Assembly: GCA_964421145.1 (NCBI GenBank)
Contig: CAYQVM010000001.1
Coordinates: forward strand, 6,108-45,310
Direction of reading: 5' to 3'
Source of the DNA: an uncultured Planctomycetia bacterium
Lineage (GTDB): Bacteria; Omnitrophota; Gorgyraeia; JABMQH01
Length of the DNA: 39,203 nucleotides
A program made the position numbers and the translations under genes. This document shows positions 1-39,203 of the stretch, one piece after another. How positions within the stretch are numbered: position 1 is the stretch's first letter; the number at the start of each line of letters is the position of its first letter. Under the pieces are notes generated by a model. The model saw only the letters and a program-made list of their open reading frames with translations, was not told the origin of the DNA and made no database searches.

Positions 1-168
1 ATTCAGAGCATGATAAAAGCGAAGGTCCAGGACATGCTCGGGATCGAGGAGAGCATCGCTGTTAAAATACACATAGCCAAGATAGCGCAAAAGGAAGAGC
101 CCAAAGAATCAAAATATAAAGAATATAAGGAAAAAGAAAACCTGCCTTTTAGAGGCATAGAGTATTAA
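1..168 (+). CDS. Asp23/Gls24-like protein, C-terminal fragment (ORF enters from upstream of the window)
   Basis: Frame 1 is open from base 1 to TAA at 166-168. The tail IQSMIKAKVQDMLGIEESIAVKIHIAKI resembles the conserved C-terminal region of alkaline-shock (Asp23) family proteins and is followed by a K/E-rich end. Confidence 0.4.
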   Translation: MQSMIKAKVQDMLGIEESIAVKIHIAKIAQKEEPKESKYKEYKEKENLPFRGIEY

Positions 169-186
169 ACGAGGAGGATTGTATTT

Positions 187-1215
187 ATGACTAAAATAGG
201 TATATTAACAGGCGGGGGCGATTGCCCTGGCTTAAACTCCGTTATAAGGGCGGTGGTAAAGACAGCTCACGAAAGAGACATGTCTGTAGTTGGCATAAAG
301 AACGGCTGGAAGGGCCTGATTGAAAACGATACCCTGCCCCTGGACCTCAGGTCCGTTTCCGGCATCCTGCCGCGGGGCGGCACCATACTCGGGACAAGCA
401 GGACCAATCCATATAAAAATAAAGATGACGTTGAAAAGGTAAAATACCACTACAAGACGCTGGGTTTTGATGCCATTGTCGCTATCGGCGGAGAAGATAC
501 CCTTGGCGTAGCCTCCAAACTGTGCAAGGAGGGCCTGAAGATAGTCGCCGTCCCGAAAACCATAGACAACGATTTATCGTGCACCGATTACACCTTTGGT
601 TTTGACACCGCGGTCAATATAGCTATGGAGGCCATCGACAGGCTCCATACCACGGCCGAGAGCCATCACAGGATTATGGTCTGCGAAGTCATGGGCAGGC
701 ACGCGGGCTGGATAGCGGTTCATGCGGGTATGGCCGGAGGCGCCGACGTAATACTCATCCCGGAGGTGCCTATTGATGTTGATGAGGTCTGCGAGATAAT
801 AAAAAAAAGGAGGGATAAGGGGAAAACCTTTAGTATCATCGTTGTCGCGGAAGGGGCAAAGTTCAAGGAGGGCCAGAATATCACGCAGGAAGAAAAGCTT
901 GACGCATTCGGGCATGTAAGGCTCGGTGGCATCGGTCAAATCCTGTCCGACCTCATTGAAGAAAAAACCGGATATGAGACAAGGGTCACTGTATTGGGCC
1001 ATATTCAAAGGGGCGGGAGCCCGACCGCGTTCGACAGGGTCCTCGGGACCAGGTTCGGCGTTGAAGCGGTAAATTTAATAATTGAGAAAAAATTCGGCTA
1101 TATGGTAAGCCTACAGGGCAACAGGATCGACAAGGTCCCTATAGACAAGGTTGTTGGCCAGCTTAAAACCGTCGATATGGCTCTCTACGATATAGCAAAA
1201 ATATTTTTTGGTTAA
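187..1215 (+). CDS. pfk: 6-phosphofructokinase (PFK_A family; residue signature suggests possible PPi dependence)
   Basis: 342-aa ORF with SD GAGGAGG about 10 nt upstream. Carries the motifs GILTGGGDCPGLN, IGGEDT, PKTIDND and MGRHAGW typical of phosphofructokinases. Confidence 0.9.
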   Translation: MTKIGILTGGGDCPGLNSVIRAVVKTAHERDMSVVGIKNGWKGLIENDTLPLDLRSVSGILPRGGTILGTSRTNPYKNKDDVEKVKYHYKTLGFDAIVAIGGEDTLGVASKLCKEGLKIVAVPKTIDNDLSCTDYTFGFDTAVNIAMEAIDRLHTTAESHHRIMVCEVMGRHAGWIAVHAGMAGGADVILIPEVPIDVDEVCEIIKKRRDKGKTFSIIVVAEGAKFKEGQNITQEEKLDAFGHVRLGGIGQILSDLIEEKTGYETRVTVLGHIQRGGSPTAFDRVLGTRFGVEAVNLIIEKKFGYMVSLQGNRIDKVPIDKVVGQLKTVDMALYDIAKIFFG

Positions 1216-1219
1216 CCCT

Positions 1220-1792
1220 ATGAATACCATTGAAATAATAAAAAAAGATCTGGCGGAAAGCGCCAAGGTAAAAAAAGACCTGGTAAAGCAGGCGCCTCTC
1301 ATAGAAGAAATAGCAAAAGAGGCGATATCGGCCTTAAAGAAGGGCGGGAAGATCATAGTGTTCGGAAACGGGGGAAGCGCCTCCGACAGCCAACACATGG
1401 TTGCAGAATTGGTCGGCCGCTTCCGCAGGGAAAAAAGGCCCCTGCCCGCGATCAGCCTCACAACCAATACCTCTATCCTGACAGCCATAGGAAACGACTA
1501 CGGATTTCAATATTCATTTTCAAAACAGATAGAGGCGGGCGCCAGGCCGCCCGACCTCGTATTCGCGATATCTACAAGCGGAAATTCAAAAAATGTCATA
1601 GAGGCGGTTCTCGCCGCAAAGAAGATGAAATTAAAAACTGTCGGGTTGTCAGGTTGCGGCGGCGGACAGCTTTCAAAAATTTCTGACCTTTCGCTGGTGG
1701 TCCCGTCCAGCAGCACGGCCAGGATCCAGGAAGCGCACATAACCGTAATCCATATCATATGCGGCCTGATAGAAGAAGCGTTTATCAAATGA
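1220..1792 (+). CDS. gmhA: D-sedoheptulose-7-phosphate isomerase (SIS domain)
   Basis: GNGGSASDSQH and ISTSGNS motifs of GmhA. I prefer ATG 1220, just after the pfk stop at 1213-1215, over the TTG at 1208 used by the ORF track. Confidence 0.85.
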   Translation: MNTIEIIKKDLAESAKVKKDLVKQAPLIEEIAKEAISALKKGGKIIVFGNGGSASDSQHMVAELVGRFRREKRPLPAISLTTNTSILTAIGNDYGFQYSFSKQIEAGARPPDLVFAISTSGNSKNVIEAVLAAKKMKLKTVGLSGCGGGQLSKISDLSLVVPSSSTARIQEAHITVIHIICGLIEEAFIK

Positions 1793-2253
1793 GCAAAATC
1801 AAAACCCTGCCCGCCTTAAAAAAAATTCTGGCCACCCTCAGAAAACAGAACAAAAGGATTGTATTCACAAACGGCTGCTTTGACCTGCTCCACAGGGGGC
1901 ACGTTGAATACCTTAAAAAAGCGCGACAGATGGGAGACCTGCTGGTAGTGGCCTTAAACAGCGATGCGTCCGTGCGCCGATTAAAGGGGCGGAGGCGGCC
2001 GCTGACAAAACAAGCTGACCGTGCCGCCGTCCTCGCTGCCCTGGAATCCGTCGATTTCGTCACCATATTTAACGAGGGTACTCCGTTTAGGGTAATCAGG
2101 GAGATCAGGCCAGACGTGCTGGTCAAGGGCGCGGACTGGGACAAAAACAAGGTTGTAGGGAAGGATGCCGTCGAATCCTACGGGGGGACGGTCAAGTTGG
2201 TGAAATTTCTGAAAGGATACTCAACAACCAGAATATTAAAGAAAATAAGATGA
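1789..2253 (+). CDS. hldC: D-glycero-beta-D-manno-heptose-1-phosphate adenylyltransferase (RfaE/HldE domain II-like cytidylyltransferase)
   Basis: FTNGCFDLLHRGHVEYL (HxGH) nucleotidyltransferase motif. ATG 1789 overlaps the gmhA stop (ATGA). The ORF-track start at 1759 lies inside gmhA. Confidence 0.85.
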   Translation: MSKIKTLPALKKILATLRKQNKRIVFTNGCFDLLHRGHVEYLKKARQMGDLLVVALNSDASVRRLKGRRRPLTKQADRAAVLAALESVDFVTIFNEGTPFRVIREIRPDVLVKGADWDKNKVVGKDAVESYGGTVKLVKFLKGYSTTRILKKIR

Positions 2254-2681
2254 ACTATAAAGATAAACTCCTATACAGGGTCATAGACGCGAATCTCAAC
2301 AGGCTGCGGGAAGGTTTGAGGGTATGCGAGGAATTTGTCAGGTTTTTTTCAAATGACAAGGAATTGACCGGGGATTTTAAAAAGATAAGGAACAGGGTCA
2401 GCGGTATCTATAACACCCTCTCCGGGCATAAAAAGCTCTTGTTCGAGGCGCGGGACGCCTCTAAAGATGTGGGAAAGATCGGATTTATTTTCGAACGAAA
2501 AAGGTCGCGCCTGCTTGATGTATTTTGGGCAAATATCCAAAGGTCAAAAGAGTCGTTGAGGGTGCTAGAAGAATTTTTTAAGCTGGAAAAAAAAGGGCTT
2601 AGCGATGAATTCAGAAAACTGCGATTTAAAGCCTATGAACTTGAAAAAAAGGCCTACAGGAAACTTAAGGATTTAGGATGA
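2250..2681 (+). CDS. Small helical protein resembling the N-terminal extension of some ThiE proteins (ThiD2-like, from memory)
   Basis: 143 aa with 4-nt overlaps to both neighbours. LYRVIDANLNRLREGLRVCEEFVRF resembles the N-terminal domain fused to thiamine-phosphate synthase in some thermophiles. Lies directly upstream of thiC. Confidence 0.45.
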   Translation: MNYKDKLLYRVIDANLNRLREGLRVCEEFVRFFSNDKELTGDFKKIRNRVSGIYNTLSGHKKLLFEARDASKDVGKIGFIFERKRSRLLDVFWANIQRSKESLRVLEEFFKLEKKGLSDEFRKLRFKAYELEKKAYRKLKDLG

Positions 2682-3928
2682 CCCAGTCAGAATTGAAACG
2701 CATAGCGCAAATCGAAGGCGTGGATGTCGATCTTTTAAAAGAAAATATCCGCCTGGGCAAAACCGTGGTCCCCAATAATACAAAAAGAAAAATCGCTAAA
2801 CCTTGCGCTATAGGGGCGGGCCTGCGCACAAAGGTAAATGCGAATATAGGAACCTCACTGGATAAACCCAGTCTGACTGAGGAATTAAAAAAATTAGAGG
2901 TCTCAATAAAAGCGGGGGCTGATGCGGTAATGGATCTCTCAACCGGCGGGGACCTAAAAAAGATCAGAAAGGCGGTCGTTAAGAATTCCTGTATACCTGT
3001 AGGCACTGTGCCTATATATGAGGCCGCGGTAAAAACCTCCCAAAGAAACAAGGCGATAAAAGACATAGACCCGAAATTGTTCCTTGACGTGCTGGAGGAA
3101 CAGGCGGAAGACGGAGTAGACTTTTTCACGATACACGCCGGAGTCACAAGAGAGGCGGTAGAAAGGCTTAAAAATCAGGGCCGCCTGCTTAATATAGTCT
3201 CAAGGGGAGGGGCTATCCTGACCGAATGGATGCTCGCCAACAACGAAGAAAATCCTTATTATGAAAATTTCAGCGAGGTCCTGAAAATTTCCAAAAAATA
3301 CAACATAACCTTAAGCCTTGGCGACGGACTCAGGCCGGGCGCCATTCAGGACGGGACAGACAGGGCGCAGATTCAGGAGCTGATTATCCTCGGGGAGCTG
3401 GCCAAAAAATCAAGAGAGGCCAACGTACAGGTCATGATAGAAGGGCCGGGACACATCCCGCTTGACCAGATTGAGATGAATGTAAAACTGGAAAAATCAC
3501 TGTGCGACGGCGCGCCGTTTTACGTCTTGGGGCCGCTGGTAACCGACGTCGCGCCGGGCTACGACCACATAACCAGCGCCATCGGCGGAGCGATAGCGGC
3601 GAGTTACGGGGCCGATTTTTTATGCTATGTAACGCCTTCGGAGCATCTACGACTGCCTACCGTCGAAGACGTGGAAATGGGTGTAATAGCGTCCCGAATC
3701 GCCGCACACGCCGCGGATATCGTCAAGGGGGTGCCCAAAGCGGCCGAATGGGACCGGAAGATGTCGGCCGCAAGAAAAAAAAGGGACTGGAACAGGCAGT
3801 TCGACCTCGCCTTGGACCCGAAAAGGCCTAGGTTATTAAGAAAAATCTCAAAACCGGATTCGGAAGATGTCTGCACGATGTGCAGCAAATACTGTTCCAT
3901 AAAAATAATAGAAAAGCGCTTAAAATGA
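2678..3928 (+). CDS. thiC: Phosphomethylpyrimidine (HMP-P) synthase
   Basis: 416 aa with ThiC-family sequence throughout (GTVPIYEA, FFTIHAGV, MIEGPGH, APFYVLGPLVTDVAPGYDHI) and a C-terminal Cys cluster CTMCSKYC. Confidence 0.92.
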   Translation: MTQSELKRIAQIEGVDVDLLKENIRLGKTVVPNNTKRKIAKPCAIGAGLRTKVNANIGTSLDKPSLTEELKKLEVSIKAGADAVMDLSTGGDLKKIRKAVVKNSCIPVGTVPIYEAAVKTSQRNKAIKDIDPKLFLDVLEEQAEDGVDFFTIHAGVTREAVERLKNQGRLLNIVSRGGAILTEWMLANNEENPYYENFSEVLKISKKYNITLSLGDGLRPGAIQDGTDRAQIQELIILGELAKKSREANVQVMIEGPGHIPLDQIEMNVKLEKSLCDGAPFYVLGPLVTDVAPGYDHITSAIGGAIAASYGADFLCYVTPSEHLRLPTVEDVEMGVIASRIAAHAADIVKGVPKAAEWDRKMSAARKKRDWNRQFDLALDPKRPRLLRKISKPDSEDVCTMCSKYCSIKIIEKRLK

Positions 3929-3929
3929 G

Positions 3930-4032
3930 CCCCGTTAGACCTCTTAACAGATATTCTGTAGTTGTAAAGATATACGGTTTATTGGACATCTATGTTGTAG
4001 GTAAGAAAATAAGATTTGGAGGTCTAACGGGG
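3930..4032 (+). promoter_or_regulatory. 14-bp perfect inverted repeat spanning the thiC-pfkB intergenic region; the 3' arm covers the SD and first base of the GTG start
   Basis: CCCCGTTAGACCTC (3930-3943) is the exact reverse complement of GAGGTCTAACGGGG (4019-4032), with 75 nt between the arms. Confidence 0.5.
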
Positions 4033-4934
4033 TGAGCCTTTTAGTGGTGGGTTCGGTAGCTATTGATTCGGTTGAGACGCCTTTCGGCAAAAGGGAAGAG
4101 GTGCTGGGCGGTTCTGCTATTTATTTCTCTATAAGCGCGTCGTTTTTCACGAATGTCAAGCTTGTAGCCGTTATCGGCCGTGATTTTCCAAAGCAATACA
4201 TTTCCAGGTTAAAGTCCAGGGGAGTGTCTCTGGAGGGCCTTGAGGTCAGTAAAGGCAAAACCTTCAGATGGAAAGGGAAATACGAATACGACCTGAATAA
4301 GGCGAATACGATATATACAAAACTAAACGTATTTAAAGATTTCTCTCCCAAAATACCTTACGCCTACAAGAAGACACCGTATCTGTTCCTCGCCAATATT
4401 GATCCTGAGCTTCAGCTGAATGTATTAAAAAACGTTGATTCGCCCCGCCTGGTGGCGTGCGACTCTATGAATTTTTGGATAACCAATAAATTGAACGCCT
4501 TAAAGAGGCTTCTTAAAAAAGTGGATGTATTCCTAATCAACGATTCGGAGGCAAGGCTGCTATCAGGGGAAAGCAATCTGCTAAAGGCCTCAAAATACAT
4601 ATTTTCCCTCGGGCCAAGAAGGCTTATAGTCAAGAGAGGGGACAGCGGGGCGATATTCATTAAAAATGACGGCAGCTTTTTTAACACACCCGCCTATCTG
4701 ATGGAAAACCTTAAGGATCCGACAGGCGCCGGTGATTCATTCGCCGGAGGATTCATGGGATACCTGAGCAAAACGCATGAGTTGAGCGATAAGGCCATGA
4801 AACGGGCCGTTATCTACGGAACTATAATGGCCTCTTTCTGTGTCCAGGATTTCGGCCCGGCCAGATTAATAAGGCTACGGTCCTCTGACATAGAAAAAAG
4901 GGTTTATGACTATAAAAAAATTACGCGAGCGTAG
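4032..4934 (+). CDS. PfkB/ribokinase-family carbohydrate or nucleoside kinase (substrate unknown)
   Basis: GTG start preceded by GGAGG. Carries the PfkB signature DPTGAGDSFAGGF near the C-terminus. The last 10 nt overlap tRNA-Gly. Confidence 0.8.
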   Translation: MSLLVVGSVAIDSVETPFGKREEVLGGSAIYFSISASFFTNVKLVAVIGRDFPKQYISRLKSRGVSLEGLEVSKGKTFRWKGKYEYDLNKANTIYTKLNVFKDFSPKIPYAYKKTPYLFLANIDPELQLNVLKNVDSPRLVACDSMNFWITNKLNALKRLLKKVDVFLINDSEARLLSGESNLLKASKYIFSLGPRRLIVKRGDSGAIFIKNDGSFFNTPAYLMENLKDPTGAGDSFAGGFMGYLSKTHELSDKAMKRAVIYGTIMASFCVQDFGPARLIRLRSSDIEKRVYDYKKITRA

Positions 4935-4995
4935 TTCAGTGGTAGAACACCAGCTTCCCAAGCTGGATATGTGGGTTCGATTCCCATCGCTCGCT
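4925..4995 (+). tRNA. tRNA-Gly (anticodon CCC)
   Basis: Folds as a cloverleaf by hand: acceptor GCGAGCG/CGCTCGC, D arm GTTC..GAAC, anticodon stem CCAGC/GCTGG with loop TTCCCAA, and T arm GTGGG-TTCGATT-CCCAT. 71 nt, no encoded CCA. Confidence 0.9.
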
Positions 4996-5010
4996 TTTAA
5001 AAAGAAATCT

Positions 5011-5038
5011 ATGGTCTATGGTCTATGGTCTATGGTCT
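5011..5038 (+). repeat. Perfect tandem heptanucleotide repeat (ATGGTCT)x4 at the start codon of the NlpD-like lipoprotein gene
   Basis: Read directly: atggtct atggtct atggtct atggtct. Begins 16 nt after the tRNA-Gly 3' end. Confidence 0.95.
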
Positions 5039-5682
5039 TATGTCTGATGTTGTCGGGTTGCGCCACAGTGCCGTATCAACCGCCGCCTGGTGCGGAAATA
5101 TCCAGGCAGGCCGGCGGGATATACCATGAAGTAAGCAGCGGTGATACGCTCTGGCGGATAGCTAAAACATACGGAATTGAATTATCCGATATCGTAAGGG
5201 CCAATGACCTTTCGGACGCCTCAAAGATAAGTTCCGGCCAGCGGCTTTTTATACCCCGGGCAAGGACGCCGCTTAAAGTAACAACCGACACGACAAAACC
5301 TTTTGATAAAGATTATTTCATATGGCCCGTGGACGGCGAAATCATCTCTTACTACGGACAGAAGAGCAGCGGCGCCAGAAATAAAGGCATTGATATCAGG
5401 GCCAGGGACGGCAGCGAGGTTCGGGCTTCAAAAAGCGGCAGGGTGGCTTTTTGTAACGAGAATTTTAAAGGACACGGCAATATAATCATAATAGACCATC
5501 TGGATGACTTCTTTACGATCTATTCAAGGAATTCGCAAAATCTGGTAAGGCCCGGCGACCTGGTGCAGCAGAATCAGGTTATAGCATTGGCTGGTTCAAG
5601 CGGCAGGGGTAAGGAACCATACCTGCATTTTGAGGTAAGAAAACGCGGCAGGCCCCAAAACCCGTTATATTATCTGCCATAA
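5011..5682 (+). CDS. LysM + M23 peptidase lipoprotein (NlpD-like)
   Basis: Lipobox LSGC, a LysM domain (YHEVSSGDTLWRIAKTYGIELSDIVRANDL) and an M23 domain (GIDIRA, HLHFEVR). The ORF-track N-terminus at 4906-5010 reads through the tRNA and is rejected. Confidence 0.85.
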   Translation: MVYGLWSMVLCLMLSGCATVPYQPPPGAEISRQAGGIYHEVSSGDTLWRIAKTYGIELSDIVRANDLSDASKISSGQRLFIPRARTPLKVTTDTTKPFDKDYFIWPVDGEIISYYGQKSSGARNKGIDIRARDGSEVRASKSGRVAFCNENFKGHGNIIIIDHLDDFFTIYSRNSQNLVRPGDLVQQNQVIALAGSSGRGKEPYLHFEVRKRGRPQNPLYYLP

Positions 5683-5686
5683 CATT

Positions 5687-7327
5687 ATGCTGACAACGGC
5701 ATCTCCAAAAATCTTTGTCGGAAGAAATGAAATACTGGAAACCCTGAATAAAAGGGTGGAGTCGTTAAAATCCGGTTACAGGCAGAACCTCGCCCTTACG
5801 GGCCAGAAACTATGCGGCAAGACCAGCATACTTCAGAATTTTCTATCTACGCTCAACAGCGACTCTATCATACCTGTATACATAGAAGTAATCGCCGAAC
5901 CGCTTGAAACCTTCTCAAAAAAATTTATCGGAACAATGCTCTTTAATTTTCTGAAGGGCTCCGAGGAATACATAAAAGAAGACCTGAATTTCCTTATCTT
6001 TAAGGCGGGCGGGACGATTCCAAAAACCGCCTCCGCCATAAAAGAGGTCCTGGCCCTTCTGGATAAGGGGGACTTGCAGGAAGCCTACTCAAACCTTTTC
6101 GATCTCACCTCTGTATTAAAACTTGAAACCGGCAAATCTTGCATAATAATACTCGATGAGTTTCACAACCTGTCATCCCTAAATCTAAAAAATCCGTTTG
6201 CGATATTCGGCAAAAGGATAATGGTGCAAAAAGACACCATGTATGTGGTAACCAGCTCGCAGGTTTCTACAATAAAAAAGATACTCAAGGAAAGGCTTGA
6301 CCTTTTATTTGGCAACTTTGAGATTATCGAGATAAAGGATTTTGATTACGGCGTGGCAAAGGCCTTTCTTGAAAAAAGGCTTGAAGGCATACGCGTACAG
6401 GAAGAGCTGAAGGATTTTCTGATTTCTTTCACGGATTCCAGGCCTTATTATCTAGACGCCATCGCGGCCGAATTAAACAGCCTTGCCGCCCAGCTCCAGT
6501 TTAAATGGCTTGCCACCGGCCACATCTCGCAGGCGCTTGAAAACCTATTCTTCGATTCCAAAGGTTCTATAAATCAGTACTTCCAAAATCTTATTGCGGC
6601 GTTCTCGCAGGGTTCCTACGCCAATGAGTACCTAAGCATCCTGACCGCTATATCAGAAGGGAAGAAGAGACTAAGCCAAATTAGAGGCGTATTCAGCGGC
6701 AAAAAAAATGAGCTTGGCCCAAGGATGGAAAGACTGATAGAAGAAAATTTTATCGCCAAGAACGGGATGATGCACTACTTTAACGACAAGGTCTTCGAAT
6801 TCTGGCTTAAACATGTATACAACAAAAAAAGATATTCGCTGCTGAGTAACTTTCAGGACAGGGCAAATATGTTCCACAGGGAGATAGAGGACTTGATTGC
6901 CCTCTTTTTATCGGAGAACAAAAAAGATATCGCCACCCGCTTAAAAGAGCTGATGGCCTCCTTTAATAACGAGGCCTTAAAGATAGGCGAAAAAAGCCTG
7001 AAGTTGCCGAAATTCGAGAATTTTAAGACGGAGGGGCAGATGTGCGAAAGCGGTGTCCTGTCCATCAGGGCCGAATACGGCGGGAAAAAATTCTGGGTTT
7101 TCAATTTCAGCCCCCAGTCGGTTGACGAACCGGGAATGTCAAGGGCCATAGAAAGAATAACTGCTATGAAACTCGCACCCCAAAGAAACGTTTTTATAGC
7201 CTTCGCGGGGATTGACGCAAACGCGATGCTGATAGCAAAAGAAAACAGGGTGTGGGTATTAGGGAAGGAGGATCTGAATTTATTAATGCCTCTTTTTAAT
7301 AAATTCAAGATACTAAAATATCCATGA
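5687..7327 (+). CDS. AAA+ ATPase of the archaeal-type (COG1672-like) family with a DUF234-like C-terminal module
   Basis: FVGRNEIL, Walker A GQKLCGKTS and Walker B IIILDEFH. 546 aa. The C-terminal ~90 aa form a separate module. Confidence 0.6.
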   Translation: MLTTASPKIFVGRNEILETLNKRVESLKSGYRQNLALTGQKLCGKTSILQNFLSTLNSDSIIPVYIEVIAEPLETFSKKFIGTMLFNFLKGSEEYIKEDLNFLIFKAGGTIPKTASAIKEVLALLDKGDLQEAYSNLFDLTSVLKLETGKSCIIILDEFHNLSSLNLKNPFAIFGKRIMVQKDTMYVVTSSQVSTIKKILKERLDLLFGNFEIIEIKDFDYGVAKAFLEKRLEGIRVQEELKDFLISFTDSRPYYLDAIAAELNSLAAQLQFKWLATGHISQALENLFFDSKGSINQYFQNLIAAFSQGSYANEYLSILTAISEGKKRLSQIRGVFSGKKNELGPRMERLIEENFIAKNGMMHYFNDKVFEFWLKHVYNKKRYSLLSNFQDRANMFHREIEDLIALFLSENKKDIATRLKELMASFNNEALKIGEKSLKLPKFENFKTEGQMCESGVLSIRAEYGGKKFWVFNFSPQSVDEPGMSRAIERITAMKLAPQRNVFIAFAGIDANAMLIAKENRVWVLGKEDLNLLMPLFNKFKILKYP

Positions 7328-7818
7328 AGATAGCCGTTCTTTCCGATACACATATACCTGTAACGCAAAAAGACCTTCCGAAAGAAGTTTATGACGGCCT
7401 TACGGGCGTGGACATGATCCTTCACGCAGGCGACCTGGTGGAATTCGAAGTCTTAGAAAGGCTTTTAAAAATAGCGCCTGTCCGCGCCGTCTGCGGAAAC
7501 ATGGATGACTCCAAAATAGCGGCCAAACTTCCGAAAAAAGATGTCATCAAAGCGGAGGAAGCATCGATAGGCCTGATACATGGATGGGGGCCGCCATCCG
7601 GGCTTATAGAGCTCGTGGGGCGGGAATTCAAAAACGTGGACGCTATTGTATTCGGCCACTCGCATAATGCATTGAGTGAAACAAGAAACGGGATATTATT
7701 TTTTAACCCGGGGAGCCCGACGGACAGAATATTTGCGCCGTATAAATCTTACGGTATACTTGATGTCCAAGGCAAAATAATTTCTGGAAGGATAATTAAG
7801 ATAAAAAATGGTTACTAG
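7324..7818 (+). CDS. YfcE/MJ0936-family metallophosphoesterase
   Basis: MKIAVLSDTH, HAGD, GNMD and GHSH motifs. 4-nt overlap with the upstream ATPase gene. Confidence 0.85.
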   Translation: MKIAVLSDTHIPVTQKDLPKEVYDGLTGVDMILHAGDLVEFEVLERLLKIAPVRAVCGNMDDSKIAAKLPKKDVIKAEEASIGLIHGWGPPSGLIELVGREFKNVDAIVFGHSHNALSETRNGILFFNPGSPTDRIFAPYKSYGILDVQGKIISGRIIKIKNGY

Positions 7819-8962
7819 GCGCGACTTAGAAGAAAAAGAAGAAAAATTACTCGCCCCTTACGCCCAGAAAAGCCGGGATTCAAAAGGAAGGCAATATAAG
7901 GAATCCGAACACGAATACCGCTCGGTATACCAAAGGGATAAGGACAGGATCATATATTCTACCGCCTTTAGACGGCTCGAATACAAAACACAGGTATTTG
8001 TAAACCATGAAGGGGATCATTACAGAACGCGGCTCACCCATACATTGGAAGTAGTCCAGATTGCAAAGACAATAGCAAGGGCGCTAAGGCTCAACGAAGA
8101 CTTGGCGGAAACAATCGCGCTCGCCCATGACCTCGGGCATACTCCCTTCGGCCATTCCGGAGAAGACGCCCTAAAAGAAATCATGAAGGACCACGGCGGT
8201 TTTGACCACAATTCACAGGGGCTGAGGGTCGTTGACATACTGGAGGAGAGATATCCTGAATTCCCGGGGCTCAACCTTTCATATGAGGTCAGAGAAGGGG
8301 TCATCAAGCACGCGACGGCGTTCGATAGGCCGCGGCTGTACATTCCGTTTGAGGCCAAAACCCCTCCGACGCTGGAGGCGCAGGCCGTAGACGTAGCGGA
8401 CGAAATCGCGTATGATAATCATGACCTGGACGATGGGATCGCAAGCGGACTGATAAAAGAAGAGGCACTCTCTCATATCCTTTTATGGAAAAAAACATCC
8501 CAGGAAATCAGGGGCGCCTATCCCAGGGTGGGGAGGGAGATCGCCATCTATCAAACCGTGAAGTCCCTGATTAATAAACAGGTAACTGACCTGGTTATCG
8601 AAACAGAAAAGAACATTAAGTCGTTTAAGATTAAATCGGTAAGGGATGTCAGGGCGCTGCCGCAAAAAGTTGTCTCGTTCAGCAAAGGGATGGAAGAGGC
8701 CCGAAAACCCTTAAGAGAATTCCTGTTAAAAAATCTTTATCAGCATTACAGGGTAGTCAGGATGTCAAATAAGGCCCATAGGTTTATTAACGACCTTTTT
8801 AAGATATATCTTGATAAGCCCGAACAGCTGCCTCCCACGACTCATTCCCGTCTGAAAAAAGAAGACGCATACCGCGTAATCTGCGACTATATCGCAGGTA
8901 TGACAGACAGGTATGCGCTAGATGAATATAAAAAATTCTTTGAGCCTTACGAAAGGGTTTAA
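7808..8962 (+). CDS. dgt: dGTPase-like deoxynucleoside triphosphate triphosphohydrolase (HD domain)
   Basis: YRTRLTHTLEVVQIAKTIA, AHDLGHTPFGHSGE and the C-terminal DYIAGMTDRYA motif of the Dgt family. Confidence 0.85.
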   Translation: MVTRRDLEEKEEKLLAPYAQKSRDSKGRQYKESEHEYRSVYQRDKDRIIYSTAFRRLEYKTQVFVNHEGDHYRTRLTHTLEVVQIAKTIARALRLNEDLAETIALAHDLGHTPFGHSGEDALKEIMKDHGGFDHNSQGLRVVDILEERYPEFPGLNLSYEVREGVIKHATAFDRPRLYIPFEAKTPPTLEAQAVDVADEIAYDNHDLDDGIASGLIKEEALSHILLWKKTSQEIRGAYPRVGREIAIYQTVKSLINKQVTDLVIETEKNIKSFKIKSVRDVRALPQKVVSFSKGMEEARKPLREFLLKNLYQHYRVVRMSNKAHRFINDLFKIYLDKPEQLPPTTHSRLKKEDAYRVICDYIAGMTDRYALDEYKKFFEPYERV

Positions 8963-9891
8963 GAGCCGGGGCTTATCTTGCCGTAGGTGCTGTCTGACCG
9001 CGAGAGAGGGTCGGTCTTATCGTAGGGGATCAATTCCTCGGGTTTGGGGTGTTCCTTCCTGACATAGCTGATTAAATAATAAACGATCTCTTTGTCTATC
9101 TTTCCGGCATTCGCCTCATTAATAAGATGGTTCAGCGCCTGGCGGATTGTATACGGGGAGCCGCGATAAGGCCTTTCCGATACAAGGGCGTCAAATATAT
9201 CCACGGGTGTTATTAAACGTCCGTATTTGCCGATCTTGGCAGTCCCCCTGGGATAACCGGAGGTATCCAGGACTTCATGGTGATCCCGCGCGGCATCGCA
9301 AACTTCGGCCGGCTCTGCGCCCAGATAGTAGCATAACAGCAGATAACTCATAAGAGAATGCGTCCTTAACAGCTTATATTCGGCTTGAGTCAAAGGCGTG
9401 TCCTTGCCCAGCAATTGTTTTGGTATCCTTGTTTTTCCCAAATCATGAAGCAGGCCGGCCAGGGCCGCATCTTCCGGCACATAATCTTTGTCTTTAAGAT
9501 CCAGCGATAATTTTACTATAAGCGCGGTCACTAACAATGTATGGCGGAAGGTATACGGCAGGCGTTCTTCGCAATTTTTTAATTCTTCATAAATTTCTTT
9601 TGTCAGCATGACGCTTTTTGCTATATGCGCGATCTCCTCATTGGTTTTATAAGGCGTAAATATAGTAAAGTATTTTTCTTCGTTGAATATATTCTTAAAA
9701 TCCTTATACAGAGAAGTTTCTCCGAAGGGGACATAAATCTTTTTAAGTTTCCGGCCGTGCCCTATCAGGGCGTGAACCAGTTTAAAATCTACTATAGAGC
9801 CGCTTTTTATAATAAGCTTATTGGAAATATCATAAATATCGATTAAAACAACCAATTCTTTATCGTTACGCTTATCGGCGTTATGACTCAT
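8959..9891 (-). CDS. HD-GYP domain protein (putative c-di-GMP phosphodiesterase)
   Basis: LHDLGKTRIP and HHEVLDTSGYPRG motifs. The N-terminal ~120 aa are unassigned. Confidence 0.8.
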   Translation of the reverse strand: MSHNADKRNDKELVVLIDIYDISNKLIIKSGSIVDFKLVHALIGHGRKLKKIYVPFGETSLYKDFKNIFNEEKYFTIFTPYKTNEEIAHIAKSVMLTKEIYEELKNCEERLPYTFRHTLLVTALIVKLSLDLKDKDYVPEDAALAGLLHDLGKTRIPKQLLGKDTPLTQAEYKLLRTHSLMSYLLLCYYLGAEPAEVCDAARDHHEVLDTSGYPRGTAKIGKYGRLITPVDIFDALVSERPYRGSPYTIRQALNHLINEANAGKIDKEIVYYLISYVRKEHPKPEELIPYDKTDPLSRSDSTYGKISPGS

Positions 9892-10238
9892 GTTTTTTTC
9901 TGAAAATACTTGAATATCTGGCCCAGGGTTAGGGAATCCGCCTTCGTAAACTGTATTCCTGTTTCATAATAACCGCTTGTTTTATCCCCGCCCATTATTT
10001 CAATCTTTCTTGTCCATACGACTATTCCGTAAACAACCGTTGTCTTGTTTGTGGAGCCTGGGATTTCAATTATCAACTTAAGCGCGGTCCCTTCCCTTAA
10101 CTTCTCATTCAAAGACAGGCGAATCCCCCCGCCGCTGATATCTTTTGCTGTAGCCATTTTTACAGGCGCGTTTTCAACAACCTCATAGCTTATCTTCATC
10201 GGCGAATCTATCCGCTCAAATACCCGATTTTCCCTCAT
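9888..10238 (-). CDS. Single-domain PilZ protein (c-di-GMP receptor)
   Basis: RVFER (RxxxR) near the N-terminus and DISGGG (DxSxxG). 116 aa. Confidence 0.8.
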   Translation of the reverse strand: MRENRVFERIDSPMKISYEVVENAPVKMATAKDISGGGIRLSLNEKLREGTALKLIIEIPGSTNKTTVVYGIVVWTRKIEIMGGDKTSGYYETGIQFTKADSLTLGQIFKYFQKKT

Positions 10239-10242
10239 CTAG

Positions 10243-10320
10243 CCTCCCATTTTACCCTGATTTTTCTAATCTGTAAAATGATCCCGAGCTTCCCTGGTCT
10301 TGTTACTCTGAAGCGAGGGA
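10243..10320 (-). promoter_or_regulatory. Two-hairpin 5' leader motif, copy 1 (upstream of the PilZ gene)
   Basis: RNA sense: UCCCUCGCUUC..GAAGCUCGGGA, then CAUUUUAC..GUAAAAUG, then GGGAGG. About 85% identical to copy 2 and structurally matched by copy 3. Confidence 0.6.
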
Positions 10321-10334
10321 CTATGTATTACGGT

Positions 10335-10363
10335 ATAGTATCACAAAATGTTTTTTATTGCAA
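10335..10363 (-). promoter_or_regulatory. Putative sigma70-type promoter for the leader-PilZ transcript
   Basis: On the minus strand: TTGCAA, 17 nt, TACTAT. The -35 is the same palindromic hexamer used by the divergent promoter. Confidence 0.4.
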
Positions 10364-10386
10364 ATTGTTTATAATAATTATATAAT
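10358..10386 (+). promoter_or_regulatory. Putative sigma70-type promoter for the GAF-HD-GYP gene (near-leaderless)
   Basis: TTGCAA (10358-10363), 17 nt, TATAAT (10381-10386). ATG 10394 follows 7 nt later with no SD. Confidence 0.4.
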
Positions 10387-10393
10387 AAGTCCC

Positions 10394-11944
10394 ATGAAAA
10401 AACCGATAGAGACTAGCTACGAAGATAAATTTTTTAACAAGCTTCTTAACAGCGACGATCTCAGGAAAGAAGAGGAGATCCTTGGTTCTTTTTTCAAAAA
10501 ACCTATATGGTGGCTGATAAAAGCCATTAAAAAAACAGCACCTAAATTTAAAAATACCTCAATGGCAAAATGCGCCTTCTGCAGGAAATCCACAAAAAAA
10601 AGATGGCGGTGCTCACAAAATCTGCTGAAGGTAGTCCGTAAGGCCAAAAAGACCGGGAGGGTGCAGATCTTTACCTGCCCCTGTAATCTGAGCGGATTTT
10701 GCCTGCCTGTCGCGCAGGGAGGTAAAATTTACGGCTATATAGGGATGTGCCACCTGGATACTGAAATCCCGGATCAGGCGCGGAAGCTCTTCATAAACTT
10801 TATGAATACGCTGATAAAAGATATACAAAAAGAACTGGAGTTGTCAAAATTGTATGAAACGATAAGGCCGAGGGCGATAGCCCTTTCGACTGTGCATACG
10901 ATTCACCGGCTTATTAGCTCGACCCTCGATTTAGACGAATTGCTTCCCCGCATCGCGCGGCTTTCTATGCAGGTCATGCAGGCCAACAGATGCTCTGTAA
11001 AACTGCTTGATAAGGAAAGGGGTGTCCTAAAACCGGTTACAACGATAGACCTGCGCACAAAAAGAAAACTTTATCCGAAAGAACTTAAGGTAGGCAGGGG
11101 CGTACCGGGCAAAGCGGTAAAGCAGGAAAAGGTCCTCAAGGGCCACAACTATCTTTCTGTTCCGCTGATTGATGAGGATGTAATAGGTGTGATCACTATG
11201 TATGATAAAGTAAACAATAAATCATTCACTCAATTTGACCAGGAAATAATGATGACCATAGCCGAGCAGGCGGTCATAGCTATTAAAAACGCCCAGCTAT
11301 ACAGGGAACAGGAAAACCTGGCTATAAACAGCATAAAGTCACTGGCAACAATATTGGATACGAGAGGCCCTACGGCTTTTATACCGCGGACCGCATTTGT
11401 AAAGATTGTCATAGAAATCGGCAGGGAGATTGGGCTAAACGAAGCGGAGATCCGAAGCCTCCAGTTTGCGGCGCTGCTTCATGATGCCGGCCAACTGTTT
11501 GTCCCCGACGAAATCATGTCAAAACCGACAAAACTGACAGGGGAAGAGTACCGGTTAATCAAAGAGCATCCGGCAAAAGGCGCAAAGATGTTTGAGCCGA
11601 CCAAGTATCTTAAACCCGTGATTCCGATAATACTTCACCATCATGAAAATTACGACGGAAGCGGCTACCCAAACAAATTAAAGGGTAACCAAATACCACT
11701 GGGTGCGCGGATAATGGCTGTCGTAAGCGCGTTTCTGGCCATGATAACGCCCCGGGCCTACAGGGTCACGAGAACGGTGGAGGAGGCCAAACAGGAAATC
11801 GTTAGAAACAGCGGTGTTCAATTTGACCCCAAGGTAGTGGCCACCTTTATAAAGATATTGTATAAAAAAGAGGTACAGCAAATTATAGAAGAGGAGTATA
11901 GCAGTGGAATTGAGCAAAGCCCTAAAGGTTCCGATATATTTTAA
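10394..11944 (+). CDS. Cys-rich sensor + GAF + HD-GYP domain protein
   Basis: N-terminal Cys-rich region (CAFC, FTCPC), a GAF-like middle (LDELLPRIARLSMQVMQANRCSV.. VIGVITMYDK) and a C-terminal LHDAGQ and HHHENYDGSGYP. ATG 10394 preferred over the track start at 10358. Confidence 0.8.
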   Translation: MKKPIETSYEDKFFNKLLNSDDLRKEEEILGSFFKKPIWWLIKAIKKTAPKFKNTSMAKCAFCRKSTKKRWRCSQNLLKVVRKAKKTGRVQIFTCPCNLSGFCLPVAQGGKIYGYIGMCHLDTEIPDQARKLFINFMNTLIKDIQKELELSKLYETIRPRAIALSTVHTIHRLISSTLDLDELLPRIARLSMQVMQANRCSVKLLDKERGVLKPVTTIDLRTKRKLYPKELKVGRGVPGKAVKQEKVLKGHNYLSVPLIDEDVIGVITMYDKVNNKSFTQFDQEIMMTIAEQAVIAIKNAQLYREQENLAINSIKSLATILDTRGPTAFIPRTAFVKIVIEIGREIGLNEAEIRSLQFAALLHDAGQLFVPDEIMSKPTKLTGEEYRLIKEHPAKGAKMFEPTKYLKPVIPIILHHHENYDGSGYPNKLKGNQIPLGARIMAVVSAFLAMITPRAYRVTRTVEEAKQEIVRNSGVQFDPKVVATFIKILYKKEVQQIIEEEYSSGIEQSPKGSDIF

Positions 11945-12185
11945 AATAATCCGGTTTTTTCATGAAAACCCGACAAGCATAGATACGCCGAGAGGCGTGG
12001 CTGCGTGGACGGGGGAGAGTAGGCAGGACGCCAAGAAAGCGCTCTTAAAACTGGCTGAATTAAAGATTATCACGCCGCATAGGGTCTCGTCCACAACGGC
12101 GTATAGCTATACGAGAGATTCCAAATTAATCAAAAAGATAGGGATGGCCTTAAAGAAAATTAAAAAGTCCCTCGCTTCAGAGTAG
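11904..12185 (+). CDS. Small hypothetical protein, possibly winged-helix-like
   Basis: 93-aa ORF with a GTG start 41 nt inside the upstream gene. The helix-rich sequence IYFKIIRFFHENPTSIDTPRGVAAWTG..AKKALLKLAELKII is suggestive only. Its last 6 codons lie in leader-motif copy 2. Confidence 0.4.
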   Translation: MELSKALKVPIYFKIIRFFHENPTSIDTPRGVAAWTGESRQDAKKALLKLAELKIITPHRVSSTTAYSYTRDSKLIKKIGMALKKIKKSLASE

Positions 12186-12247
12186 AAGGACTATGGAAGC
12201 TCGGGATCATTTTACATATTAAGAAAAAACAGGGTAAAATGGGAGGG
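12168..12247 (+). promoter_or_regulatory. Two-hairpin 5' leader motif, copy 2 (upstream of the coiled-coil lipoprotein gene)
   Basis: UCCCUCGCUUC..GAAGCUCGGGA, CAUUUUAC..GUAAAAUG, GGGAGGG. ATG at 12253. Confidence 0.6.
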
Positions 12248-12252
12248 TGGAT

Positions 12253-12540
12253 ATGAACAAAAAAGGTGTTGTGGTTTTTCTGGTAGCGGCGGTTGCATGT
12301 ATGACATTTTTGGGCTGCGCCAGCGTACCGAAGGAAGAACTAGATGAAAAAGAGGCTATAATAAAAAATCTGAATACCGAGATAGCCGGCCTTAAACAGG
12401 ATATCGAAAGGTTAGAGAGGGCTAACGAAGATCTCACAGCCTCAAGATCCGACTTGGAAGAAAAAATATCAAGGCTTGAAAATGAACTGTCGGAAAAGCA
12501 AAAAGTAACCGAAGAGAAAGTCGAACCAAAGATTAAATAG
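12253..12540 (+). CDS. Coiled-coil lipoprotein
   Basis: Signal peptide with lipobox FLGC, followed by a heptad-like E/K/L-rich region. ATG 12253 has better SD spacing than the GTG at 12247. Confidence 0.6.
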   Translation: MNKKGVVVFLVAAVACMTFLGCASVPKEELDEKEAIIKNLNTEIAGLKQDIERLERANEDLTASRSDLEEKISRLENELSEKQKVTEEKVEPKIK

Positions 12541-12542
12541 AT

Positions 12543-12989
12543 ATGGAAAAACAACCGGAATTATTTGGAGAGTTTAGGGAATCTGAAATAAAAAAGAATG
12601 TTTTTCAGGGCGGAACACTCCCTGAAAAAACATTCGTATTTGCCTTTTCCCGGGAGAAACTGATACTGTTTTTTATTGCCTTTATAATTGTGCTGGTTAT
12701 TATGTTTGCCATTGGTTTTGAGAGGGGCAGAAAAACCGTATCGTACAGAAACACGGTTCGGCAGGTTCTGCCAAAACCATACACTATCCAGGTCGCGACC
12801 TATAGATCCAAAGAGTCGGCTCAAAAAGAGGGGATAAAGATAAAAACCAAGGGATTCCCCGTGGTCATAATCGGCATAAACGGTACATATCAAATCCTGG
12901 TGGGAGAGTACGCTACCGAAAGAGATGCCCAACAGGCATTAAATGTCCTTAAAAAAACGTATAGCGGATCTTATATAAGAAAGAGGTGA
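12543..12989 (+). CDS. Membrane-anchored SPOR domain protein
   Basis: One TM helix (LILFFIAFIIVLVIMFAIGF) and a C-terminal SPOR-like domain (YTIQVATYRSKESAQKEGIKIKTKGFPVVI..YQILVGEYATERDAQQALNVLK). Confidence 0.75.
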   Translation: MEKQPELFGEFRESEIKKNVFQGGTLPEKTFVFAFSREKLILFFIAFIIVLVIMFAIGFERGRKTVSYRNTVRQVLPKPYTIQVATYRSKESAQKEGIKIKTKGFPVVIIGINGTYQILVGEYATERDAQQALNVLKKTYSGSYIRKR

Positions 12990-12995
12990 TATTAA

Positions 12996-13340
12996 ATGTC
13001 GCAGCATCCAAGTCTATTGGGAAGCCAAAAGGGTAAAAGGCACAGGTCTGTTCTTAAACGGTATGAAAAGCTAAAACACCTTATGGAAAAAAATAAGTGG
13101 GGCGACGAAAGTTCCATCTACCACCTTCCAAAGGTTAAATCCATAAAGTTCAAGGTGAAGAAAGAAAAGGCCGCCGCAACCGCTGAGACCCAAGCGGCAG
13201 CACCCGGTCAGGTAGCAGCACCCGGCCAAGCGGCACCAGCAGCCGGAGCGCAGACGAAAGCAACAGGAGCACAGCCCGCAACCGCCAAGCAGGCCATAGC
13301 GGAAAAGCAGGCCCCTGCAAAAGACAAAAAGGCAAAGTAA
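12996..13340 (+). CDS. Small basic protein with an A/P/Q-rich low-complexity tail
   Basis: The N-terminus GSQKGKRHRSVLKRYEKLKHL..LPKV resembles the small basic protein family I associate with PVC-group bacteria (from memory). The tail contains an imperfect 18-nt tandem, GCAGCACCCGGTCAGGTA / GCAGCACCCGGCCAAGCG. Confidence 0.5.
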   Translation: MSQHPSLLGSQKGKRHRSVLKRYEKLKHLMEKNKWGDESSIYHLPKVKSIKFKVKKEKAAATAETQAAAPGQVAAPGQAAPAAGAQTKATGAQPATAKQAIAEKQAPAKDKKAK

Positions 13341-13350
13341 AGTATTCTTG

Positions 13351-14442
13351 ATGAAACAGATACATGTCGGCCTTAAAAAAAGAGGTTACGATATCGTCAT
13401 AGGAAGCGCCATGCTGGGTTCTCTTGGCCGCTTTCTGAAAAAGGCGGGCTGCGACGGCACCGCCATGATAATTACAAACCCCTCAATAAAAAAATTGTGG
13501 GGTAAAAAAATGGCTTTAGCTTTAAGAAACAGCGGGATTGAAGCCATTTTTTTAGACATCGCCGATACCGAAAAAAGCAAATCTATCGCTACCTCTCTTA
13601 AACTGTTAAATAAGATCTCATCGTCCTCAAGGTCCAAGAAGGTTTTTATCATAGCCCTTGGAGGAGGAGTCGTAGGAGACGTGGGGGGATTTGTGGCCTC
13701 TATTTATAAGCGTGGAATACCTTATATACAGATGCCTACGACCTTATTGGCCCAGGTGGACTCAGCTATAGGGGGGAAGGTAGCAATAGATTTAAAAGTA
13801 GGCAAAAACCTGGCAGGCGCTTTTTACCAGCCGCGGCTCGTATTCTCGGACACCGCCTTTCTCTCAACGCTCCCAAAAAGGCAGATAGCAAACGGCGTTT
13901 CCGAAGTCATAAAATGCGCCGTAATCAAAGACCCTTCTTTATTTAATTTCCTCGAGCGCAACCTCAGCAGGATACTGCGCCTGGATAAAAGCAGCATGGA
14001 ATATGTCATTTTGAAAACGAGCGCCATTAAAGCCCGTCTTGTAGAAAAAGACGAATATGACAAGCTCGGTATCAGAATTGCGCTAAATTACGGCCACACG
14101 ATAGGCCACGCCATAGAGGCGGCTAGCGGATTCTCAAAAAGATATACCCATGGAGAGGCGGTAAGTATTGGTATGGCCGCCGCAAATTTTATAGCCGTCC
14201 AGCGGGGGTTACTTTCAGAATACACATCTCAAAGAATACATCGCCTTTTGGAAAAAACAGGCCTGCCAACAAAAACAAAGGGCATAGATCCGCAAAAGAT
14301 TTATGACGCTCACCTTCATGACAAAAAATTTACGGGCAGGAAAAACAGATTTGTGTTGATTTCCGATATCGGCAAGATTAGGGTCGTAGAGGAGATACCT
14401 GAGAAACTTATAAAAAAGGCCATAGCTGTCGTATGCGCCTAA
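13351..14442 (+). CDS. aroB: 3-dehydroquinate synthase
   Basis: GGGVVGDVGGFVAS, PTTLLAQVDSAIGGK and NYGHTIGHAIE motifs. ATG 13351 preferred over TTG 13348. Confidence 0.9.
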   Translation: MKQIHVGLKKRGYDIVIGSAMLGSLGRFLKKAGCDGTAMIITNPSIKKLWGKKMALALRNSGIEAIFLDIADTEKSKSIATSLKLLNKISSSSRSKKVFIIALGGGVVGDVGGFVASIYKRGIPYIQMPTTLLAQVDSAIGGKVAIDLKVGKNLAGAFYQPRLVFSDTAFLSTLPKRQIANGVSEVIKCAVIKDPSLFNFLERNLSRILRLDKSSMEYVILKTSAIKARLVEKDEYDKLGIRIALNYGHTIGHAIEAASGFSKRYTHGEAVSIGMAAANFIAVQRGLLSEYTSQRIHRLLEKTGLPTKTKGIDPQKIYDAHLHDKKFTGRKNRFVLISDIGKIRVVEEIPEKLIKKAIAVVCA

Positions 14443-14452
14443 AGAGGTGACT

Positions 14453-14920
14453 ATGCAGATCAGAAAATTCGCGGAACCGGACGGGGCAAAGGTAAAAGAA
14501 CTGATACTTTCAATACTGGAAAAAGAATATCCTTTTGACCGGAAGGCCTACTCGGATACCGATCTTGAAAATATCGGAGCGACTTATGGCGGACCGCATG
14601 ACACTTTTTTTGTAATTGAAAACGATAATAAGATAATAGCTACCGGCGGCATCAAAGAAGATACAAGGGATACCGCATTGTTAAGGAGGGTCTTTGTGGA
14701 CCCTAACGAACGCCGGAAGGGTTACGGCTCCAAGCTTTTGGACAAAGCAATCAAATTCTGTAAAGAAGCAGGTTATAAACAACTGGTATTTAGGGCAACC
14801 GGCAAGATGATCAATGCAATAGAGCTGTGCAAGAAAAAAGGCTTTAAGGAAGCGGAAAAACTGGACCTCGGCGGGTTTTTTATTTATAGGTTCGTTTTAG
14901 ACCTGGCTATTCAGAACTGA
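14453..14920 (+). CDS. GNAT-family N-acetyltransferase
   Basis: LRRVFVDPNERRKGYGSKLLDKAIKFCKEAGY (acetyl-CoA binding motif A). ATG 14453 has better spacing to the AAAGAGG SD than GTG 14447. Confidence 0.8.
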   Translation: MQIRKFAEPDGAKVKELILSILEKEYPFDRKAYSDTDLENIGATYGGPHDTFFVIENDNKIIATGGIKEDTRDTALLRRVFVDPNERRKGYGSKLLDKAIKFCKEAGYKQLVFRATGKMINAIELCKKKGFKEAEKLDLGGFFIYRFVLDLAIQN

Positions 14921-15407
14921 GCTCAAACTCCTTATCATTAAAAACAAATTTCACGCTCGCCCGATTTATCTCAATAAGCGTAGCCCCCTCAATCATATCG
15001 CCTTTTGACAGCACTTTATTATTGACTATAGCATAAGGCCTTTCGTTATCATAAACAATCCCGCTTAAATTCAAAGTCGGTAAATCCGGCGCATTTTTAG
15101 ACGGTGATACCGGCGCGGAGGCCTGTCGCGTTTCCTCTTTGATAGGCTCTACTTTAGAAACCTTTTTAAAAAAACTTTTGAAAAAAAGCAGCGTCCCTGA
15201 AATTATTACAACAACCATTAAAACGGGTAAAAACCGCCTGATCTTCGCGGGACGCTTGAAACCCTGACGCGACACAGCGGGCAGAGAAGAAACCTGTGTA
15301 TTTGACGGCGCACCTGCGCTGGGTTCGGGTACTTGATCGGCAGCCACGTTAACCCGCTGCTTGTTTGCTTCCTGCGCCTTCTTCAGCGCCTCATTTATTA
15401 TACTCAC
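14907..15407 (-). CDS. GspB/ExeB-like protein (partner of the ExeA-type ATPase)
   Basis: N-terminus MSIINEALKKAQ, one TM helix, and a C-terminal LNLSGIVYDNERPYAIVNNKVLSKGD like the GspB C-terminal domain. The GTG start is supplied by palindromic element copy A. Confidence 0.6.
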   Translation of the reverse strand: MSIINEALKKAQEANKQRVNVAADQVPEPSAGAPSNTQVSSLPAVSRQGFKRPAKIRRFLPVLMVVVIISGTLLFFKSFFKKVSKVEPIKEETRQASAPVSPSKNAPDLPTLNLSGIVYDNERPYAIVNNKVLSKGDMIEGATLIEINRASVKFVFNDKEFELSSE

Positions 15408-15454
15408 CCAGCCCCTCCTGCTTACCCAGTACCCCTCTCATAGGAGGGGCTGGG
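15406..15454 (-). repeat. Palindromic SD-GUG element, copy A
   Basis: Arms CCCAGCCCCTCCT (15407-15419) and AGGAGGGGCTGGG (15442-15454) with a 22-nt loop. Lies at the junction of the ExeA-like stop (15422) and the GspB-like GTG (15407). Confidence 0.85.
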
Positions 15455-16270
15455 CTCATAAACGTGTCCTTTTATTTCCTCGACCGCCCTCTTTATCAAA
15501 TCCAGGTTTATATGGCGCGTCTCGAGGACAAACCCAAAAAGCAACGCCCTGTCGCATGCCATGTTAATAAGCCTCGGAACCCCTTCGGAAAACTTATAAA
15601 TTTCGTCAATGGCGTCGCTTGAAAATTTTATGCTCCCGTCCGAACCGGCTACCCTCAATCTATGTTCTATATAGGCCTCGAGTTCTTCGGCATCCAGGGG
15701 GGCAATATGATAGCGGATGCTAATCCGCTGCCTCAGCTGGGCCAAATCCGGCGAATTAAGCTTATCTCTTAACTCCGGCTGGCCGACCAAAACTATCTGT
15801 ATCAGTTTTTCTTTCTCTGTCTCAAGGTTTGACAGAAGCCGTATCTGCTCAAGCAGGGAAGACTTCAGATTCTGCGCCTCATCAATGATAAGAACCACGT
15901 TATTGCGCAGGGCAAGCTGATTTATTAAAAACCTGTTCAGGAGATGGAATATCGTAAGCTTCTTCGCCTTCTTGGGCAGCTGTATGCCGAAATCCTCGGC
16001 AATGGACTCCAGCAATTGAAGCTCTGAAAGATCGGGGTTGATAACAAAAGCGGTTTTTACCTTTCTGTCAAATTTATTAAGGAGGGCCTTGCAAAGGGTG
16101 GTTTTGCCTGTTCCGATTTCGCCCGTAACCTCCAAGAAGCCCTTGCGCTGCTCTATACCATAGGTCAAGAAGGCAAGCGCCTCTTTGTGTTTCCGGCTCA
16201 TGAATAAAAAATTCGGGTCGCTTGTTACATTGAAGGGGTTTTCCCTGAGCTTGAAAAATTCTATATACAT
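15422..16270 (-). CDS. ExeA/GspA/MshM-like AAA ATPase
   Basis: N-terminus FFKLRENPFNVTSDPNFLF, Walker A GEIGTGKTT and Walker B LIIDEAQNL. The last 11 codons and the stop are encoded by element copy A. Confidence 0.85.
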   Translation of the reverse strand: MYIEFFKLRENPFNVTSDPNFLFMSRKHKEALAFLTYGIEQRKGFLEVTGEIGTGKTTLCKALLNKFDRKVKTAFVINPDLSELQLLESIAEDFGIQLPKKAKKLTIFHLLNRFLINQLALRNNVVLIIDEAQNLKSSLLEQIRLLSNLETEKEKLIQIVLVGQPELRDKLNSPDLAQLRQRISIRYHIAPLDAEELEAYIEHRLRVAGSDGSIKFSSDAIDEIYKFSEGVPRLINMACDRALLFGFVLETRHINLDLIKRAVEEIKGHVYEPSPSYERGTG

Positions 16271-16322
16271 ATATACGCCTTAAATCATTATACTAAATAT
16301 AACATAATATTGCAAATTTTTC

Positions 16323-16351
16323 TTGCTTTTAACAAAAATTGCCTGTATACT
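16323..16351 (+). promoter_or_regulatory. Putative promoter for the PilZ gene (near-leaderless)
   Basis: TTGCTT, 17 nt, TATACT. ATG 16361 is 9 nt downstream of the -10 and has no SD. Confidence 0.35.
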
Positions 16352-16360
16352 AGGCAATGT

Positions 16361-16717
16361 ATGTGGCGAGGAATAAACAATAGGCGATTCCCCAGGGCAA
16401 TCTACAAATGCCTTATTACAATAGGCACTAAGGGAGCCGCCAAGTATTTTCTCACACACACCGAGAATATCGGGGTGGGGGGCATATGCGTTTCCCTGGA
16501 AGAAGGGCTCGGCGTATTTAATGAAGTTGATATTGAATTAGCCTTAAAAGATGGCCTGCCTCCGATAAAATGTAAAGGTAATGTCGTTTGGGTTATAAAA
16601 AGCCAAATAGTTAAAAACAGTGTGCGAACAACCAAATTTGACACTGGCATAGAATTTGTAAACCTGAAAGAGGACGATCAGGCAAGAATCGAGAATTTAG
16701 TAGAAAAATTGATTTAA
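16361..16717 (+). CDS. Single-domain PilZ protein
   Basis: RRFPR (RxxxR) at residues 8-12 from ATG 16361, and NIGVGG (degenerate D/NxSxxG). The track start at 16310 (TTG) lies upstream of the predicted promoter. Confidence 0.7.
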   Translation: MWRGINNRRFPRAIYKCLITIGTKGAAKYFLTHTENIGVGGICVSLEEGLGVFNEVDIELALKDGLPPIKCKGNVVWVIKSQIVKNSVRTTKFDTGIEFVNLKEDDQARIENLVEKLI

Positions 16718-16736
16718 TAACAAGGGAGGTGGGGCA

Positions 16737-16979
16737 ATGAGCAAAACTTTTACAAGATTAGCGCTTGTGGTTATAGGGATGGGGGTAATTCTGAACATGG
16801 CAACTCCGAGTTATGCCCAGGACGCTACCAAAAAATTAGGCAGAGGGCTTGTAAATATTCTTACCGGCTGGATAGAGCTGCCTAAGAATATATATGAAAC
16901 AGTTACCTTCCCATTTCCTCTACCTCAAGAATATAAGCCAATTTTAGAGCCGGAATATGTCTTGGAAAAAAGCAAATAA
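16737..16979 (+). CDS. Exported TIGR04073-like protein, short form with an apparent internal deletion
   Basis: Signal peptide plus KKLGRGLVNILTGWIELPKNIYE. Compared with the paralog at 19618-19947 it lacks about 28 residues between NIYET and VTFP. Confidence 0.5.
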   Translation: MSKTFTRLALVVIGMGVILNMATPSYAQDATKKLGRGLVNILTGWIELPKNIYETVTFPFPLPQEYKPILEPEYVLEKSK

Positions 16980-16996
16980 AAAACGGCGGGGAGAGC

Positions 16997-17356
16997 GTGA
17001 CCGAGAGACGAAAGTTCCTGCGTTTTAGCTCAAATGTCGGCATAGAGTATCGAATTAACAACGAAAGAGAAATGAGCGGCTCAACGTACATAAAAGACCT
17101 GAGTCGGGAAGGCCTGCGCTTTTTAATGCCGCGGCGAGTAGAAAACGGCACCATCCTGGACCTTAAATTCCTGTTGCCCGGTGATAAAAAACCCATATAT
17201 ATTACAGGAGAGGTTGTCTGGATAAACGAATATGAGGAATCTAGGGGTTTTGGATATGCGGTGGGCGTTAAATTTTATAAAATAGATAACTTTGACAGGG
17301 TGAGGCTTCTTGATCATGCTTACAGCGAATGGCTGAAATCAAGCAAGCCTCAATAA
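16997..17356 (+). CDS. Single-domain PilZ protein
   Basis: GTG start. RKFLR (RxxxR) and DLSREG (DxSxxG). Confidence 0.75.
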   Translation: MTERRKFLRFSSNVGIEYRINNEREMSGSTYIKDLSREGLRFLMPRRVENGTILDLKFLLPGDKKPIYITGEVVWINEYEESRGFGYAVGVKFYKIDNFDRVRLLDHAYSEWLKSSKPQ

Positions 17357-17371
17357 TACAAAACGAAAACT

Positions 17372-17530
17372 ATGGAAGAAACTGTAAAAAAAGTCAAGCC
17401 AACCAACTGCGCAAAATGCAACAAGCCGCTTAAAAAGAAGATTTGGTATTACAGAAACGGAAAGCATTATTGCGGTAAATCATGCTGGAGCGCCTCCCTT
17501 AAGACAGAAAAGGCGCCTTCGCCCGCTTAA
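17372..17530 (+). CDS. Small zinc-ribbon-like protein (52 aa; below the ORF-track cutoff)
   Basis: My translation: MEETVKKVKPTNCAKCNKPLKKKIWYYRNGKHYCGKSCWSASLKTEKAPSPA. The CxxC...YCxxxC pattern is like TRASH/FCS-type zinc fingers. It fills an otherwise empty 200-nt gap. Confidence 0.4.
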   Translation: MEETVKKVKPTNCAKCNKPLKKKIWYYRNGKHYCGKSCWSASLKTEKAPSPA

Positions 17531-17564
17531 TCTTGTTACCTGCTTCCTATAAAGGCAAATCCAT

Positions 17565-17957
17565 ATGGAACACATAGCGCCGGCCTTGTTATACTCAGTA
17601 ATGTGCGATGACGTGAGGCGGGAGGACAACGGAAAATTCCTCCTTATAGGTTTGTTTGAGGCAATAGGCGCTAAGGCCTTTCCGATTATGCACCCTACAT
17701 TTTACGTTGTGAACTGTTGGTGCAGCGGACTCGGCGCATTCAAACAAAAAACGAGAATAACCAATAAAGAAGGCGCTGTGGTCGCGGAAGACGCAGAAAC
17801 AGCCTTTTCCTTGAACAGCCTAAAATCGAAATACAAGGTGGTTGCGCGGTTCAACAATTTACAACTCGAAAAACCGGATGAATACGCAGTAGAGATCATG
17901 CTGAACAACGACCTTAAAATCCGGTATCCATTGTTGGTCGAAAGGGTTGACAGCTGA
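17565..17957 (+). CDS. Hypothetical protein (130 aa), first gene of a four-gene overlapping operon
   Basis: ORF with no motif I can name (N-terminus LLYSVMCDDVRREDNGKFLLIGLF). Its stop overlaps the next start (TGATG). Confidence 0.5.
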   Translation: MEHIAPALLYSVMCDDVRREDNGKFLLIGLFEAIGAKAFPIMHPTFYVVNCWCSGLGAFKQKTRITNKEGAVVAEDAETAFSLNSLKSKYKVVARFNNLQLEKPDEYAVEIMLNNDLKIRYPLLVERVDS

Positions 17958-18442
17958 TGCTACATATTCAGATTATCCTAATAGTCGTATTATGTTCCAT
18001 ACTAGCGGCTCTTTATCTTGATGAAAAACAAAAAAACAAAATAAAGTTTCCGACCGGGAGGTTGATTCAGATTTGGGATGGCAGCGAAAGACGGCGCTAC
18101 GTGAGGGTAGGCACAAACGTGCCCATCAGGTATCGCCTGTCCAAAGAATCCAATAATCCTGTCAAGGCAATAAAGACAAAAGATATAAGTGTCGGCGGCA
18201 TATGCATGACCGTTAACGAAAAATTGAGCCCTCATTTAAAGTTATGCCTGGAGATCGAAACGCCGGGATTTCCGAGTCCGGTTTGCGCCAGGGGAGAGGT
18301 AGTCTGGGTCAAAGACAACACTGAAGATAAGAATAATGACGGAATAAGATATTTTAACGTAGGCATAGAATTTAAAGAGGTTCAGCCAAAAGAGAAGGAG
18401 CGGCTTTTTAAATATATTAAAGAATTAAACAAAGATGGGTAA
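17957..18442 (+). CDS. Membrane-anchored PilZ protein
   Basis: N-terminal TM helix (IQIILIVVLCSILAALYL), then RRYVR (RxxxR) and DISVGG (DxSxxG). Confidence 0.75.
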   Translation: MLHIQIILIVVLCSILAALYLDEKQKNKIKFPTGRLIQIWDGSERRRYVRVGTNVPIRYRLSKESNNPVKAIKTKDISVGGICMTVNEKLSPHLKLCLEIETPGFPSPVCARGEVVWVKDNTEDKNNDGIRYFNVGIEFKEVQPKEKERLFKYIKELNKDG

Positions 18443-18965
18443 AGTTAAATTTCCAAGGCCCGTCAAGTTCCTTGTCGGACTGATCACCAATAACAATTCG
18501 CTCATTGAAAAAGTGAGGAAACTCCTTATAAAAAAATTCGGCCCGGTAGATTGCGAAAGCGGGTTGTTTGATTTTTCCTTCACCAGGTACTATAACGATG
18601 AAATGGGCGAAAACCTTAAAAGGGAATTCCTGGCCTTTGAAAAACCTGTTAGCCTGGAAAATATCGGCTCAACAAAAATTCTGACTAACAGGCTTGAAGA
18701 AAAGTTCTCGCTAAAAGGTAAAAGAAAAATTAATATAGACCCCGGCTACATCTCGTTAAGCGCCCTGGTCCTTTTGACAACCAAAGAATATTATCATCGC
18801 CTTTATCTCGGCAAGGGTATATACGCGGAAGTCACGCTTTATTATAAAGATAAGTCCTTTCGGCCCTTTGAGTGGACATACCCGGATTACCGATCCAGGG
18901 AGTATCTGGATTTTTTTAATCTCGTCAGGGAGAAGCACTTTTTACAATCAAAGAACAGATGTTAA
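18435..18965 (+). CDS. DUF4416-like protein
   Basis: FDFSFTRYYNDEMG, INIDPGYISL and LVLLTTKEYYHRLYLGKGIYAEVTL match my recollection of the DUF4416 family. 8-nt overlap with the upstream gene. Confidence 0.5.
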   Translation: MGKVKFPRPVKFLVGLITNNNSLIEKVRKLLIKKFGPVDCESGLFDFSFTRYYNDEMGENLKREFLAFEKPVSLENIGSTKILTNRLEEKFSLKGKRKINIDPGYISLSALVLLTTKEYYHRLYLGKGIYAEVTLYYKDKSFRPFEWTYPDYRSREYLDFFNLVREKHFLQSKNRC

Positions 18966-19525
18966 AGAAAAAAAACATATACGTAATACTTGTTTCCGCC
19001 CTTATCGCATTTCTGGTCATCATTTCTTCATTCTTGAGCTTCATCATATATTGGCAATGGCGTCAATTGAGATTGGCGTATAATTATTATGAGACCCTTG
19101 AAGAAGGGGATACGATTTCTTATGCCAAAAATCTTGAACTAGATTCATTTAGAATCAGCCTGGTTTTCCATAGGTACGTAGTAGTGATAGGCAAGATCAA
19201 AAACAAGGGGAAAAGGACCATAACGTCCACTGCCTTAAAGATAGATTTCCTCGACAGCTTAAACAACCCGGTATATAGCAGCGACATATACCCCCTGGAA
19301 CCCTTCCAGCCTACAAGGTCTTTTAAAAAGATGCGGTTTACTTATTTTGCTTTCTTGAAAGGCCCGGTGATAGAATCGAACAAAGCGGTTGTTTTCAGAT
19401 ACCACCTATGGCAGTGTCCTAAAAGATTTATGAAAATGCTAAGAAACGGATCTTTTTCCAATAAGCCGGGAGAGTGGTCCGGAAAAATATCTGCCAAGGT
19501 AATTAAAGTAAAACTTAAACCGTAA
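18959..19525 (+). CDS. Membrane-anchored hypothetical protein
   Basis: N-terminal TM helix (IYVILVSALIAFLVIISSFLSFIIY) followed by a ~130-aa beta-rich region. 7-nt overlap with the upstream gene. Confidence 0.5.
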   Translation: MLKKKNIYVILVSALIAFLVIISSFLSFIIYWQWRQLRLAYNYYETLEEGDTISYAKNLELDSFRISLVFHRYVVVIGKIKNKGKRTITSTALKIDFLDSLNNPVYSSDIYPLEPFQPTRSFKKMRFTYFAFLKGPVIESNKAVVFRYHLWQCPKRFMKMLRNGSFSNKPGEWSGKISAKVIKVKLKP

Positions 19526-19549
19526 TAACTAAATAGCCTTATACATAAT

Positions 19550-19578
19550 TTGACAAACGCTGGATTTTATGATATACT
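19550..19578 (+). promoter_or_regulatory. Putative sigma70-type promoter
   Basis: TTGACA (19550-19555), 17 nt, TATACT (19573-19578), about 40 nt upstream of ATG 19618. Confidence 0.45.
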
Positions 19579-19617
19579 TTGACACAACATAGAGTAAAGG
19601 AAAAAGGGGGTGAATAT

Positions 19618-19947
19618 ATGCAGAGAGTTTTAATTGCCTTATTATTAGTAGTATCGATAGTCACGGTCTCTTCTTCAGCTGTGCTTGCAGCAAGCAACCC
19701 GGCCAGCACCAAAATGACAAGGGGATGCAAAAACTTGGGCCTTGGGTGGACAGAGATACCAAAGCAGATCATTGATACATCAAAGCAATCGAATGTCATA
19801 GCAGGCGTTACCGTAGGGTTGGTAAAAGGCGTCTTGCAGGCTTTTGCGCGTACCGTATCCGGCGCGGTTGATGTAGTCACGTTTCCGGTAGGTGCTTATG
19901 ACAGGCCTGCCTTGAAACCATCCATGGTGACTGAAGACACAAAATAG
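19618..19947 (+). CDS. Exported TIGR04073-family protein (full length)
   Basis: SD AAAGGGGG, a signal peptide, and KNLGLGWTEIPKQI ... SGAVDVVTFPVG. I recall this pattern from the exosortase-associated TIGR04073 family. ATG 19618 preferred over the track start at 19579. Confidence 0.6.
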   Translation: MQRVLIALLLVVSIVTVSSSAVLAASNPASTKMTRGCKNLGLGWTEIPKQIIDTSKQSNVIAGVTVGLVKGVLQAFARTVSGAVDVVTFPVGAYDRPALKPSMVTEDTK

Positions 19948-19963
19948 ATAGTATATAAATATA

Positions 19964-20024
19964 TCCCCCATCGCTTTAAAGGGAAACAGAAAAGTTGCAT
20001 ATATATCCTTTAAAGGGTGGGGGA
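19964..20024 (+). other. Imperfect 61-nt hairpin with nested TTTAAA palindromes in an intergenic region
   Basis: TCCCCCA (19964-19970) pairs with TGGGGGA (20018-20024). CTTTAAAGG (19974-19982) pairs with CCTTTAAAG (20007-20015). No clear U-tract follows. Confidence 0.4.
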
Positions 20025-20044
20025 ATTTGTTAGCTGCTTGTTTT

Positions 20045-20566
20045 ATGAAACGCGAAAACTTAAAAGAATACACCTACCTGCTCATCGCTATAACTTCTAT
20101 ATTCTACATTTTTGGTTCTCTAAAAGCCGGGGCACTCCGTAAAAGCCCAGCGGATATAAAAAATGGGGCTTTTCTTCCTCAAACAGCCGTTGTGACGCGT
20201 GCTATTGACGGAGATACAATAGTGATCGATACGGGCTATCGCCTTAGGTATATTGGCGTTAATACGCCTGAAACAAAACATCCTCAAAGGTTGGTTGAAT
20301 TTTTCGGAAAAGAGGCATCAGAATATAATAAAAAACTCGTTACCGGCAAAAAAGTGCGGTTAGAATATGATGTTCGGAAGTCCGACAGATACGGGAGGCT
20401 GCTGGCCTACGTTTATGTAGGAGACACATTTGTAAATGCGGAACTTGTAAAAGAGGGCTATGCCCAGGTCTATACAGTGCCACCTAATGTTAAACATGCC
20501 GAGCTTTTTTTGAGGCTCGAAAGAGACGCAAGGGCCATGAAAAAGGGTTTGTGGTTGACGAAATGA
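20045..20566 (+). CDS. Thermonuclease (staphylococcal nuclease, SNase-like), membrane-anchored or secreted
   Basis: AIDGDTIVI, RYIGVNTPETKHP, DRYGRLLAYVYV and VNAELVKEGYA motifs. N-terminal hydrophobic segment. Confidence 0.85.
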   Translation: MKRENLKEYTYLLIAITSIFYIFGSLKAGALRKSPADIKNGAFLPQTAVVTRAIDGDTIVIDTGYRLRYIGVNTPETKHPQRLVEFFGKEASEYNKKLVTGKKVRLEYDVRKSDRYGRLLAYVYVGDTFVNAELVKEGYAQVYTVPPNVKHAELFLRLERDARAMKKGLWLTK

Positions 20567-20609
20567 ACTATTTGTGTTATACTTGGGTAAAATATCGCAG
20601 GGATAATAT

Positions 20610-20960
20610 ATGGGAAAGGCCATTGAAGAAAAACGGAAATATTTACGTTTGAATAACGCGCTAGAGACTGAATACACGCTGTCAAATTCGGACAGAAGAT
20701 ATTTGGCTACGACAAAAGATATCAGCGCCGTAGGTTTGAGGATTTCTACGCCTCAGAAATTAGAAGAGGGCTCCAATATAGAAATCACATTAAAATTACC
20801 TAATGCGCAAAGCGCGGTTCACGCCTCCGGGCGCGTAGCCTGGTCAAAAAAAACCACCCCTGAAGATAAGCTGTTTGACTCCGGCGTAGAATTTTTGAAA
20901 ATTGAAGACGACAATAAGAATACGTTTCTTAAGTATTTGTGTGATTTGATCTATGGGTAA
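20610..20960 (+). CDS. Single-domain PilZ protein
   Basis: RKYLR (RxxxR) and DISAVG (DxSxxG). 116 aa. Confidence 0.75.
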   Translation: MGKAIEEKRKYLRLNNALETEYTLSNSDRRYLATTKDISAVGLRISTPQKLEEGSNIEITLKLPNAQSAVHASGRVAWSKKTTPEDKLFDSGVEFLKIEDDNKNTFLKYLCDLIYG

Positions 20961-21381
20961 GGAGCCTATGAGAAAAAACTTGGTTTATGGTATGGAATTT
21001 CAAAAAACCGAAATTCCAACCACTGAAAATCGCCTAAAGGTTATCGCGAAGCGATTTTCTTGTGCGCTAGGTATTGTCGTTCTGCTGGGCATAATGGGTT
21101 GCGCTGAACTGACAACTCCGGATCCCAATAAGCCAACCTCTCACCCGCTTGGTTTTGGCCCAATTGAGATAGGTATGACAAAAGATGAAATCAAATCTTT
21201 TTGGGGCGAGCCGGACCTGATCCGGGACATCGCTGAAAGCAAAGATAAGGGGGCTACCCAAAAAGAAGAGTGGGTTTACTACGGCCGGGTAAACCAGCTG
21301 CCTGTAAATTACGGTTATCTTGCTAAAGCTCTCCATTTATACTTCGACGGCAAAAACCTCACAGGCTACAAATACGAATGA
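20953..21381 (+). CDS. Lipoprotein with a BamE/SmpA-OmlA-like domain
   Basis: Lipobox LGIMGC and IEIGMTKDEIKSFWGEPD. The exact start is uncertain (ATGs at 20953, 20968 and 20992). Confidence 0.5.
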   Translation: MGKEPMRKNLVYGMEFQKTEIPTTENRLKVIAKRFSCALGIVVLLGIMGCAELTTPDPNKPTSHPLGFGPIEIGMTKDEIKSFWGEPDLIRDIAESKDKGATQKEEWVYYGRVNQLPVNYGYLAKALHLYFDGKNLTGYKYE

Positions 21382-21430
21382 ACCCAGCCCCTCCTATAGA
21401 AGGCAACTGGGTTAGTAGGAGGGGCTGGGT
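21382..21430 (+). repeat. Palindromic SD-GUG element, copy B
   Basis: ACCCAGCCCCTCCT (21382-21395) and AGGAGGGGCTGGGT (21417-21430) with a 21-nt loop. Starts 1 nt after the upstream stop (21379-21381). Confidence 0.85.
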
Positions 21431-21629
21431 GAAAAAAAATTGGTTGCACTACTTAGCGTGCATAGTTGCACCGCATATCATGCTTTTTGTCGGTCTAATA
21501 TACCTAACCAAACAGGATATTAATAAAAAAGCTATGGGTAAAAGGATTTGCATCCTGTCCAGCATCGTGCTTATTACCGGTAGTTTAATATATTACATGT
21601 TTTTCACGCCTATTTTTGGCCTGGATTGA
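21429..21629 (+). CDS. Small two-TM membrane protein (66 aa from GTG 21429; alternatively 83 aa from ATG 21378)
   Basis: Hydrophobic segments LACIVAPHIMLFVGLIYL and ILSSIVLITGSLIYYMFF. GTG 21429 has the same AGGAGG-6 nt-GTG geometry as copies A and D. Bracketed by element copies B and C. Confidence 0.45.
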   Translation: MKKNWLHYLACIVAPHIMLFVGLIYLTKQDINKKAMGKRICILSSIVLITGSLIYYMFFTPIFGLD

Positions 21630-21677
21630 CCCAGCCCTTCCTAAAGAAGGCAACTGGGTTAGCAGGAAGGGCTGGGT
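21629..21677 (+). repeat. Palindromic element, copy C (stem with compensatory C>T / G>A change; terminator-like context)
   Basis: ACCCAGCCCTTCCT (21629-21642) and AGGAAGGGCTGGGT (21664-21677), followed by TGATTTTTC. No ORF follows. Confidence 0.85.
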
Positions 21678-21686
21678 TGATTTTTC

Positions 21687-21715
21687 TTGACAAAATGCCC
21701 CCCGCATGCTATCCT
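21687..21715 (+). promoter_or_regulatory. Putative promoter of the cold-shock gene (predicts a ~165-nt 5' UTR)
   Basis: TTGACA (21687-21692), 17 nt, TATCCT (21710-21715). Confidence 0.45.
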
Positions 21716-21791
21716 TGATAAAGTATTTATATTGAATTGGAGTTAATAGGTTAGTGGAAGATTTTTTTATTAGATTCGACTGTAATTTATC

Positions 21792-21836
21792 CCGCATTCG
21801 GTACAAGAAAAAGCATATTTTCTGTACGGGATGCGG
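21792..21836 (+). promoter_or_regulatory. Long imperfect hairpin inside the csp 5' UTR
   Basis: CCGCAT..ATGCGG outer pairs, GGTACA/TGTACG middle pairs and AGAAAA/TTTTCT inner pairs, followed by CATTTTATTAC. Confidence 0.4.
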
Positions 21837-21886
21837 CATTTTATTACTTACTCCAAATCTAATTCAGGGAAGGAGGTTAGTTTTCA

Positions 21887-22090
21887 GTGCCGACAGGAAC
21901 AGTAAAATGGTTTAGCGACCAAAAAGGTTACGGCTTCATCGTGCCAGACGGCGGGGGAAAAGATATATTCGTGCACCACACCGGTATTGAAGGGGCGGGT
22001 TTTAAGTCTCTCAAAGAAGGCGATAAAGTCCAGTACGAAGTATCTCAAAGCCCTAAGGGCGAGCAGGCAGTAAAGGTCGCTAAAATATAA
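21887..22090 (+). CDS. cspA: Cold-shock protein (CspA family)
   Basis: [15 protein letters not shown] (RNP-1) and DIFVHH (RNP-2). GTG start with AGGAGG 10 nt upstream. Confidence 0.9.
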
Positions 22091-22118
22091 TTTAGTTATA
22101 ACCTTTAACCCTAAGACA

Positions 22119-22156
22119 AAACCCACTTATTGTTCTTGATAAGTGGGTTTTTCTTT
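22119..22156 (+). terminator. Rho-independent terminator of cspA
   Basis: AAACCCACTTAT / ATAAGTGGGTTT forms a 12-bp stem with an 8-nt loop, followed by TTTTTCTTT. Confidence 0.8.
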
Positions 22157-22220
22157 ATTCATAAGAATAGCAAACTTGCTTTTTTAAGAATTTAGTGTAT
22201 ACTAATCTCATAAATACCAT

Positions 22221-22931
22221 ATGAAGATAAAAATCAGAGAATCAAAAGATGTGACAATTCTCGATGCAGAAGGCCGCATAGATATAGACGCTTCTGAATT
22301 TATAGAAACCGTAGGCTGGGTTTTAAAAAACAATAAAATCAAAATCTTATGTAATTTTGAAAACGTCGAATTAGTAGATTACAGCGGATTATCCATACTG
22401 GCCATTGCGTACAAAAATGTTACCAACCATAATGGGACGATGAAATTCTGCAATGTCGCTCTGCATATAAAGGAATTATTCAAGATTGTCCAGATGGACA
22501 GGGTCTTTATCTGCTATGATAACGAGCAGCAGGCATTGCTGAATTTTGACGAAAAAATATTAGCGCTTGAGAAAAAACGTTTACGGAGAAGATTTAAACG
22601 GCTGGAAACCAACATAGACGTCAGCTTCACTCCTAAAAATAAACCTGGTAAGGTACATAAAGGCAAAGTTCTTAACATAAGCGGGGCGGGCCTGTTTATA
22701 CTGACCTCAAACATACTGCCCATAAGAACGCAACTGCTGCTTGAAATCAGCGTCCCGAATGAATTAGTCCCTATTGAAATGGAGGGGATGGTACTCTGGA
22801 TCGCCGATAAAAATCTTCAATCATACTGTTATCCAGGAATGGGGGTGCAATTCATCAGCATTGACTCTCAAAAACAGAAGGATCTCTTGGATTTTATAGA
22901 TAAAAATATTACGCATAGAAGCGAGATGTAA
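22221..22931 (+). CDS. STAS (anti-sigma-factor-antagonist-like) + PilZ fusion protein
   Basis: The N-terminal ~110 aa are STAS-like (VTILDAEGRIDIDAS.., VDYSGLSILAIA, MDRVF). The C-terminus has RRFKR (RxxxR) and NISGAG (NxSxxG). Confidence 0.75.
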   Translation: MKIKIRESKDVTILDAEGRIDIDASEFIETVGWVLKNNKIKILCNFENVELVDYSGLSILAIAYKNVTNHNGTMKFCNVALHIKELFKIVQMDRVFICYDNEQQALLNFDEKILALEKKRLRRRFKRLETNIDVSFTPKNKPGKVHKGKVLNISGAGLFILTSNILPIRTQLLLEISVPNELVPIEMEGMVLWIADKNLQSYCYPGMGVQFISIDSQKQKDLLDFIDKNITHRSEM

Positions 22932-22940
22932 GCCCTCCTG

Positions 22941-23471
22941 ATGACATCTCAAAAAAAATCACTTATACTGCTCGTATTGGGGTTTATTGGTGCCATTCCC
23001 TTGGGCTGCTTTATATGGAACGAATCCTTCTATTTCGACAGGGTTCCCTTCTTATCTCCCATAGAGTACACTGGTGGCTTTCCTCTAAGAAATGACTGGA
23101 GGGGGGAGGGGGGCTTCGGCGCTAAAAGAAGCGGAAACAGGAGCCATCAGGGAATCGACATGCTTGCGCCGGTCGGCGTTCATGTCAGGGCGGCAAAAGG
23201 CGGCATAGCATTTGCCGGCCTGCATAAAAAAGGCCTAGGCAAATATGTTGAGATAAAACATAAAAACGGGATTGTAACAATATACAGCCATTTATCCGAA
23301 ATTTACATATTGCCTATTCAGAAGGTTCGCCAGGGTCAGATTATCGGGGCTGTAGGCAAAACCGGTAATGCCAGATACAATGGGATAGAGCCGCATCTTC
23401 ATTTTGAAATCAGGCATAAGGGTGTAGCCGTAGACCCAAAAAAGTACCTTTTAGCGGGAGAAATCCGTTGA
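22941..23471 (+). CDS. M23-family peptidase, membrane-anchored
   Basis: N-terminal TM helix. HQGIDMLAPVGVHV and PHLHFEIRH motifs. Confidence 0.8.
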   Translation: MTSQKKSLILLVLGFIGAIPLGCFIWNESFYFDRVPFLSPIEYTGGFPLRNDWRGEGGFGAKRSGNRSHQGIDMLAPVGVHVRAAKGGIAFAGLHKKGLGKYVEIKHKNGIVTIYSHLSEIYILPIQKVRQGQIIGAVGKTGNARYNGIEPHLHFEIRHKGVAVDPKKYLLAGEIR

Positions 23472-26400
23472 ACTATCTGAAAAATCTTAACCCTGAACAA
23501 CTAAAGGTCGTAAATTTGACTGAAGGCCCCGTTCTTGTCCTGGCAGGACCCGGCACCGGGAAGACGCAGCTGCTTTCCGCCAGAACCGCGCATATAATAT
23601 CGGAGAAGAAGGCATTACCCGAAAATATACTTATCCTGACTTATACAAACTCAGCCGCAAAGGCCATGAAAGAACGATTAGCCAGGATTATAGGCCCGCA
23701 GGCTTATAAGGTTGAGGTATCCACTTACCATAGCTTTGCCAGAAACTATATAATATTAGATTCGGAAGAAGCGCTTAACTACATAGGAGAGAGGATTCAG
23801 ATAACCGACGTAGAAAAAACCAGGGCCATAGAATACATATTAGACAATTTTAAAGGCCTTGACGTTATAAGGCCGTTCGGCGCGCCTTATGCCTACAGAT
23901 GGGATATAGAAAAAAAGATAAGCGAACTGAAAAATGAAGGCGTCAACCCGGGGGAATTCCAGAAATGCTTGGAAACGCTGAAGCCGGATGATATATTCAT
24001 TGAAGACAAACATATACCGCGGCTTGGGGCTCTCGCCAAAGTATATGAGGCGTACGAAGAACTAAAAACCGGACGGCATAAGGGGATATTTGATTCCCGC
24101 GGCAGATATGATTATGACGATATGATATTAATAGCCGTAGAGGTCTTAAAAAAAGAGCGGGCATTGCGGGAGAAATACCAGTACAACTTTAAATATATCA
24201 TGGTAGATGAATTCCAGGATTCGAACGGCGCCCAGCTGGAGCTGCTCTTCAATCTAATAAATGAAAAGGCCCCTAATATATGCTGCGTGGGGGATGATGA
24301 CCAGTCCATTTACAGATTCCAGGGCGCAAATGTAGGAAATTTTAAATTATTGACGGCCAGGTTTAAGGATCTTAAAACCTTAACCTTAAAATCAAACTAT
24401 CGCTCAACAAAAGAGATAATAGACTTATCCTCAAGAATTATAAAAAACATACCTAGCCCTGAAAGGTTTGAGGCGAAAAACCTCATACCGGAATCGGATT
24501 ACGCAAATAAATCCATTGAATTTTATGAGTTCAGCACCGAAGCGGAAGAACTTCTGTTTGTTGTGAAAAAAATAAAAGAAATAAAAAAATCTATTGAAAA
24601 GTCCGGTGAGCTTTCTAAGGAAGAGAAAAAAGCGCCGTACAATAATATCGCGGTGCTGGTCAGAAAAAGAGCGGATATCTTAAAATTAATAGATGCCTTT
24701 TTGGCAGCCGGCATTCCCTATTCTACCGATGGCAAAGAGGATATCAGCCAAGAAAAACGGGTCAGGCAGCTTCTGGATGTTCTGGAATTAGCGCACATAG
24801 ACGTAAGAGGGGAGGGGGATGAAGGGGATCTGGCGCTTTTCAAGGTCCTGTCTTCAGATTACCTGAAAATACCGATTTCTGAGATTCTGACATTTATAGC
24901 AGATATCAGAAGAAAAAAACAGCCAAGCCTGCTGGAGGCATTATTAAAAAATCCTCCGTCGGCTTTTAAAAAAATATCTCCTATAATACAAAACCTTCTC
25001 GTAGACGCGAGGAACAAACCCCTCCATACCATGTTGATGCAGTATATACACGAATCAGGGATGTACAGTTTTATCCTCAAAAGTTACGATACCAACAAAA
25101 CCTTAAGAATGCGGGATTTGAGGGCCATAACCTCTTTTGTCAATATAATAAAGTCTTCGGATCAATCCAGGCCCGGGATAGGCCTGGATGAATTCATGGA
25201 GGAGATAAAACTAAAAAAGGAACACAATATCCCTATCCAGGGAGAATTGGTAACTATGTCCCAGGATGGCGTGCGCATATATACGGCCCACGGTTCAAAA
25301 GGGCAGGAATTCTTTGCGGTAATCATGCCTTTTTGCATACAGGATAAAAACTGGCCTGTAAAATCCATGGGGGATAAACTACCGCTGCCGGTCCAAGTAT
25401 ATAAAACCAAAGAGAGGCCGCAAAATAAAGAGAAATTAAAACAGCTGACGCTATTTGATGAAACCAGGCTGTTTTATGTGGCTTCCAGCAGGGCAAGGGC
25501 GAATCTAATTTTTACCTCAAGCCCAAGCGAAGATAATATAACTACATCCTATTTAAACAATGCGGGCCTTAAATCAAACAGGATAGCCGCCGAAAAAGAA
25601 GATGAATTATTGCTGGAGGCCTTGAATAAAAAATATGATGACAATCCAACAATCATAAAAACAAACGAGGCAATAAAGGGGTTGGTAAAAGAAACAATCT
25701 TTACGCCTACCAAATTAAACAATTACCTGAAATGTAAAAGAAAGTTTTTTTACGATGATATCCTAAAGCTGCCGGGTAGGAAACGGCAGGGTTTGGTTTT
25801 TGGAAATTGCGCCCACAAGGCGCTGGAAAAAACTTACCTAAGCTTTAAGGAAAACGGCCGGTTTCCGGAATTTGCCTTTTTTGAAGAAGCCTTCAGGAAT
25901 GAACTAAAATTTCAGGGAGTGGACAGTGCCATGGAAAACAGATGCCTTGATAAGCTGGAGACTTTGCGGCAGTGGTTTGAAATCGCAAGGGCAAATCCTA
26001 TAAAACCGCTTGACCTTGAGAAACGGATCTCAATAAATATGGGGGAGGGGCTGCTCTTCGTAGGAAAATACGATAAGGTTGAAATTGAAAACGAGGCCAA
26101 AGGGCTTGTGCGCGTTATTGATTATAAGACAGGCAAGCCTGATACTCATCTAAAAAATATATTAAATTTTTCCGGCATTCTTGAAGACGATGAAAAGAAC
26201 GATTATATAAGGCAGCTTACGGCATATAAGATGCTTTTTGAAGAGGACAAAAACAGCGCGAAAAAGTATAGGGTAAGCCACGGAATGCTCGTATTTCTCG
26301 AACCGGTCAGCGACGACGCTCCAAGATCCTGTTTAAAAAAAGGGGCATTTAGAAACGAAAAGATTGAGATAACAGACAAAATGGTATCCGATTTATCATG

Positions 26401-26515
26401 CACTATAAAAAAGTCATGGTCTAAGATTCAGGATCTGGAGTTCGAAAAACTGCCCCAACGGGATAAAGCTAAATGCGGCCGTTGCGATTTCGACGGGATT
26501 TGCTGGTGTAAATAA
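23468..26515 (+). CDS. UvrD/Rep-family SF1 helicase fused to a PD-(D/E)xK nuclease with an AddB/Cas4-like Cys cluster
   Basis: Helicase motifs AGPGTGKT, VDEFQDSN, GDDDQSIY, NYRS, TAHGSKGQEF and YVASSRAR. The C-terminus has GKYDKVE, VIDYKTGKP and four Cys (LKCKRK ... CGRCDFDGIC). TTG start overlaps the upstream stop. Confidence 0.85.
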   Translation: MNYLKNLNPEQLKVVNLTEGPVLVLAGPGTGKTQLLSARTAHIISEKKALPENILILTYTNSAAKAMKERLARIIGPQAYKVEVSTYHSFARNYIILDSEEALNYIGERIQITDVEKTRAIEYILDNFKGLDVIRPFGAPYAYRWDIEKKISELKNEGVNPGEFQKCLETLKPDDIFIEDKHIPRLGALAKVYEAYEELKTGRHKGIFDSRGRYDYDDMILIAVEVLKKERALREKYQYNFKYIMVDEFQDSNGAQLELLFNLINEKAPNICCVGDDDQSIYRFQGANVGNFKLLTARFKDLKTLTLKSNYRSTKEIIDLSSRIIKNIPSPERFEAKNLIPESDYANKSIEFYEFSTEAEELLFVVKKIKEIKKSIEKSGELSKEEKKAPYNNIAVLVRKRADILKLIDAFLAAGIPYSTDGKEDISQEKRVRQLLDVLELAHIDVRGEGDEGDLALFKVLSSDYLKIPISEILTFIADIRRKKQPSLLEALLKNPPSAFKKISPIIQNLLVDARNKPLHTMLMQYIHESGMYSFILKSYDTNKTLRMRDLRAITSFVNIIKSSDQSRPGIGLDEFMEEIKLKKEHNIPIQGELVTMSQDGVRIYTAHGSKGQEFFAVIMPFCIQDKNWPVKSMGDKLPLPVQVYKTKERPQNKEKLKQLTLFDETRLFYVASSRARANLIFTSSPSEDNITTSYLNNAGLKSNRIAAEKEDELLLEALNKKYDDNPTIIKTNEAIKGLVKETIFTPTKLNNYLKCKRKFFYDDILKLPGRKRQGLVFGNCAHKALEKTYLSFKENGRFPEFAFFEEAFRNELKFQGVDSAMENRCLDKLETLRQWFEIARANPIKPLDLEKRISINMGEGLLFVGKYDKVEIENEAKGLVRVIDYKTGKPDTHLKNILNFSGILEDDEKNDYIRQLTAYKMLFEEDKNSAKKYRVSHGMLVFLEPVSDDAPRSCLKKGAFRNEKIEITDKMVSDLSCTIKKSWSKIQDLEFEKLPQRDKAKCGRCDFDGICWCK

Positions 26516-26537
26516 ATAAAAAGTTATTTATATGATA

Positions 26538-26565
26538 TTGACTTTACAAAAAAATATGCTATACT
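26538..26565 (+). promoter_or_regulatory. Putative sigma70-type promoter driving the riboswitch transcript
   Basis: TTGACT (26538-26543), 16 nt, TATACT (26560-26565). A G-run begins about 7 nt downstream. Confidence 0.5.
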
Positions 26566-26571
26566 AGTATT

Positions 26572-26767
26572 GGGGCCGATAAAGGCAAACCCTGAGAAAT
26601 CAGGGGACAGGCTAAATGCCTGACCGGAAGGTCGCAAAGCCTCAGGCCTAAGCTGTTATGCATGCCATGAAGGAAGGTGAGGCAAAAGAGCAAATAAAAA
26701 GCATAACAGTATGGTAGCTGGGCTGCCGAAACGCAGAGCAACTTAAGCAATGCGCTTTATTGGCTCC
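26572..26767 (+). promoter_or_regulatory. c-di-GMP-I (GEMM-I)-like riboswitch aptamer with extra peripheral hairpins
   Basis: Contains GGCAAACC-CUGA-GAAA-UCAG-GGGAC, GCAAAGCCUCAGGCCUAAG and UAUGGUAGCUGGGCUGCC. These match the GEMM-I consensus as I recall it, including a GAAA tetraloop and the 11-nt receptor. A 13-bp closing helix joins 26572-26584 to 26755-26767. Confidence 0.8.
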
Positions 26768-26777
26768 TTTTAGTAAG

Positions 26778-26808
26778 CGATATGCAAATGCGGCATATCG
26801 TTTTTTTT
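26778..26808 (+). terminator. Intrinsic terminator (expression platform of the riboswitch)
   Basis: CGATATGC / GCATATCG forms an 8-bp stem with a 7-nt loop, followed by T8. Confidence 0.75.
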
Positions 26809-26873
26809 ATTTGCATTTTTCTCTGCACTTAGTATATAATATAATAACTAGATATATAATATTTAGTCCTATA

Positions 26874-27626
26874 ATGAGCGAATCTTTAGATGAATTAAAA
26901 CGGGTAGAAGTAAATCAGTTCCAGGAAGAATTGGCAAAAACATATTTTTCAACAGGTTCTTCAAAAGAAGAGTATTCCTCACAGCCTAAACCTGCCGCCA
27001 AAGACAAAAACAATAGGAATAGAAACGGCCTTTTATTGGCTATTTTTCTAACCTTATTAATTATCACATCCATTGCCTTCCTGGCATTTAACCGCTTGAC
27101 TATTAATGTAAAGATAACTCCTGTGCCCAATTCCGGGATAGACAATAGCGCATATACCGGGATAGTCCCTTTTAATAAAAACGGAGAGCTTAATAATGAC
27201 CTTGTTAAACATGTGGTATTCTATGAAAATGCCGGAAATGAAAGCGCCTGGGGCAAGGATATTACCGTACTTTCAAATGAGGACATATCAAAAAAGGCTG
27301 TGTTGGGAATAGATTTTGTTAAACCAATAAGCCTAAAGGAGAAAATACTTTGTTTTCTTGCCAGGGGCAATAGCGGGGGCGAAGAATTCAGGATTGCGTT
27401 GCGCGATAATGAGAATAACATTTGTTATTCAAAAATCAGCGCCATAGAAAATGGGTGGCAAAAATTTATTGTAGACGGACTGACGGCCCAAGATTTTATA
27501 GATGCGGAAAAAATTAACCATATTGATTTTGAAGTAAATCCCGCAGAAAAAATTTTTTTAAACTCTTCAACTATTTACCTTAAGGATATGTATTTGGCTA
27601 AACAGGAAGGAGGCCCCGAGAAATGA
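26874..27626 (+). CDS. Single-pass membrane protein with an extracytoplasmic beta-rich (carbohydrate-binding-module-like?) domain
   Basis: Cytoplasmic N-terminus, TM helix LLLAIFLTLLIITSIAFLAF, and a ~170-aa C-terminal domain. ATG 26874 chosen because the track start (TTG 26760) lies inside the riboswitch closing helix. Confidence 0.55.
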   Translation: MSESLDELKRVEVNQFQEELAKTYFSTGSSKEEYSSQPKPAAKDKNNRNRNGLLLAIFLTLLIITSIAFLAFNRLTINVKITPVPNSGIDNSAYTGIVPFNKNGELNNDLVKHVVFYENAGNESAWGKDITVLSNEDISKKAVLGIDFVKPISLKEKILCFLARGNSGGEEFRIALRDNENNICYSKISAIENGWQKFIVDGLTAQDFIDAEKINHIDFEVNPAEKIFLNSSTIYLKDMYLAKQEGGPEK

Positions 27627-28699
27627 AAGTAGTAACAATTGCAAACCAAAAAGGTGGTTGTGGTAAAACTACCACGGCAATCAATCTGGCTAGTTTAAAT
27701 CATAGCGTGCTTCTTGTAGATCTTGACCCTCAGGGACACGCAAGCTACGGCCTAGGCGTGGATCCTATGAAAATCGAAAAATCCATATACAATTCTCTGA
27801 CCTCAACACAAGACAGAAGGCTCAATATAGAGAGCATCATAATAAATATAGCGGGCGGATTAGACCTAGCACCTTCTAACATACTCTTAAGCACCATAGA
27901 GCAGGAGCTCAGAGACGTTGAGGGGGCTGTCTCAAGGCTGTATGAGGCATTTAACTCAATGAAAAGATCTTATGATTTTATAATAGTTGACTGCCCCCCG
28001 AGCCTGGGGTTCCTGACATTCAATGCCTTGAGGGCTGCCCATCTAGTTCTTATACCGGTAGAAACCAGCAGATATTCCTTGGTTGGCATAAATAAGTTGA
28101 TGAATATGGTTGAGTTGATAGCCCTTAAGATACAACATGCGCCTAAGATAAAGGCTGTTGTAACAATATACGACAAAAGAACCAATTTTTCACAAAGAAT
28201 ATTAAATGAAACAAGATCTTATTTCAAAGATAACCTCCTAAGGACATTAATCAGGATTAATGTTGCTCTAAAAGAGGCGGCTAACTCCGGCATCCCAATA
28301 GACAGGTACAATAAACATTCCAATGGCGCCCAGGATTACCGCGAGCTGGCTGATGAGGTGCTAAAGGAAACAAAGAAAATTCATCTTGAAAATTTTTATA
28401 AAGAAACTCTGGCAATGATTAGCCACGCAAAAAGAATTTCCGGCTATACGCTTACGTTTGTTTCACCGGCAGCAAAAGAAGTCTACGTGGTCGGAGACTT
28501 CAATGATTGGGCCGTGGACCAAACCCATAAATTAACATTTAAAAACAATGGCAGGTGGGAAAAGAAACTGGATCTAAAACCCGGAAGATACAGATATAAA
28601 TTTGTGGTTGACGGCCAATGGGTGACAGACCCCCAGAATACCCAGACAGAGTCAAACCCGTTCGGCGGGGTTGATTCTGTTCTTACAATTAGTGCTTGA
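27623..28699 (+). CDS. ParA/MinD-family ATPase fused to a C-terminal CBM48 (AMPK-beta glycogen-binding-like) module
   Basis: Deviant Walker A NQKGGCGKTT, LLVDLDPQG and IIVDCPPSLG. The C-terminal ~85 aa, FVSPAAKEVYVVGDFNDW..GRWEKKLDLKPGRYRYKFVVDGQWVTDP, match the CBM48/AMPK1_CBM pattern. ATGA overlap with the upstream gene. Confidence 0.8.
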   Translation: MKVVTIANQKGGCGKTTTAINLASLNHSVLLVDLDPQGHASYGLGVDPMKIEKSIYNSLTSTQDRRLNIESIIINIAGGLDLAPSNILLSTIEQELRDVEGAVSRLYEAFNSMKRSYDFIIVDCPPSLGFLTFNALRAAHLVLIPVETSRYSLVGINKLMNMVELIALKIQHAPKIKAVVTIYDKRTNFSQRILNETRSYFKDNLLRTLIRINVALKEAANSGIPIDRYNKHSNGAQDYRELADEVLKETKKIHLENFYKETLAMISHAKRISGYTLTFVSPAAKEVYVVGDFNDWAVDQTHKLTFKNNGRWEKKLDLKPGRYRYKFVVDGQWVTDPQNTQTESNPFGGVDSVLTISA

Positions 28700-29382
28700 A
28701 AAAATCCTTATTAGACATATATAACAAGCTCTATAAAAGATTTGGCCCTCAAGATTGGTGGCCGGGAGATACCGAATTTGAAATAATAGTCGGGGCGATT
28801 TTAACTCAGAATACCGCCTGGGCAAATGTAGAAAAGGCTATATATAATTTAAAGAAACACAAATTACTCTCCCCGGTAAAACTTTCCCGGACAAAACCCC
28901 CAAAAATCGCTGCTCTTATAAGGCCCAGCGGATACTACAATATTAAGACTCGCAGGCTTTTGAACTTTATTAATTATTTGAACATTGAGTACGGGGGTGA
29001 CTTAAAAAGGATGTTCAGGCAAAAAACTGATGCCTTAAGAAAAAGGCTTCTTGGCATAAAAGGGATAGGCCCCGAAACGGCGGACAGTATATTGCTTTAT
29101 GCCGGCGATAAGCCCGTATTTGTGGTGGATGCCTATACCAAACGCATTTTTTCCAGATACGGCCTCTTATCAGAAGGGGCTTCCTACGATGAAATTCAGC
29201 GTCTTTTTTTACATAACCTGCCAAAAAGCGTAAAATTATACAATGAATATCATGCATTAATAGTGCGGGCAGGGAAGGATTTGTGCAGAAAAAAGCCTAA
29301 ATGCAGCTTGTGCTCCTTACAAAAAGGCTGTAAATACGCTAATAAAGGTATAGAGAAGGCCGAGATTGCAATTGCCAATTAA
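28696..29382 (+). CDS. Endonuclease III-related HhH-GPD protein with an Fe-S cluster loop
   Basis: ILTQNTAW, LLGIKGIGPETADSILLY, VVDAYTKRI and the C-terminal CRKKPKCSLCSLQKGC. TTG start overlaps the upstream stop. Confidence 0.75.
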   Translation: MKKSLLDIYNKLYKRFGPQDWWPGDTEFEIIVGAILTQNTAWANVEKAIYNLKKHKLLSPVKLSRTKPPKIAALIRPSGYYNIKTRRLLNFINYLNIEYGGDLKRMFRQKTDALRKRLLGIKGIGPETADSILLYAGDKPVFVVDAYTKRIFSRYGLLSEGASYDEIQRLFLHNLPKSVKLYNEYHALIVRAGKDLCRKKPKCSLCSLQKGCKYANKGIEKAEIAIAN

Positions 29383-29504
29383 TAGTTATCCACATGAAAT
29401 CAGATAAATAACGTAAATTATTACATTTCAATTAGTTATGTTATTTTTTTGAATATACTCAACTTAACATAAGATATATTATAGGACGTTGTATATATAA
29501 GAAA

Positions 29505-29526
29505 AATAGCCGGTTTTAAGGCTATT
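29505..29526 (-). terminator. Weak hairpin terminator downstream of the minus-strand secreted-protein gene
   Basis: AATAGCC / GGCTATT forms a 7-bp stem. In minus-strand sense it is followed by UUUUCUU. Confidence 0.35.
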
Positions 29527-29536
29527 ATTAAGGATA

Positions 29537-29968
29537 TCACTTACTAACTGCGCTCTTAATTATTCTAAATGAGTTATGGGCCAACGGACTTTTTCGGCCG
29601 TCAGTATATACCTGCCGCATAGTCCAGGTATAAACCGCGCCATCCTGGAGCTTATCCGCCTTAATGTTATACTGGTAGGTATCCGGGGCTAATCTCTCCT
29701 TAAAAAACAGGGTCTCCTCTACTGTTTTATACCCGTTATATATCCTGAAATCGTAATAGTCCCTGAATCCGCTTGCGCCTTCATGGGGGCTCCATTTGAA
29801 CTCTAAAAATTCCTTGCCTGTCAGGTCTACCTGCCCAGGCCTTGGCTGGAGTAATACCGGCGGCGGCACATAGACCATGGATGGGGCTTCTACGGCCCCT
29901 ACGCGCCCTTCTGAAACCTGAGATGCTACCACCAAACATAATACTAGAATTAATAAAATTTTTCTCAT
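29537..29968 (-). CDS. Secreted hypothetical protein
   Basis: Signal peptide MRKILLILVLCLVVASQVSEG. The remainder is beta-rich and has no motif I can name. Confidence 0.5.
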   Translation of the reverse strand: MRKILLILVLCLVVASQVSEGRVGAVEAPSMVYVPPPVLLQPRPGQVDLTGKEFLEFKWSPHEGASGFRDYYDFRIYNGYKTVEETLFFKERLAPDTYQYNIKADKLQDGAVYTWTMRQVYTDGRKSPLAHNSFRIIKSAVSK

Positions 29969-29980
29969 TTTCCCATCCTC

Positions 29981-30406
29981 TCAACGAAGCTTTTTAAACC
30001 TGTCAATGGCCTTTTTTAATACCTCTTTAGAGCCTTTATACTCAACTCTTTCCAGGGCTATCTCGGGAGATAGCCATTGGGCATCATCTATTTCGGATTT
30101 TAGCACTTTTATGGGTTCCTCCATCCTGGTTTCAAATAGATAAAGATACACCGTCTTAAATATAAGCCTTCCTTTCAGGCGATAATAATATCTGATATCG
30201 GCTATCTTATCTATAAGCTCGATGTCCTTTAACCCCACCTCTTCGGCTATTTCTCTTGTAGCAGCGTCCTGGGGGCTCTCCCCTGCCTCTATATTGCCTT
30301 TCGGCCACGTCCAATGGCCGTATCCGTCCTTAATTAACAAAACCTTTAAACCGGCAGGGTATTTTTTTATTATAACGCCGCCGCTTGAAAACTCTTTCCC
30401 ATACAT
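29981..30406 (-). CDS. NUDIX hydrolase
   Basis: Nudix box [29 protein letters not shown]. Confidence 0.85.
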
Positions 30407-30421
30407 ATTGTTATATAATAC

Positions 30422-31243
30422 CTATTTTCTTGTTTCGGTAGGCATATTGATATAATCGTTAAAATCCATCTTTCCGTGGATCTCCTGTTTCGCATTGGAT
30501 AGTCTTATGGATATATATGGGTGTGTCCTATCCGGCGCATAACGCCTCTCCGGCTCTTTCCTTTCGATCTCCCACAATGCTTCCAGGACCTTAACTACCC
30601 CCTCCGGATTATATCCTGACTTTCTGGCATATTTTATAGACAGTTTGTCCGCAAAAAGTTCATCATCCCTGCTGTATGAAAGCATAAGCGAATTTATAGC
30701 GGTGTATGCCTTGCCTAGATTTTGCCTGTCGGTCTGTGCCTGACTCGCCAGGACCATCAGGATATTGGCCCCGAAAGCAGCCTGCATCCTTTTCGCGGCA
30801 TGGCGCGCGACTATATGCCCCACTTCATGCGCGATAACCGCGGCCAGTTCATCATCGCTTTGAAACTTATCATACAAATCTTTGAAAACATATACGTACC
30901 CCCCGGGCAGCGCAAAAGCATTTATCATCGGTGCGGGGGCCCCCTTGTCATCTATAACCTTAAAGTGATACATTATGTCTTTTCTATCGCAGACCGCAGC
31001 GATTTTCTGTCCTATTTCATCCACCCTTTTCTGTGCGGCTTCGTCTTTTATTAACTTGAATCTTTTCTCTACAGACTTTGAAAGCGAGTCCCCCAGGTTG
31101 ACCTCTCCGTCTGTTGACATAAACACCACGTCTTCCTCGCCTGTTGAGGTATCAAACTCTATAGCATAGCTTTTCGGCACCGCAATACCGGCAAGAAAGA
31201 ATAGAATAATGAATACGCTTTTTACTGCCGCTTTTTTTATCAT
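30422..31243 (-). CDS. M48-family zinc metalloprotease, exported
   Basis: Signal peptide, LPGGYVYVF, and HEVGHIVARH (HExxH). Confidence 0.8.
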   Translation of the reverse strand: MIKKAAVKSVFIILFFLAGIAVPKSYAIEFDTSTGEEDVVFMSTDGEVNLGDSLSKSVEKRFKLIKDEAAQKRVDEIGQKIAAVCDRKDIMYHFKVIDDKGAPAPMINAFALPGGYVYVFKDLYDKFQSDDELAAVIAHEVGHIVARHAAKRMQAAFGANILMVLASQAQTDRQNLGKAYTAINSLMLSYSRDDELFADKLSIKYARKSGYNPEGVVKVLEALWEIERKEPERRYAPDRTHPYISIRLSNAKQEIHGKMDFNDYINMPTETRK

Positions 31244-31387
31244 ATAGTCTATATTCTACTATTAACCAGATGGGCACTTCAAGAAAAAACTAAAATGGTT
31301 TAAAATTGATTAAAAATTGATTTAATTTATGATTAGACTTATAGTGAGATGGTTAAATAAGAAAGGAATCGAATAATCCGAATGGCT

Positions 31388-31759
31388 TTAGCGGGCTACT
31401 GAATTAAGCCTGTCTCTTTGTTCTTTTTCCCAGATCTCTTTAAATTCTTTGCTATTCTGTACATCGGCTGCATTTGTCTTCAGCGGAGGTTGTATAGCAT
31501 ACGAACCAACAGGCTTTTTTTCCGCTCTGGCAAAATCATAGGATACCTTTTGGCCTACAAAAAACAGGCCGGGAACAGCTGCGGCTACGCACACTGCCAG
31601 GGCAGCCTTGATCCACTTCGATTTTACAGAGGATATGGTTTTGACCTTGATATCCGCACCGGTGCGTATATTGCCTTTTAAAAATTCGCCGGCTATATCT
31701 GCGGCTTCATAGGCGCTGTCAGCCTCGGTAACAACTTCAATGGTTGTTTTATACTCCAT
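31388..31759 (-). CDS. Hypothetical single-pass membrane protein
   Basis: 123-aa ORF with a central TM helix (IKAALAVCVAAAVPGLFFVG). An upstream TTGACA-17 nt-TAGACT promoter-like sequence lies on the minus strand. Confidence 0.45.
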   Translation of the reverse strand: MEYKTTIEVVTEADSAYEAADIAGEFLKGNIRTGADIKVKTISSVKSKWIKAALAVCVAAAVPGLFFVGQKVSYDFARAEKKPVGSYAIQPPLKTNAADVQNSKEFKEIWEKEQRDRLNSVAR

Positions 31760-31920
31760 TTGTTAATATTCCCCCTTTCTCTCAATGAACTTTTTTAGAA
31801 AAATTTTCATATTCATTTTTTAAGCTGTAATCAAGTCTACAACAAAAAATCGATACTGTCAAGAAAATAACTAACTTTTTATTACCTAACTTCCTAACCT
31901 TTTTAATATTCGTATCTTCA

Positions 31921-31992
31921 TGCGCCTGACCCGAGTCGAACGGGTATACCTGGCTCCGGAGGCCAGTGCCTTATCCATTAGGCCACAGGCGC
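31921..31992 (-). tRNA. tRNA-Arg (anticodon CCG)
   Basis: The reverse complement folds as a cloverleaf: acceptor GCGCCTG/CAGGCGC, anticodon stem CTGGC/GCCAG with loop CTCCGGA, and T arm ACCCG-TTCGACT-CGGGT. 72 nt. Confidence 0.9.
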
Positions 31993-32009
31993 GGAAAAAT
32001 AGCTGACCT

Positions 32010-32240
32010 CTAAACGGCCACGCAGGTAAGTGTCTTGGATACGCCTTTTACCTTAAGCAGCTTGATAGTTATCAACCTGCCCAATTCGTCCATATCGGAA
32101 GCTTCCACCTGAATCACGGCATCGTAAGGGCCCGTAACCGCATCCGCAAATTTGACCCCTTTGATATTCCTGACCTCTTTCAATGTTTCCGACAGGCTTG
32201 TAGCCGCAAGATTCATCAATACATAAGCTTTGACAGCCAT
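32010..32240 (-). CDS. Stand-alone Lrp/AsnC-type ligand-binding (RAM) domain protein
   Basis: 76 aa. AYVLMNL...EVRNIKGVKFADAVTGPYDAVIQVEASDMDELGRL resembles the C-terminal effector domain of Lrp/AsnC regulators and has no HTH. Confidence 0.6.
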   Translation of the reverse strand: MAVKAYVLMNLAATSLSETLKEVRNIKGVKFADAVTGPYDAVIQVEASDMDELGRLITIKLLKVKGVSKTLTCVAV

Positions 32241-32246
32241 CTCATA

Positions 32247-32328
32247 CCTCCCATTTTGTCCTAATTTTACTTAACCCACAAAATGATCCCGAGGCACCCT
32301 TGTTTTACATACCCCCGGTGCCGAGGGA
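32247..32328 (-). promoter_or_regulatory. Two-hairpin 5' leader motif, copy 3 (upstream of the RAM-domain gene)
   Basis: RNA sense: UCCCUCGGCACC..GGUGCCUCGGGA, CAUUUUGU..ACAAAAUG, GGGAGG. Both stems carry compensatory changes relative to copies 1 and 2. Confidence 0.6.
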
Positions 32329-32383
32329 CTTCTCTATTACCTGATTTTAACACACTCTCCTTATCAAAACAAGGTTATTAAAA

Positions 32384-34405
32384 TTAAAAGACCGATTCTT
32401 CTTCTATTTCCCATTTTTCGTACAGGTCTTCTTCCAATTCCTGTAGGAAAAGCGAGGGCCTGGAAATCACTGTTCCGTAATTGTAATCAAATCTTGTCAT
32501 GGGATGCAAGAAATATACCTGGTCTTTAGCCCTTGTAACCGCCACATAGAACAAGCGTCTTTCCTCTTCCAATTGTGAAGGTTCCTCAAAAGACTTGGGA
32601 TGGGGGAATTGGCCGTCGCACAGGCCGATAATAAAAACCGCCTTCCACTCTAATCCTTTCGCCTGGTGGACAGTAGATAATGTAATACTCTCTTCCTCCT
32701 CTGCCCTGGAGCCCATAATGGTCTCCCCTTTAAATCCTTCCCTTAATGTGACGTCCGCCAGAAAATCCTTCAAATCCTTGTAGGTATGAGCGAAATTTGC
32801 CAGCTCTTTAATATCGTCCAGCCTATCATCGGCATTTTCAAAATTCGCCAGGATATACATCTCGTAACCCGCTGTTAGAATTTTGTGTATCATGGCATCG
32901 GCATGTTTGTATATATCTTCTTCCAAAATCGCTCCCATTATTTTCTTGAAGCCTTCAAACCCGGCGCTTGCTCTTCTCGGGATAAAATCTGCGCCAAATA
33001 TATTTTTTCCCTTTGCAGTAAAAATTTCCGGCAAGGGAAGCCCACTGCTTATTATCTTCTGAAAAATTTTATCGGCGTAACCGCTGCCTATGCCGTTATG
33101 AAGCGAAAGGGCCCTTATCCATGAAATCTCATCCTGGGGGTTCTGTATTATCCTCAAATATGAAAGTACGTCCTTTATATGAGCCTGCTCAAAAAACCGC
33201 ACGCCACCTCTGATGACATAAGGCACGCCGCGCTTAACAAGCTCTAATTCCAGTTCCGCCGATTGGTAATGCGCCCTATATAGCACCGCTATTTCGCCCA
33301 GCGGCAAGCCTTCCTCTTTCATCTCTATAATACGCTGGGCAATAAACGCTGATTGGGAGTACATATCCTTAACGGGTATTAAATTGGGCTTGTCTAAAGC
33401 CGCGTCGGTTCTTGTCCCCACAAGGACTTTTTGAAATTGATGTTGATTCCTTTGAATAACATTATTTGCGATATTTAATATCGGAGTAACAGAGCGGTAG
33501 TTTGTTTGTAATTTAAATATTTTTGTTCCCGGAAATTCGGAAGGAAAATCAAGTATGTTGCGTAAATCAGCGGCCCTGAAGGAATATATGCTTTGGGCGT
33601 CATCTCCGACAACCAGAACATTTTTGTGATAAGCCCCTAATAATTTAATAATATCAAATTGCAGCCTATTCGTGTCCTGATATTCATCAACCAGCACATA
33701 CCTGAACTGCCTTGTAAATCTCTCATTAGCGGACGGCGTTGTTTTAAGCAGCTTTATCCATTCGGTAAGCAGGTCGTCATAATCCAGCGAGTTTGATTTT
33801 CTCTTTCTGGTTTCATACAGTTTATATATTTTATTAATATCATCAATAAAATCTACCGCGTGCGGATACCTATGCATGATTGTCTTTTCTATATCCTGCT
33901 TAGAATTCCGGGAATATGATATAACACCCTGTATAAGCCCCGGGCTCGGAAAAAGTCTGGCATTTTCCTGTTTAGATCTAAGCGCTTTCACACAAATCTT
34001 TATTAATGCCTTCTGGTCCTCTTCGTCCAGTATGCCGAAATCTTCACTAAGGCCTAAGTGTTTTGCGTACATACGCAATGAACGATTACCAATATGATGA
34101 AAGGTGCCGCACCATAAACCAGACGGCCTTGCCTTTAAAAGAAGCTCAAGCCTATTCTGCATCTGATGGGCCGCCTTATTTGTAAAGGTCATTAAAAGTA
34201 TATTCGGGGCGGGTATGCCTTTTTCCAAAAGATACGTGATGCGGTATATAAGGGTGCGGGTTTTGCCGCTTCCCGGCCCAGCCAGGACAAGGCATGGGCC
34301 GTCGGCTTCCGTAACAACTTTTAATTGTTCCGGGTTCAGTTCCTTATTATATTCAATCTTGGTGGGATTTTCTGGCAAGTTTAAGCTTAACGTATATTTC
34401 TTCAT
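32384..34405 (-). CDS. UvrD/PcrA/Rep-family DNA helicase
   Basis: AGPGSGKT, VDEYQDTN, GDDAQSIYSFR, NYRS, TVHQAKGLEW and YVAVTRAK. ATG 34405 preferred; the track start TTG 34423 is also possible. Confidence 0.88.
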   Translation of the reverse strand: MKKYTLSLNLPENPTKIEYNKELNPEQLKVVTEADGPCLVLAGPGSGKTRTLIYRITYLLEKGIPAPNILLMTFTNKAAHQMQNRLELLLKARPSGLWCGTFHHIGNRSLRMYAKHLGLSEDFGILDEEDQKALIKICVKALRSKQENARLFPSPGLIQGVISYSRNSKQDIEKTIMHRYPHAVDFIDDINKIYKLYETRKRKSNSLDYDDLLTEWIKLLKTTPSANERFTRQFRYVLVDEYQDTNRLQFDIIKLLGAYHKNVLVVGDDAQSIYSFRAADLRNILDFPSEFPGTKIFKLQTNYRSVTPILNIANNVIQRNQHQFQKVLVGTRTDAALDKPNLIPVKDMYSQSAFIAQRIIEMKEEGLPLGEIAVLYRAHYQSAELELELVKRGVPYVIRGGVRFFEQAHIKDVLSYLRIIQNPQDEISWIRALSLHNGIGSGYADKIFQKIISSGLPLPEIFTAKGKNIFGADFIPRRASAGFEGFKKIMGAILEEDIYKHADAMIHKILTAGYEMYILANFENADDRLDDIKELANFAHTYKDLKDFLADVTLREGFKGETIMGSRAEEEESITLSTVHQAKGLEWKAVFIIGLCDGQFPHPKSFEEPSQLEEERRLFYVAVTRAKDQVYFLHPMTRFDYNYGTVISRPSLFLQELEEDLYEKWEIEEESVF

Positions 34406-34425
34406 CGGTATGGCGCGCGTCAAGC

Positions 34426-34776
34426 TTACTTTACCTTATATACGGTATCCCCGATACGAACCCTGTCCTTGACCTTAAGGCCTATCTCTTGCCCTTTTTT
34501 GGCCTCTGTTACGGGAACATGGTCAACCTGAAGCGAATCTACCGTCTGCTTGAAGTCTGTAGTATGCCCTTTGACCTGAACTGTGTCTCCGCTCTTTAAA
34601 TCCTTAGATAATTTTATTACACCTGCGGAAACATGCGGAAAATAATGTGTTATCTCTCCTAGAACTTCTAAATCGGGCATAGTAGATGCCGGTGATAATT
34701 TTTTCGCGGATTTCTTAGCTGAGGGCTTTGCCTTTTTTACAGTTTTTTTACTTGTGTCTTTTTTCTTTGCCATCAT
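34426..34776 (-). CDS. Small protein with a Lys-rich N-terminus and an EF-Tu domain-2-like beta-barrel (translation elongation factor-like protein)
   Basis: HYFPHVSAGVIKL..LKSGDTVQVKG...EAKKGQEIGLKV. ATG 34776 lies 9 nt from the GGAGG SD, whereas the track GTG 34785 abuts the SD. Confidence 0.6.
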   Translation of the reverse strand: MMAKKKDTSKKTVKKAKPSAKKSAKKLSPASTMPDLEVLGEITHYFPHVSAGVIKLSKDLKSGDTVQVKGHTTDFKQTVDSLQVDHVPVTEAKKGQEIGLKVKDRVRIGDTVYKVK

Positions 34777-34915
34777 TAAAATCACCTCCCTTTCCCTGTT
34801 TTAGACAATTATATCACGCAAAATTAAACTTTCAAAACAATTTCTACAGACCTAACTATTAGAAATTGATACCGAGCGGCCGCTGGGTACTTAATTGGCC
34901 GCGAGTGTACCAAAA

Positions 34916-36640
34916 TTATTTTGTCTTTTTAAGACGCCTTAAGACCTCTTCGGCATTGAAACAATTCAGAATATTTTTCTTCTCAAGCCAGCCCCTCCTT
35001 GCTACACTAAGGCCGTATTTCATGTTGTCAAGCTGATCGACATGGTGCGTATCCGTGCCGATGGCAAGCACGACACCCATGGACCCTGCCCTTCTTGCGC
35101 TTGTATCATCAAGGTCCAGCCGGGATGGAAACGAGTTTATCTCCAGGGCAGTATTCGTATCTCTGGCCGCTTTAAAGACCTCATCCATATCAACGGCGTA
35201 AGCGTCTCTCGAACCCATCAACCTGCCGGTGGGATGTGCTATTATATTGACATACCTGTTTTGCATAGCCTTTATTATCCTTTTGGTCAACTTCTCTTTT
35301 GACTGTTTAAATCCGCTGTGGATTGCCGCGACAACAATATCAAGTTCTGACAGGACTTCATCTTTAAAATCCAGGGAGCCATCATCCAGGATATCAACCT
35401 CGGCGCCAGCCATGACCCTAAAATCCTTTAGCTTCTTATTAATATTTTTTATGTTTTTTACCTGATTAAGCAATTCCCGCTCCTTAAGGCCTCCCGCAAC
35501 AGCCAAAGTTTGAGAATGGTCGGTGATCGCCAGATACTTATACCCTCTTCGGATCGCCGCTCTTACAAGGTCATCTATTGAATCCGACCCATCACTTGCC
35601 TTTGTATGGACATGAAAATCCCCTTTTATATCTGTCAATTCTACTAAATGCGGCAATTTATTTTCAAGCGCCGCTTTGATCTCCCCCCTGTCCTCTCTTA
35701 ATTCCGGTGGTATGAACCTAAGCCTGAGAACCCTGTATATCTCCTCTTCTGTCTCCCCGCCTAATCTTTTATTGGTTTTAACCGAGAAAACGCCATATTC
35801 GTTTATCTTTAGGCCTTTTTTAACCGCCGCCTCCCTAAGCCGTATATTGTGTTCTTTTGAGCCCGTAAAATATAAGAGCGCGGCGCCAAAGCTCCTCGGC
35901 TCAACAGCCCTTACATCCACCTGCATATCCTCTTTTGTTATCGCGCTGGATTTAGTGGGCCCGTGCGCGAGAACCCTTTTAATAAAAGGAAGCTTTATGA
36001 AAGTATTCATCACATCTACGGGTGAAGTTGTTGTGATCAGTATATCTATATCCCGGATAGTCTCTTTCCGGCGCCTGAGGCTTCCACACGCCGCTATCTG
36101 GTTAATCTGCGAAGCATTCTTTAGGGCCAAGACTATCTCTTCGGCCATCGGCAGCGCTAGACCTAAGGAAACTCTCTCTTTACCTTTCCTTACAATCTGG
36201 ATACCTTTGAGTATATTCTCTTCGGTCTTCCGGCGTATTCCCGGAATGCTGCTTAACTTATGCGCCTTCGCCTTGCTTTCTAGGTCATTGATACTTTTTA
36301 TCTTAAGCTTATTCACCAATGTCTTTGCGGTCTTGGGCCCTATTCCGGGAATATCTATAAGCTTTAAAAATGCCGGTGAGACCTTTTTCTTCAGACCCTC
36401 AAAAAAGGCGACCTTGCCTGTCCCGATAAATTCCCGGATCTTCCCGGCAAGATCAGCGCCCACGCTAGGGATGTCCGTCAGCTCATCTCTCTTGGCGATT
36501 TCGCCCACGTCTTCCGAGAGGGCCTCTATATTCTGGGCAGCCCTTCTGTAGGCCCTGATCCTGAACGGATTTTCGGCTTGGACTTCTAATATTTCAGCGA
36601 TTTGGTTGAAGATTTCCGCTATCTTGAGGTTGTTGGTCAT
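34916..36640 (-). CDS. polX: Family X DNA polymerase with a C-terminal PHP phosphoesterase domain
   Basis: N-terminal HhH motifs (IPGIGPKTA), the Pol beta-like core GSLRRRKETIRDIDIL, and PHP motifs (DFHVHT, ITDH, GTDTH). Confidence 0.9.
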   Translation of the reverse strand: MTNNLKIAEIFNQIAEILEVQAENPFRIRAYRRAAQNIEALSEDVGEIAKRDELTDIPSVGADLAGKIREFIGTGKVAFFEGLKKKVSPAFLKLIDIPGIGPKTAKTLVNKLKIKSINDLESKAKAHKLSSIPGIRRKTEENILKGIQIVRKGKERVSLGLALPMAEEIVLALKNASQINQIAACGSLRRRKETIRDIDILITTTSPVDVMNTFIKLPFIKRVLAHGPTKSSAITKEDMQVDVRAVEPRSFGAALLYFTGSKEHNIRLREAAVKKGLKINEYGVFSVKTNKRLGGETEEEIYRVLRLRFIPPELREDRGEIKAALENKLPHLVELTDIKGDFHVHTKASDGSDSIDDLVRAAIRRGYKYLAITDHSQTLAVAGGLKERELLNQVKNIKNINKKLKDFRVMAGAEVDILDDGSLDFKDEVLSELDIVVAAIHSGFKQSKEKLTKRIIKAMQNRYVNIIAHPTGRLMGSRDAYAVDMDEVFKAARDTNTALEINSFPSRLDLDDTSARRAGSMGVVLAIGTDTHHVDQLDNMKYGLSVARRGWLEKKNILNCFNAEEVLRRLKKTK

Positions 36641-37838
36641 CCTGCCTCTCTTGTCCGGAGCCTAATGTCTGCTTAAAGACATCCTGCAAAACCTTCTTAC
36701 CCGCATCCTCTATATTGCCCGTCTCTTTGACCTTTTCTATGATCATATTCGGTATCTTGGAGACCCCCCTCATTATGGCGTTGCCTATTGATTGGGCGAG
36801 GACCTTTTTAAGGGCTTCGGCGAGGTGAAATCGCGGGTCAGACAAAGTACCGGTTATCTCAAAGCTAAAATCTAAATCCCCACGGCTATTGATAAAAAAC
36901 TGCATAACGGTTTGCATCGGCAGGCCAAAAACCATGTTATCCGAGGAGGTATTGGGATTGGCGGCGACCTCCAGATCCGCTATGCTTACCAGCTGTATGG
37001 AATCAAGCTCGTTTCTCCTGCATTTCCCCTTAGCCGTCAAATTGAAACTTCCAGTAACGGCAAGTAGGGGGGCGGTATTTGTATAAAAAGGCATGAAGGC
37101 AGGCAATGATATATTAGTTGCTTGAAGATTTGCATCAAAGTCTATTAGTTCGGTAAGGAATCCCCCTCTGCCTTCGAAATTTACCCTGCCGGCACCACCG
37201 GGGAACGGCATCGCCCCCTGGCATTTAACCAGTGTAGGCATTTCACCCTGCCTTCTGGGTTTGGTCAAATTTGTTATATTCACATCTATCTCATTAAACG
37301 TTATTCTGGCACCCATGGCGTTGACTTTATAATTGATAAGCTGGTAAGTGCCTTTCTTAATCTCTATTTTCCTTATCGCAAAATACGTCTCTTTCTTTTG
37401 AGCGGGGGCAGCTGGGCCTGGACCACCGCCCCCAGAAGTATTCTTTTTGAAAATCATCCGCATATTAGAAATTCCGTCTTCTTTTATTTCTATATCAAAT
37501 TTAGGGGTATAGAGTAAGATCCGATCTATTATGATTTTTTTAAATAAAAGCGATTCTATGCTTACGTCTATATAGCCACTTGGTACGTTAACAAAAGATG
37601 CTTCGGCTGAACCTGCCGGATTTTTGATTTTTAGATCGGAAAAATAAACAATTCCTCTAAATAGGTCCACTTTTACATCACCGGCTTCTGCCTTTGTATT
37701 TATAAGCTTATTTAATTCCTCTATCCCCCTCTCTTTAATAAAATCGGAGGCGCGGCCCTGGACAAAAAAGGCCGCCATGGCCGCGGCGATGACGGCCAAA
37801 ATCAATACAATGCCCATAAAGATAAATGTCTTTTTCAC
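36594..37838 (-). CDS. AsmA-like / DUF748-like membrane-anchored protein
   Basis: N-terminal anchor MKKTFIFMGIVLILAVIAAAMAAF and repeated beta-rich segments like the AsmA/DUF748 families (by eye). The GTG start is supplied by element copy D. The 3' end overlaps polX by 47 nt. Confidence 0.5.
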   Translation of the reverse strand: MKKTFIFMGIVLILAVIAAAMAAFFVQGRASDFIKERGIEELNKLINTKAEAGDVKVDLFRGIVYFSDLKIKNPAGSAEASFVNVPSGYIDVSIESLLFKKIIIDRILLYTPKFDIEIKEDGISNMRMIFKKNTSGGGGPGPAAPAQKKETYFAIRKIEIKKGTYQLINYKVNAMGARITFNEIDVNITNLTKPRRQGEMPTLVKCQGAMPFPGGAGRVNFEGRGGFLTELIDFDANLQATNISLPAFMPFYTNTAPLLAVTGSFNLTAKGKCRRNELDSIQLVSIADLEVAANPNTSSDNMVFGLPMQTVMQFFINSRGDLDFSFEITGTLSDPRFHLAEALKKVLAQSIGNAIMRGVSKIPNMIIEKVKETGNIEDAGKKVLQDVFKQTLGSGQERQDDQQPQDSGNLQPNR

Positions 37839-37886
37839 CCAGCCCCTCCTGCTAACCCAGTGGCCCTCTATAAGGAGGGGCTGGGT
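37837..37886 (-). repeat. Palindromic SD-GUG element, copy D
   Basis: ACCCAGCCCCTCCT (37837-37850) and AGGAGGGGCTGGGT (37873-37886) with a 22-nt loop. It exactly fills the gap between the radical SAM stop (37887) and the AsmA-like GTG (37838). Confidence 0.85.
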
Positions 37887-38825
37887 TCATGTCTTCTTAA
37901 TATTCGTCCCTAATAAACGAAGGTCTATCTCCTTATTATTGCCCTCCTGGACCCACCCGTTCAGAAGTCCATATTTCAAAAGCAGGTTGAATACCTCTTC
38001 ATATTCTTTTGTATTTATCCTTCGGTTTATTTCAACAAATTCACCTGCGCGATAAACAGGATGGTACTGGCTCATCAGGCTAATATAGACCTCTTTCGAT
38101 ATATTTTCCGAAATAAACTTAAATATTTTTCCAGAGGCGGCGAGGCCGTTGGGCAAAACGAGGTGCCTTATAATCAACCCCTTTCGGGCTATCCCCTCAT
38201 CGCTTAATACAAGGTTTCCCACCTGCCGATACATCTCCTTAATGGCTTCCTGGTTTATTGTAACATAATCCGGTGCATTTGAAAACCTTTTGGCGCTCAT
38301 CTGGTCTCCATAGCGCATGTCGGGTAAATAGATATCCACTATCCCATCCAACATCTTCAGGGTAGAAATCAGCTCATAGCCGCTCGTATTGTATACGATG
38401 GGAATATTCAGCCCGTTTCCCGAAGCGATAAAAAGCGCTTCCATGATTTCCGGGACATAATGCGTAGGCGTTACCAGATTGATATTGTGGCAGCTATTTT
38501 TTTGAAGGGCCAGCATGATATCCGCAAGCTCCTCTATAGACACTTCTTTTCCTCCGGAAAGCTGGCTGAACTTGTAGTTCTGGCAATATACGCACTGCAT
38601 GGTGCAGTGAGTAAAAAAGATTGTGCCGGATCCTTTCTTGCCCGATATGGGCGGTTCTTCTCCGGGATGAGACAACCAGCTGTAAAGTGCGGGTTTGGGG
38701 CCGGCCTTGCAAAACCCTTTCTTGCCCTGCATCCTGTTGACCCTGCACCGCCTGGGGCACAGTTCACAGCTTCCCAAAGCCTCTCTTACTTTTTTTAGAT
38801 TGCTTTTTAACACACTTGTATTCAT
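37887..38825 (-). CDS. Radical SAM protein, PflX-like (homolog of pyruvate formate-lyase activating enzymes)
   Basis: N-terminal CELCPRRC and the radical SAM cluster motif CTMQCVYC (Cx3Cx2C). 312 aa. Confidence 0.75.
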   Translation of the reverse strand: MNTSVLKSNLKKVREALGSCELCPRRCRVNRMQGKKGFCKAGPKPALYSWLSHPGEEPPISGKKGSGTIFFTHCTMQCVYCQNYKFSQLSGGKEVSIEELADIMLALQKNSCHNINLVTPTHYVPEIMEALFIASGNGLNIPIVYNTSGYELISTLKMLDGIVDIYLPDMRYGDQMSAKRFSNAPDYVTINQEAIKEMYRQVGNLVLSDEGIARKGLIIRHLVLPNGLAASGKIFKFISENISKEVYISLMSQYHPVYRAGEFVEINRRINTKEYEEVFNLLLKYGLLNGWVQEGNNKEIDLRLLGTNIKKT

Positions 38826-38865
38826 ATGGATTATTTTCAGGCCCTGCGGCGAGGGGTAGGCGCTT

Positions 38866-39203
38866 CTATGCCGTCCAATTATATGATTCGTAATCAGCGG
38901 TGGGACAAACTAACGCTATGGGCGCTGATTCTGGCTGGCGCTCCAAAATAAGCTGATCTTCTTCAATAGAAAAGGCCAATTTAAAACTTTGCCCTTGCTT
39001 AAGGCCTATGTCTTTAAACTCTACGGCCAACTCCAACACCTTTACATAGGCTATATCCGTTATCTCTTTTGCCGCCTTCCAATCACCCTGTCCGGCCCTT
39101 TTAAAAATAACAGCCCTTAGCTTCTTTTGAGTGCTTAATATAAGCGGCGCCTCTATCCTGATTTCGGGAGAAGGCACCTTGGAAATAATTAATTTTAATC
39201 TGT
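38866..39203 (-). CDS. C-terminal fragment of a larger protein (frame stays open to the window edge), possibly the C-terminal beta-domain of a GH57-type glycoside hydrolase
   Basis: The frame remains open upstream of the track's GTG at 39177 through 39203. The GH57/DUF1926 similarity is a weak impression only. Confidence 0.35.
   Translation of the reverse strand, partial: RLKLIISKVPSPEIRIEAPLILSTQKKLRAVIFKRAGQGDWKAAKEITDIAYVKVLELAVEFKDIGLKQGQSFKLAFSIEEDQLILERQPESAPIALVCPTADYESYNWTA

Follow-up and report, generated by a model that had tools for sequence, protein, structure and literature searches.

Four copies of a palindromic element in the 39,203-nt stretch of DNA analyzed here (the window) are, judging from filled and empty orthologous sites, recent insertions of a miniature transposable element. 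We consider it likely that they belong to a MITE-like, non-autonomous family that is spreading in Candidatus Omnitrophota, duplicates 4 bp of its target with a preference for T-G-A-R, and rebuilds the start codons into which it inserts.

Four copies in the window and their empty sites

The window was searched for the arm ACCCAGCCCCTCCT with up to two mismatches, which gave 9 matches against 0.30 expected; none of 100 shuffled sequences reached 9. Eight of the matches are the two arms of each of four copies (Table 1), so that every copy reported by an earlier reading of the letters alone (the sequence-only reading) was recovered in place. The ninth, at 34986-34999, is solitary, lies inside a PolX gene and is probably a chance match. 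All four cores are bounded by CCCAG...CTGGG and have perfect arms, with a compensatory C>T / G>A pair in copy 3. Each copy is predicted to form a hairpin of 13-16 bp (about -34 kcal/mol, z-scores -3.8 to -5.9), and the orientation of the loop relative to the flanking genes is the same in all four. One detail of the sequence-only reading, a 5' arm starting with ACCCAG in all copies, was incorrect, as that of copy 1 begins with G. Copies 1, 2 and 4 present AGGAGG, 6 nt and GTG followed by a long open reading frame; after copy 3, which follows the stop of a small ORF, there is no downstream ORF and a T-rich tract comes next.

Table 1. Coordinates in the window of the element cores, their target-site duplications and the flanking genes.
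Feature	Position	Strand	Remarks
Copy 1 core, 48 nt: CCCAGCCCCTCCT, 22-nt loop, AGGAGGGGCTGGG	15407..15454	-	missing at orthologous loci L085, L086, L088
Copy 1 upstream duplication TGAG	15455..15458	-	old start ATG = 15459-15457
Copy 1 downstream duplication TGAG	15403..15406	-	new GTG of T2SSB-like gene = 15407-15405
Copy 2 core, 47 nt	21383..21429	+	missing in L088 and L086
Copy 2 upstream duplication TGAA	21379..21382	+	contains stop TGA of gene 20953-21381; old ATG 21378-21380
Copy 2 downstream duplication TGAA	21430..21433	+	new GTG = 21429-21431
Copy 3 core, 47 nt, CCCTTCCT/AGGAAGGG variant	21630..21676	+	missing in L088
Copy 3 upstream duplication TTGA	21626..21629	+	includes stop TGA
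Copy 3 downstream duplication TTGA	21677..21680	+	
Copy 4 core, 48 nt	37838..37885	-	missing in L081-L084
Copy 4 upstream duplication TGAA	37886..37889	-	radical-SAM stop TGA 37889-37887; old ATG 37890-37888
Copy 4 downstream duplication TGAA	37834..37837	-	new GTG of AsmA/DUF748 gene = 37838-37836
T2SSB (GspB-like) gene	14907..15407	-	Pfam T2SSB; now begins at junction GTG; orthologues ATG, same codon
AAA_22 (ExeA-like) gene	15422..16270	-	Pfam; copy 1 supplies last 10 residues (PSPSYERGTG) and stop
66-aa membrane-protein ORF, conserved, between copies 2 and 3	21429..21629	+	
AsmA/DUF748 gene	36594..37838	-	begins at junction GTG
Radical SAM gene, upstream of copy 4	37887..38825	-	

Empty sites were found for all four copies in syntenic orthologous Omnitrophota loci at 69-97% amino acid identity; named homologues and these syntenic MAG loci are also the basis for the assignment to Omnitrophota. 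In these loci the tetramer TGAA, TGAG or TTGA is present once, while in the window the same tetramer stands on both sides of a 47-48-nt core. The empty sites of copy 1, for example, read GTTTA TGAG TATAATAA with a single tetramer. Orthologues without the element have ATG at exactly the codon where the window has the junction GTG. This supports the earlier claim that the 3' arm supplies an AGGAGG spaced 6 nt from the GTG, which stands in place of the original start. The gene identities proposed from sequence alone (ExeA-like, GspB-like and AsmA-like) proved correct, as did the proposal that the ExeA-like gene takes its C-terminal codons and stop from the element: its product has 282 aa in the window against 275 aa in the orthologues, which have a 17-nt overlap. 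The four AsmA/DUF748 orthologues (413-414 aa) start with an ATG within an ATGA overlap, and ORFs of 65-66 aa orthologous to the one between copies 2 and 3 occur without elements in L088 (10336-10536) and L086 (5559-5756).

The duplications extend to the family as a whole. Perfect 4-bp target-site duplications flank 59 of 70 non-redundant copies, and their sequence varies from copy to copy (TGAA, TGAG, TGGA, TTAA and others). The 5' tetramer is other than TGAA in 24 copies, and the 3' tetramer is identical to it in 18 of these; the observed count of matching flanks was reached by 0 of 10,000 shuffles. Tandem double insertions have a duplicated tetramer common to both elements, a 26-nt mini-palindrome is likewise flanked by a TGAA duplication, and in a close relative (L087) the same site is occupied by a different subfamily. 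Terminal inverted repeats, a duplication seen by comparing filled with empty sites, small size, multiple copies and the lack of a transposase gene are the MITE-like features of the element.

Census and architecture of the family

The 70 non-redundant copies come from two collection scans and are distributed over many metagenomes and assemblies; a single MAG has at least 9 of them, and this 39-kb window has 4. Both scans demanded 12 exact bases per arm, and decayed copies are therefore under-sampled; a covariance model added only about eight copies in the collected loci. The terminal inverted repeats of the family are perfect over 13 bp (CCCAGCCCYTCCT / AGGARGGGCTGGG; ends in short form CCCAGCCCC...GGGGCTGGG) and enclose a loop of 18-30 nt, giving cores of 44-56 nt with no transposase gene inside. 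The two arms co-vary: across 63 copies the 13-nt arms pair in 99% of cells, and arm position 9, at which the search pattern permitted all four combinations, is paired in 61 of the 63. Some subfamilies, with arms CCCCGCCCTTTTGG, have no AGGAGG, yet one is located at a start (L087). Rfam gave no match at gathering score, and permissive E-values returned chance hairpins of 15-19 bits against thresholds of 70-100. A full-text literature search with the arm sequences yielded only unrelated eukaryotic or vector matches.

Probable rebuilding of start codons

Most copies (55 of 70) are inserted at A|TGNN, that is, within an old ATG, and present a junction GTG or ATG followed by an ORF of at least 60 codons; the other 15, window copy 3 among them, serve no start. 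The right end of the element reads AGGAGG-GGCTGG-G and the duplicated target mostly begins with TG, and therefore each such insertion makes AGGAGG, 6 nt and GTG. As the GTG consists of the last G of the element and the duplicated TG, the TG of the start is derived from the target. The sequence-only reading had credited the element with the whole start codon, which is right for the G but not for the TG, a part of the 4-bp duplication. The terminal G is changed to A in three copies, giving ATG again. The position preceding the duplication holds A in 47 copies, G in 3, T in 1 and never C, which matches start-codon usage, and canonical AGGAGG Shine-Dalgarno sequences (SDs) are used in related genomes.

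An insertion at A|TGNN would leave the upstream stop, often the TGA of an ATGA overlap, untouched. The old ATG would remain upstream of the element, the gene body would be headed by a strong SD and a GTG at the same codon, and both flanking proteins would keep their sequence. The copies themselves are consistent with this scheme: the upstream stop lies within the duplication as an ATGA overlap in 27 copies, and 52 of the 55 start-site copies still have the old start codon. We infer that the junction GTG and its SD are used for initiation.

The frame opened by the old start has several outcomes: an in-frame extension, a stop that overlaps the new start as GTGA (the 13 of 55 copies with a core length of 1 modulo 3), or a stop in the loop or shortly downstream. 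In 17 copies the frame is in phase and open, so that initiation at the old ATG could lengthen the protein by about 17 aa, and here the GTG may not be the sole start. Window copy 2 belongs to this class, with an ORF at 21378-21629, and is the exception to the earlier statement that the GTG is the first possible start. In one relative, a copy lies in frame within gatB and adds 17 aa to GatB. The three classes of core length modulo 3 (24, 18 and 13 copies) are only weakly biased, which lends no support to the idea of a coding repeat; serving as a peptide insert is not the main role of the element.

Placement at starts

These genomes have about 5% (5.5%) non-coding DNA. A neutral filter applied to 62 kb of related loci counted 34 non-coding and 31 start-codon TGAR sites and predicts 48% of copies at starts, compared to 79% observed. 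With so little non-coding DNA, and with start codons making up about half of the tolerable TGAR sites, selection accounts for most of the placement: purifying selection would leave most copies exactly on starts. We therefore regard the placement at gene junctions as largely that of the survivors of selection and not as proof of a dedicated coupling cassette, while the excess of 79% over 48% may reflect some additional targeting or benefit. Of the portable coupling cassette put forward in the sequence-only reading, the dispersed palindromic family of fixed orientation (loops in the sense direction 51:0) is supported. Its preference for starts (55 of 70 copies) is largely survival in compact genomes, 15 of 70 copies serve no start and one lies within gatB.

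The excess could also arise if the transposition machinery itself targeted starts or ATGA overlaps, for example A-TGA-R in an A/T-rich context, and the placement were then mechanistic. In favor of such targeting, TGAA accounts for 80% of the duplications at start sites, compared to only 30% of start contexts in related genomes, 49 of 59 reconstructed targets have A at -1, and the same start codon has been struck by two different subfamilies in two close relatives. We nevertheless find it unlikely. The copies at TTAA, TAAA and TTGA after stop codons and the one within gatB indicate that non-start sites are used, the base at -1 (A, G or T, never C) follows start-codon usage and not a base preference, and the 5.5% of non-coding DNA alone yields much of the enrichment.

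Loop orientation and possible translational coupling

At start sites the G-rich loop lies on the sense strand in 51 of 55 copies and in the reverse orientation in none, as expected from the fixed orientation noted in the window. The loop is in the sense direction even in gatB, where the orientation of the duplication is reversed (TTCA). Folding recovered a second feature suspected from sequence alone, a copy within the loop that pairs with the 5' arm: the loop contains a decoy of the SD-bearing 3' arm, and the 5' arm plus loop fold at -14.3 kcal/mol compared to -8.4 kcal/mol for shuffled loops, with 47 of 70 copies within the 5% tail. Were the loop antisense, its pairing partner would be the SD arm (-14.7).

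Once transcribed, the complete hairpin, at about -28 kcal/mol for the core alone and -34 when the flanks are included, would bury the SD and the GTG. A ribosome that comes from the upstream gene, or that started at the retained old AUG, would translate or melt the 5' arm, which would then be held by the 3'-arm decoy of the purine-rich loop, freeing the SD and GUG for initiation or re-initiation. Since the decoy is present on the mRNA in one orientation only, this would explain why loop orientation follows transcription; since the full hairpin dominates at equilibrium, the decoy could act only kinetically. Translational coupling through the hairpin, in which translation of the downstream gene needs ribosome unwinding, is plausible on these predictions. 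It is possible, but we hold it only tentatively, that the family is specifically adapted to the start codons of ultra-compact genomes, with an SD-bearing repeat, a chosen terminal G and a loop anti-sequestor decoy forming a kinetic RNA switch that keeps both expression and coupling. If so, transposition would rewire coupling and start-codon strength at dozens of operon junctions per genome, and the element would be a natural portable coupling device.

An alternative account is a selfish insertion with no role at the RNA level, the hairpin being just the inverted repeats, the AGGAGG incidental, and the old ATG still used through fusion or re-initiation. The retained old ATG, the 17 in-frame open copies, the start-site subfamily without AGGAGG (L087) and the tolerance of the sequence as a peptide in GatB would all fit. 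This account is made rather improbable by four observations: with weakly biased frame classes, two thirds of the copies have no in-frame read-through; three copies carry a G to A change that makes the junction ATG; loop orientation is 51:0 despite symmetric arms; and the SD-arm decoy in the loops exceeds what composition gives.

Mode of mobilization

About 0.55 Mb of collected loci contained neither a transposase nor a full-length IS with these ends, and no long element bounded by CCC[AC]GCCC. A DDE enzyme is the putative mobilizing agent, as the duplication and the inverted repeats would suggest. The IS1380 family has ends in CC and a 4-5-bp duplication and is a possible lead for the cognate IS. 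The end matches in these loci are solo and unrelated. Two IS candidates were rejected: what looked like paired ends in L049 proved to be an inverted repeat of 75 nt on either side of murF-mraY, and the long inverted repeats at 10261-10327 and 12161-12227 of the window represent a conserved 5' leader that is repeated around a GAF/HD-GYP gene. Viral contigs scanned for the element end contained five matches attributable to chance, and no copy of the element.

A short, GC-rich hairpin of strict orientation next to a conserved tetranucleotide also recalls REP or IS200/IS605-type elements, which are moved as single-stranded DNA by an HUH enzyme (RAYT or TnpA-Y1); orientation would then come from the replication strand, and in the window genes, and thus copies, do change strand together. 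We judge this very unlikely. The flanking tetramer is duplicated, copy-specific and single in empty sites, and HUH elements are not known to make a target duplication. The co-variation of the flanking tetramers (18 of the 24 non-TGAA copies) led us to reject this type of mechanism; in addition, no RAYT-like gene was seen in the collected loci, and the GTAG or CGTC tetranucleotide head carried by REP superfamilies (PMC3733652) is absent. An integron attC or other site-specific recombination site was likewise rejected, as the flanking tetramer is variable and the hairpin alone is inserted, with no cassette gene. A vertically inherited, immobile cis-regulatory RNA hairpin (attenuator, terminator or RNase site) common to several operons could have a stable fold with compensatory changes and, after copy 3, a T-rich tract able to terminate transcription, but is scarcely credible given the empty sites in relatives at up to 97% amino acid identity, the duplications, the unrelated flanking genes and the absence of an Rfam match.

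Implications

A MITE-like element that lands on starts and itself repairs them illustrates one way for mobile DNA to survive in genomes that are nearly all coding, namely through a start codon built in part from the element and in part from the target. It explains a class of GTG starts with a perfect AGGAGG in Omnitrophota annotations. It also calls for caution in annotation: N-termini of this kind are products of a transposon, and so are small C-terminal replacements (ExeA-like) and 17-aa inserts in frame (GatB). The insertions are polymorphic between relatives at 97% amino acid identity and are thus useful as strain markers. A synthetic module for translational coupling or switching could be made from the 48-nt unit and tested directly.

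Comparison with known systems

The sequence-only reading knew of no described family that donates an SD and start codon; repeats that do so, or that insert at start codons, had in fact been described, among them Neisseria REP2 and the mycobacterial MIRUs (PMC3184786, PMC12548453). The closest analogue appears to be the MIRU. MIRUs (Supply et al. 1997, as summarized in PMC3184786 and PMC12548453) are dispersed repeats of 40-100 bp that lie within operons and are transcribed together with their genes; they have empty and filled sites and tetranucleotide direct repeats. They are described as inserting at start codons, where translational coupling keeps the hit gene expressed. The Omnitrophota element is similarly short and dispersed, with empty and filled sites and tandem copies, and it inserts at starts within operons with tetranucleotide direct repeats (55 of 70 copies); the mini-ORF that its 13 copies of core length 1 modulo 3 re-create, ending in a GTGA overlap, is also MIRU-like. 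In these accounts, MIRUs depend on coupling at -4 through an internal ORF, are imperfect as palindromes, and have no SD and start described, whereas the hairpin here, with arms of 13 bp, contributes AGGAGG and the first base of a GTG whose other two bases come from the duplicated target. The two are from different phyla, and the likeness drawn here is one of organization. The Omnitrophota family would be a second, mechanistically different case of the strategy proposed for MIRUs, with many clean pairs of filled and empty sites.

Neisseria REP2 and the Borrelia IR repeats are also counted among the closest known systems (PMC3184786). REP2 donates a ribosome-binding site and start, and also a promoter and a complete ATG (PMC3184786); it is longer and has neither inverted termini nor a duplication, while the start here is a chimera of element and target. 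The Correia/NEMIS, Nezha and RUP MITEs share terminal inverted repeats, duplication, lack of coding capacity and many copies with our family, form hairpin RNA when co-transcribed and affect the expression of neighboring genes (PMC10969869, PMC3184786). They differ from it in that our element duplicates 4 bp at TGAR and sits on start codons, not in intergenic spacers. It is also GC-rich and 44-56 nt long (26 nt in the mini form), unlike the usual AT-rich MITEs of 100-400 bp, and no matching IS is known. Rickettsia palindromic elements of about 150 bp are mostly intragenic and tolerated in frame in coding sequences (PMC10969869), much as a palindromic mobile repeat is accommodated in GatB and 17 copies could extend N-termini, although intragenic copies are exceptional in the Omnitrophota family. 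In MS2 coat-lysis and rpmI-rplT, a hairpin sequesters the downstream ribosome-binding site and is opened by upstream translation (PMC12548453). The arrangement predicted here is similar, with the 5' strand of the hairpin in or next to the upstream ORF and the downstream site buried, but where those are single evolved loci, the same hairpin would here arrive ready-made by transposition.

Palindromic elements in the window and their relatives

All four palindromic elements proposed by the sequence-only reading were found in the window with paired arms, and the genes guessed beside copies 1 and 4 were correct (Table). The arm ACCCAGCCCCTCCT, with up to two mismatches, matched nine times in the window against 0.30 expected; eight matches are the paired arms of the four elements, and the ninth, standing alone inside the PolX gene, is probably due to chance. 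Folded with short flanks, each element forms a hairpin of 13-16 bp at about -34 kcal/mol (z-scores -3.8 to -5.9), and the arms of copy 3 carry a compensatory CCCC>CCCT / GGGG>AGGG change. No Rfam family matched the element. Immediately downstream of copy 3 comes TTGATTTTTCTT, and after it a promoter-like TTGACA-17-TATCCT site, TG-extended and matching at 10 of 12 positions, that is conserved in element-free relatives; the hairpin and T-tract might terminate the upstream operon.

Exact-pattern scans of GTDB species genomes and of JGI metagenomes (CCAGCCCYTCCT-N14-30-AGGARGGGCTGG, flanks unconstrained) gave 80 loci, reduced to 70 non-redundant copies by removal of unrelated palindromes and duplicates. 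The core consensus is CCCAG-CCCYTCCT, a loop of 18-30 nt and AGGARGGG-CTGGG. All kept genome-scan copies come from Omnitrophota records apart from L015 and L020, whose titles give Planctomycetota/Planctomycetia; metagenome loci are without organism names. A single MAG contains at least nine copies. Variants with CCCCGCCC ends also occur, as do 26-nt perfect mini-palindromes (CCCAGCCCCTGCGCGCAGGGGCTGGG) that retain only the outer ends and may be internally deleted elements. One of these, in L041, follows ATGAA and has a TGAA duplication. The outer 8-9 bp are thus the constant part of the element, given these variants and the duplicated mini-palindrome. Hairpins of the form CCCCGCCCTTTTG...CAAAAGGGCGGGG followed by TTTTT, with unmatched flanks, lie in the spacer before a GH57 gene; they resemble intrinsic terminators and may have given rise to, or descend from, the other subfamily (L087).

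Coordinates of elements and other features (L numbers are related loci from genomes or metagenomes)
Feature	Locus	Position (strand)	Remarks
Copy 1	window	15407-15454 (-)	AAA_22 (ExeA-like) and T2SSB (GspB-like)
Copy 2	window	21383-21429 (+)	unannotated 142-aa gene and 66-aa membrane ORF
Copy 3	window	21630-21676 (+)	
Copy 4	window	37838-37885 (-)	radical SAM and AsmA/DUF748
Promoter-like site and T-tract	window	21677-21715 (+)	
Lone arm match	window	34986-34999 (+)	13 of 14 nt (AGCCAGCCCCTCCT), 3' part of PolX gene
Tandem pairs	L030	~150-260	
	L044	2817-2917	
	L062	1005-1108	
	L074	5998-6095	
Other subfamily	L087	1953-2013 (+)	arms CCCCGCCCTTTTGG/CCAAAAGGGCGGGG, without AGGAGG
Mini-palindromes	L041	5377-5402	
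	L036	1970-1995	
Terminator-like hairpins	L083	1787-1819	
	L084	128-179	
gatB insertion	L042	1578-1632 (+)	CCCCGCCCC ends
Conserved leader	window	10239-10330 (-), 12160-12252 (+), 32241-32330 (-)	GTCCCTCGCTTCAGAGTA..GGGAAGCTCGGGATCATTTTACAGATTAAGAAAAAWCAGGGTAAAATGGGAGG-N5-ATG
	L088	~1520-1600	
c-di-GMP-I riboswitch	window	26574-26730 (+)	49.7 bits (gathering score 35); upstream of ORF 26760-27626
Inverted repeats, ~75 nt	L049	180-255, 3143-3222	each with small CAGCCCTTTC/GAAAGGGCTG hairpin

Evidence for transposition

The 4 nt flanking the core form a direct duplication, identical in 59 of 70 copies and matching at three of four positions in eight more. By copy the duplications are TGAA (41), TGAG (7, rising to 9 when two copies whose loops are ambiguous are re-oriented), TGGA, TTAA and TAAA (2 each), and TGCG and TTGA (1 each). 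The 5' tetramer differs from TGAA in 24 copies; in 18 of these the 3' tetramer is identical to it, and agreement as high as that observed arose in 0 of 10000 shuffles.

Syntenic orthologous loci supplied empty sites for all four window copies. The copy 4 site reads AAGAAGAYATGAAAAAGAYA in four loci versus ATGAA[48 nt]TGAAAAAGACA in the window, and the copy 3 site reads GACTGATTTTCCTTGACAAA in one related locus versus GATTGA[47 nt]TTGATTTTTCTTGACAAA. For copy 1 the site is GTTTATGAGTATAATAAATGAGG in three loci, one with 97% protein identity, and for copy 2 it is GAATGAAAAAA in two. Since the tetramer is single at empty sites, each copy consists of a 47-48-nt core plus a 4-bp target-site duplication, and the window copies are almost certainly mobile insertions. 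Loci lacking the elements conserve the 66-aa ORF that lies between copies 2 and 3, which is therefore a real gene rather than cargo.

Four tandem double insertions share one duplicated tetramer between both members, a pattern consistent with a second insertion into the target copy that the first element regenerated. In L087, a locus whose neighbouring protein is 90% identical to that of the window, a different subfamily occupies the exact site of copy 2 with the same TGAA duplication, either by independent insertion or by hot-spot replacement.

Rebuilding of the start codon

Of the 70 copies, 55 have a G|TG (or A|TG) junction that begins an ORF either 60 codons long or more, or running off the contig. 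The base preceding the upstream duplication is A (47), G (3) or T (1) and never C, which identifies the target as TGNN within a start codon that was already present. The upstream gene stops at the TGA within the duplication in 27 copies (ATGA overlap). After insertion the upstream stop is untouched and the old ATG stays 5' of the element, and the gene body now begins AGGAGG-GGCTGG-GTG, the G coming from the element and TG from the target. Orthologues have ATG at the very codon where the window has GTG. The terminal G has become A in three copies (L020, L057, L059), restoring ATG, the change expected under selection if that start codon is used. The rebuilt start is probably in use.

At copy 1 the upstream gene overlapped its neighbour further and its C-terminus was rewritten: AAA_22 orthologues have 275 aa and a 17-nt overlap, with the empty-site translation ending ...VYEYNK, and the window protein, at 282 aa, ends ...VYEPSPSYERGTG. 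The old start is kept in 52 of 55 start-site copies. Translation from this old start would add 17 aa in frame (17 copies, including copy 2), produce a mini-ORF whose TGA overlaps the new GTG (six GTGA copies, within the 13-copy class of core length 1 modulo 3), or stop either in the loop, 16-32 nt ahead of GTG, or shortly past it. The element is not chiefly a coding insert, since its core lengths are spread over the three classes modulo 3 (24, 18 and 13).

Loop orientation and a possible RNA mechanism

The arms are a perfect palindrome, and SD and GTG would arise in either orientation. The shared orientation relative to transcription noted earlier for the window extends to the family: among the 55 start-site copies the sense-strand loop is G-rich in 51, with no copy showing the reverse, and purine-rich in 54. 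One family member lies in frame inside the GatB_N domain of gatB (L042), where 47 nt plus the duplication amount to 17 codons and 17 added residues. Its duplication is in the opposite sense (TTCA) with the loop still in the transcription sense, so orientation follows transcription, or replication, rather than target asymmetry.

Within the loops the 3' arm recurs imperfectly for a third time (GGAGGG..CTGGGT, GGGCTGGG or AAGGGYRGGGTTA), a decoy that can pair with the 5' arm; the sequence-only reading had suggested such a pairing. The 5' arm and loop alone fold at a mean of -14.3 kcal/mol versus -8.4 with shuffled loops, 47 of 70 copies falling in the 5% tail; in antisense the loop would instead pair with the SD arm (-14.7 kcal/mol). 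These features, the old start and an RNA-unfolding coupling model (PMC12548453) suggest that the equilibrium hairpin would silence free initiation, that ribosomes arriving from the upstream ORF or old AUG would open it, and that the decoy would slow re-closure, SD and GUG then being used. We regard coupling by hairpin opening and decoy as an evenly balanced possibility.

Placement at start codons

Called genes leave 5.5% of 62 kb of related loci non-coding, and of 960 TGAR sites there, 34 are fully non-coding and 31 lie at start codons. A simple filter, which assumes that coding insertions are lost and all others tolerated, predicts 48% of copies at starts versus 79% observed (p about 1e-7). 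Most start placement is thus explained by a preference for TGAR in a very compact genome, together with the repair of the start by the element; the excess may mean that many intergenic sites do not tolerate insertion, that targeting has a further preference, or that the insertions bring a benefit. TGAA makes up 80% of start-site duplications versus 30% of start contexts. Some non-start copies directly follow stops (TTAA, TTGA, TAAA), and the four tandem double insertions also belong to the non-start group.

Other features of the window and related loci

A conserved leader of ~90 nt precedes three unrelated genes. Its third copy has a compensatory change, GCTTC/GAAGC to GGCAC/GTGCC, in a predicted helix, and no Rfam family matched it; it may represent a structured 5' leader or an element of riboswitch type. 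Leader copies flank the GAF/HD-GYP gene and so account for the long inverted repeats around it. PilZ-domain genes are unusually abundant in the window and relatives. The inverted-repeat pair in L049, which flanks murF and mraY, is not an IS.

Comparison with known systems

A full-text literature search for the arm sequences gave no relevant match. REP and IS200/IS605 classes fail, as the flanks are variable and duplicated and the GTAG/CGTC head is absent (PMC3733652). The gatB insertion resembles a Rickettsia palindromic element. The inverted repeats, duplication, small size and copy number are those of a MITE, although typical MITEs are far larger and the present element is GC-rich; no cognate IS with the element's ends was found in ~0.55 Mb of related loci. 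The sequence-only reading knew of no repeat family that supplies both SD and start codon, a view that was too strong: Neisseria REP2 repeats supply a promoter, ribosome-binding site and ATG (PMC3184786), and MIRUs are also described (PMC3184786, PMC12548453). The latter are said to be mobile, to have tetranucleotide-repeat flanks and to insert at start codons with an internal ORF coupled at -4, which leaves the hit gene expressed; they are the closest functional analogue of the present element. The sequence-only interpretation holds in part, and narrows here to a miniature transposon that repairs start codons. What is new here is the solution: the inverted repeat serves at the same time as SD, the start codon is chimeric, and the loop holds a decoy.

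Follow-up and report, generated by a model that had tools for sequence, protein, structure and literature searches.

Two 49-nt repeats (copy B, 21382-21430, and copy C, 21629-21677) lie in direct orientation 247 nt apart and bracket a gene for a 66-aa protein. The locus raises the question of what these repeats are, whether they brought the small gene with them, and what a pair of matched differences between them means. The window referred to below is the whole stretch of DNA that was analysed, 39,203 nucleotides in length; the features under discussion are listed in Table 1.

Anatomy of the repeats and the empty orthologous sites

Copies B and C are 92% identical. The 13-nt arm motif (CCCAGCCCCTCCT) occurred 10 times in the window against 0.8 expected occurrences (two or fewer mismatches), and 0 of 100 shuffles matched this number. 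Folding gave stems of at least 14 bp for both copies (14-20 bp for C) at -33.9 kcal/mol each, with z scores of -7.1 for B and -4.8 for C. The arms of the two copies differ only at 21638 (T in C for C in B) and at 21668 (A in C for G in B), which are partners in the stem, and the remaining two differences are loop positions. With A at 21668, the 3' arm of copy C reads AGGAAGG and lacks GGAGG. The initial annotation had described direct repeats around a single small open reading frame, a paired C>T and G>A change in the arms of C, a weaker Shine-Dalgarno (SD) sequence in that copy, and a U-rich tail (TTGATTTTTCTT) after it followed by no open reading frame of note; all of this was confirmed, the sole open reading frame between the copies being that from GTG 21429 to TGA 21629.

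Table 1. Positions of the repeats, their parts and the neighbouring genes in the window
Feature	Position	Strand	Remarks
Sister copy, 48 nt	15407-15454	-	On start codon of a 166-aa gene
Upstream gene, 142 aa, signal-peptide/lipoprotein-like	20953-21381	+	Weak BamE-like match; orthologues of 112-118 aa at the equivalent position in L084-L091
Ancestral mini-gene start (ATG, overlapping the upstream stop as ATGA)	21378-21380	+	51 nt 5' of the putative rebuilt start, in frame
Copy B, left putative target-site duplication TGAA	21379-21382	+	Window sequence, empty sites
Copy B core, 47 nt	21383-21429	+	5' arm 21383-21395, loop 21396-21416, 3' arm 21417-21429
Copy B mid segment GAAGGCAACTGGG	21399-21411	+	Inside loop
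Copy B SD AGGAGG	21417-21422	+	In 3' arm
Mini-gene, conserved 66-aa two-TM protein (VKKNWLHY...FTPIFGLD)	21429-21629	+	Open reading frame, homologues
Copy B, right putative target-site duplication TGAA	21430-21433	+	Forms GTG 21429-21431 with the last G of the element
Copy C, left putative target-site duplication TTGA	21626-21629	+	Includes mini-gene stop TGA 21627-21629
Copy C core, 47 nt	21630-21676	+	5' arm 21630-21642, loop 21643-21663, 3' arm 21664-21676
Copy C mid segment GAAGGCAACTGGG	21646-21658	+	Inside loop
Copy C, right putative duplication TTGA	21677-21680	+	Pre-existing U-rich tract TTGATTTTTCTT runs to 21688
csp promoter-like site TTGACA-17-TATCCT	21687-21715	+	-35 box kept in syntenic loci
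Cold-shock protein gene (CSD)	21887-22090	+	Followed by its own canonical terminator, 22118-22151
Sister copy, 48 nt	37838-37885	-	On start codon of a 414-aa gene

Seven homologues of the 66-aa protein share 70-79% identity with it; all are 65-66 aa long and begin with MKK (one with MIK) at the position of GTG 21429. The order PilZ, small lipoprotein-like gene and mini-gene was conserved in eight contigs, and most of these continue with csp, STAS-PilZ, M23 peptidase and UvrD-like helicase genes. In all eight syntenic loci of related Omnitrophota, the mini-gene was in place, both sites were empty, and the upstream stop and the mini-gene start overlapped as ATGA. The empty site corresponding to B reads ..GAATGAAAAA.. 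(..GA ATGA AAAA.. in all eight), and that corresponding to C reads ..GGATTGATTT..TTGACA, with ..GGA TTGA TTT(C/T).. in three loci and CTGA, TTAA, CTAG, CTAA or TTAA in the others. Compared with the empty loci, the window holds exactly 51 extra nucleotides at each site, 47 of element and 4 of duplication. On these comparisons, B and C are best read as two separate insertions into different targets (TGAA and TTGA), and the mini-gene as older at this locus than either element.

The stop codon of the upstream gene falls within the left TGAA of copy B, and the locus offers a clean picture of before and after, in which a tiny transposon would have inserted where a stop and a start codon overlap in four bases, with neither gene broken. 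Neither is broken because the end of the element and the duplicated target together rebuild a ribosome-binding site and a start codon. Copy C shows the element in its other context, the 3' end of a gene ahead of a promoter.

The element family and its targets

The assembly surveyed (G000; 1.03 Mb in 150 contigs, 47% G+C, 86% complete) contained 24 full copies of the element, which is 44-49 nt in size and without coding capacity of its own, together with variants of 94-113 nt. The element ends in CCCAGCC...GGCTGGG, and the inverted arms were perfect over 13-14 bp in 22 of the 24 copies. All copies were flanked by 4-nt direct repeats that co-vary on the two sides, mostly TGAA and otherwise TGCG, TGAG, TTGA or TTAA; TTGA...TTGA was found twice, once at copy C. 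The two flanks are not complementary to each other and are therefore not extensions of the stem; they behave as target-site duplications. In sister genera of the same family, orthologous sites without the element were recovered at the starts of purN (..ttATGAAAAAC.., in G004 and G002), ruvX (..ATGAGAATA.. or ..ATGAGGATC.., in G001, G004 and G002, matching the TGAG duplication in G000), murG (..ATGAAGATATTAAT.., in G001) and aroK (in G001 and G004), and the duplications TGAA, TTGA and TGAG correspond to single-copy sequence at the empty sites.

For at least 20 of the 24 copies, the insertion point coincides with the start codon of a long, recognisable housekeeping gene. Those identified by their N-termini include murG, ruvX, purN, aroK, glyA, trpA and proC, as well as isopropylmalate/homocitrate-synthase-like, phosphoglycerate-mutase-like and bioD-like genes, and all 24 copies are in the sense orientation. 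The layout is A[TGAA]-element-[TGAA], in which the last G of the element and the duplicated TG form a GTG 6 nt past the AGGAGG of the 3' arm. Fourteen copies have the in-frame length of 47 nt; nine are 48-49 nt long and out of frame with the old ATG, and in four 48-nt copies the old frame is closed by a stop codon in the loop. Simple cut-and-paste transposition does not explain the fixed sense orientation and the start-codon bias, which require either a directional target preference or strong selection.

The exact element was present in three of 41 related genomes, all labelled Candidatus Omnitrophota, and a looser pattern with the outer arms and TGAA fixed recovered it in 63 metagenome contigs. 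Some insertions, among them those on aroK and the bioD-like gene, are common to two genera and have perfect arms and diverged loops. These shared copies were recovered with an exact-arm pattern, so their ascertainment is biased, and they hint at host-level constraint over pure selfishness.

Terminal inverted repeats, a target-site duplication, a small gene-less size and 24 dispersed copies were all found, as in bacterial MITEs. We consider it highly probable that the locus records two independent insertions of a MITE-like, palindromic, gene-less mobile element of about 47 nt, with a start codon rebuilt at B and with C at a stop codon, this degree of confidence being given to the account as a whole. 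Such an element would be confined to one family of Candidatus Omnitrophota, and each insertion would duplicate 4 bp and add 51 nt.

Several searches bear on the origin of the element. No pair of arms 0.1-4 kb apart enclosed a gene, as a parent insertion sequence would, in G000 and about 120 loci (the assembly being fragmented as well as 86% complete), and a scan for an autonomous parent with arms 0.07-4 kb apart returned only long variants of 73-113 nt and chance pairs. A REP/RAYT identity was rejected on the lack of a GTAG/CGTC head, the presence of target duplications and the lack of a Y1 (IS200/IS605-like) transposase (PF01797) in G000; G004 likewise gave no match to this domain and G002 gave two. 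Membership in a described RNA family was also rejected, as neither B nor C matched any Rfam 15 family at E <= 1 and only a weak cspA-thermoregulator match was found downstream. With regard to a GIY-YIG nuclease partner, CCCAGCCCCTCC-type ends were absent from the 400 bp around the two small GIY-YIG genes of G000, C109 and C135, the latter of which is bordered by a different repeat.

It is very unlikely that the element is immobile and represents a vertically inherited cis-regulatory leader, either an SD-sequestering switch or an RNA thermometer, placed before the genes of a regulon. Its anti-SD/anti-anti-SD/SD layout permits two alternative hairpins, its orientation is uniform and its arms are perfectly conserved across genera, all of which would suit a leader. 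However, each locus tested was polymorphic for presence or absence with an exact single-copy target when empty, the 4-nt flanks co-vary, the genes served are functionally unrelated, copies C, C34 and C12a lie away from any start codon, and no Rfam family matches. The initial annotation had also raised a mobilised or duplicated cassette, in which the mini-gene moved or was copied together with both elements, as the two direct repeats enclosing one small open reading frame might suggest; this reading is refuted for practical purposes, because the mini-gene holds the same syntenic place in eight relatives that have neither element and because the target duplications of B and C are unlike, and the search for a second gene copy gave orthologues only. 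Small open reading frames flanked by repeats should not be called cassettes before empty sites have been checked.

Among known systems, the closest functional analogue appears to be the mycobacterial MIRU. MIRUs are 40-100 bp long, carry tetranucleotide direct repeats and have empty and filled sites between species (Supply et al. 1997, summarised in PMC3184786); they lie in one orientation at the junctions of polycistronic operons, with an open frame sharing bases with the stop and start codons of the neighbours (PMC3184786). Copy B resembles them in its TGAA duplication, in the upstream TGA and old ATG on its left, in the GTG on its right and in its 17 open codons. The likeness is one of mode of working, since the element belongs to another phylum and is not known to be related to MIRUs in sequence. 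Unlike MIRUs, the element is a near-perfect palindrome of 13-14 bp that would donate a consensus SD and form a GTG with the duplicated target, and it is mostly present as a single copy per site and not in tandem.

The Neisseria REP2 and Borrelia upstream inverted repeats lie directly 5' of genes, provide a ribosome-binding site and start codon and contain internal stem-loops (PMC3184786). They differ from the element in being longer and in having their own promoter and ATG, and a target duplication that regenerates the second codon of the host gene has not been described for them. Other bacterial MITEs (Correia/NEMIS, ERIC, RUP) and the Rickettsia palindromic elements (RPEs) share with the element the absence of genes, inverted repeats, target duplications and hairpin transcripts. 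The usual bacterial MITE duplicates TA or a longer target and inserts broadly in intergenic DNA, whereas the element duplicates 4 bp (T-G/T-N-N), has at least 20 of 24 copies on start codons and has no known parent IS. RPEs are read in frame within genes (PMC3184786). REPs, which are associated with RAYT transposases, and the terminator-like SPRITE repeats of pneumococci are GC-rich extragenic palindromes that can act as 3' stabilisers or terminators (PMC3733652, PMC3184786), and the 3'-end role is the one proposed below for copy C. REPs differ in having a GTAG/CGTC head and a Y1 transposase partner and no target duplication. No sequence similarity to the element is known for any of these repeats. 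A literature search that was not exhaustive returned analogues only, with neither this element nor any repeat family of Omnitrophota described. As far as searched, the regeneration of SD and start codon on a host start codon by the end of a palindrome and a 4-bp duplication is undescribed for Omnitrophota.

The paired substitution and alternative hairpins

The loop of copy C is nearest to that of B (edit distance 2), and its other near neighbours are copies with C:G arms from G000 and G002, mostly from G000. Copy C is thus most similar to B and probably derives from B or from a shared parent. Because the loop neighbours of C carry C:G arms, the T:A pair arose in this lineage; assignment of C to a metagenomic subfamily with T:A arms was rejected on the same loop comparison, in which the closest copies after B were the C:G-arm copies of G000 and G002. 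When four substitutions were placed at random on B, a Watson-Crick-compensated pair with an otherwise perfect stem arose in 0.5-0.9% of the trials, so that the chance probability is about 0.005-0.01. The C>T/G>A pair in C is a real double change, specific to this lineage, and it leaves the palindrome perfect.

The same tendency extends to the family. In counts that are uncorrected for shared descent, and in which the outer seven positions of the metagenome set were fixed by the search pattern, stem position 9 was C:G in 50, T:A in 35, A:T in one and unpaired in three of 89 family copies, and 1118 of 1157 arm cells were Watson-Crick pairs; the 24 distinct arm haplotypes had changes on both sides at four stem positions, with compensation at positions 4, 11 and 12 besides 9, and 0 of 500 shuffles reached their observed covariation score. 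The covariation shows that intramolecular pairing of the element, as RNA or as single-stranded DNA, shapes its evolution.

The initial annotation had gone further and read the double change as covariation that directly demonstrates selection on the hairpin. Such a change is indeed unlikely by chance and the arms of the family are complementary, but the claim was overstated. The predicted RNA energies were -27.9 kcal/mol for the U.G intermediate, -28.2 for U:A and -24.0 for C.A, and mismatches in the family, which serve as a strand test for RNA-level selection, comprised 13 G.U and 8 A.C. A 113-nt variant on the G001 bioD-like gene, whose ascertainment was unbiased, retained one G.U and one C.A uncorrected. 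Selection on an RNA hairpin is not shown, because U.G is nearly equal to U:A, G.U and A.C are alike, and the unbiased copy is uncorrected; template switching gives the same pattern.

Quasi-palindrome correction is an established mutational process, and intrastrand template switching or mismatch correction in an extruded quasi-palindrome might account for both the symmetry of the arms and the C>T/G>A change with no selection at all. We regard this as a serious contender, though short of probable. Under it, the mid segment of the loop would act as template for the 5' arm, which would in turn serve as template for the 3' arm, consistent with a change that makes three segments agree as if one were the template of the rest. 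The near-equal stability of U.G and U:A would leave very weak selection for the second step, the similar numbers of G.U and A.C mismatches give no sense-strand RNA signature, and copy C serves no open reading frame, so no obvious function there needs a perfect stem. However, the arms are perfect where the loops have diverged by 10-30%, which mutation alone explains poorly, compensated changes occur at four stem positions, and the one unbiased copy keeps its mismatches. As causes of the arm covariation, selection and templated correction carry roughly equal weight. Co-evolution with a transposase is a weaker explanation of the paired change, as copy C is a single odd copy and the other 23 genomic copies share one arm type.

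Within the loop lies a third, degenerate version of the 3' arm (GGAGGG-nnn-CTGGG), which is able to pair with the 5' arm. The resulting compact 5' hairpin had predicted energies of -16 to -23 kcal/mol in most copies (consensus, -19.9), -10.1 kcal/mol in B (z = -1) and -14.3 kcal/mol in C (z = -3). At stem position 9, the arm base and the mid-segment base facing it were C-G in 44 cases, T-A in 22, T-G in three and C-A in none. By motif count, copies with C:G arms had a G-type mid segment in 42 cases and an A-type in two, and copies with T:A arms had an A-type in 12 cases and a G-type alone in none; the association of arm type with mid-segment type gave a Fisher p of 1.6e-10, uncorrected for phylogeny. 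Of the two copies that combine C:G arms with a purely A-type mid segment, one is B. The C>T change in C is predicted to restore the alternative 5' hairpin that is broken in B, with G>A keeping the long stem perfect, and the substitution event is a three-way match, not merely a two-way one. Such a matched change would mean that the alternative hairpins do form, as RNA or as single-stranded DNA, in an uncultivated Omnitrophota bacterium.

Neither the part of the mid-loop segment in the covariation nor the MITE-like nature of the element, with its target duplications, appeared in the initial annotation.

A more speculative reading, which we think improbable, is that the element is a mobile three-segment translational switch in which the 5' arm has two alternative partners: pairing with the mid-loop segment would keep the SD accessible, and pairing with the 3' arm would hide it. 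If so, all host genes with an insertion on the start codon would come to share one ribosome- or temperature-dependent coupling control, the same module would become a terminator when it follows a stop codon and precedes a U-tract, as in C, and the three-way covariation of C would reflect selection on both alternative hairpins. A mobile element would then have distributed regulatory wiring through a streamlined genome.

The 3' end and the start of the mini-gene

Copy C would have entered TTGA at the stop codon of the small gene, 10 nt 5' of the csp -35 box, where it serves no open reading frame. It is one of three copies off start codons. Of the others, C34 has a TTGA duplication and follows a stop codon, its right TTGA being at the same time the beginning of a TTGACA -35 box, and C12a has a TTAA duplication and lies within a 5' UTR. 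The tail of C (TTGATTTTTCTT), with 7 T in 10 nt, is the most U-rich of the 24 copies and has a tail score of -3.94 compared with -2.25 to -3.05 for the others; C is the only off-start copy with a U-rich tail. The U-tract predates the insertion, as the sequences of the empty sites (TTGATTTCAC, TTGATTTTTC and CTGATTTTCC) show.

A stable stem placed before this pre-existing U-tract may terminate or stabilise the upstream transcript. A tentative suggestion, which we hold to be less likely than not, is that C has been recruited to act as an intrinsic terminator or as a stabiliser of the 3' end, one that ends the PilZ-lipoprotein-mini-gene transcript and insulates the csp promoter. The stem of 14-20 bp and -33.9 kcal/mol is followed directly by UUGAUUUUUCUU, the tail score is the best among the 24 copies, the interval from the mini-gene to the csp -35 box holds no second hairpin at this locus and none at the empty ones, and such roles are known for REP-like and SPRITE repeats (PMC3184786). 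Of the usual terminator features, C has the GC-rich stem and the U-tract and lacks the short loop (3-8 nt). The consensus terminator scan did not call the site because the loop is long (21 nt), far above the canonical size; in addition, the U-tract is interrupted (UUGA), and eight relatives do without a hairpin at this place. A sister palindrome (CCCCGCCCTTTTGG...) occupies the very same junction in another strain (L090), and the near-identical twin locus L089 is empty. This could favour the terminator reading, and it points either to an insertion hot spot or to an advantage of having a hairpin at the junction.

Copy B would have entered the ATGA stop/start overlap between the lipoprotein-like gene and the 66-aa two-TM gene. 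Its left TGAA would preserve the upstream TGA (21379-21381) and the old ATG at 21378, and the final G of the element, joined to its right TGAA, would supply a GTG start 6 nt after AGGAGG. The codons after insertion are GTG-AAA-AAA, so that the mini-gene protein is unaltered save for its initiator codon, and GTG 21429 is probably the main start of the small gene. The junction GTG and its SD must work in this genome, because nine copies that are out of frame precede genes such as ruvX, purN and aroK. A ribosome ending at the upstream TGA, directly at the base of the stem, would unwind the 5' arm and make the SD accessible, which would maintain the translational coupling that the ATGA overlap formerly gave.

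The initial annotation had pointed to the ATG at 21378 as an alternative start that would make copy B coding, and the frame does run through: the 51 nt are open, with 17 codons between the old ATG and the GTG (reading MNPAPPIEGNWVSRRGW), and because they keep the frame an 83-aa form is possible. That the old ATG is the start in use, with the element translated as an N-terminal extension, seems to us possible but rather unlikely. The ancestral coupling signal is intact, the SD of the GTG is buried in a stem of -34 kcal/mol, the in-frame length of 47 nt is kept by 14 of the 24 copies, and the gene caller of the assembly chose this start (P0001). However, nine copies on essential-type genes are 48-49 nt long and out of frame, often with a stop codon in the loop, so that the GTG must serve there; moreover, the orthologues are all 65-66 aa long and no recognisable SD precedes ATG 21378. 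The two starts are not mutually exclusive. For annotation, the consequence is that gene callers add 17 spurious or optional residues, here giving a protein of 83 aa in place of one of 66 aa.

Insertions at the bioD-like start codon and near a promoter-like site

The start of a bioD-like gene carries the element, an Omnitrophota palindromic insertion, in several forms among the window's own assembly (G000) and related genomes, and the site is empty in a sister-genus genome (see table). These occupied sites represent at least two independent insertions, and probably three. That one start codon was struck independently more than once suggests a genuine target preference of the element for start codons.

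Copies were also detected away from start codons. One, on contig C34, is the second, after copy C, to have a TTGA duplication; it lies 5 nt past a TAG stop, and its right-hand TTGA forms the first four bases of the promoter-like site of the next gene (TTGACA-17-TATACT).

Element copies, related repeats and associated genes
Feature	Source	Position	Form or sequence
bioD-like start	G000 C6	2811-2857	47 nt, TGAA
bioD-like start	G002 (L002/L018)		47 nt, TGAA
bioD-like start	bin.182 (L011)		44 nt
bioD-like start	G001 (L109)		113 nt, TGAG
bioD-like start	G004 (L108)		empty site, ATGAGGCAT
TTGA copy	G000 C34	3331-3377	
Long variant	G000 C1	1257-1368	outside the window
Long variant	G000 C11	4030-4123	
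Long variant	G000 C17	12033-12126	
Long variant	G000 C94	320-413	
Long variant	G000 C95	3080-3176	
Long variant	L109		at G001 bioD-like gene (113-nt form above)
64-nt copy	G000 C4	19713-19776	
Solitary arm	Window	34987-34999	GCCAGCCCCTCCT
Sister palindrome	G000 C21	12259-12308	
GIY-YIG gene	G000 C135	319-537	
GIY-YIG gene	G000 C109	2438-2656	

The mini-gene stop and csp leader

Two syntenic loci from near-identical strains differ at the stop codon of the two-TM mini-gene: the site is empty in L089 (1701-1770) and occupied in L090 (1079-1124) by a sister palindrome (CCCCGCCCTTTTGG...CCAAAAG), at exactly the site of copy C in the window. A palindrome of the same type is present in G000. The L089 contig ends in a tail (1745-1763, CTGTCTCTTATACACATCT) that resembles a Nextera adapter, presumably left behind in the public assembly. 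The Rfam model of the cspA thermoregulator gives a weak hit (window 21803-22152; 27.5 bits vs. a gathering score of 78) that spans the cold-shock protein gene (csp) and its long leader; the leader is conserved in the syntenic loci.

Size and layout variants

The long variants (94-113 nt) share the ends CCC(A/C)GCCCCTCCT and the ATGAA...TGAA flanks of ordinary copies, are set apart from them by an AT-rich interior, and constitute a second size class within the element family. The 64-nt copy consists of a 5' arm, an AT-rich loop, a degenerate 3' arm (AGAGAGGGCTGGG), TAAAAAT and a perfect 3' arm. Since its mid segment is a nearly complete arm, the three-segment layout of the element may have originated by arm duplication. 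The solitary arm in the window, which has no partner arm nearby, may be the remnant of a truncated or decayed copy.

Look-alike repeats and GIY-YIG genes

A different, 59-nt repeat (interior ...CGAAATAATCGGGACTCCGTTGCGACTGCGCAC...) in four Hainich groundwater contigs (L028, L042, L057 and L069) entered the set through a loose search pattern; it has only the outer ends CCCAGCCCCT...AGGGGCTGGG in common with the element and probably represents an unrelated repeat family. G000, G002 and G004 each have more than one small, stand-alone GIY-YIG gene (two, about eight and about five, respectively). The C135 gene is framed by CGTCATTGCGAGC-type repeats, with which it may form a separate mobile element.

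Follow-up and report, generated by a model that had tools for sequence, protein, structure and literature searches.

The window, by which we mean the whole 39,203-nucleotide stretch of DNA analysed here from an Omnitrophota bacterium from groundwater, contains an RNA element that is a genuine aptamer of the class I c-di-GMP (GEMM-I) riboswitch family, with predicted ligand binding, in which two small hairpins interrupt the strand that forms the ligand-contacting junction. We consider it likely that this element is transcribed as a leader (or as a small RNA) whose class I aptamer belongs to a structural subtype common in Omnitrophota. Few RNA sensors have been studied as well as class I c-di-GMP riboswitches, whose three-helix junction has, to our knowledge, been treated as invariant. 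The two-hairpin GEMM-I is a new structural variant of this known riboswitch class, and a literature search returned no published description of such a subtype. The elements of the RNA and its promoter are as follows; residue equivalents are given in Vc2 numbering as in PMC11705072, together with our own mapping.

26538-26565, + strand: predicted sigma-70-type promoter, with TTGACT at 26538-26543, a 16-nt spacer and TATACT at 26560-26565
26572-26583, + strand: 5' strand of the outer helix P1, partner of 26756-26767, with a duplex energy of -17.2 kcal/mol
26584-26727, + strand: c-di-GMP-I aptamer core, from G26584 (G20 equivalent) to UGCC 26724-26727 (which holds the C92 equivalent)
26590-26605, + strand: P2 (P1b in Rfam), a 6-bp hairpin CCCUGA/UCAGGG with a GAAA tetraloop, 6 of 6 pairs covarying in 62 aligned sequences
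26606-26608, + strand: GAC linker, in which C26608 is the C44 equivalent and the partner of the G83 equivalent, G26717
26609-26621, + strand: inserted hairpin 1, AGGC-UAAAU-GCCU
26622-26633, + strand: inserted hairpin 2, GACC-GGAA-GGUC, flush with hairpin 1 and with G26634, with zero linker bases
26634-26638, + strand: GCAAA, in which A26636 is the A47 equivalent
26638-26724, + strand: P3 (P2 in Rfam), with the 11-nt receptor halves CCUAAG (26647-26652) and UAUGG (26710-26714)
26728-26754, + strand: 27-nt linker from the core to P1, with a small hairpin (26732-26735/26751-26754) in the predicted fold once P1 has formed
26755-26771, + strand: 3' strand of P1 (26755-26767), followed by UUUU (26768-26771)

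Membership of the family was evaluated with Rfam RF01051 (c-di-GMP-I), the search that the initial annotation of this DNA had proposed as a check. The match at 26574-26730 covered the full model (1-87) and was significant, with 49.7 bits (E = 6.4e-7) against a gathering cut-off of 35 bits, and RF01051 won the competition within clan CL00126. The near-consensus GEMM-I core described in the initial annotation was recovered with all its named elements, including GGCAAAC (26584-26590), GCAAAGCC (26634-26641), both the GAAA tetraloop and the 11-nt receptor, and a P3 extended by 9 bp (26653-26661/26701-26709) and capped by a 39-nt A/G-rich loop (26662-26700). The leader folded with a minimum free energy of -91.6 kcal/mol (z = -4.69), better than all of 200 shuffled sequences. 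At the sequence level, the nucleotides of the tetraloop-receptor contact and of the C44-G83 pair were present (C26608 and the bulged AG at 26716-26717); this pair is essential in Vc2, in which the G83C mutant abolishes binding (PMC11705072). The equivalents of the pocket nucleotides G20 (G26584), A47 (A26636) and C92 (within UGCC 26724-26727) were all kept. The retained G preceding GCAAAC, to which the initial annotation had drawn attention, separates c-di-GMP-type from cGAMP-type aptamers, and the GEMM-Ib hallmark, an A in place of G20, is absent. A 2-bp helix joins G26634 (G45 equivalent) to C26586 and C26635 (C46 equivalent) to G26585; it agrees with the Rfam consensus structure (CS) line and is invariant, being GC/CG in 62 of 62 aligned sequences.

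The outer parts of the transcript were also found as first annotated: the TTGACT-16 nt-TATACT promoter, read directly from the sequence; the 13-bp outer helix (26572-26584/26755-26767; 13 pairs including two G-U); the 27 extra nucleotides ahead of its 3' strand (26728-26754); and the 8-bp hairpin plus U8, which has 8 core pairs and up to 11 in all. In a promoter scan the two hexamers made up the top promoter-like site of the region (10 of 12 positions matching), with a TG two bases 5' of the -10 hexamer (TGnTATACT), and transcription is predicted to start at about 26572. The optional 13th and innermost pair of P1, G26584-C26755, uses the G20 equivalent, so that P1 of the folded aptamer is probably 12 bp long. 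Among relatives, the linker between core and P1 is variable in length, a long P1 set off by such a variable linker recurs, and a run of U directly follows the 3' strand of P1 in many cases.

The insert (26609-26633) is exactly 25 nt long and lies between GAC and GCAAAG, that is, between the C44 and G45 equivalents in the junction-forming strand, which bears out the two-mini-hairpin insertion proposed in the initial annotation. GEMM-I was originally described with a plain 3-nt internal loop between a 2-bp and a 6-bp stem (PMC1950547), and the published consensus has an uninterrupted GAC-GC strand, this 3-nt internal loop and a three-helix junction; in the window RNA 25 nt intervene and, because the GAC-GC strand is broken by the insert, we file the RNA as a variant. 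The cmscan alignment placed 39 nt inside P2 and took GUC 26631-26633 for GAC; it was rejected, since GAC follows P2 in the relatives, whose hairpin 2 has unrelated bases at its end. Comparison with 58 relatives upheld the position of the insert after GAC and before GCAAAG. A switch in which AGGC or GGUC of the insert would pair alternately with P3 or GAC was likewise rejected, as the complementarity was noted by eye in this copy and is not general in relatives.

Two covariance models of the two-hairpin subtype (R1 and R2) were built in this analysis, and model-guided alignments were used instead of a MAFFT whole-aptamer alignment, which misaligned the variable hairpins. In a 12-sequence alignment 100% of the cells were paired, with a covariation of 0.849 against 0.223 for shuffled alignments (reached by 0 of 500) and at most 0.19 for slid controls, and in a 62-sequence alignment (59 insert-bearing, 3 canonical) 99.5% of the cells were paired, with 0.907 against 0.195 for shuffled; these alignments were fitted to the model structure and favour it, the hairpins nonetheless being evident in the raw sequences. 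Among the 59 insert-bearing sequences, compensatory changes were found in 4 of 4 pairs of hairpin 1 (99.6% of cells paired) and in 4 of 4 pairs of hairpin 2 (98.3%). The same insert architecture with differing stem sequences was present across many families, with stem lengths and loop sequences varying freely and insert lengths ranging from 25 to 76 nt; the window copy has the shortest insert found, jointly with one other (G053). A G at the G20 position was kept in 58 of the 59 subtype members, GAC in 54 and a GNRA loop in all 59; one relative, L111 (G117:C77), has an A at position 20. As judged from the aligned sequences, the two-hairpin module is under selection for structure and not for sequence.

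The R2 search of 401 genomes of the window's class returned the two-hairpin layout in at least 150 loci, in the order P2-GAC, hairpin 1, hairpin 2, GCAAAG, with linkers that were almost always of zero length; the approximately 150 top matches listed for these genomes were all 76-135 nt long, compared with the 84 positions of the model. In the phylum, 65 of 301 genomes had a match, including 17 from other classes of Omnitrophota, and the aptamers of Omnitrophota with the module number well over 150. The window RNA scored 82 bits against R2, a circular value given that it is in the training set; the 47 members outside that set scored 47-76 bits and canonical copies 32-42 bits. Against RF01051, subtype members scored 37-50 bits, compared with 60-90 for canonical copies of the same class, and the Rfam cut-off missed 6 of 20 relatives tested. 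With about one-third of the tested relatives under this cut-off, c-di-GMP regulons are under-counted in Omnitrophota and in similar uncultured lineages. The initial annotation had listed the insert, the long P3 loop and the P1 linker as three atypical features; all three are present, but the relatives, in which P3 loops of 47-81 nt are common, make them typical of the phylum. Pattern-scan matches in Proteobacteria and Firmicutes were rejected, being canonical aptamers followed by a GCAAAGC by chance or lacking a two-hairpin fold in between. Several MAGs labelled 'Planctomycetia' proved to be identical to genomes of the window's class (G031, G197, G342 and G393, by coordinate identity).

With the two flush hairpins in place, the AAA/GAC internal loop becomes a local four-way junction, and the pocket is surrounded by five helices, not three. 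Most likely, the module would serve as a structural brace or folding aid projecting away from the pocket and, because it would point away in this manner, c-di-GMP would most likely be the ligand; the five GGDEF domains of the window's genome, which also encodes a PilZ protein nearby, likewise keep c-di-GMP a likely ligand. It is quite improbable that the module instead alters sensing (of another cyclic dinucleotide, a linear pGpG-type or larger oligonucleotide, or markedly in affinity or kinetics) and makes the subtype a functionally distinct riboswitch class. The insert, between the C44 and G45 equivalents, is one phosphodiester from pocket-shaping residues, its phylum-wide conservation with zero-length linkers argues for a defined three-dimensional role, and the coexistence of canonical and insert-bearing aptamers within genomes, the window's genome among them, fits a division of labour. 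However, the G20, A47 and C92 equivalents and the remaining core are unchanged, the freely varying stems and loops and the 25-76 nt range of inserts fit solvent-pointing helices, and the subtype has the classic c-di-GMP gene associations, its members preceding genes for response regulators, type IV pilins, PilM/N, a PilZ protein and GH113.

The insert might also be a functionless passenger that a mobile hairpin or a palindromic repeat left behind in a tolerant spot, which we regard as very improbable. L052, a very close relative, has the same P2 sequence without the insert, as do contigs of the X1 metagenome (loose ends at 26606 and 26608), and the aptamer design therefore works without it. 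Nevertheless, an origin as a dispersed repeat was not borne out, as a search of its own genome with 2 mismatches allowed returned, besides the insert, a single chance match that is not a hairpin, and more than 150 loci have the same site, the same number of hairpins and zero-length linkers, with sequences that differ and covary. The insert was also intact where the flanks and the P3 loop, in which strain differences cluster, had diverged. In a related groundwater strain 37 of 490 bases differed, and among the 34 differences listed none fell in 26570-26688, a pattern of purifying selection. Beyond a brace or folding aid, the module could be a functional addition that defines a separate Omnitrophota subclass, perhaps by forming a coaxial arm to close over the pocket or to pre-organise it, and so to retune affinity, on/off kinetics or selectivity or to dock a second partner; we consider this unlikely. 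Were it true, cells could read different ranges of c-di-GMP with canonical and expanded aptamers, the window would hold the minimal natural version, and L052 and the X1 contigs would be its insert-free, same-P2 sisters for comparison.

Short aptamer contigs were found in two metatranscriptome assemblies, one of 173 nt lying wholly on 26584-26756 and one of 228 nt matching only 26593-26662 and continuing into sequence unlike the window's flanks. Neither had a listed difference from the window in 26584-26663; contaminating DNA is possible in such contigs. The elements that follow the aptamer on the same strand are:

26747-26785, + strand: candidate antiterminator, with pairs 26747-26749/26783-26785, 26753-26757/26775-26779 and 26759-26763/26770-26774
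26775-26808, + strand: intrinsic terminator, with stem 26775-26785/26793-26803, a 7-nt loop and U8 at 26801-26808, -13.2 kcal/mol
26874-29382, + strand: three-gene operon, on the same strand as the riboswitch

When the nascent RNA (26740-26790) was folded, the candidate antiterminator came to -9.7 kcal/mol, no more than 0.3 kcal/mol above the minimum free energy. It overlaps the 3' strand of P1 and the 5' arm of the terminator and is incompatible with either, and in our model this overlap suggests an OFF switch. The ligand-bound aptamer would close the long P1 and hold its 3' strand (26755-26767), the antiterminator (26747-26785) would then be blocked, and the terminator (26775-26808) would halt transcription before the membrane-protein/ParA-CBM48 operon. 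The candidate emerged only from the nascent-transcript fold; in constrained thermodynamic folds no antiterminator displaced the terminator. The 13-bp P1 (about -17 kcal/mol) exceeds the candidate antiterminator (-9.7 kcal/mol) in stability by a wide margin, and the terminator formed in every thermodynamic fold whatever the aptamer did; the switch would therefore have to work kinetically, or there may be none. Strain variation at 26747, 26748 and 26785 gave no support to the antiterminator pairs, and C26785U keeps the terminator pair as G-U.

The first gene of the operon, for which no Shine-Dalgarno sequence was visible, codes for a single-pass membrane protein of 250 aa without a Pfam match; the second codes for a fusion of a ParA/BcsQ-like ATPase with CBM48, and the third for an HhH-GPD (EndoIII-like) glycosylase. 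A peptide-pattern search of the genome contigs for the downstream protein gave no relatives, and the genome search did find orthologs. The riboswitch was absent from the orthologous operons of three sister genera, in which the intergenic gaps are 56-80 nt. This absence of a self-contained promoter-aptamer-terminator cassette fits a stand-alone, constitutively terminated small RNA of approximately 235 nt (26572 to about 26808), for example ligand-stabilised or acting as a sponge, beside an operon with its own promoter. The formation of the terminator independently of the aptamer is consistent with the same reading, and there are precedents without downstream-gene control or acting via RNA stability, namely Bc1 (PMC11218506) and the Vc2 upstream sRNA (bioRxiv 10.1101/617340). 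The metatranscriptome contigs do not reach the terminator or the gene of this locus, but the ends of such contigs do not map RNA ends; similarly, the AT-rich 26809-26873 that follows the terminator contains TATAAT-like (-10-like) boxes, but nothing beyond the terminator passed the criteria of the promoter scan. The location of the element is, moreover, the one usual for 5' regulators, on the strand of the operon and 66 nt before the start codon, and the candidate antiterminator spans the 3' strand of P1 and the 5' arm of the terminator. We regard a small RNA that does not control the operon in cis as unlikely.

Read as a leader with an insert-bearing aptamer, the element shares with canonical RF01051/Vc2 the GGCAAAC...GAC...GCAAAGCC...UGCC core, the GAAA-capped 6-bp P2 and the 11-nt receptor in P3, and it likewise occupies a 5' regulatory position ahead of an intrinsic terminator. 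It differs in the two hairpins between C44 and G45, the 9-bp P3 extension with its 39-nt loop and the 27-nt separation of P1. GEMM-Ib, c-di-GMP-I-GGC (RF03167) and c-di-GMP-I-UAU have the same fold, belong to clan CL00126 and are GEMM-I variants recognised by comparative analysis; what sets them apart is altered pocket bases (e.g., A20), whereas the window RNA has a canonical pocket and an added module. The subtype splits the pocket strand between two essential neighbours while keeping every pocket base, which shows the tolerance of the junction to remodelling, and it provides a natural test of how added helices tune second-messenger sensing, the copy with the 25-nt insert lending itself best to binding and structural studies. 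As in Bc1 of the Bacillus cereus group (PMC11218506), a class I aptamer is followed by two successive termination signals, the second of which shows no visible coupling to the aptamer. Bc1 differs in its canonical three-helix aptamer and in its measured behaviour. The two signals of Bc1 are classical hairpins 28 bp apart, and those of the window are P1 with U4 (26755-26771) and then the hairpin with U8 (26775-26808).

When the window was searched with cmscan (Rfam 15), a c-di-GMP-I (RF01051) match was obtained at 26574-26730; it covered the whole model with 49.7 bits (E 6.4e-7; gathering score, 35 bits). The initial annotation had proposed a search with RF01051 and regarded the lack of a significant score as grounds for dismissing its assignment; the score obtained therefore does not refute the assignment. 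The promoter, outer helix, core, insert and terminator that it described were all found where it had placed them when the sequence was read directly. The predicted promoter (10 of 12 positions matching) was the top promoter-like site of the region in a sequence scan. The whole leader folded with −91.6 kcal/mol (z = −4.69), a value equalled by none of 200 shuffles, and its minimum-free-energy structure included every helix proposed earlier.

Features of the leader (window coordinates, forward strand; nucleotide equivalents were assigned by comparison with the Rfam consensus and the numbering of Vc2, the V. cholerae reference aptamer)
26538-26543 and 26560-26565: predicted promoter, TTGACT and TATACT, 16-nt spacer, with TG two bases upstream of TATACT
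26572-26584 with 26755-26767: outer helix P1, 13 pairs, two of them G-U
26584: G, equivalent of G20
26585-26586 with 26634-26635: 2-bp helix, G26585 and C26586 with G26634 and C26635, equivalent to G21-C46 and C22-G45
26590-26605: P2, GAAA loop
26606-26608: GAC, C26608 being the C44 equivalent
26609-26633: insert of 25 nt, AGGC-UAAAU-GCCU followed by GACC-GGAA-GGUC
26636: A, equivalent of A47
26647-26652 and 26710-26714: halves of the 11-nt receptor, CCUAAG and UAUGG
26716-26717: bulged AG, G26717 being the G83 equivalent
26724-26727: UGCC, containing the C92 equivalent
26775-26803: terminator stem, with U8 at 26801-26808

The insert sits exactly between the equivalents of C44 and G45, and comparison with relatives bore out its earlier placement as 25 nt directly after GAC. 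The cmscan alignment accommodated the additional bases within P2 and took GUC 26631-26633 for GAC; on the comparative data it was rejected as an artefact caused by a GGUC that occurs by chance. The position is a sensitive one, because in Vc2 the inter-helix C44-G83 pair is needed for folding and binding, a G83C mutant abolishes binding, and G45 is among the residues with imino signals solely in the ligand-bound state (PMC11705072). In the original description of the motif, the 2-bp and 6-bp stems are separated at this site by a simple internal loop of 3 nt, with no further element mentioned (PMC1950547).

RF01051 is very common in the class of the window (54 of 61 genomes, up to 17 copies per genome). 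A BLAST search with the leader retrieved a locus (G053:C26) with the same stems, AGGC/GCCU and GACC/GGUC, and different loops, while a pattern search of 401 class genomes revealed the same layout with quite different stem pairs, such as GUCCC/GGGAC and CCUG/CAGG, GGGCA/UGCCC and UUCUGA/UCAGAA, AUCCC/GGGAU and CCCGAA/UUCGGG, AUCC/GGAU and CCCGC/GCGGG, or AGGU/ACCU and CUGCUGA/UUAGCGG. A covariance model of the aptamer 5' domain (R1) was built from two collinear sequences, and a second one (R2) was rebuilt from 12 diverse members aligned with R1. In the 12-sequence alignment, 100% of cells were paired, all four pairs of each hairpin showed compensatory changes, and the covariation of 0.849 (shuffled, 0.223) was reached by none of 500 shuffles; structures shifted by 1-3 columns scored at most 0.19. 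A 62-sequence alignment (59 with the insert, three canonical) gave 99.5% of cells paired, again four of four compensatory pairs in both hairpins, and a covariation of 0.907 versus 0.195 shuffled, these alignments being fitted to the model and thus favouring its structure. Both hairpins can also be recognised directly in the raw sequences, and RNAfold predicted them independently from the inserts alone. Among the 59 members, the insert measured 25-76 nt (median 41; the window and G053 were the shortest), and GAC, hairpin 1, hairpin 2 and GCAAAG abutted without linkers in nearly all. All 59 have a GNRA loop on P2, 58 retain the G equivalent to G20 and 54 retain GAC. The insert-bearing locus L111 (G117:C77:4480-4561, minus strand) has A at the G20 position (GAAAAGAGCAAAC); a G-to-A change at position 20 defines the cGAMP-type GEMM-Ib aptamers.

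The approximately 150 best R2 matches in the 401 class genomes all spanned 76-135 nt, against 84 model positions, and these loci thus carry the insert; canonical aptamers scored 32-42 bits with a 51-nt footprint and insert-bearing ones 47-82 bits. At a strict threshold, 65 of 301 sampled genomes of the phylum had an R2 match (17 of the 65 belonging to other classes), a list that includes a few 51-nt canonical matches. Among the matches listed when 185,579 species genomes were scanned for the pattern, the two-hairpin layout was confined to MAGs with the labels Omnitrophota or Omnitrophica, some with 'uncultured Planctomycetia' and a few with 'bacterium' or the like; four ambiguously or otherwise labelled MAGs proved, by identical contig coordinates, to be members of the window's class (G031, G197, G342 and G393). 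Pattern matches in Proteobacteria and Firmicutes were rejected, being either canonical aptamers that happen to have GCAAAGC downstream or stretches without a two-hairpin fold. The Rfam cut-off recovered 14 of 20 subtype members (37-50 bits), compared with 60-90 bits for canonical copies in the same class.

Several other arrangements were encountered. In Steroidobacteraceae and other gammaproteobacterial MAGs (L121, L128, L134, L143, L153, L157 and L160), the 3' end of a canonical GEMM-I (GGGGUUGCCG) is directly followed by another GCAAAGC, near-identically across several MAGs. L063 (G016:C27, near-identical at three more G016 sites) and L078 (G040:C1:3466-3533) have a different expanded layout, with two hairpins within the P2 5' strand before the GNRA-capped tip and GGC in place of the GAC linker. 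A partial GGCAAAC-type aptamer (GAUAAAGGCAAACCCCGUUAGAGAUAAUGGGGGGC...) lies about 60 nt upstream of, and directly in front of, the insert-bearing one in L067 and L069 (G358:C14 and G291:C4), which suggests a tandem or nested arrangement, and G420:C5 holds two insert-bearing copies 154 nt apart.

By its score and all core features, the element is, as judged from sequence, a member of the c-di-GMP-I family. The published consensus has an uninterrupted GAC-GC strand at the three-helix junction; the window element departs from it in this one feature, an interruption that recurs, with covariation, across a large group of Omnitrophota aptamers. Full-text literature searches returned no published description of the two-hairpin subtype, and the known variant families (GEMM-Ib, -GGC and -UAU) are set apart by their pocket bases and not by additional helices. 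The element therefore counts as a new structural form within a known riboswitch class and not as a new kind of system. What the window contributes is the insert at its minimal length of 25 nt, a natural sister that lacks it, and conservation data at the RNA and strain levels.

The source genome is a 1.03-Mb MAG (86% complete), and the public runs holding the sequence are groundwater metagenomes. G127:C44 shares its first 35 nt with the window element and has different hairpins; G018:C20 (L052) agrees with it in the P2 sequence and has a long P3 loop but no insert. Groundwater contigs sharing the 5' part split from the window exactly at 26606 or 26608, continuing as GCGCAAAGCC or GCAAAGCC. Besides the expanded aptamer, the genome contains a single canonical one (C18:13630-13718, L001 1501-1589; 63.5 bits); it lies 44 nt from a contig end, its target gene cut off, and the gene upstream resembles prolyl-tRNA synthetase. 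No second copy of the insert was found in this genome, so the insert is not a member of a dispersed repeat here. A two-hairpin element at 32247-32328 has, on one strand, GUCCC...GGGAU-like termini similar to the stems most often seen in hairpin 1 of insert-bearing riboswitches from other genomes (GUCCC/GGGAC); the insert in the window does not resemble them.

A 173-nt contig of a freshwater metatranscriptome assembly lay wholly on 26584-26756, its listed differences being confined to the P3 apical loop (26664-26697) and to positions 26716 and 26747/26748; a 228-nt contig from a lake metatranscriptome matched 26593-26662 with two differences. A 490-nt DNA contig of a related groundwater strain had 37 differences, and none of the 34 listed fell in 26570-26688; they pepper the promoter flank, P3 loop, terminator loop and region before the start codon. 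These data support transcription of, and purifying selection on, core and insert, with the caveat that assembled RNA contigs can include DNA and do not map RNA ends. The stretch 26809-26873 was the most variable between strains (12 listed differences in 65 nt).

The ligand is probably c-di-GMP, for which we counted the canonical pocket bases, five GGDEF domains in the genome and a STAS-PilZ protein encoded 3.6 kb upstream. The genes 3' of other subtype members encode CheY-type receivers, type IV pilins, PilM/PilN, GH113, large secreted proteins and, downstream of the closest homologue (G127), a membrane PilZ protein, in agreement with the repertoire first reported for GEMM (PMC1950547). Stem length and loop sequence of the module vary freely, as would fit helices directed away from the pocket, and this too favours c-di-GMP. 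That the module changes specificity, or strongly retunes affinity or kinetics, seems quite improbable.

The terminator formed independently of the aptamer in every thermodynamic fold. In nascent RNA extending to 26790, a local hairpin (−9.7 kcal/mol) was within 0.3 kcal/mol of the minimum free energy; its candidate antiterminator pairs (26747-26749 with 26783-26785, 26753-26757 with 26775-26779 and 26759-26763 with 26770-26774) take up the P1 3' strand and the terminator 5' arm, and it therefore excludes both helices. An OFF switch would be the simplest model: a ligand-organised aptamer would close P1 fast, blocking the antiterminator so that the terminator (−13.2 kcal/mol) acts, while without ligand the local hairpin would form first and polymerase would read through. 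Two findings count against it, namely that P1 (−17 kcal/mol) is much more stable than the antiterminator and that positions 26747, 26748 and 26785 vary between strains without covarying. The first downstream gene has no visible Shine-Dalgarno sequence, and the AT-rich spacer between terminator and start codon (26809-26873) contains several TATAAT-like boxes. A constitutively terminated, c-di-GMP-binding small RNA in place of a cis switch is kept as an alternative, though an unlikely one. The downstream operon (a membrane protein, a ParA/BcsQ-like ATPase with CBM48 and an EndoIII-like glycosylase) is kept in three sister genera, where the upstream gaps of just 56-80 nt hold no riboswitch; the promoter-aptamer-terminator cassette is thus a lineage-specific addition here.

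Since a U-run directly follows the P1 3' strand in many relatives, and UUUU (26768-26771) does so in the window, P1, the aptamer-closing helix, may itself be a first, weak terminator stem. With P1 and UUUU acting in this way, the leader would resemble Bc1, the c-di-GMP-I riboswitch of the Bacillus cereus group with dual terminators (PMC11218506). The run comprises 5-8 U after a long P1 3' strand in loci L093, L108, L113, L114, L050 and L179.

Follow-up and report, generated by a model that had tools for sequence, protein, structure and literature searches.

What might a ParA-type ATPase do with a glycogen-binding-type module fused to its own C-terminus? The question is raised by a locus in the MAG of an uncultured, small bacterium of the Omnitrophota (GCA_964421145.1, contig CAYQVM010000001.1), of which positions 6,108–45,310, a stretch of 39,203 nt referred to below as the window, were analysed. 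ParA ATPases are a general bacterial means of placing large cargo, and we know of no ParA that serves glycogen; with a cargo-binding module lying within the ATPase itself, the question of cargo becomes open to a simple binding assay. The gene for the fusion protein, here called ParA-CBM48 (27623–28699), is the middle one of three plus-strand genes, each overlapping the next by 4 nt from stop to start, that follow the terminator of a riboswitch (Table 1). Such a run had been described in the first-pass annotation, with a single-pass membrane protein with a beta-rich outer domain at its head, a ParA-CBM48 fusion in the middle and an EndoIII-related HhH-GPD protein at its end. Coordinates and overlaps bear this out, Pfam profiles match the third protein and, above cut-off for both AAA_31 and the expected CBM48/AMPK1_CBM, the middle one, the quoted motifs KGGCGKTT, DLDPQG and VDCPPS are all present there, and the AF2 model agrees with the architecture proposed for the first protein.

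Table 1. Features of the ParA-CBM48 locus and its upstream region, in window coordinates.
Feature	Position	Strand	Evidence
STAS-PilZ (c-di-GMP receptor) gene	22221..22931	+	Pfam PilZ 5e-13, STAS 5e-10
Promoter-like site of riboswitch leader, TTGACT-16-TATACT with extended TG	26538..26565	+	Promoter scan; corresponding block aligned in L092
c-di-GMP-I (GEMM-I) aptamer, two enlarged loops	26574..26730	+	Rfam RF01051
Intrinsic terminator, 11-pair stem and T run, expression platform	26775..26810 (26775-26803 in the scan)	+	Terminator scan
Conserved promoter-like block past the terminator, TTGCAT-18-TATAAT	26811..26840	+	Alignment
Partner gene, N-in single-pass membrane protein	26874..27626	+	AF2, Foldseek, Pfam
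ParA/Soj-type ATPase domain, residues 1-245	27623..28357	+	Pfam, PDB, Foldseek
Variable linker, residues 246-278	28358..28456	+	AF2, alignment
CBM48/AMPK1_CBM glycogen-binding-type domain, residues 279-358, and stop codon	28457..28699	+	Pfam, alignment, AF2
HhH-GPD DNA glycosylase, C-terminal Cys cluster	28696..29382	+	Pfam HhH-GPD 6.8e-16

The ATPase part of the protein is closest to Soj. AAA_31 covers residues 1–171 (1.1e-46, 159 bits versus a cut-off of 27) and CbiA is matched as well, while a sequence search of the PDB returns ParA (8ray) and Soj (1wcv) at E values of 1e-45 to 1e-37, with the Soj/ParA matches as a whole ranging from 1e-45 to 1e-33, and Foldseek gives a Soj match at E 1e-24 with a TM score of 0.86 on the target. 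The deviant Walker A motif with its signature Lys (KGGCGKTT, residues 10–17), the DLDPQ motif (33–37) and Walker B (IVDCPPS, 121–127) are intact and do not vary anywhere in the family alignment. R211, also invariant, stands in the alignment where Soj has the Arg of its 'PRNVRL' motif, and presumably equals R189, the DNA-binding Arg of Bacillus subtilis Soj; binding of ParA-CBM48 to DNA is predicted from this alignment. We can rule out that the protein is the chromosomal partition ParA: relatives hold a separate soj of ∼280 aa immediately upstream of parB, and in the window genome the contig with parB merely begins 38 nt ahead of that gene. The separate canonical soj-parB of the relatives points to ParA-CBM48 as an extra, cargo-dedicated paralogue. 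Behind the ATPase domain, residues 234–272 are modelled by AF2 as a single long helix, and pairwise identity of the linker among 79 family members is only 17.6%.

The C-terminal domain is recognised by AMPK1_CBM (PF16561; 1.8e-14, 54.1 bits versus a cut-off of 26.8, residues 283–357) and by CBM_48 (PF02922; 1.2e-7, 32.3 bits versus 22.4), and is modelled with a pLDDT of ∼90. Its residues W296, K326 and W333 align with the sugar-contacting W100, K126 and W133 of AMPK beta (compared with 4y0g and 1z0m); all three are invariant in a 16-sequence alignment (A1), and each Trp is conserved in at least 90% of the 79 members. Across these members pairwise identity is 44.7% for CBM48 versus 49.9% for the ATPase. 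Relative to the closest relative, dN/dS equals 0.03 for the ATPase, 0.06 for CBM48, 0.04 for the whole of ParA-CBM48 and 0.12 for the ectodomain of the membrane partner, values taken at a dS of ∼1.2, which is near saturation; positive selection is seen on neither of the two CBMs. Judged by these comparisons, the rate of change in CBM48 is about as low as in the ATPase, and the domain is under purifying selection. Its likely ligand would be alpha-glucan (glycogen), and direct binding of ParA-CBM48 to granules may be proposed.

The first-pass annotation did not recognise the membrane protein as a true conserved partner of ParA-CBM48. In the model (AF2, pLDDT 85) a TM helix (residues 50–72) is followed by a beta-sandwich (79–244), a CBM-like jelly roll predicted to be periplasmic, for which Foldseek returns CBM30, CBM11, CBM4 and CBM16 at E values of about 1e-5; homologues of the protein give weak CBM30, CBM11 and MAM matches in Pfam. 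Of the 80 genome loci fetched, 44 have a homologue ahead of the ParA-CBM48 gene, and all of these belong to the two Omnitrophota-type clusters. The cytoplasmic N-terminal peptide is conserved, reading ..EELAKTYF.. in the window and DIYEHLAKIYL, followed by a poly-Lys stretch, in Omnitrophota partners. Partners from other phyla have LG[KR]GLEDIS.LFLS, which is close to the N-peptide of ParB; the window genome's own ParB starts MERRALGKGISALI, and the peptide of a variant-2 partner is LGKGLEDISYLFLS. We regard the membrane protein as the real conserved partner of ParA-CBM48.

Within Omnitrophota the fusion is widespread: it is present as a single copy in 211 of 301 genomes (∼70% of the sample) and in 142 of 211 genera, and it forms with its partner a two-gene module that is vertically inherited. 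The main clade shows the gene order AlgE-type outer-membrane channel, GH57, TM-CBM, ParA-CBM48; GH57 directly precedes the pair in 25 of its loci and the channel gene is found in 26, while two more loci have GH57 and DUF4912 within 6 kb. Adjacency to GH57 is restricted to this clade and is missing at the window locus and in other phyla. The window genome keeps the channel-GH57 pair on another contig (C12), and it has GlgA and three GH57 genes, the latter on C12 and C6. A possible GH57-type fragment had earlier been suggested at the right edge of the window; the ORF there (38866–39201, minus strand) has no Pfam match, and the suggestion was dropped. Co-occurrence of CBM48 with glycogen synthase turned out to be uninformative as support, as GlgA is near-universal in the phylum and occurs in 38 of 40 genomes regardless of AMPK1_CBM, including 18 of the 20 that have no AMPK1_CBM. 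The HhH-GPD gene is not a functional core member, as it is seen in a sub-clade only. It follows the ParA gene in L011, L013, L091, L092 and L097–L102 and in none of the other 78 loci, and is translationally coupled to it only in the sub-clade of the window; NCBIfam gives its product a 3-methyladenine glycosylase-like match below cut-off.

The claim that the operon is controlled by a riboswitch held in part. The c-di-GMP-I aptamer is genuine (RF01051, 49.7 bits versus a gathering score of 35, E 8e-9 locally) and has homologues at the same place in two close relatives (L092, 49.6 bits; L101, 41.7 bits), but control of the operon was overstated: the aptamer is absent from three other close relatives with readable upstream DNA (L091, L011 and L102), and a conserved promoter-like block follows the terminator. 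In L100 no aptamer was matched within an upstream sequence of 167 nt, too short to tell, and none was found in 20 more distant loci, so the riboswitch is not a family-wide feature. Aptamer-less L091 has the same terminator hairpin directly after the UvrD stop codon. The columns of the block past the terminator do not vary between the window, L011, L091 and L092, whether or not a riboswitch is present, and although our promoter scan did not flag it, the block probably acts as a promoter, as this alignment suggests. Folding of the leader RNA showed no clear antiterminator, and the switch could be of either the ON or the OFF type. In L011, L012, L013, L091 and L092 a homologue of the STAS-PilZ gene is found 0–2 genes ahead of the gene for the membrane protein; it is a neighbour in six loci and a conserved upstream neighbour within the sub-clade of the window. 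Together with the riboswitch it may connect carbon storage with a second messenger.

The explanation that we tentatively favour, giving it a little under an even chance, is a tethering or positioning ATPase linked to alpha-glucan (glycogen), which works with a membrane adaptor and has been wired to c-di-GMP in the lineage of the window. An extra Soj-derived ParA would bear its own alpha-glucan (glycogen)-binding CBM48 on a helical linker, and its ATP-bound dimers would sit on the nucleoid, as those of Soj do. The two CBM48 heads of a dimer could then grip particles of alpha-glucan in the cytoplasm or enzymes bound to glucan, for example the ancestrally co-operonic GH57. The short N-peptide of the inner-membrane partner, a likely ParA-docking or ATPase-stimulating element, may capture the ATPase at the membrane or turn it over. 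By their joint action glycogen stores would be tethered, distributed or passed to the envelope. In the window lineage the pair appears to have departed from the GH57/outer-membrane-channel operon and to have settled behind the STAS-PilZ gene and, here and in some others, behind the c-di-GMP-I riboswitch; given the position of the latter and a putative promoter of the pair's own, c-di-GMP might tune expression atop that promoter. The glycogen link is strengthened by the conserved sugar-binding residues, by GH57 upstream in the main-clade loci and by the genome's GlgA and three GH57 genes.

Several observations count against this reading. Adjacency to GH57 is limited to the main clade, and the partner's periplasmic CBM-like domain is not explained by positioning of granules in the cytoplasm. 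The ectodomain of the partner diverges fast (14–20% identity between clades), as is expected of a sensor with a variable ligand. The ParA of the window has, in the MAG sequence, a unique in-frame deletion of 12 nt (4 aa) just past the Walker A helix, beside the P-loop helix, from which all relatives are free. To our knowledge, known ParA ratchets do not use a ParA that is constitutively bound to its cargo, and the proposed protein would differ from them in this. A bolder version, which would make the pair the first partition-type system to serve a storage polysaccharide, with glycogen granules hitched to the nucleoid and released at the membrane adaptor, and with c-di-GMP as the switch of the system, as a core trait of ultra-small Omnitrophota and not a defence, we find somewhat unlikely.

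c-di-GMP is the usual signal for exopolysaccharide production, and the riboswitch and PilZ links fit also an organiser of envelope polysaccharides similar to BcsQ, in which ParA, sitting on the partner, would scaffold or localise export or uptake of alpha-glucan or exopolysaccharide through the AlgE-type channel and the periplasmic CBM. The channel gene conserved directly upstream in the 26 loci (Alginate_exp, 1.9e-32) and the CBM-like fold of the partner speak for it, and the ATPase domain does score on BcsQ models (CBP_BcsQ in Pfam, 4e-9; TIGR03371, 1.5e-18). The latter score, however, is 67 bits versus an equivalog cut-off of 158, and a profile search of the window ORFs found no bcs genes, so that ParA-CBM48 is not a BcsQ; its ATPase is far nearer to Soj. 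The cluster has no glycosyltransferase or synthase and no inner-membrane translocon, the GH57 protein lacks a signal peptide and CBM48 sits in the cytoplasm, and we consider such an organiser unlikely.

A role in immunity has been put forward in a computational preprint of October 2026, where the ParA-CBM system (clade 'ConB5') pairs a ParA that ends in an AMPK1_CBM with a single-TM protein encoded upstream, which bears a second, outer CBM; the system is viewed as sporadic and its CBM as fast-evolving (bioRxiv 10.64898/2026.10.19.760177). Its CBM lectins would sense carbohydrates linked with infection, or the loss of polysaccharide, upon which ParA multimers on DNA would block a selfish element. 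Our locus has exactly the core described there, which occurs with two extensions, this membrane protein being one and an inactive ParA with an inactive REase the other (bioRxiv 10.64898/2026.10.19.760177). The rapid divergence of the ectodomain agrees with a sensor, and outside Omnitrophota members of the family do turn up here and there in many phyla, where their partners are degenerate ParA or REase-like proteins. Within Omnitrophota, in contrast, we found none of patchy spread, a variable island or a defence-model match: the fusion is not sporadic but single-copy in most genomes, at a locus with conserved housekeeping surroundings (GH57, apt, a tRNA, dinB), CBM48 is not fast-evolving and dN/dS is low throughout, ectodomain included. 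The locus has no effector gene, and PADLOC, with its library of 2023, returned no match for either the partner or ParA-CBM48. For the Omnitrophota pair an immune sensor seems to us quite unlikely.

It is possible to imagine a sensor of energy stores, in which CBM48 would report glycogen load as in AMPK beta, and sequestration on granules or release of a Soj-like ATPase would modulate a DNA transaction, for instance the start of replication, segregation or repair. Its closest ATPase relatives are chromosomal Soj proteins, the putative DNA-binding Arg is kept, and in a sub-clade the gene is coupled to a DNA glycosylase amid repair genes. Such surroundings are limited to that one sub-clade, though, and the partner that is conserved sits in the membrane rather than on DNA; the proposal is pure speculation and very unlikely. 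Equally improbable is that CBM48 has lost sugar binding and now serves contacts between proteins, for instance with the strongly conserved N-terminal peptide of the partner, for while the CBM of AMPK also makes a protein interface, every one of the sugar-contact residues is kept here under purifying selection and the GH57 synteny speaks against it.

Taken together, the 70% prevalence, purifying selection on CBM48 and synteny with GH57 and the outer-membrane channel favour a conserved housekeeping function connected with the metabolism of alpha-glucans. As far as we know, no member of the Omnitrophota is both cultured and genetically tractable. For the ParA-CBM family the immune sensor is the single idea published so far (bioRxiv 10.64898/2026.10.19.760177), and the two ideas predict opposite outcomes that can be tested cheaply.

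With chromosomal Soj and ParA proteins (Thermus thermophilus Soj 1WCV/2BEK, Helicobacter pylori Soj 6IUB, ParA 8RAY) the ATPase has in common the deviant Walker A with its signature Lys, the fold (TM 0.83–0.86 on the target, 34–39% identity) and the Arg at the 'PRNVRL' position; unlike them, it carries an extra C-terminal helix and CBM48, has a membrane protein for a partner and no adjoining parB. CBM48 resembles that of AMPK beta (1Z0M, 4Y0G; sequence match at E 4e-10), the W, K and W of the glycogen face being aligned and conserved, but it is bacterial, joined to an ATPase and not part of a kinase scaffold, and its binding is predicted. BcsQ, of the c-di-GMP-regulated Bcs cellulose secretion system, is likewise a ParA/MinD ATPase tied to a polysaccharide and to c-di-GMP, and is a fold match (6YBB); the window ATPase is Soj-like instead, below the BcsQ cut-off and in a locus free of bcs genes. 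McdA/McdB and other orphan ParA cargo systems may offer an analogy, as there too an extra ParA serves non-DNA cytoplasmic cargo with a partner that has an N-terminal interaction peptide, and Foldseek finds McdA (6NON) as a fold match. In our pair, by contrast, the presumed cargo-binding module is covalent to the ATPase and not on the adaptor, the partner is anchored in the membrane and the signature Lys is retained, which McdA is not known to have.

The closest counterpart is 'ConB5', whose architecture is the same. Beyond this AMPK1_CBM preprint our literature search found nothing relevant on a ParA with a glycogen-binding domain, and the words Omnitrophota, riboswitch and c-di-GMP do not occur in its text (bioRxiv 10.64898/2026.10.19.760177). 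The first-pass annotation had taken the architecture for uncharacterised; it has in fact been described there, computationally only and with an immune interpretation that differs from ours. Relative to that description, the present analysis adds the prevalence in Omnitrophota, the slow evolution of CBM48, the synteny with GH57 and the AlgE-type channel and the separate soj-parB, and the pair further differs from it in the links to the c-di-GMP riboswitch and PilZ.

A Soj-type ParA ATPase is indeed fused to a C-terminal CBM48, and the fusion is both widespread and strongly constrained. In the window its 358-aa product matches the Pfam families AAA_31 (1.1e-46, residues 1–171) and AMPK1_CBM (1.8e-14, residues 283–357), as well as CbiA and CBM_48 (1.2e-7), all above cut-offs. 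The first-pass annotation had proposed this domain pair, quoting ParA motifs that are indeed present in the product, and had placed its gene in a row of three with overlapping stops and starts, between genes for a single-pass membrane protein with a beta-rich domain and an HhH-GPD protein; all of this holds. The top NCBIfam match of the HhH-GPD protein, a 3-methyladenine glycosylase, is below cut-off. Its catalytic Asp (VVDAY) is kept and Pro-Glu occupies the position of EndoIII's Schiff-base Lys, so it looks like a monofunctional glycosylase. The protein also weakly matches the PADLOC model 'Type II nicking endonuclease' (1.3e-6).

Features of the ParA-CBM48 operon and its upstream region (window positions)
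Feature	Position	Strand	Remarks
Promoter-like site	26538–26565	+	ahead of aptamer
c-di-GMP-I aptamer	26574–26730	+	Rfam, 49.7 bits (threshold 35)
Terminator, 11-pair	26775–26803	+	after aptamer
Membrane partner gene	26874–27626	+	4-nt stop/start overlap with next gene; no Pfam match to product
ParA-CBM48 gene	27623–28699	+	358 aa; 4-nt stop/start overlaps on both sides
HhH-GPD glycosylase gene	28696–29382	+	Pfam HhH-GPD 6.8e-16; 4-nt overlap with ParA-CBM48 gene

All of the best 120 matches in the protein collection carry both domains, and the named close homologues are all Candidatus Omnitrophota. Counting one genome per species, at least 588 genomes encode a relative; the best 80 of these, nearly all matched across both domains, are mostly Omnitrophota, the other labels being Myxococcota, Thermodesulfobacteriota, Planctomycetota, Rokubacteria and others. 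A profile of the ParA C-terminus plus CBM48 finds the fusion in 211 of 301 sampled Omnitrophota genomes (70%; 142 of 211 genera), nearly always as one copy per genome. AMPK1_CBM as such is found in 259 of the 301, since many genomes also have a stand-alone domain of ~100 aa. This small protein abuts a GT5-like glycosyltransferase (~400 aa) in two Omnitrophota genomes (G010:C60:8263–9020 and G051:C5:70118–70854).

The membrane protein is what accompanies the fusion as its conserved partner. Of 80 genome loci fetched, 44, all from the two Omnitrophota-type clusters, have a gene for a single-pass protein of 190–300 aa directly upstream, as do the window and the closer metagenome contigs. The AlphaFold model of the window's partner has an N-terminal helix, a TM helix (50–72) and a beta-sandwich (79–244; pLDDT 85, 46 homologues) resembling CBM30, CBM11, CBM4 and CBM16 jelly rolls (E ~1e-5). 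The N-terminus is strongly conserved (M-D-K-K-D-I-Y-E-H-L-A-K-I-Y-L-D, then a poly-Lys run, the TM helix and the beta-sandwich; ..Q-E-E-L-A-K-T-Y-F.. in the window's clade). The Lys run puts this end in the cytoplasm, which leaves the N-terminal peptide as the sole part able to meet ParA. Other phyla have a different neighbour, encoded downstream, either a degenerate ParA-like protein or another one; it starts LG[KR]GLEDIS.LFLS, a sequence close to the ParB N-terminal peptide (ParB of the window's genome starts MERRALGKGISALI). On the upstream side a MerR regulator is frequent there. These N-terminal peptides argue that the fusion may work as a real, partner-regulated ParA.

A link to alpha-glucans is suggested by the neighbourhood. 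Within the main Omnitrophota clade, 25 loci have a GH57 gene (Pfam 7.8e-63; HQP, GQIE, WPSEES and DGEN regions present) that stops ~30 nt upstream of the partner gene and is usually preceded by a gene for an Alginate_exp-type outer-membrane channel (1.9e-32), which is found in 26 loci. A further two loci show DUF4912 and a GH57 of the branching-enzyme type within 6 kb. By a rough estimate, assuming ~three GH57 genes in a ~1.8-Mb genome as typical, a GH57 would fall in a 12-kb window by chance in ~2% of cases. The window's genome retains the channel-GH57 pair on C12, adjoining a contig end, so in this sub-clade the partner and ParA-CBM48 genes have moved away from the operon with GH57 and the channel. 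A GH57-type fragment had been suspected at the window's right edge; the open-ended 111-aa ORF there (38866–39201, minus strand) has no Pfam match and is not GH57, the GH57 genes of this genome being on other contigs. GlgA is present in the genome as well; it is near-universal in Omnitrophota, including genomes that lack the domain, so its co-occurrence with CBM48 is uninformative and was set aside as support for a glycogen link. Just downstream of ParA-CBM48, 34 loci (e.g. L041:7125–7562) encode a conserved small protein, rich in Lys and with a barrel resembling EF-Tu domain 2, whose window homologue lies ~5.7 kb off on the opposite strand (34426–34785, minus).

The operon had also been described as riboswitch-controlled. 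Aptamer and terminator are both there, but the description is overstated, given a conserved promoter-like block beyond the terminator and the patchy presence of the riboswitch in relatives. The aptamer occupies the same place in L092 and L101 (ParA 75% and 72% identical), and is absent from L091 (90%), L011 (72%), L102 (70%) and 20 more distant loci; L100, covered for only 167 nt upstream of the membrane gene, has no match. In L091 a hairpin directly following the UvrD stop is the counterpart of the window's riboswitch terminator (L091:7100–7200 versus window 26516–26810), so that the promoter-plus-aptamer cassette separates a gene from its former terminator. The riboswitch thus seems to have co-opted a pre-existing terminator, or to have been lost from in front of one. 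Beyond the terminator, all four loci (window, L091, L092, L011) share an invariant TTGCAT-18-TATAAT block, so the operon probably has a promoter of its own, the riboswitch adding or removing read-through. RNA folding gave no switching logic. A STAS-PilZ gene lies 0–2 genes upstream in six sub-clade loci. In L101, three genes beyond the module, a ZMP/ZTP riboswitch (3275–3361, 47 bits) stands ahead of a pyruvate formate-lyase-like gene.

We tentatively favour, at somewhat under even confidence, an alpha-glucan-linked tethering or positioning role for ParA-CBM48 and its membrane adaptor, tuned by c-di-GMP in the window's lineage. What this model chiefly leaves unexplained is why the partner has a periplasmic CBM. 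A BcsQ-like organiser of envelope polysaccharide appears unlikely. A preprint of 22 October 2026 (bioRxiv 10.64898/2026.10.19.760177) reports a 'ParA-CBM' system that has precisely the two extensions seen here, a TM-CBM partner or an inactive ParA plus an inactive REase, and infers an immune sensor from a distribution that it calls 'sporadic' and from 'rapid divergence of the CBM'; the words Omnitrophota, riboswitch and c-di-GMP are absent from its text, and our literature searches found no experimental work on the architecture. For the ParA-borne CBM48 within Omnitrophota both premises are contradicted. The fusion is in 70% of the genomes sampled, and over 79 members CBM48 has a mean pairwise identity of 44.7%, the ATPase 49.9% and the linker 17.6%; dN/dS to the closest relative, L091, is 0.03 for ParA, 0.06 for CBM48 and 0.12 for the partner ectodomain (values approximate, dS ~1.2). 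Judged from these alignments, CBM48 is not fast-evolving. Rapid divergence does agree with the partner's outer domain (14–20% identity between clades). PADLOC matches neither protein, and we regard immune sensing as quite unlikely. We give very little credence to a glycogen-status sensor acting on DNA, and equally little to CBM48 as a protein module without sugar binding: aligned with the CBMs of AMPK beta, its W296, K326 and W333 match the Trp, Lys and Trp that stack on glycogen (all three invariant in 16 diverse members; both Trp at least 90% conserved in 79), and the domain looks functional.

ParA-CBM48 is an extra ParA, beside the canonical soj-parB. Both a ~280-aa Soj and a ~370-aa fusion are encoded by each of six contiguous relatives, and plain soj lies directly upstream of parB in three of the closest genomes. 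In the window's source genome (1.03 Mb, 150 contigs, 86% complete; window at C1:6108–45310) C54 begins 38 nt upstream of parB (C54:1–926), so that soj was probably lost from the assembly at this break. In G275, of the same family, a plain Soj was not found and the sole ParB-like match is weak. The window's ParA gene is unique in lacking, in-frame, 12 nt (4 aa, 'ALAG') that every relative has; the deletion, at 27692–27693, after residue 24 and at the end of the helix following the P-loop (Walker A helix), may reflect genuine strain variation, or the assembly may have slipped between short GGC..GT repeats. Among known structures the ATPase is nearest to chromosomal Soj/ParA (PDB 8ray, 1wcv and 6iub), with 34–39% identity and TM-scores of 0.83–0.86 on the target.

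Follow-up and report, generated by a model that had tools for sequence, protein, structure and literature searches.

A probable G-run-targeting mobile repeat with two covarying hairpins in Candidatus Omnitrophota

REP/BIME, REPIN–RAYT and IS200/IS605-derived repeats are short, multi-copy, extragenic sequences that form imperfect hairpins with conserved mismatches and compensatory changes. Either orientation is found, as are clusters; the repeats are co-transcribed with their surroundings and lack both terminal inverted repeats (TIRs) and target-site duplications (TSDs). Hairpin ends combined with a strict polarity are a hallmark of the single-strand transposition mediated by HUH/Y1 enzymes (IS200/IS605, REP–RAYT). 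IS607 elements, on the other hand, are autonomous and kilobase-scale. Members of this family encode TnpA and a second gene, carry short direct-repeat motifs at their ends, and insert without TIRs or TSDs at a GG dinucleotide, with a preference for (G)GG (PMC6188088). Correia/CREE, BOX, RUP and ERIC are small, structured, non-autonomous repeats that reside in transcribed intergenic DNA; such MITEs come and go between strains and can influence how neighbouring genes are expressed (PMC3049150).

Here, we compare these systems with a two-hairpin unit present in four copies in the stretch of DNA that was analysed, 39,203 nucleotides in all (the window), which its PcrA and HD-GYP homologues place in Omnitrophota. 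A sequence-only reading of the window had interpreted three of these copies as a candidate new cis-regulatory RNA of three genes. Our analysis instead indicates that the unit is probably a non-autonomous, roughly 75–90-nt, G-run-targeting mobile repeat of Candidatus Omnitrophota that would be co-transcribed with its neighbours. It is an undescribed, phylum-restricted repeat of the small dispersed bacterial kind: neither Rfam 15 nor limited literature searches yielded a small dispersed repeat family for this phylum, and nothing relevant came up in the literature when RNA motifs of Omnitrophota were sought. The four copies and their adjoining features are listed below, with the Shine–Dalgarno sequence abbreviated as SD.

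10243..10248 (-): host SD GGGAGG of the PilZ gene, with the ATG at 10238
10249..10322 (-): copy c1, upstream of the PilZ gene, from sequence reading and a covariance-model match
10335..10363 (-): sigma-70-like promoter TTGCAA-17-TACTAT of the PilZ gene, from sequence reading
12166..12240 (+): copy c2, upstream of the lipoprotein gene, from sequence reading and a covariance-model match
12241-12246 (+): host SD of the lipoprotein gene, with the ATG at 12253
32247..32252 (-): host SD GGGAGG of the AsnC/Lrp ligand-binding-domain gene (76 aa), with the ATG at 32240
32253..32330 (-): copy c3, a 78-nt block between ...AATAGAGA and GGGAGGTATGAGATG
34808..34835 (-): host promoter-like site, TTGAAA-16-TGnTATAAT with an 11/12 match, immediately downstream of c4 and conserved in L123
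34839..34917 (-): copy c4, diverged, with its core at 34839-34911, found with the covariance model

The three-copy, two-hairpin architecture is present at c1, c2 and c3 as it had been described. On direct reading, each copy consists of AGUCCCUCG, a variable stem of 5–6 bp, a loop of 16–19 nt, CUCGGGAUC and CAUUUUNN...NNAAAAUG, followed by GGGAGG and, 5–8 nt further on, the ATG. Single-sequence folds and RNAalifold recovered two adjacent hairpins in these copies, P1 and P2 (hairpin 2), and P1 carries a conserved 2x2 UC/CU internal loop. In c1, P1 pairs GUCCC with GGGAU and, beyond the UC/CU loop, GCUUC with GAAGC, while P2 pairs CAUUUUAC with GUAAAAUG; the G that closes P2 lies at 10248 and is already the first base of the SD, and in c2 it lies at 12241, again the first base of the SD. 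The element core reads 5'-[R]G-YCCCUCG-(variable hairpin)-CUCGGGAUC-AUUUUNN-(variable loop)-NNAAAAU-3'. Terminal inverted repeats were absent on direct reading of c1–c3, the ends AGUCCCUCG... and ...NNAAAAU being mutually non-complementary. Copy c4 has the core GGUACaCUCG-CGGCC...GGCCG-CUCGGUAUC-AAUUUCU...AGAAAUU and scored 20.3 bits with the first, three-copy model; the family model raised this to 32.9 bits (E about 1e-5). Flanked by the stop codon of polX (34916-34918) and by the strong promoter-like site of the next gene, it adjoins neither an SD nor a stable RNA on reading of the window. The element thereby reaches a density of four copies in 39 kb. Copies c1 (-) and c2 (+), 1.8 kb apart, are each co-oriented with their own SD, and their opposite orientation at this distance led us to reject a replication-strand bias as the basis of orientation. 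At c1, the element sits between the promoter and the SD of the PilZ gene. The TTGCAA-17-TACTAT promoter that had been proposed here is indeed present (10363-10335, (-)) and is kept in three relatives, L126, L127 and L128, two of which are without the element; because of this conserved upstream promoter, c1 can be placed in a 5' UTR.

Covariation in both stems, which had been claimed from the three copies, extends to the larger family. Between c1/c2 and c3, RNAalifold showed both sides changed at 5 pairs, and across 37 distinct sequences 97.2% of stem cells are paired, with double changes at 11 of 18 pairs (82 cells); sliding the partner by 1–3 columns reduced pairing to 37–51%. Chance was assessed with the 14-mer CTCGGGATCATTTT, which occurs in the window three times exactly and once with 2 mismatches, against 0.53 matches at <=2 mismatches in the shuffle control, where four such matches were reached in 0/100 shuffles. 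Mispairs in the stems comprise 8 G-U/U-G and 14 A-C/C-A cells, and this lack of a G-U excess over A-C is unlike the expectation for a strand-specific functional RNA. The distal parts of both hairpins range from about 3 nt to >40 nt, so there is no obvious conserved ligand pocket.

No Rfam 15 family matched the element at gathering thresholds in a search of the whole window, and around c3 a search at E<=10 gave chance-level matches only (E>=0.29), in line with the earlier statement that no named riboswitch or leader was recognizable. Elsewhere in the window, Rfam matched two tRNAs and one c-di-GMP-I riboswitch, and nothing more. A covariance-model search, which the sequence-only reading had suggested, recovered the fourth copy in the window as well as Omnitrophota and metagenome homologues. 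Scanning genomes with the pattern TCCCTCG-N20-45-CTCGGGATCATTTT returned 18 loci, among which the covariance model matched only 5 Omnitrophota loci and, in addition, a second tandem copy in L004; hairpin 2 is complete at each of these 5 loci, a feature not demanded by the pattern. Metagenomes were scanned with CTCGGGATCATTTT-N15-35-AAAATG, leaving the 5' strand unconstrained, and about 35 model matches were found, all of which contain YCCCUCG. The remaining roughly 50 pattern matches were rejected as chance, having no 5' strand, hairpin 2 or G-rich flank, and were reused as a control set for flank analysis. Both search patterns contain CTCGGGATCATTTT, so that ascertainment accounts for part of its apparent invariance. 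The core is kept across contigs of 34–71% GC, a depth of conservation that is unusually great for a selfish repeat and counts against a mobile origin. An origin from plasmids, phages or viral contigs was also considered and rejected: there were no matches, and the single viral pattern match failed the covariance model.

The mobile-repeat reading is supported by the comparison of filled and empty sites in syntenic contigs of relatives, which were obtained via PcrA and HD-GYP orthologues (junctions are marked ^). The c3 site is empty in L123 (PcrA 89% identical), with the sequence ...AATAGGGA^GGGAGGTATG. In a short reading, the L123 junction is TAATAGGGA^GGGAGGTATGAGATGG and the window has TAATAGAGA-(78 nt)-GGGAGGTATGAGATGG; in a longer reading, ...TGTTAAAATCAGGTAATAGGGA^GGGAGGTATGAGATGGCC in L123 corresponds to ...TGTTAAAATCAGGTAATAGAGA-(AGTCCC...78 nt...CAAAAT)-GGGAGGTATGAGATGGCT in the window. 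The site is also empty in L124 (PcrA 84%), which has a 29-nt spacer there, and together the two empty sites fix the bounds of the insertion to within 1 nt. No target-site duplication accompanies c3, as TAATAGGGA^GGGAGG became TAATAGAGA-(element)-GGGAGG with zero duplicated bases. The SD of the AsnC/Lrp-domain gene is identical in the empty site of L123 and is therefore older than the element at this position. This bears on the single-stranded connectors that had been described as invariant: AAAAUG-GGAGG is conserved, but it is in part the end of the element and in part a pre-existing host SD.

Similar comparisons were possible at the other sites. The c1 site is empty in L126 (HD-GYP 89% identical; ...CGTAATAACCA^GGGAGGAATCCAATG, reading ...AACCA^GGGAGGAATCCAATG at the junction), where the SD of the PilZ gene is present without the element, and also in L128 (HD-GYP 78%). 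L127 (HD-GYP 93%) has only the 5' half of P1 at this site, joined to ...AAAATC..AAAGGAG, and this is a deletion remnant. At the c4 site, L123 has no element (...AGAAAAT^GTTTGAAAG...) but retains the promoter; L124 has no element either, and there the two flanking genes overlap. Measured against the empty sites, c3 and c4 are flush insertions of 78–79 nt, and c1 is likewise an insertion. Copy c2 is kept in L126 (87.8 bits), with 5 differences that all fall in loops; it is kept in L127 but disrupted by a 20-nt GC palindrome at the P1/P2 junction and by stem mismatches, and it is absent from L128. A full copy adjoins tRNA-Gly(CCC) in L126, whereas the orthologous tRNA of the window has beside it only a short A-rich remnant. 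L123 contains a strong copy ahead of a PFL-like gene, and six syntenic loci with PcrA or HD-GYP 61–84% identical (about 121 kb) gave no copy with filters off. Copies are thus gained, later decay by deletion or insertion, and are patchy among lineages. Such a gain-and-decay pattern is that of a mobile repeat, with insertion favoured over precise deletion by parsimony across few relatives. In some retained copies, stems stay intact while loops diverge, as seen for c2 (window versus L126), the GT2 leader (L046 versus L067) and the yebC leader (L055 versus L021); this argues that inserted copies come under constraint, and a host function would be compatible with it.

Across the family, copies are found next to a wide range of genes. 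The protein genes downstream are functionally unrelated and include those for a GT2 glycosyltransferase, a response regulator, a Trm112-like protein, a lipoyl-domain protein, AccB (after efp), RibH, FolE, YebC and membrane proteins. On the same strand, tRNA-Pro (two contigs), tRNA-Ala, tmRNA and a tRNA-like gene follow 0–1 nt after hairpin 2. On the opposite strand, hairpin 2 meets the CCA end of tRNA-Pro, Tyr (twice), Lys, Ile and Phe, as well as the 3' end of RNase P RNA. An element fills a tRNA-Tyr/tRNA-Gly spacer, and three copies occupy the tRNA-Ile/tRNA-Ala part of the 16S–23S spacer. In every tRNA, tmRNA, RNase P and spacer context, the hairpin-2 end is the side that touches the neighbour, and hairpin 2 is spaced by 0–1 nt from the +1 position of tRNAs and tmRNA and by 0–3 nt from SDs. 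Tandem head-to-tail copies occur in L024, where the stack stands at a single SD, and in L004. Conserved or good promoters lie upstream of c1, the L008 and L018 copies and the yebC copies.

What is inserted is a discrete block whose polarity is fixed and whose junctions are flush, without TSD or TIR. The hairpin-2 end of this block directly meets a G-rich sequence, approximately ^GGNNGG, at its 5' edge, and the first G of the host completes the closing C-G pair of hairpin 2. Among 43 distinct copies, the +1 base after ...AAAAU is G in 40, a count partly forced by the search pattern; +2 is G in 28 and A in 12, and G occupies +5 in 32 and +6 in 33. GG at +5/+6 is found in 28/43 copies versus 2/43 chance matches of the same search pattern. 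The consensus fits GGGAGG, the complement of tRNA ends with ...CCC-N-CCA (TGG-N-GGG), and the 5' ends of tRNAs and tmRNA where these are rich in G. In the yebC copies, target and function are separated: their left flank ends in ...AT and the element ends ...AAAAT^GGCTGGACAT (AAAAT^GGCTGG at the junction), so that the block interrupts an original ATG-GCT-GGA, whose start codon is restored by the AU at the end of the element. The target here matches GGNNGG but belongs to no SD and to no end of a stable RNA. Because polarity is fixed relative to the G-run, c1 (-) and c2 (+) each face their own gene, and copies at the 3' ends of tRNA genes lie antisense to them. In AT-rich intergenic DNA, G-runs would mainly be SDs, tRNA and tmRNA 5' ends, and the complement of ...CCA 3' ends. 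Targeting of G-runs could then make the element resemble a leader of mRNAs and stable RNAs, always co-oriented with the G-run. If this targeting rule is true, the element inserts scarlessly immediately upstream of SDs, a natural tool-like behaviour.

A putative recombinase acting in trans would move the element. Taken by analogy, the absence of TIRs and TSDs together with the (G)GG target matches an IS607-type serine transposase best, and the hairpins and strict polarity would fit a single-strand mechanism of the HUH/Y1 type (IS200/IS605 or RAYT-like) about equally well. As in IS607, insertions are flush and without visible duplication at the 5' edge of GG/GGG, and most copies begin NG-YCCC. 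Unlike IS607, the element is only about 80 nt long, non-coding and folded into two hairpins, and its flank preference reaches as far as GGNNGG. Its hairpins, its polarity and the absence of TIRs and TSDs would also fit a REP/RAYT or IS200/IS605-derived repeat. REPs, however, have a GTAG head and lie mostly 3' of genes, whereas the element has no GTAG, and RAYT genes are flanked by their own REPs, whereas no associated Y1 gene was found for the element. Furthermore, IS200/IS605 elements insert 3' of a tetra- or pentanucleotide beside their left end, while the specificity here is at the hairpin-2 end and for G-runs, and the two hairpins are unlike each other. Classical MITEs have TIRs, usually TSDs, and a range of one species or genus; the element has neither and is phylum-wide, with a polarity fixed beside SDs and stable-RNA ends. 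No transposase or autonomous parent element was noticed beside copies in a non-systematic inspection of the fetched loci. One Y1_Tnp-like ORF (L121 1504-2001) was considered as a candidate, but no link to the element emerged: it lies in an element-free locus, and tblastn gave no relatives in the very small sample of element-bearing loci. The targeting rule and the missing mobiliser are the most interesting aspects of this newly found repeat, which unites the absence of TIRs and TSDs, fixed polarity, and insertion at the 5' edge of RBSs and stable-RNA gene ends. Its gain and loss provide a marker of strain-level evolution in an uncultured phylum.

After insertion, the element would be co-transcribed with its neighbours and fold on itself. 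In the predicted folds, the 5' CCCUC would be held by the internal GGGA of P1 and could otherwise pair with the SD. In silico, the SD is unpaired with a probability of 0.6–0.8 in c2 and c3, and mutating the 3' strand of P1 lets the 5' CCCUC capture it, lowering this value to 0–0.17. In the MFE fold of c1, UCCCUC is paired with GAGGGA in PilZ codons 2-3. The SD is thus predicted to be largely free in c2 and c3 and less so in c1, and insertion may be tolerated for this reason. Stems may have been kept in retained copies because P1 keeps the SD free. A co-opted, switch-like role based on this predicted pairing is a minority possibility.

The interpretation from which the sequence-only reading started, a dedicated riboswitch or protein-binding leader that defines a regulon of the PilZ, lipoprotein/SPOR and AsnC-domain genes, now appears very improbable. 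The element does resemble such leaders: c1–c3 lie immediately upstream of an SD and start codon, the promoter at c1 supports a 5' UTR position, both variable-length helices covary, conservation extends to the nucleotides at the junctions, no known family in Rfam accounts for it, and an alternative anti-SD/SD pairing is conceivable from the modelled folds. Against this, the downstream genes form no coherent set, copies sit beside tRNAs and within rRNA spacers, in either orientation and also as tandem stacks, and they decay. Orthologous leaders of near relatives are without the element, the c1, c3 and c4 sites being empty where flanking proteins are 78–89% identical, the mispair counts are unlike those usual for a strand-specific RNA, and the distal hairpins offer no obvious conserved ligand pocket. 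A new cis-regulatory RNA for three genes is therefore not upheld. For motif discovery, the case is a caution: two hairpins that are conserved, covary and stand directly upstream of start codons can belong to a mobile repeat and not to a riboswitch; covariation and an "invariant connector" here reflect partly hairpin maintenance and partly the host SD. It is unlikely, though less so, that the element is a generic leader or spacer module that spread by transposition and was domesticated, so that many copies now serve the host by insulating folds, protecting 5' ends, marking processing sites, or switching CCCUC between GGGA (SD free) and the SD. Intact stems beside diverged loops in retained orthologous copies, the tight spacing of hairpin 2 from tRNA/tmRNA +1 positions and SDs, the predicted sequestration of the SD upon P1 mutation together with the pairing into PilZ codons in c1, and the phylum-wide conservation of the core are all consistent with domestication. 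However, near relatives have the same genes, promoter and SD without the element, and copies decay (the c1 remnant and the disrupted c2 in L127, and the tRNA-Gly remnant in the window). Moreover, both orientations would be transcribed in tRNA and rRNA spacers, G-U pairs do not exceed A-C mispairs, and c4 stands beside no SD or stable RNA.

Two other proposals were weighed. In TnpB systems, the omega-RNA guide is whatever sequence flanks the transposon end, and known omega-RNA scaffolds are much longer than about 80 nt. We considered whether the element is an active or relic scaffold of this kind, the right end of a TnpB-type (IS605/IS607) omega-RNA with the host flank as guide. In its favour, the hairpin-2 end always stands against a variable flank, the insertion signature is IS607-like, and a terminator-like hairpin directly follows the element in three places, L020 and L078 among them; L004 copy A is followed by 21 nt matching the 3' end of tRNA-Pro and then by a terminator-like hairpin with a U run. 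Yet no tnpB-like gene was noticed beside any copy in a non-systematic inspection, most copies appear to lie inside longer host transcripts, and an element of about 80 nt with variable hairpins is far shorter than known scaffolds. We regard this as the least probable of the readings weighed here. A bolder proposal, which we likewise regard as rather improbable, is that the element homes to Shine–Dalgarno-like ^GGNNGG sites by a novel recognition, perhaps through pairing of its C-rich 5' end or GGGA core with the target. Retained copies would then form a phylum-wide self-neutralising leader, with CCCUC as anti-SD, GGGA as decoy, and P1 opening as a switch of translation or stable-RNA maturation, or else element and flank together would act as an omega-RNA-like guide. 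A non-autonomous, G-run-targeting mobile repeat remains the probable explanation.

Several further roles were examined and rejected. A promoter within hairpin 2 (TTTACA-17-TAAAAT in c1 and c2) would start transcription after the SD or inside the tRNA, its "hexamers" covary as a helix, and good promoters lie upstream in L008, L018 and c1. An intrinsic terminator formed by P1 and UCAUUUU is made unlikely by loops of 16–19 nt, a 2x2 mismatch near the stem base and a silent terminator scan. An integrase att site, suggested by the 21-nt duplication of the tRNA-Pro 3' end beside the tandem copies of L004, does not extend to SD contexts. A leader–trailer processing stem at tRNAs is inconsistent with L072, where the upstream and downstream copies are non-complementary in their variable parts. 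Finally, the loop motifs that could represent CsrA-type GGA sites are limited to the clade of the window.

In the window, a glycine tRNA gene lacks the full copy of the two-hairpin repeat element that adjoins its orthologue in a syntenic relative, L126.

Window 4925-4995, + strand: tRNA-Gly(CCC), whose orthologue in L126 is adjoined by the element

The full L126 copy (4575-4652; 32.4 bits) abuts the orthologous tRNA-Gly(CCC), and its hairpin 2 is the variant GAAAUUUAC-UUCG-GUAAAUUUC, whereas the window has just ...ACTATAAAAAAATTAC at ~4895-4924 (+), 5' of the tRNA gene. This stretch may have been left by a deletion, or the site may never have been filled.

tRNA-like or possibly tRNA-derived sequences also adjoin element copies in other fetched loci. 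L004 contains two diverged copies in tandem (2719-3054), each with the same 21-nt sequence, TGGTCGGGGAGGTGGGACTTG, on its 3' side; this sequence is complementary to the 3' end of tRNA-Pro(GGG). The first copy and its TGGTCGGGGAGGTGGGACTTG are succeeded by a terminator-like hairpin and UUUUAUU. A small GIY-YIG gene begins 9 nt past the other end of copy A, and the CCCCUC on this side, taken on the opposite strand, gives an SD-like GAGGGG. In L018, GGGCCCAUAGCUCAGCGGUAGAGCAGGUGACUCAUAA (~823-870, +) lies immediately 3' of the element and resembles the 5' half of tRNA-Met, with the resemblance stopping just past the anticodon loop. Neither ARAGORN nor Rfam called a tRNA at this position, and the half may belong to an intron-containing or split tRNA gene. 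Several further copies are followed at the hairpin-2 end by GG(C/U)G... (L005, 739-874; flanks in L091, L042 (4781-4870), and L071). No tRNA was called in these flanks; their opposite strand would end in ...CCA, and they may represent fragments of tRNA 3' ends, or else CCA-ended RNAs missing from the annotation.

The window copy upstream of the lipoprotein gene, c2, lies directly 3' of a predicted ORF of 93-94 aa, which is called in all four genomes (the window and the syntenic relatives L126, L127, and L128) and has no Pfam match.

Window 11904-12185, + strand: candidate ORF, 93-94 aa, overlapping the HD-GYP gene at its 3' end
L126 11511-11792, L127 2655-2936, L128 11514-11798: orthologues, called as ORFs

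The c2 orthologue in L127 (~2917-3026, +) carries an inserted 20-nt GC-rich perfect palindrome, CCTGCCTGCCGGCAGGCAGG, placed exactly at the P1/P2 junction, between GGGATC and ATTTT. It may be a second mobile palindrome, smaller still than the element.

One relative's 22-kb syntenic locus, L121, encodes a transposase-like protein and contains no element copies.

L121 ~1340-2001, + strand: Y1_Tnp (IS200/RAYT-like) ORF, as called apparently truncated at its 5' end

The window also contains a c-di-GMP riboswitch.

Window 26574-26730, + strand: c-di-GMP-I riboswitch aptamer (RF01051; 49.7 bits, above gathering)

Two hairpins of this aptamer are enlarged by long insertions. The ORF immediately 3' of it (26760-27626) has no Pfam match, and PilZ and HD-GYP genes are abundant elsewhere in the window.
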